The position numbers were made by a program, and so were the translations under genes. This document shows positions 1-13,055 of a stretch of 13,055 nt of DNA, piece after piece. Source of the stretch: Pedosphaera sp. (GTDB lineage Bacteria; Verrucomicrobiota; Verrucomicrobiia; Limisphaerales; SIBH01); NCBI GenBank assembly GCA_031414955.1, contig JANOQV010000244.1, positions 1 to 13,055 on the forward strand. Direction: 5' to 3'. Numbering within the stretch: position 1 is the first letter of the stretch; each line of letters opens with the position of its first letter. The notes beneath the pieces were generated by a model, which worked only from the letters and a program-made list of their open reading frames with translations, had not been told where the DNA came from and made no database searches.

Positions 1-21
1 TTTTCTACCGTGACCAATGCG

Positions 22-170
22 GGTGGGGTTAGACTCCGTCTACCCCTAACTGCCGCCGCTGGGGGCGCGCGCGCCGCGACCATCTCCGGTGAAACGCGCG
101 GCAGGAGGGGATGCTCGCTCTGCTCGCCTCGCTGCGCTCGAAATGGGGTTCGACGGAGTCTCACCCCACC
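22..170. repeat. REP-like inverted repeat doublet (REPIN-like), GGTGGGG-headed
   Basis: Arm 22-46 ggtggggttagactccgtctacccc matches the reverse complement of arm 145-170 (ggtggggtgagactccgtcgaacccc). Intergenic, about 100 bp spacer. Confidence 0.8.
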
Positions 171-201
171 GTCCACACGGCTGCAACCGTGATTGGCCGC
201 T

Positions 202-393
202 TCAACCCGCCGCGCCCAGTTCGCGCTCCAGCATCACCTCGAAGACCTGCCGCCAGCGTTCTTTCTGGCGCGCGACGGATTGATCCGGTTCGAGGCGCTT
301 CTCCAGACACAGGCCCGAGGCCGGCTCTTGCAGGCGCAGGATGCGCCCGCCATCGGCGAGTTTCAGCAGGAGCAGTTCGATGCTGCGTTTCAT
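202..393 (-). CDS. Small hypothetical protein (63 aa)
   Basis: ATG lies 3 nt after the VapC stop on the same strand. Protein-like composition (MKRSIELLLLKLADGGRILRLQEPASGLCLEKRL...). Confidence 0.65.
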   Translation of the reverse strand: MKRSIELLLLKLADGGRILRLQEPASGLCLEKRLEPDQSVARQKERWRQVFEVMLERELGAAG

Positions 394-396
394 GGT

Positions 397-768
397 TCAG
401 GCGAGCGTCAATCCGTGGCTTTGCATCGGGGCAAAATCCGCCGTGTTCCCGGTGGCGAGACTGACACCGCACCGCACCGCCACGGCAGCAATCTGGCAGT
501 CGGCCATGCTGCGCGAGCGGCGACCAGTGAGGTTGAACAAGTCGGCGGCCTTGCGGGCGTCGATGGCAAGGAAAGGTTCAGGCGCGGACAAAAGCAATTG
601 GGCCAGCAGCTCATCCTGCGGAGTCAACGGTCCCGAAAGAAATTCGCTCCACGCAATCGTGCAGACCGCGAAATCTTCTCCCGCCGTCAACCAGGCCAGC
701 AGTTTTCCTTCGGCGGCGGAACCGGCGACCAGGGCTTGTATGAGAAAGTTCGTGTCGAGATGAATCAT
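397..768 (-). CDS. vapC: PIN-domain ribonuclease toxin (VapC family), 123 aa
   Basis: N-terminal IHLDTNFLI, central WSEFLSG and C-terminal ADCQIAAVA...LATGNTADF give the acidic PIN catalytic pattern. Downstream of a small antitoxin-like gene. Confidence 0.9.
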   Translation of the reverse strand: MIHLDTNFLIQALVAGSAAEGKLLAWLTAGEDFAVCTIAWSEFLSGPLTPQDELLAQLLLSAPEPFLAIDARKAADLFNLTGRRSRSMADCQIAAVAVRCGVSLATGNTADFAPMQSHGLTLA

Positions 769-778
769 CGCTCGCCGA

Positions 779-1027
779 TCAACGCCGCCCCTCGCGCACG
801 GACGACTGCCAGGCCGCCGCTTTTTCCGGCGTGAGTTGCAAACGGCTCTGCAACTGTTTGAACGCCTGCAAACGATCCGGGTTCTGCGCGGCGACCGGGA
901 CGGACTCCGCCTGGGTCACAGCGCGCCGCACCGCTTCCTCTTTGGACACGCCCCACGCGCGCGCCAGTTGCTCCACCACGGCCAGCGTGGAAGGGTCGAG
1001 CGAAACGCTGCTGCCATTGCCATTCAT
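779..1027 (-). CDS. Putative antitoxin, ribbon-helix-helix/CopG-like (82 aa)
   Basis: SVSLDPSTLAVVEQLARAWGVSKEEAVRRAV fits the RHH pattern. Stop is 10 nt upstream of the PIN gene start. Confidence 0.8.
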   Translation of the reverse strand: MNGNGSSVSLDPSTLAVVEQLARAWGVSKEEAVRRAVTQAESVPVAAQNPDRLQAFKQLQSRLQLTPEKAAAWQSSVREGRR

Positions 1028-1033
1028 GCCGGA

Positions 1034-1063
1034 ACCGTATCACCGCCGCCCGCTGACGGGCAA
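1034..1063 (-). promoter_or_regulatory. Putative sigma70 promoter for antitoxin-vapC (leaderless spacing)
   Basis: Minus strand TTGCCC-N18-TACGGT with an extended -10 TG, then 6 nt, then ATG at 1027. Confidence 0.6.
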
Positions 1064-1107
1064 CCGCGACTTCGCGACCATATGTATCAGTTTGGAGCGC
1101 AATTTTC

Positions 1108-2106
1108 TTAATCTCCGGTATCGACCCGCTTTGGTTTCAATTTTCCAATTCGCCCTTCCGACAGAATCGTGTCGTAGCGTTGGATAAACTCCAATTGTTT
1201 GGAGAGGTCTCCAGAGTAAGATTTCGTCCACTTGTCAACAGCCTCGATGATGGCCTCGTAAAGCGCCTCGAAAGAGAACATCTTCGTGCCGCTGTCTTGG
1301 TCGATGCGAACACTCTTGGCGGTCGGATCGATGAAGAAATGGAGAGGAAGCAACTTGCCAGACAGCACACTCCGAGAGAGCGAATTGGTCATGTGCAGAA
1401 TGGCATTCCTGAATGCCCACAATTCAGATGGCGTGACGCCGACCGGGGTAAGCACAGCATGTTTGGAGAGCCACGTCTCATAATTGCCTGCGACATCTCC
1501 AAGGTCCAGATACGCTACGGTGTCAACAAAGGATACGATGAGCTTCATTGCCGATACGTAGTGTTTGTGCGCGTAAAGGAGTTTGATGGCCTCGGTAAAG
1601 TCATCCCCGAGTAGATCATGCACATTCAAGCCTGAAGGCGTGACGTACGCAGCCAGCCAATCGGTCCGCTTCACGATCCCGTCGAATTCCTCTGAGAGCG
1701 TGGCTGGGCAGGTCGTAGGATCTACATGACTGAGGAGATCGATTCGTGGTTTTCCGTCCACAATCGGCGTGATGCAGACGAGCGGCCTCGCAGGTGCCTT
1801 GAGATCCTGAAGCGGGACTTCAAAAAGCCAGATAGCCTTTCCAGTTCTCGCAAGATACGAGAACTCTTCAAGCGACAACCCTTGCTCGGCATCAATTCCG
1901 AGCCATGACTTGATGCTCGCGACAGGGAGCGGATAGCGAACCGATCGGCCAGCATCGGCACCCGCTCGACTCTGGAGGAATGCCGCGATCTCATGTTCAT
2001 CGCCGCCACGATCATACGCGACAGCACCGAGGCTCTTGATGACGTCGCTTTCCACATAGAGAAAAAGGTTTGCGACCGTTTCTGTGGAGAGCGCTTGTTT
2101 AGGCAT
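1108..2106 (-). CDS. Hypothetical protein (about 332 aa) with C-terminal HEPN-like domain
   Basis: Long ORF, visibly more AT-rich than the flanks. The ATG at 2106 overlaps the Mrr stop (ATGCCTAA); alternative ATG at 2115. Helical C-half has SAMKLIVSFVDTVAYL...YETWL...ELWAFRNAILH (R-x4-H encoded at 1393-1410). Confidence 0.75.
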   Translation of the reverse strand: MPKQALSTETVANLFLYVESDVIKSLGAVAYDRGGDEHEIAAFLQSRAGADAGRSVRYPLPVASIKSWLGIDAEQGLSLEEFSYLARTGKAIWLFEVPLQDLKAPARPLVCITPIVDGKPRIDLLSHVDPTTCPATLSEEFDGIVKRTDWLAAYVTPSGLNVHDLLGDDFTEAIKLLYAHKHYVSAMKLIVSFVDTVAYLDLGDVAGNYETWLSKHAVLTPVGVTPSELWAFRNAILHMTNSLSRSVLSGKLLPLHFFIDPTAKSVRIDQDSGTKMFSFEALYEAIIEAVDKWTKSYSGDLSKQLEFIQRYDTILSEGRIGKLKPKRVDTGD

Positions 2107-2875
2107 CTGATTCATTGTCGAAGAGCTCGAATTTGCTGATGCCGTGCTGTGATGCAAGACGCGTTACCTCGTCTCGGCCCTCGATCACAATAACGCGCGC
2201 CTCTTGTGCTTCTCGACGTTGCTCGCCGGTAAGTTTGCCAGTTGTGACGAAAACAGCCGCGTCGAGCCGCCGTGAGAAGCAGCCGGCAAGGAACTTCAGC
2301 CATTCGCGTTCTGTGGGCGCGTTGTTCGGGCTGTGGAACTTTACTTGAACACCGATGCTGCTCGGCTCCCCACGGGCGTCGCCAAGCCGGTTCCCTACGA
2401 AGTCCACGCCGCGCTCACGTCGCTTGTCGCGGCCTTGGTGGTACCAAGCGTAGTTGGGATACGCCGCTCTCAAGACACGGATGAAATACTGCTCGAATGC
2501 ATCGCCGCGTGCCGTCTCCGACGGCACGCTTTGCTCGTTTCCAGTGTCAACGTTGATGGTGGTTTCGGCGGGGTCTGTGCTGGCGGCAAGGAACTCCCGT
2601 CCCTGCGATGTGAGTCGCCATCCTGGCGACTCCTTATCGTATGGATGGAGATAGCCTGCCTCAACTGCAACCTTGTTGACAAAGAATCGAAGGCTCGCTC
2701 TTCCCGGCTCAGAGAGAGTGAATCCCTTTAGTTTGAGAACTGCATCCACTGCGTTGTAGATGTCGCTCATTTGGGCGACACCACCTCGCTCCGCAATCGC
2801 GCCGAGCGCGATGCGAACTTGATCGTCGCCGGATAGTCCGGCGTCGGTGCCTTTGACTGGCTGGAGGGTGGCCAT
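2099..2875 (-). CDS. mrr: Mrr-family (type IV-like) restriction endonuclease, winged-helix N-terminus + Mrr_cat domain (258 aa)
   Basis: The N-domain ends in WRLTSQGREFL (Mrr_N-like). The C-domain has FEQYF...GVDFVG...VQVK...AVFVTTGKLT...A..EA...IEG, the D-(Q)xK Mrr catalytic pattern. Start placed at ATG 2875 from the upstream promoter. Confidence 0.85.
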   Translation of the reverse strand: MATLQPVKGTDAGLSGDDQVRIALGAIAERGGVAQMSDIYNAVDAVLKLKGFTLSEPGRASLRFFVNKVAVEAGYLHPYDKESPGWRLTSQGREFLAASTDPAETTINVDTGNEQSVPSETARGDAFEQYFIRVLRAAYPNYAWYHQGRDKRRERGVDFVGNRLGDARGEPSSIGVQVKFHSPNNAPTEREWLKFLAGCFSRRLDAAVFVTTGKLTGEQRREAQEARVIVIEGRDEVTRLASQHGISKFELFDNESDA

Positions 2876-2882
2876 TTGCGGG

Positions 2883-2910
2883 ATTGTAAACAGGGAACAC
2901 GGACTGTCGA
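2883..2910 (-). promoter_or_regulatory. Putative sigma70 promoter for mrr (leaderless spacing)
   Basis: Minus strand TCGACA-N16-TACAAT, then 7 nt, then ATG at 2875. Confidence 0.6.
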
Positions 2911-2936
2911 GCAAGCCTTGCTAACAGGTCGCGTAG

Positions 2937-3052
2937 TTCACGCCGAATAATCCAGATAGACCGTCTTGATGCGCGTGTAGAAATCAATCGCGCCTGCGCC
3001 TTGTTCCTTGAAGGAGTCGGTGCTGCTTTTCTTCACGCCGCCGAACGGGGCC
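2937..3052 (-). repeat. Direct repeat copy 1: orphan duplicate of the ALDH 3' end (116 bp)
   Basis: Matches 4774-4889 with 4 mismatches (2947, 2962, 2974, 2995). Encodes the identical peptide APFGGVKKSSTDSFKEQGAGAIDFYTRIKTVYLDYSA*. Confidence 0.97.
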
Positions 3053-3075
3053 GTTTCGAGTGTCGCGGGTTTCAT
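2938..3075 (-). pseudogene. Chimeric 45-codon ORF: MKPATLET fused in frame to the ALDH C-terminal 37 aa
   Basis: ATG at 3075 lies 2 nt after the HNH stop and is in frame with the duplicated ALDH tail. Confidence 0.65.
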
Positions 3076-3077
3076 CG

Positions 3078-3479
3078 TCAGTCCCATTCGCCCAACTCGA
3101 TCAAGATGGCACGCAACTCCACACGGTCGTCGGCATTCATTTGCAATACCCAGGCGGTGGTGCGGCCCACGTCCGTCAGCCCGACGATGCGGCTGCGGTC
3201 GGGTTTGAAGTGTTCGCGCCATCGGTCGTGGCGCGGGTCAAAGAGCCGGACGATTTTGTTCGTGTCGGGATCGCGTCCGGTCAGGTTTGCGCCCTTGTGC
3301 AGATTGCACTGGTGACAGGCGAGGGCCAGATTTTCGAGCGCGTCCGCACCGCCATGTTTGCGCGGGTTGATGTGCTCGACGTGGAAAGGATGTGAGTCGT
3401 CGTGTTCCTGCCGGAGCCGGCAATACTCACAACGATTCCCGGCGCGCTGCCGCACTTGCTTGCGGAGAGCCGGGCGCAT
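3078..3479 (-). CDS. HNH endonuclease (133 aa)
   Basis: CEYC...HVEHINPRKHGG...ENLALACHQCNLHKG: zinc-binding CxxC pairs plus the HNH motif. Confidence 0.93.
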   Translation of the reverse strand: MRPALRKQVRQRAGNRCEYCRLRQEHDDSHPFHVEHINPRKHGGADALENLALACHQCNLHKGANLTGRDPDTNKIVRLFDPRHDRWREHFKPDRSRIVGLTDVGRTTAWVLQMNADDRVELRAILIELGEWD

Positions 3480-3748
3480 CAGGGAGCGGCGTGTTGCCTG
3501 AGATACAAACGGGCTTTGGCCTTGAGGATGGCGACGAATTTTGAGACGCGGACACAGGTTTCGTACTCACGTTGTTCCGCTGCGGTCAGCGCGCCTTCGT
3601 TGCATTTGTCAGCCAGCACCGACACGCGTTTCGCCGCGACTGGATCAGGCTTCATGGCAACAAGGGCCTTGGCACTGGCTGGGTTGAGCGAACGGCTGAC
3701 CGGCTCCAGCAATCGCCCCAAGATGTTCACGGACGGCTCGCGTTTCAT
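3479..3748 (-). CDS. Small helical protein (89 aa), putative antitoxin/partner of the HNH nuclease
   Basis: TGATG 1-nt overlap with the HNH start. ATG at 3748 follows a promoter. Amphipathic helical sequence (LADKCNEGALTAAEQREYE...ILKAKAR). Confidence 0.8.
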   Translation of the reverse strand: MKREPSVNILGRLLEPVSRSLNPASAKALVAMKPDPVAAKRVSVLADKCNEGALTAAEQREYETCVRVSKFVAILKAKARLYLRQHAAP

Positions 3749-3754
3749 GGCGAA

Positions 3755-3783
3755 AGCGTAGCCGGGCACCTGTCGCCGCGCAA
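3755..3783 (-). promoter_or_regulatory. Putative sigma70 promoter for the partner-HNH operon (leaderless spacing)
   Basis: Minus strand TTGCGC-N17-TACGCT, then 6 nt, then ATG at 3748. Confidence 0.65.
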
Positions 3784-3800
3784 CGCCCGTTCATGTGAAA

Positions 3801-3940
3801 GGTGGGGCGCGTCGCTCCGCGCGCGCCGCCGCCGCGAGAAGGTCGTGCGGAAATCCAGCAACACGGTCGGGGCGAGACGTGAACACCCTCGCGTCCCATC
3901 TCGCCGTACCCCGGCGCGCGCGGAGCGCCGACGCCCTACC
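3801..3940. repeat. REP-like inverted repeat doublet with a nested inner palindrome
   Basis: 3801-3828 ggtggggcgcgtcgctccgcgcgcgccg versus the reverse complement of 3912-3940, ggtagggcgtcggcgctccgcgcgcgccg. Inner pair ggcgaga (3871-3877) / tctcgcc (3899-3905). Confidence 0.8.
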
Positions 3941-3988
3941 AGCAACGGTGGAATAGAGCATGGCCTTCTGGAGACCGCGCCCCATTGC

Positions 3989-4016
3989 TTGCCATCGAAC
4001 ATCTGGCGGATAGCAT
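3989..4016 (+). promoter_or_regulatory. Putative sigma70 promoter for the PIN toxin-antitoxin pair (leaderless spacing)
   Basis: TTGCCA-N16-TAGCAT, then 6 nt, then GTG at 4023. Confidence 0.65.
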
Positions 4017-4022
4017 CGCGGC

Positions 4023-4439
4023 GTGCGGGTGGTCATCGACACGAACGTGCTTTTGTCCGCGCTCCGTTCCCAGCGCGGTGCGGCTTTTCGTCTGGTGGAG
4101 AAGCTGGGTTCGCCGCAATTCCAGCCCGTCGTTTCAACGCCGCTTTGCCTGGAGTACGAGGACGTGTTGCGCCGTCCCGGCCTGCTGCCCAGGCTCTCGG
4201 CCCAGGACATCGACGACTTTCTGGATTACTTCCTCTCCGTAAGCGTGGAATGCCCAATTTATTTTCTGTGGCGTCCGCAACTGCCCGACGCGAAGGATGA
4301 CCTGTTGCTGGAACTGGCCCTGGCGGGCGACGCGGCCTTCATCATCACTTTCAACGGGCGGGATTTTCGCGGCGTGGACAAGTTCGGAATTCGAGCGGTG
4401 ACACCGGCTGAATTCCTGCGTATCTTGGCGGCGTCATGA
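4023..4439 (+). CDS. PIN-family putative toxin (PIN_3-like), 138 aa
   Basis: MRVVIDTNVLLSAL...EYEDVL...PDAKDDLLLELALAGDAAFIITFNGRDF...TPAEFL: typical PIN acidic residues. Confidence 0.92.
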   Translation: MRVVIDTNVLLSALRSQRGAAFRLVEKLGSPQFQPVVSTPLCLEYEDVLRRPGLLPRLSAQDIDDFLDYFLSVSVECPIYFLWRPQLPDAKDDLLLELALAGDAAFIITFNGRDFRGVDKFGIRAVTPAEFLRILAAS

Positions 4440-4675
4440 GCACGTTGAACGTCACGATTCCAGAATCGCTCCGCCGCCGCGCGCAAACGCTGGCGCAGGA
4501 CGACGGTGTTTCCATCGACCAGTTCATCGCCACGGCCCTGGCGGAAAAAGTCGCGGTGCTGGACGCAGACAGCTACATCCGCCAGCGCGCCGCGCGCGGG
4601 AGCCGCGAAAAATTCGAGCGCGTCCTGGCGAAAGTCCCCGACGTGGAGCCGGAGCCGCACGACCGGCTGCCTTGA
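4436..4675 (+). CDS. Antitoxin, RHH/HicB-C-like (79 aa)
   Basis: MSTLNVTIPESLRRRAQTLAQDDGVSIDQFIATALAEK fits the RHH pattern. ATGA overlap with the toxin stop. Confidence 0.88.
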   Translation: MSTLNVTIPESLRRRAQTLAQDDGVSIDQFIATALAEKVAVLDADSYIRQRAARGSREKFERVLAKVPDVEPEPHDRLP

Positions 4676-4704
4676 CCACGAAGTCGGACGCGTTGGTCTT
4701 CTAC

Positions 4705-4771
4705 GGAGCGCCGAGCATGGCTCGGCTCGAACACAAACATTCAGCCCAAGCCGAGCGATGCTCGGCGCTCC
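4705..4771. repeat. REP-like inverted doublet (GGAG-headed) between convergent genes; possible bidirectional terminator/stabiliser
   Basis: 4705-4727 ggagcgccgagcatggctcggct versus the reverse complement of 4749-4771, ggagcgccgagcatcgctcggct (22/23). Each arm is itself palindromic (gccgagc-N3-gctcggc). Confidence 0.85.
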
Positions 4772-4773
4772 TC

Positions 4774-4889
4774 TTCACGCCGAGTAATCCAGATAGACGG
4801 TCTTGATGCGGGTGTAGAAATCAATCGCGCCCGCGCCTTGTTCCTTGAAGGAGTCGGTGCTGCTTTTCTTCACGCCGCCGAACGGGGCC
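4774..4889 (-). repeat. Direct repeat copy 2: 3' end of the intact ALDH gene
   Basis: 112/116 identical to 2937-3052. Confidence 0.97.
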
Positions 4890-6232
4890 TGGAGCGCGAG
4901 GCCGGTGGAGATTTGATTGATCTTCACCACGCCGGCCTGGATGCGCTCGGAGTAGAGCATCGCCTTCTTGAGGTCGCGCGTGACGATGGACGCGGAGAGG
5001 CCGACATCGACGCCGTTGGCCACGGCGATGGCCTCGTCGAAATTCTCCACGGCGATGATGGCGATGACGGGGCCAAAGACTTCCTCGCGCGCGATGCGCA
5101 TCTGCGGCGTGACGCCGGTGATGATGGTCGGCTGCATGAAGAAGCCGTGCGCGAGTTCGCCGTCGCTCAGGCGCGCGCCGCCATAGGCCACCGTGCCGCC
5201 CTCGTTCTTCGCGATTTCGATGTAGTCGAAGTTGCCCTTGAACTCCTGCTCGTTGACCGCCGGCCCCATCGTCACGCCCGGCTTCAAGCCGTTGCCGACG
5301 ACGATGGCCTTGGCTTTCTCGATCAGCTTCTCGGTGAACTGCGCCGCCACTGACTTCTCGACAATGACGCGGCTGGTGGCGGTGCAAGCCTGGCCGGTCA
5401 GCCCGAAGCCCGCGATGGCGACGAGGCGCGCAGCGAGATCGAGGTCGGCATCGGCGAGGACGATGGTCGGGTTCTTGCCGCCCATTTCCATCTGCGCGCG
5501 GGCCATGCGCTGGGCGAGCTGCTGATAGACCTGCGCGCCGACCTTGAGCGATCCGGTGAAGGAGAGCGCGGCGACGTTGGCGTTCGTGGCGAGTTCACCG
5601 CCGACGGCGCGGCCATCGCCAGTCACGACGTTGAGCACGCCCTTGGGCAGGCCGGCTTCGGCGAGAACCTTCGCCAGTTCAATCGACATGGCTGGTGCTT
5701 GCGACGCGGGCTTGAGCACCACGGCATTTCCGCTGACCAGCGCGGGCGCGAGCTTCCACGCCGGGATGGCAATGGGGAAATTCCACGGCGTGATGAGGCC
5801 GACGACGCCGAGCGGTTCACGGCGCGTGAACAAAAGATTCTGCGGCAGGTCGTGTGGAATAGTCTGGCCACCGATGGTGTAGCTGAGTCCGCCGAAGAAG
5901 CGGAAGATGTCGCAGGCGCGCTGCACTTCGCCGGTCGCTTCGGCGAATGTCTTGCCTTCCTCGCGCGTGAGGAGTTCGGCGAGTTCGGCCTTCTTTGTTT
6001 CGAGCAGCTGCGACGCTTTGCTCAACACCCTGCCGCGCGCCACTGGCGTCATCGCTGCCCAACCGGCGGACGCCGACTGTGCGGCAGCGACCGCAGCGGC
6101 GGCCTCAGCTTGGCCGCTCTGCTGATAGCTGGCGACCGCTTCGCGCGTGTCCGCCGGGTTCTGGTTCTGGTAGGTCGTGCCCGAGGCGGCTGAAACCCAT
6201 TCGCCGCCGATAAAATTTTGGTAAGTGCGCAT
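4775..6232 (-). CDS. NAD(P)-dependent aldehyde dehydrogenase (possibly alpha-ketoglutaric semialdehyde dehydrogenase-like), 485 aa
   Basis: ITPWNFP, LKPAS, SFTGS, catalytic Glu in EMGGKNP, catalytic Cys in GQACTA, EEVFGPV, PFGGVKKS. Start at ATG 6232 (MRTYQNFIGGEW). Confidence 0.96.
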   Translation of the reverse strand: MRTYQNFIGGEWVSAASGTTYQNQNPADTREAVASYQQSGQAEAAAAVAAAQSASAGWAAMTPVARGRVLSKASQLLETKKAELAELLTREEGKTFAEATGEVQRACDIFRFFGGLSYTIGGQTIPHDLPQNLLFTRREPLGVVGLITPWNFPIAIPAWKLAPALVSGNAVVLKPASQAPAMSIELAKVLAEAGLPKGVLNVVTGDGRAVGGELATNANVAALSFTGSLKVGAQVYQQLAQRMARAQMEMGGKNPTIVLADADLDLAARLVAIAGFGLTGQACTATSRVIVEKSVAAQFTEKLIEKAKAIVVGNGLKPGVTMGPAVNEQEFKGNFDYIEIAKNEGGTVAYGGARLSDGELAHGFFMQPTIITGVTPQMRIAREEVFGPVIAIIAVENFDEAIAVANGVDVGLSASIVTRDLKKAMLYSERIQAGVVKINQISTGLALQAPFGGVKKSSTDSFKEQGAGAIDFYTRIKTVYLDYSA

Positions 6233-6245
6233 AAGAATGAGATGC

Positions 6246-6274
6246 AGGCTAGGGGAGGCGGAAGAGCGGGGCAA
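6246..6274 (-). promoter_or_regulatory. Putative sigma70 promoter for ALDH
   Basis: Minus strand TTGCCC-N17-TAGCCT, 13 nt upstream of ATG 6232. Confidence 0.55.
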
Positions 6275-6309
6275 GCGCCTCGCTGGTTTTCGGCCCTGCG
6301 GCGATCTGG

Positions 6310-7338
6310 TTAGGCTGTGGCTGGCTTCAGATGCCTCAGAACCTCCTGAGCGACACCGGCGGGCGGAATGCCCCGCACACAGGCGAGCGGTTCACGGTAC
6401 GCGCAAGTGGCTTTCATGCACGGCACGCAGGGCAAATCGTTCCGTTGCAGCGCGCGGTCAGTCTGATGATAAGGGCCGGTGCGCGCGGGATTCGTCGGGC
6501 CGAAGATGCCGACGACGGGCTTGCGCAGCGCGGCGGCCACATGCATCGGGCCGGTGTCGTTCGTCACCACGACTTGGCAATGGCGAATCACTTCCACCAT
6601 TTGAAGCAGAGAGGTGCGGCCGGTGAGGTCGAGGCAGGCGTCGGGAGCCGCTGCGGAAATGTCGTGAGCTAAAGCTGAATCAGATTTGCCGCCGAGGATG
6701 GCGAACCGCAATTCGCGTCGCGTCGCGTGCAACTCGCGAACCATTTGCGCGAAATGTTCCACGGGCCAGCGTTTGTTCTCCCAGCGTGCGCCCGGCAGCA
6801 AGGCAATCATCGGGCGGTCATCGAGCGACCAGAGGGATCGAACTTCCTCGGCCAACGCATCGCGCCGCGGAAGCCAGTCAAAGTTCTGATGCACAGGGAT
6901 GCGCAGCGCCCGCAGCGTTTCCAGATACCAATCGACCGCGTGGGTTTCCGCCGAGGGGCGCGGCACGCTGAGGTCGTAGTAACCGTGGGCGAGTTCGCGC
7001 GGGTCGTGCAGGCCGACGAAGCACCCGCCATTGGCGAGCCAGCCGATGGCGCCGGTGCGGGCGAGGGCCTGGAGATCGAGGACGAGATCGAAGCGGTGCC
7101 GGCGCAACTCAAGGATGGATTTGCCCATCTCGGCCCAGTTCCACGGCCTGGCCCAGCGGTCACGCTCGAAGCGAAACAGCCCGGCGAGATCCGGATCGCC
7201 TTCCAGCAAGGGCGCGTTGCGCGTCTCGACCCACCAGTAAATCTCCGCGCCCGGATGGTGTTGCTTGAGCAGCCGCAGCACGGGCAGAGCCTGCACGACA
7301 TCACCGAGCGAACTGGGTTTGAGAATGAGAATCTTCAA
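6310..7338 (-). CDS. Glycosyltransferase family 9 (LPS heptosyltransferase WaaC/WaaF-like), 342 aa
   Basis: KILILKPSSLGDVV, FDLVLDLQ, PGARWENKRWP, DLTGRTSL, VTNDTGPMHVAAAL..PVVGIFGPT. TTG start. Confidence 0.93.
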   Translation of the reverse strand: MKILILKPSSLGDVVQALPVLRLLKQHHPGAEIYWWVETRNAPLLEGDPDLAGLFRFERDRWARPWNWAEMGKSILELRRHRFDLVLDLQALARTGAIGWLANGGCFVGLHDPRELAHGYYDLSVPRPSAETHAVDWYLETLRALRIPVHQNFDWLPRRDALAEEVRSLWSLDDRPMIALLPGARWENKRWPVEHFAQMVRELHATRRELRFAILGGKSDSALAHDISAAAPDACLDLTGRTSLLQMVEVIRHCQVVVTNDTGPMHVAAALRKPVVGIFGPTNPARTGPYHQTDRALQRNDLPCVPCMKATCAYREPLACVRGIPPAGVAQEVLRHLKPATA

Positions 7339-7425
7339 CTGTGACTGTGTTGCTTCGGCCCGGAAAATTGTCGTCCGGAGTCACTCTGCGGCGGGCTGAC
7401 GAATCGCCGTTGCGACTGGCTCCGC

Positions 7426-8148
7426 TCACTTCCCGTAGCTCAACCGTTCCGCCAGGCGCGGCGGCAGGCCGGCCTCGAGAATTTTTTTCTGCGCTTTGGC
7501 GATGTCGTAGTCGAGCCGGCGGATTTCGATGGAGCCTTCGTTCAGATCGTAGATGACGTAGGCGGCCTTGGGATTGTTGTCGCGCGGCTGTCCGACACTG
7601 CCCACGTTGACGAAATACTTCCGGCCCGGCTCGACCTTGAATTTCGAGTAGGTGCCACCCCGGACCATCGAGTCGCGGATGAAAGCCACCGGCACATGGG
7701 TGTGACCGAAGAAGCAGACGCTCGTGTTCTGGTAGGTGAAGCTCGCGGCCGCCATCAGCTTGTCGAACACGTAACCCCAGCGTTCCGGCTGATCGAGCGT
7801 GGCATGGACCATGGAGAAACTGGCCACGAGGCGGATGTATTTCAACTCTCGCAACCATCGGCGGTCGTCCTCGGTGAGTTGCTTGCGGGTCCAGATGACG
7901 GCCTCGGCGGCGTGGGGGTTGAAGCCCTCGAGATCCTCTTCGCTCGAGCAGTATTCGTCGTGGTTCCCCTTCACGCACGGCATGTTCATGCTGCGCACGA
8001 TGTCGAGGCATTGCTTGGGATAGGCGCCGTAGCCGACCACGTCGCCCACGCAGCAGTAGTGGGTACACTTCTGCTCGCGCGCATCCGCCAGCACCACCTC
8101 TAAAGCATCAAGGTTGCCGTGGATGTCTGCTATGACCGCGTATTTCAT
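7426..8148 (-). CDS. Calcineurin-like metallophosphoesterase (240 aa)
   Basis: ADIHGN, GDVVGYG, GNHD, HA, FGHTH and NVGSVGQPRD motifs. Confidence 0.93.
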   Translation of the reverse strand: MKYAVIADIHGNLDALEVVLADAREQKCTHYCCVGDVVGYGAYPKQCLDIVRSMNMPCVKGNHDEYCSSEEDLEGFNPHAAEAVIWTRKQLTEDDRRWLRELKYIRLVASFSMVHATLDQPERWGYVFDKLMAAASFTYQNTSVCFFGHTHVPVAFIRDSMVRGGTYSKFKVEPGRKYFVNVGSVGQPRDNNPKAAYVIYDLNEGSIEIRRLDYDIAKAQKKILEAGLPPRLAERLSYGK

Positions 8149-8160
8149 TCTGACAAAACT

Positions 8161-8439
8161 CTACCGTACGATTTCAAATCCGCGAAATTGTCCCGTGGCT
8201 GCGGAAAAGTTTTCTTCCTCGCGTTGGATCAGCCCGCCCAGGCCTGACTCGCGCACCGCCACGCGGAAAGCTTCCAGTTCCTCCCGCGCACCCTCCGCCT
8301 GCAACTCCACCCGGCCATCGTCCAGATTGCGCACCGCACCCGTGACTTCAAACCCAGTGGTGATCGATTTCACCGTGTAGCGAAACCCGACTCCCTGCAC
8401 CCGGCCAGAATAAAGGACGGTCATCCGTTGGCGGTTCAT
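8161..8439 (-). CDS. acyP: Acylphosphatase (92 aa)
   Basis: [11 protein letters not shown] and [11 protein letters not shown] signature motifs. Confidence 0.95.
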
Positions 8440-8574
8440 TGGCTGATGTGACGCAGGGCGATCAAGCCAAAGCCCGGCGAGGCGCGCAAGGAATTGTTTG
8501 GCCGGAACGCGGTTTCCCGATCGCGCCGCAGTTCGCGTTCGCCAACACCCCCAGCTTTACGCATCTTCCCGTTG

Positions 8575-9609
8575 ATGTTGCCGTGGATTCCCACCGCGCC
8601 GGGCCAGCCTGTTCTGGCCCTGGCCCCGATGCAGGACGTGACCGACCTGCCGTTCCTGCGCTTGATGGCGCGGTATGGCGGGGCGGATGTCTATTACACG
8701 GAATACTTCCGCGTTCACGCCACGTCCCACCTGGAGAAGTTCATTCTACGCTCCATCGAAGAGAATCCTACGGGCAAACCCATCATCGCGCAGATGATTG
8801 GCAACGACATCCAGGCGCTGGTGCGAACGGCGAAGGAGTTGCAACAACTGCCCATCGCGGCCGTGGACCTGAATCTTGGCTGTCCCGCGCCGGTGGTTTA
8901 CCGCAAGTGCGCGGGCGGCGGTTTGCTGCGCGAGCCCAAGCGCGTCGATGCGATCCTTGGCGCGTTGCGCGAGGCTGTTCAGCCACCCTGCCGTTTCACG
9001 GTGAAGACGCGGCTTGGGTTCGACTCGCCGGAGGTCTTCGAGGAACTGCTGCCCATCTTCGCCAAGCACTCGATCGACCTGCTCACGGTGCATGGCCGCA
9101 CGGTTTACGAGATGTATCGCAGTGAAGTGCATTACGACTTCATCGCCCGCGCCGTGGAGGCGATGTCCTGCCCGGTGCTGGCCAACGGGAATGTTCACTC
9201 CGCCGCCAAAGCCGCAGAGATTCTGCGCCTCACCGGCGCGGCGGGACTGATGATCGGCCGGGGTGCCATTCGTAACCCCTGGCTCTTCCACCAGATTCGC
9301 CAGCATCGACGGGGCGAACCCATCTTCCTCCCGCGCGGCTGCGACGTGCTGGAATACATCCGCGCCCTCTACGACGCCGTCTGCTCGCCCGAGGTGAAGG
9401 AATCCGCGCAGGTGCAGAAGATGAAGAAGTATTTGAACTACGTGGCCGTGGGCGCGGAACCGAGCGGACAGTTCCTCCACGACATCCGCCGCGTCGAGGA
9501 CAAGGCCGGGTTCTTCCGCGTCTGCGAGCGTTACCTCAGCCACGACTCGCCGCTGCCGCTGGAACCGTTCAGTCATCCCGCAACGAAGAGCGAAGTGGAT
9601 TCTCTTTAG
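8575..9609 (+). CDS. tRNA-dihydrouridine synthase (Dus family)
   Basis: LALAPMQDVTD, DLNLGCP, TVKTRLG, LTVHGRT, VLANGNV, LMIGRGAIRNPWLF. Start inferred at ATG 8575. Confidence 0.92.
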   Translation: MLPWIPTAPGQPVLALAPMQDVTDLPFLRLMARYGGADVYYTEYFRVHATSHLEKFILRSIEENPTGKPIIAQMIGNDIQALVRTAKELQQLPIAAVDLNLGCPAPVVYRKCAGGGLLREPKRVDAILGALREAVQPPCRFTVKTRLGFDSPEVFEELLPIFAKHSIDLLTVHGRTVYEMYRSEVHYDFIARAVEAMSCPVLANGNVHSAAKAAEILRLTGAAGLMIGRGAIRNPWLFHQIRQHRRGEPIFLPRGCDVLEYIRALYDAVCSPEVKESAQVQKMKKYLNYVAVGAEPSGQFLHDIRRVEDKAGFFRVCERYLSHDSPLPLEPFSHPATKSEVDSL

Positions 9610-9640
9610 CAGTTGAGGCGACGAAGCCTTTTATTCAAAA

Positions 9641-9729
9641 CACCAAGCACCAAGCACCAAGCACCAACCAACGGTCGTGGTTGCGATTTGGAGCTGGGTG
9701 TTTCTCTGGAGCTTGGTGCTTGGAGCTTT
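9641..9729. repeat. Heptamer-based inverted repeat element: (CACCAAG)n ... (CTTGGWG)n
   Basis: caccaag x3 + caccaac at 9641-9668 pairs with ...ctggagcttggtgcttggagctt ending near 9729. Confidence 0.85.
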
Positions 9730-9755
9730 TTTCCCGTTATGTCACCAGTTACCGC

Positions 9756-10499
9756 ATGTCCGCCCCGTTGTTGAAACTTGAGAACGTCAGCAAGAGCTAC
9801 CGCGCCGCCGAAGGCAGCGCGCCGGTCACCGTTCTGCGCGATGTCTCGCTTACCATCGAAGCTGGCGAATCGCTTTCCATCGTCGGACCGAGCGGCTGCG
9901 GCAAGAGCACCTTGCTCAATATCATTGGCACGCTCGACCACGCCGACTCCGGCCGCGTGTGGTTCGGCGACAAGGATCTCAGCGCGCAGAATGAGCAATC
10001 GCTCGCCACGATCCGGAACCGCGAGATCGGCTTCATCTTCCAGGCGCACCATCTGCTCCCGCATTGCACCGTCTGGGAGAACATTCTGGTGCCGACGCTG
10101 GCGGAAAAAAACTCTCCGACAGCCAACGGTGCCGAGCAACGCGCCGAGCGCCTGCTCAAACGCGTGGGCCTCAGCGACCGCATTCATCACCGCCCCGGCC
10201 AACTCTCCGGCGGTGAACGCCAGCGGGTGGCCGTGGTGCGCGCGCTCATCAATCAGCCCAAGCTCCTGCTCGCCGACGAGCCGACTGGTTCCCTCGACCG
10301 CGCTTCCGCCGATGAACTGGCCAAGCTGCTCGGCGAATTGAACCGCGAGGAGAACGTCACGCTGATCGTCGTCACCCACGCGCTTGATCTGGCGCGGCAG
10401 ATGGGGCGGGTGTTTGAGATTCGGGAAGGAGCACTGGTCGAAGATCCAAGCTCCAAGATCCAAGCTCCAGAGAAGATCCAAACTGCAAACACCAAATGA
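9756..10499 (+). CDS. ABC transporter ATP-binding protein (LolD/MacB-like)
   Basis: Walker A GPSGCGKSTLL, Q-loop GFIFQ, signature LSGGERQRVAVVRAL, Walker B LLLADEPTGSLD, H-loop VVTH. Start at ATG 9756. Confidence 0.95.
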   Translation: MSAPLLKLENVSKSYRAAEGSAPVTVLRDVSLTIEAGESLSIVGPSGCGKSTLLNIIGTLDHADSGRVWFGDKDLSAQNEQSLATIRNREIGFIFQAHHLLPHCTVWENILVPTLAEKNSPTANGAEQRAERLLKRVGLSDRIHHRPGQLSGGERQRVAVVRALINQPKLLLADEPTGSLDRASADELAKLLGELNREENVTLIVVTHALDLARQMGRVFEIREGALVEDPSSKIQAPEKIQTANTK

Positions 10500-10563
10500 C
10501 GCGCTGCATTGGACATTGGATCTTGGAGCTTCTCTGGATCTTGGATCTTGGATCTTGGGTCTT
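10441..10563. repeat. Heptamer-based long inverted repeat: (ATCCAAG/CTCCAAG)n ... (CTTGGAT)n
   Basis: Left arm aagatccaagctccaagatccaagctccagagaagatccaa... pairs with right arm ttggatcttggagcttctctggatcttggatcttggatcttgg. Shares ccaagctccagagaa with the 9641-9729 element. Confidence 0.88.
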
Positions 10564-10569
10564 TTCCAA

Positions 10570-13050
10570 ATGACCCCACGCACTCTCATCACCCGCAGCC
10601 TGCGCTTCCACTGGCGCGCGCATCTCGGTGTGGTGCTCGGCGCGGCCGTGGGCAGCGCCGCGCTCATTGGCGCGCTCATCGTGGGCGACTCGGTGCGGGA
10701 GAGCTTGCGCGAGCGGGCGCTGGAACGGCTCGGCTGGATCGAGTCGGCGCTGGACGGCGGCGACCGCTTCTTCCCGCACAAACTGGCCGAGCGCATCGTG
10801 CCCATCAATCGCGCCATGCCGGAGGCGATGAACTCGTGGAATTTCGATCCCGTGTTGAAACTCCCCGGCACCGCCAGCCGGCAGGACGGCACCGCGCGCG
10901 CCAATCAGGTGAACGTCCTCGGCGTCGGCTTCTGGAGCTTCTGGCAGAGTTCGCGCATCACCAACGCGAAGCCCTCCTTCGCGGCCATCCCGAACGGAAG
11001 CGTCGTTCTCAACGAAGCGCTCGCTGCGCAGCTTCACGCCCAGATCGGGGACGAAATCATCCTCCGCCTGCACAAGCCCACCGCCCTCTCCCGCGACGTG
11101 CCGATCACGCCGCAGAGCGACAACACCGTGGCGCTGCGGCTCAAAGTCTTCGGCATCGCGACCGCGCAGTACATGGGCAACTTCGATTTGCGCTCCAGCC
11201 AGACGCCGCCGCTGAACGCCTTTCTTCTCATCAACACCCTCGCGCCCGCCGTCGGACTGGAGGGCAAGGCGAACCTGATTCTAAATGGCGACTTCAGGAC
11301 TTACCGCAACGCCGAGAAACCGTGGGTCCAATGGTGGCACCGTATCGAGCCGCACTTGCCGGGATACAAGCCGGTGTCGAGACCCGTCCCGCAGACCTCG
11401 GTGCCGCTGGCGGACTGGCGCATCGCCTGGCGTCCCCGGATCGGTGATCTCTCACTTCAACTTCGCGTCATCACCAACCACTCGATGCTGGAACTCCGCA
11501 GTGACCGCATCTTCCTCGAACCCGCCGTAACCGCCGCCGTCTTCGCGCCGCCAACGAACCGCGCTTCCGCGGATCGTACCCCCTACTGGGCCGCCTCCTG
11601 GATTTCCCCCTGGCCGCATCTCACCAACTTCGCCGGCAACGAACTCGTCGCTTCGCTTGGCCGGCCGGTAATGACTTACCTCGTCAACCAACTCCGCGCC
11701 GGTGAACTCAGTGCTCCCTACTCGATGGTCACGGCCGCCGGATCGCCGTGGACGGCAGCTGCCCTGCGCGACGACGAGATCGTGGTGAACGACTGGCTCG
11801 CCGACGATCTGCAACTCAAGCCCGGCGACACGCTTGACCTCACCTACTTCCTCGCCGAGTCCGGCGCGCAACTCGTCGAGCGCACCAACCGTTTCCGCGT
11901 GCGCTCCATCGTGCCGCTGGCGGGCCTCCACGCCGATCAAACGCTGATGCCGGATTTTCCTGGGCTGGCCAAGGCCGAGAGCACGCACGAGTGGGACGCG
12001 GGCTTCCCGCTCACGCACAAGATTCGCGAGAAGGATGATCAATACTGGAAGCAGCATCGCGGCACGCCGAAGGCGTTCGTGACCCTGCGCGCCGGGCAGG
12101 CCATGTGGGGCAACCGCTTCGGCAATCTGACGGCCATCCGCTTCCCGGTGCCGCCGGGCGAGGAGGCTGCGGCCTTTCAGACGAAGCTGGAAAACACCCT
12201 GAGCGCGAATCTCGATCCCGAATCGCTCGGCCTGCGCTTCGAGCGCGTGCGCGAACAGGCGTTGCTGGCTGCGTCGCAGTCGCAGGACTTCGGCGGGCTG
12301 TTCATCGGGTTCAGCTTCTTCCTCATCGGCGCGGCGCTGATCTTGATGGCGCTGTTGTTTCAGTTCGGCCTCGAGCAGCGCGCGGCGGAAATCGGCACGC
12401 TGCTGGCGCTGGGCTTCCCGGCGCGGCGGGTGCGGAAGCTGTTCCTGCTCGAAGGCGCGGCGCTGGCGTTCATTGGCAGTGTCATCGGCGTGGCAGGAGG
12501 AGTTTTTTATGCGCGCGCCATGCTGCATGGACTCACGACCATTTGGCGCAGTGCCACGAACACGAGCGCGCTCACGTTCCATGCCTCGCCCGTCACGATT
12601 TTGACTGGCTTGGTCAGCGGGACGTTGGTGGCGGTGATTACGATTTGGTTCGTGCTGCGCAAGCAGGCGCGGCAGCCCGCGCGCGCGCTGCTGGTGGGCG
12701 ATTGGAGCGCGGACAGCCATTTCCGCGCGAACGTGAATGATTCAGAGACACGCGGACTCCGCGGTCCGCGCTCCTTCGCGCTTCTGGGCTGCTTCCGCGC
12801 TTCCGTCGTCGCCTGCGCCTCGCTCGCTTTGGCCGTCGTCATTGTCGTGTGGGCTTTCATCAGCGGCGAAACATCGAACGCCGGTTTCTTCTTCGGCGCA
12901 GGTTCGCTGGCGTTGATTGCCGGGCTTTCTGGCACATCCTGGTTGCTCCAGCGATGGGTAGGGCGCGGGTTCCACACCCCGCAAGACCAGGGTGCGCCAC
13001 AACCCCCCGCCGTGATGACACCCCCCCCCCCCCAGTCCCACAGTTCTTAG
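10570..13050 (+). CDS. Large ABC transporter permease (MacB/FtsX/LolE-like), 3' end probably truncated or unreliable
   Basis: N-terminal TM (LGVVLGAAVGSAALIGALIVGDS), long extracytoplasmic domain, FtsX-like EQRAAEIGTLLALGF...LFLLEG with following TMs. Ends in poly-C low-complexity sequence at the window edge. Confidence 0.9.
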   Translation: MTPRTLITRSLRFHWRAHLGVVLGAAVGSAALIGALIVGDSVRESLRERALERLGWIESALDGGDRFFPHKLAERIVPINRAMPEAMNSWNFDPVLKLPGTASRQDGTARANQVNVLGVGFWSFWQSSRITNAKPSFAAIPNGSVVLNEALAAQLHAQIGDEIILRLHKPTALSRDVPITPQSDNTVALRLKVFGIATAQYMGNFDLRSSQTPPLNAFLLINTLAPAVGLEGKANLILNGDFRTYRNAEKPWVQWWHRIEPHLPGYKPVSRPVPQTSVPLADWRIAWRPRIGDLSLQLRVITNHSMLELRSDRIFLEPAVTAAVFAPPTNRASADRTPYWAASWISPWPHLTNFAGNELVASLGRPVMTYLVNQLRAGELSAPYSMVTAAGSPWTAAALRDDEIVVNDWLADDLQLKPGDTLDLTYFLAESGAQLVERTNRFRVRSIVPLAGLHADQTLMPDFPGLAKAESTHEWDAGFPLTHKIREKDDQYWKQHRGTPKAFVTLRAGQAMWGNRFGNLTAIRFPVPPGEEAAAFQTKLENTLSANLDPESLGLRFERVREQALLAASQSQDFGGLFIGFSFFLIGAALILMALLFQFGLEQRAAEIGTLLALGFPARRVRKLFLLEGAALAFIGSVIGVAGGVFYARAMLHGLTTIWRSATNTSALTFHASPVTILTGLVSGTLVAVITIWFVLRKQARQPARALLVGDWSADSHFRANVNDSETRGLRGPRSFALLGCFRASVVACASLALAVVIVVWAFISGETSNAGFFFGAGSLALIAGLSGTSWLLQRWVGRGFHTPQDQGAPQPPAVMTPPPPQSHSS
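12704..12774. repeat. REP-like inverted doublet inside the permease coding sequence
   Basis: 12704-12727 ggagcgcggacagccatttccgcg versus the reverse complement of 12751-12774, ggagcgcggaccgcggagtccgcg. Same GGAG + palindrome architecture as 4705-4771. Confidence 0.75.
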
Positions 13051-13055
13051 GTGCT

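Follow-up and report, generated by a model that had tools for sequence, protein, structure and literature searches.

A duplicated gene end brackets cargo behind ALDH

The window, by which we mean the whole 13,055-nt stretch of DNA that was analyzed, is a complete contig (C244) of a 6.55-Mb assembly in 313 contigs. Its host gene is an intact ALDH gene on the reverse strand (4775..6232; 485 aa), identified by domain search and by NCBIfam, where its best hits, 2,5-dioxovalerate and ketoglutarate-semialdehyde dehydrogenase, are both below cut-offs. Self-comparison of the sequence confirmed, as originally predicted, that the last 116 bp of ALDH (4774..4889, reverse strand) are repeated directly at 2937..3052 on the same strand, 1837 bp away, and these are the only two copies in the 6.55-Mb assembly. 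The four mismatches between them (2947/4784, 2962/4799, 2974/4811, 2995/4832) are all third-position synonymous changes (TAT/TAC, ACG/ACC twice, GCA/GCG), as recomputation also bore out, which has a probability of 0.003 by chance given 26 synonymous and 88 non-synonymous sites. By contrast, the 57 identical bp nearest the junction (2996..3052), which the original prediction had pointed out, are not significant (P = 0.064), and we dropped this block as a crossover signal.

The stretch enclosed by the two copies holds a PIN pair, a partner-HNH pair, and two hairpin repeats. Immediately behind the ALDH stop is a 67-nt palindromic repeat (4705..4771), present at ~50 places in the genome and also found behind the intact ALDH of the relative G001. 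The PIN pair is on the forward strand and consists of a putative antitoxin (4436..4675), with weak HicB/RHH-like and PSK_trans_fac hits, and a PIN_3 putative toxin (4023..4439; TIGR00305 above cut-off), which is 92% identical in G001, where it occupies the same place. A consensus scan found a sigma-70-like match ahead of the PIN gene (3989..4016, forward strand), which is not evidence of function. A ~150-nt hairpin repeat (approximately 3796..3945), present at five genomic places, separates this cargo unit from the next, which is on the reverse strand and comprises an unannotated partner gene (3479..3748; the ORF call reaches 3769 with GTG) and a 133-aa HNH endonuclease assigned by its domain (3078..3479). 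A 25-nt spacer (3053..3077, reverse strand) leads up to the cargo-tail junction, where the second repeat copy begins as an orphan ALDH 3′ tail complete with stop codon. The two repeats, previously described as REP doublets, are thus present but are better seen as hairpin repeats. As junction sites they were rejected, since none adjoins a junction within the window. We also rejected the idea that the orphan gives a fused micro-protein, starting at 3087 or close to the end of HNH: its HNH-relative frame and start are not kept in contig L071 or in G001.

Beyond the orphan tail, all on the reverse strand, come a sigma-70-like match (2883..2910), with similar sequence behind the orphan tails of G001 and G007; a gene with an Mrr_cat restriction-endonuclease domain (2099..2875); an unannotated gene (1108..2106); and a further RHH-PIN pair, in which domain searches identify an RHH antitoxin (779..1027) and a PIN/VapC-like toxin (397..768). 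The Mrr-domain gene and the RHH-PIN pair are probably older cargo of the array. Since an 85% homolog of the 1108..2106 gene directly follows the intact ALDH in contig L078, this gene is probably cargo of the ALDH site too. The window has no Rfam match, and a domain profile search found no integrase or transposase among its 17 proteins, in agreement with the earlier claim that none lies between the copies.

The repeat is unlikely to be an assembly artifact

The assembly is fragmented, with an estimated contamination of 5.84%, which would suit a chimera joining two strains. In two public runs, X1 and X2, both flanks and the cassette are represented by contigs of similar depth that agree fully with the window; the two runs come from one study, probably the assembly's own source study, and are not independent support. 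Their contigs break in the 57-bp identical core, and the HNH-tail junction is covered by 30 letters on the tail side, one short of the 31 needed to count as bridged. Nevertheless, the HNH-spacer-tail joint also occurs in an unrelated assembly (L071), and comparable arrays at thrS are present in a genome of only two contigs (G063). We therefore give a chimera next to no credence. In X1, the cassette contigs have depths of 17.8 and 18.1, compared with 11.9 and 15.3 for the flanks, while depth in X2 is flat (7.8, 7.8, 8.4, and 10.3). The ALDH stop is also connected to the partner gene in a minor X2 contig, over 36 bases. Runs X3, X4, X8, and X9, which have small word shares, represent other organisms and were left out of habitat and strain claims.

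Cargo and tails vary at the ALDH locus of relatives

In three genomes (G013, G016, G034) and three contigs (L075, L076, L080), an FAH-family gene comes directly after ALDH. Behind the ALDH stop of close relatives, the cargo varies, as expected from the original prediction, and includes ApeA-HEPN, addiction modules, HNH pairs, and hypothetical genes. Strains with no, one, or two orphan tails exist, which was also anticipated. The G001 tail is 119 nt long with one deletion and one amino-acid change; that of G007 measures about 105-113 nt and is decayed, and no intact ALDH was found in this genome. BLAST revealed two tails, of 114 and 111 nt, in L071, the only one of nine distinct metagenome contigs to have any. 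Across the order, a search that scored two candidates per genome matched the ALDH end in 136/301 genomes, with tail-only matches only in G000, G001, and G007. ALDH, which is predicted to be a catabolic enzyme, is thus only loosely the "housekeeping" gene that it had been called.

In L071, the window's partner-HNH-spacer-tail unit sits directly behind ALDH. Between the two, the partner and HNH genes differ at 73/224 third positions and the spacer (27 nt in L071, 57% alike) at 10/23 aligned sites, whereas the orphan tails differ at only 3/114. At shared cargo-tail junctions, tails are therefore kept far better than neutral sequence. The orphan tail is followed by the resident's downstream sequence. 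The five ALDH orphans start ~105-119 nt from the stop, a cluster within ~14 nt, behind four different neighbors.

Orphan gene tails are widespread in the genome

We scanned the genome for partial gene copies within 30 kb, using our own calls of 4140 genes, in which starts are less certain than stops. Downstream same-strand copies of a 3′ end were found for 27 genes (30 hits), compared with 7 hits at 5 genes for 3′ ends upstream, 6 at 5 for 5′ ends upstream, 8 at 8 for 5′ ends downstream, and 5 hits on the opposite strand. A looser 5′ control added five upstream hits versus nine downstream 3′-near hits. Before pooling, 7 of the 30 tail hits were dropped (two paralog or in-gene, three repeat- or transposase-like, and two weak ones at 80-82%). 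The curated set consists of 23 orphan tails at 20 genes, 40-530 nt long, with gaps of 177-9918 nt. This shows that the tail layout is real, recurrent, and polarized.

When compared to their intact genes, the 23 tails differ at 206/876 synonymous and 69/2715 non-synonymous sites, a pooled pN/pS of 0.11, which suggests that the copies diverged mostly as working alleles. The original prediction that both ALDH copies evolved as working gene ends is thereby strengthened. Domains in the host genes include LepA_C, carboxylase, semialdehyde dehydrogenase, SIS, LytB, class II tRNA synthetase, BATS, M16, AcrB, and DUF1501, among others, and the hosts include lepA, pyruvate carboxylase (pyc), ispH, and a thrS-like gene. 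The labels thrS, lysS, lepB, folB, glmS, and asd are those that we take to fit the domains and the look of the sequences. Further 3′-end duplications flanking toxin-antitoxin genes, which the original prediction had looked to, thus exist, the tails mostly bracketing toxin-antitoxin or methylase cargo with domains such as PemK, ParE, PIN, HicAB, RelE-HTH, SocA, and DNA methylases. Two longer inserts carry transport and regulatory genes.

No integrase or transposase was detected among the 90 host and cargo proteins of the 20 loci that were scanned (of 124 listed). A genome-wide search for tyrosine recombinases gave eight matches, all on other contigs. By eye, no junction motif is shared across the 23 tails. 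A blind sample of seven relatives (1.16 Mb and 698 genes, with stretch L183 left out) yielded three downstream 3′ hits, two of them orphan, too few for polarity; its 242 genes from G007 and G009 gave no downstream 3′ hits.

Tails recur at other genes across the order

The comparisons between relatives use one genome per species, mostly from fragmented assemblies. At lepA, tails of 61, 61, 58, 52, and 41 nt are found in 5 of the 13 family genomes that have the gene, while across the order (90/101 genomes) only G000 and G007 have them. One lepA cargo-tail unit is common to G004, G007, and G008, where three unrelated sequences follow it. The lepA site of G009 is empty: it is free of cargo and matches, at 427/459 positions (93%), the sequence behind the G007 orphan. 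Between G007 and G009, the pyc orphans show differences at 5/114 sites, none of which changes an amino acid. Among the five relatives tested, tails recur at thrS-like, carboxylase, M16, and BATS genes. No tails were found at asd in two relatives with the gene, at glmS in four, or at ispH in 12, and the search with the DUF1501 end was swamped by paralogs.

For thrS, open frames were taken from stop to stop, and 5′ bins are unreliable in this comparison. More than one match occurs in 20/95 genomes of the order: in 11, same-strand fragments lie downstream of the intact end on one contig (including the two-contig G063), in six the fragments are on separate contigs, and three were left out. The fragments start at 34 to over 264 codons, with many different breakpoints, and tails are stacked in many families of the order. 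Cargo at thrS is made up of toxin-antitoxin and defence-like genes, with some stress and membrane genes. A scan of 64 proteins from relatives' loci (49 of the 73 thrS-locus candidates and 15 others) revealed one IS-type transposase and no integrase. The thrS-like ends from six families group together with branch lengths of 0.02-0.08, a grouping with weak support. Outside the order, thrS fragments were found in 0/120 genomes, where the query is 35-66% identical and short tails would be missed.

Possible recombination traces in host genes

Among nine cargo-bearing lineages, synonymous difference in ALDH is 0.12-0.15 in the last 450 nt and rises to 0.29-0.39 beyond 750 nt, so that the last 450-750 nt of the gene are unusually alike. 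This gradient is absent in comparison with a cargo-free lineage. Its ratio (0.25-0.47) is below the minimum of 0.68 in 32 control ortholog pairs, for one gene, in lineages that are not independent and in a group chosen partly by cargo. Several results do not fit as well. By gene, the gradient in five hosts does not differ significantly from that in controls (p = 0.30), the DUF1501 host has none (ratio 1.17), and a mild ALDH gradient is seen in distant genomes too. Moreover, two-arm exchange between ALDH and the FAH-family gene would also generate a synonymous gradient. A continuation of donor sequence behind HNH, in which microhomology at the illegitimate joint would show, was sought in 251 genomes; of the 10 with a match, none extended into the spacer. 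The genome has ComEC and DprA domains, and Ku was not found.

Discussion

Taken together, our findings suggest that the ALDH locus is an integrase-free cassette array, in which the orphan tail is likely the gene's own former end and has likely been reused as a second homology arm. We put the probability of this reading at roughly 55%. It is supported by the polarity and recurrence of the tails, the synonymous bias of their differences, and the lack of integrases in the scanned cargo. The founding junction is, we infer, best explained by a homology-anchored event with an illegitimate joint inside the gene. In such an event, a linear donor fragment would pair by RecA with several hundred bases of the ALDH 3′ region, and its non-homologous end would on rare occasions be joined illegitimately inside the recipient gene. 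The donor end would then complete the gene, while the old end comes to lie behind the cargo. From then on, a gene-cargo-tail fragment would offer two arms of homology to any relative whose gene end is similar, and an ordinary double crossover could insert it whatever lies downstream, with a working gene end supplying the new tail each time. Cassettes would be stacked in repeated rounds, and unused tails would erode. In the window, the end at 4774..4889 would be the incoming allele, as the comparison with relatives suggests, and the orphan the displaced resident end.

The case for linear donor DNA and a reusable tail is built on three results, namely the homogenized ALDH arm, the conserved tails at shared junctions, and the resident sequence behind the orphan. 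The original prediction that incoming DNA from a relative brings a new ALDH end with its cargo and displaces the old one outward is supported. Of the two mechanisms that it had offered, the homology-anchored one is favored, while a site-specific integrase acting in trans is disfavored because of the 20 unrelated genes, the many thrS breakpoints, and the lack of a visible junction motif. A later role of the tail as a reusable recombination arm was not part of that prediction and is suggested by the sequence comparisons. There are points against this two-step reading. ALDH tails behind four different neighbors share almost the same starting point, for which the second step needs extra cargo turnover, and which also fits a hot spot for the joint or a site-specific enzyme. 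Decayed orphans exist in G007 and G009. The model predicts greater decay in the part of a tail nearest the junction, which did not appear: the first half holds 35/59 non-synonymous versus 102/188 synonymous codons (p = 0.45). Shared cargo-tail units could instead go back to common ancestry, with rearrangement and gene conversion having followed.

Several other routes might have led to this layout. In one, which we consider possible though doubtful, the cassette is excised between two tails as a 1.8-kb circle that enters another cell's gene end by a single crossover, as has been proposed for rhs tips (PMC2935791). Such a circle would give the same product with the same recurring junctions, and the deeper cassette contigs of X1 are in line with it, while the flat depth of X2 is not. 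Homogenization of ALDH over 450-750 nt reaches far past the 116-nt tail, and the first junction would still need an explanation. Tails of 40-60 nt offer little homology for a single crossover. We find it unlikely that each tail is instead an independent homology-facilitated illegitimate event, with joints recurring at favored GC-rich spots and no later role for the tail. This would account for the many thrS breakpoints, the nested tails of different length, the identical ALDH start behind different cargo, and the decayed orphans. It fits poorly with cargo, spacer length, and junction recurring together in diverged lineages, with tails far better conserved than cargo, and with one lepA unit standing ahead of three different downstream sequences.

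Even less probable, in our view, is that the cassettes are what is left of integrase-driven elements that replace 3′ ends, or satellites of such elements, with the integrase lost or acting in trans. The anatomy does match icd-e14-icdC in the account of PMC13626634, ALDH tails start within ~14 nt, and the genome has eight tyrosine-recombinase matches. Yet the targets and breakpoints are as diverse as noted above, no junction motif is evident, and the scans of 90 and 64 proteins gave no integrase and a single IS-type transposase. Finally, the tails could stem from tandem duplication and deletion at the locus itself, with the intact gene nearby keeping them alike by conversion. This route requires no transfer, and direct repeats 0.2-10 kb apart can convert. 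A decaying duplicate should have a pN/pS near 1 rather than 0.11, the cargo is not duplicated, and orphans resemble their own intact gene no more than they do the gene ends of other species. Being already strained by these data, local duplication ranks, if anything, a shade below integrase remnants.

Among known systems, the displacement of rhs (and mafB) C-termini (Jackson et al. 2009, PMC2935791) comes close. Same-strand fragments of variable length lie behind an intact gene, incoming DNA displaces the old end downstream without an integrase, RecA-type recombination is proposed, and a circular intermediate is put forward as a hypothesis. The repeat there is the conserved core before a variable toxin tip, so that the protein end changes. 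In our loci, in contrast, an ordinary enzyme gene has its invariant end repeated, the protein stays as it was, and what varies is a set of separate cargo genes behind the stop. A polymorphic-toxin core with variable tips is absent, the hosts being ALDH, LepA, carboxylase, LytB, and the like, with tails near-identical in protein. T6SS effector-immunity arrays (Kirchberger et al. 2017, PMC5361080) share a homologous anchor, an illegitimate joint, and older modules shifted back by successive events; they differ in being confined to T6SS clusters, in replacing the effector, and in lacking a duplicated metabolic gene end.

In Escherichia coli, the icd/icdC arrangement at e14 likewise consists of a working enzyme gene and a pseudogene copy of its C-terminal part, separated by an insert (PMC13626634). 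The duplicated target 3′ end flanking an insert is present here as well, while an integrase in or beside the insert is absent (17 window proteins, 90 + 64 locus proteins). The e14 element is a prophage of ~15 kb that uses one site and is driven by an integrase. The present cargo, for which no integrase was found, is small and sits at 20 genes with many breakpoints; as to a fixed site, ALDH starts are clustered at ~105-119 nt, whereas thrS starts are spread. An integron is not indicated either, with no integrase on the contig and no match in a general Rfam scan. An integrase element, a polymorphic-toxin array, and an integron each fail on a defining feature.

Integrase-less hotspots (Oliveira et al. 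2017, PMC5635113; the class also appears in PMC2884548) resemble our loci in having variable defence cargo between conserved genes, here ALDH and the FAH-family gene, with signs of recombination in a flanking gene and no mobility genes. In the mechanism outlined there, double recombination at two flanking core genes leads to replacement rather than stacking, without a duplicated gene end. Such replacement leaves the lengthening of arrays unexplained, whereas with the tail seen here a single host gene would be enough for a cassette to insert. In searches of main article texts, with subscription papers thinly covered, we found no account of defence cargo flanked by duplicated ends of ordinary genes in the absence of an integrase, and a prior description is possible.

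A broader reading, which we advance tentatively and rate as somewhat less than an even bet on our sequence comparisons, is that an enzyme-free cassette system operates genome-wide and throughout the order (Pedosphaerales). A 40-600-bp copy of a gene's 3′ end would serve as a portable attachment arm, and host recombination alone would carry toxin-antitoxin and defence cassettes from one species or family to another and pile them up behind dozens of genes. If true, this would explain the founding and growth of integrase-less defence hotspots; by the figure given in PMC5635113, an integrase is missing from about half of the transfer hotspots in bacteria. It also provides a testable rule, in which a homologous gene end plus its short copy would suffice for cargo insertion with the gene unharmed. 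Each orphan tail would be a dated, countable footprint of one insertion, as well as a simple search key for new defence genes. In this order, the 3′ halves of the marker genes thrS and lepA may be mosaic.

Stacked gene ends at the thrS-like gene and other hosts

In the source genome, an entire contig (L067, contig C83) holds an array lying between two convergent genes, lysS-like and thrS-like, with orphan tails (copies of a host gene's 3' end behind cargo genes) of both. TA pairs and a methylase are located in between. The presence within the array of tails from both convergent genes suggests that it grew from both sides, at the lysS-like end as well as at the thrS-like end. On contig C42 of a relative, G042 (L122 and L137), a stretch of about 18 kb that holds several fragments and cargo is bounded by two thrS-like ends pointing towards each other.

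Six families (L201, L202, L207, L204, L206, L208, and L067) share a nearly identical stretch at the end of the thrS-like gene, covering its final 200 codons. In G018, G073, and G088, the thrS-like open frames have just 381-438 codons, which possibly represent a short form of the gene without the N-terminal part. As for cargo, one and the same AAA ATPase and DUF3226 pair is found at the thrS-like gene in three families (L125, L126, and L127), and the tails behind it are 122, 45, and 116 codons long.

At an asd-like gene (L058:1711-6139), a 303-nt tail sits between two diverged copies of one large unknown gene. The arrangement looks like the displacement of a resident allele by an incoming one.

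Cargo, read depth, and surroundings of the ALDH site

Small unannotated genes are repeatedly found upstream of HNH genes (window 3479-3748, L071:7358-7618, and L034:3893-4171), and they resemble a family of antitoxins that has no name yet. The one in the window has no match in Pfam, NCBIfam, or PADLOC. The same three resources returned no match for the 332-aa protein encoded at window 1108-2106, whose gene is also present in L078; this gene would be mobile at the ALDH site and is a candidate defence gene.

In sequencing run X1, compared over window 1007-4880, the cassette contigs have ~1.5x the depth of the left flank, an excess that is absent in run X2 and may reflect noise, GC bias, or a subpopulation.

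The FAH gene of the source genome is inside a different contig (C12) from that of the window, which indicates that the ancestral ALDH-FAH link is broken in this genome. Low-complexity inverted repeats of 7-nt units lie on either side of an ABC-transporter ATPase gene (window 9637-9729 and 10441-10563), and similar ones occur in a relative, G037. Another inverted repeat family, with 9 places, is found at the contig end (window 22-170).
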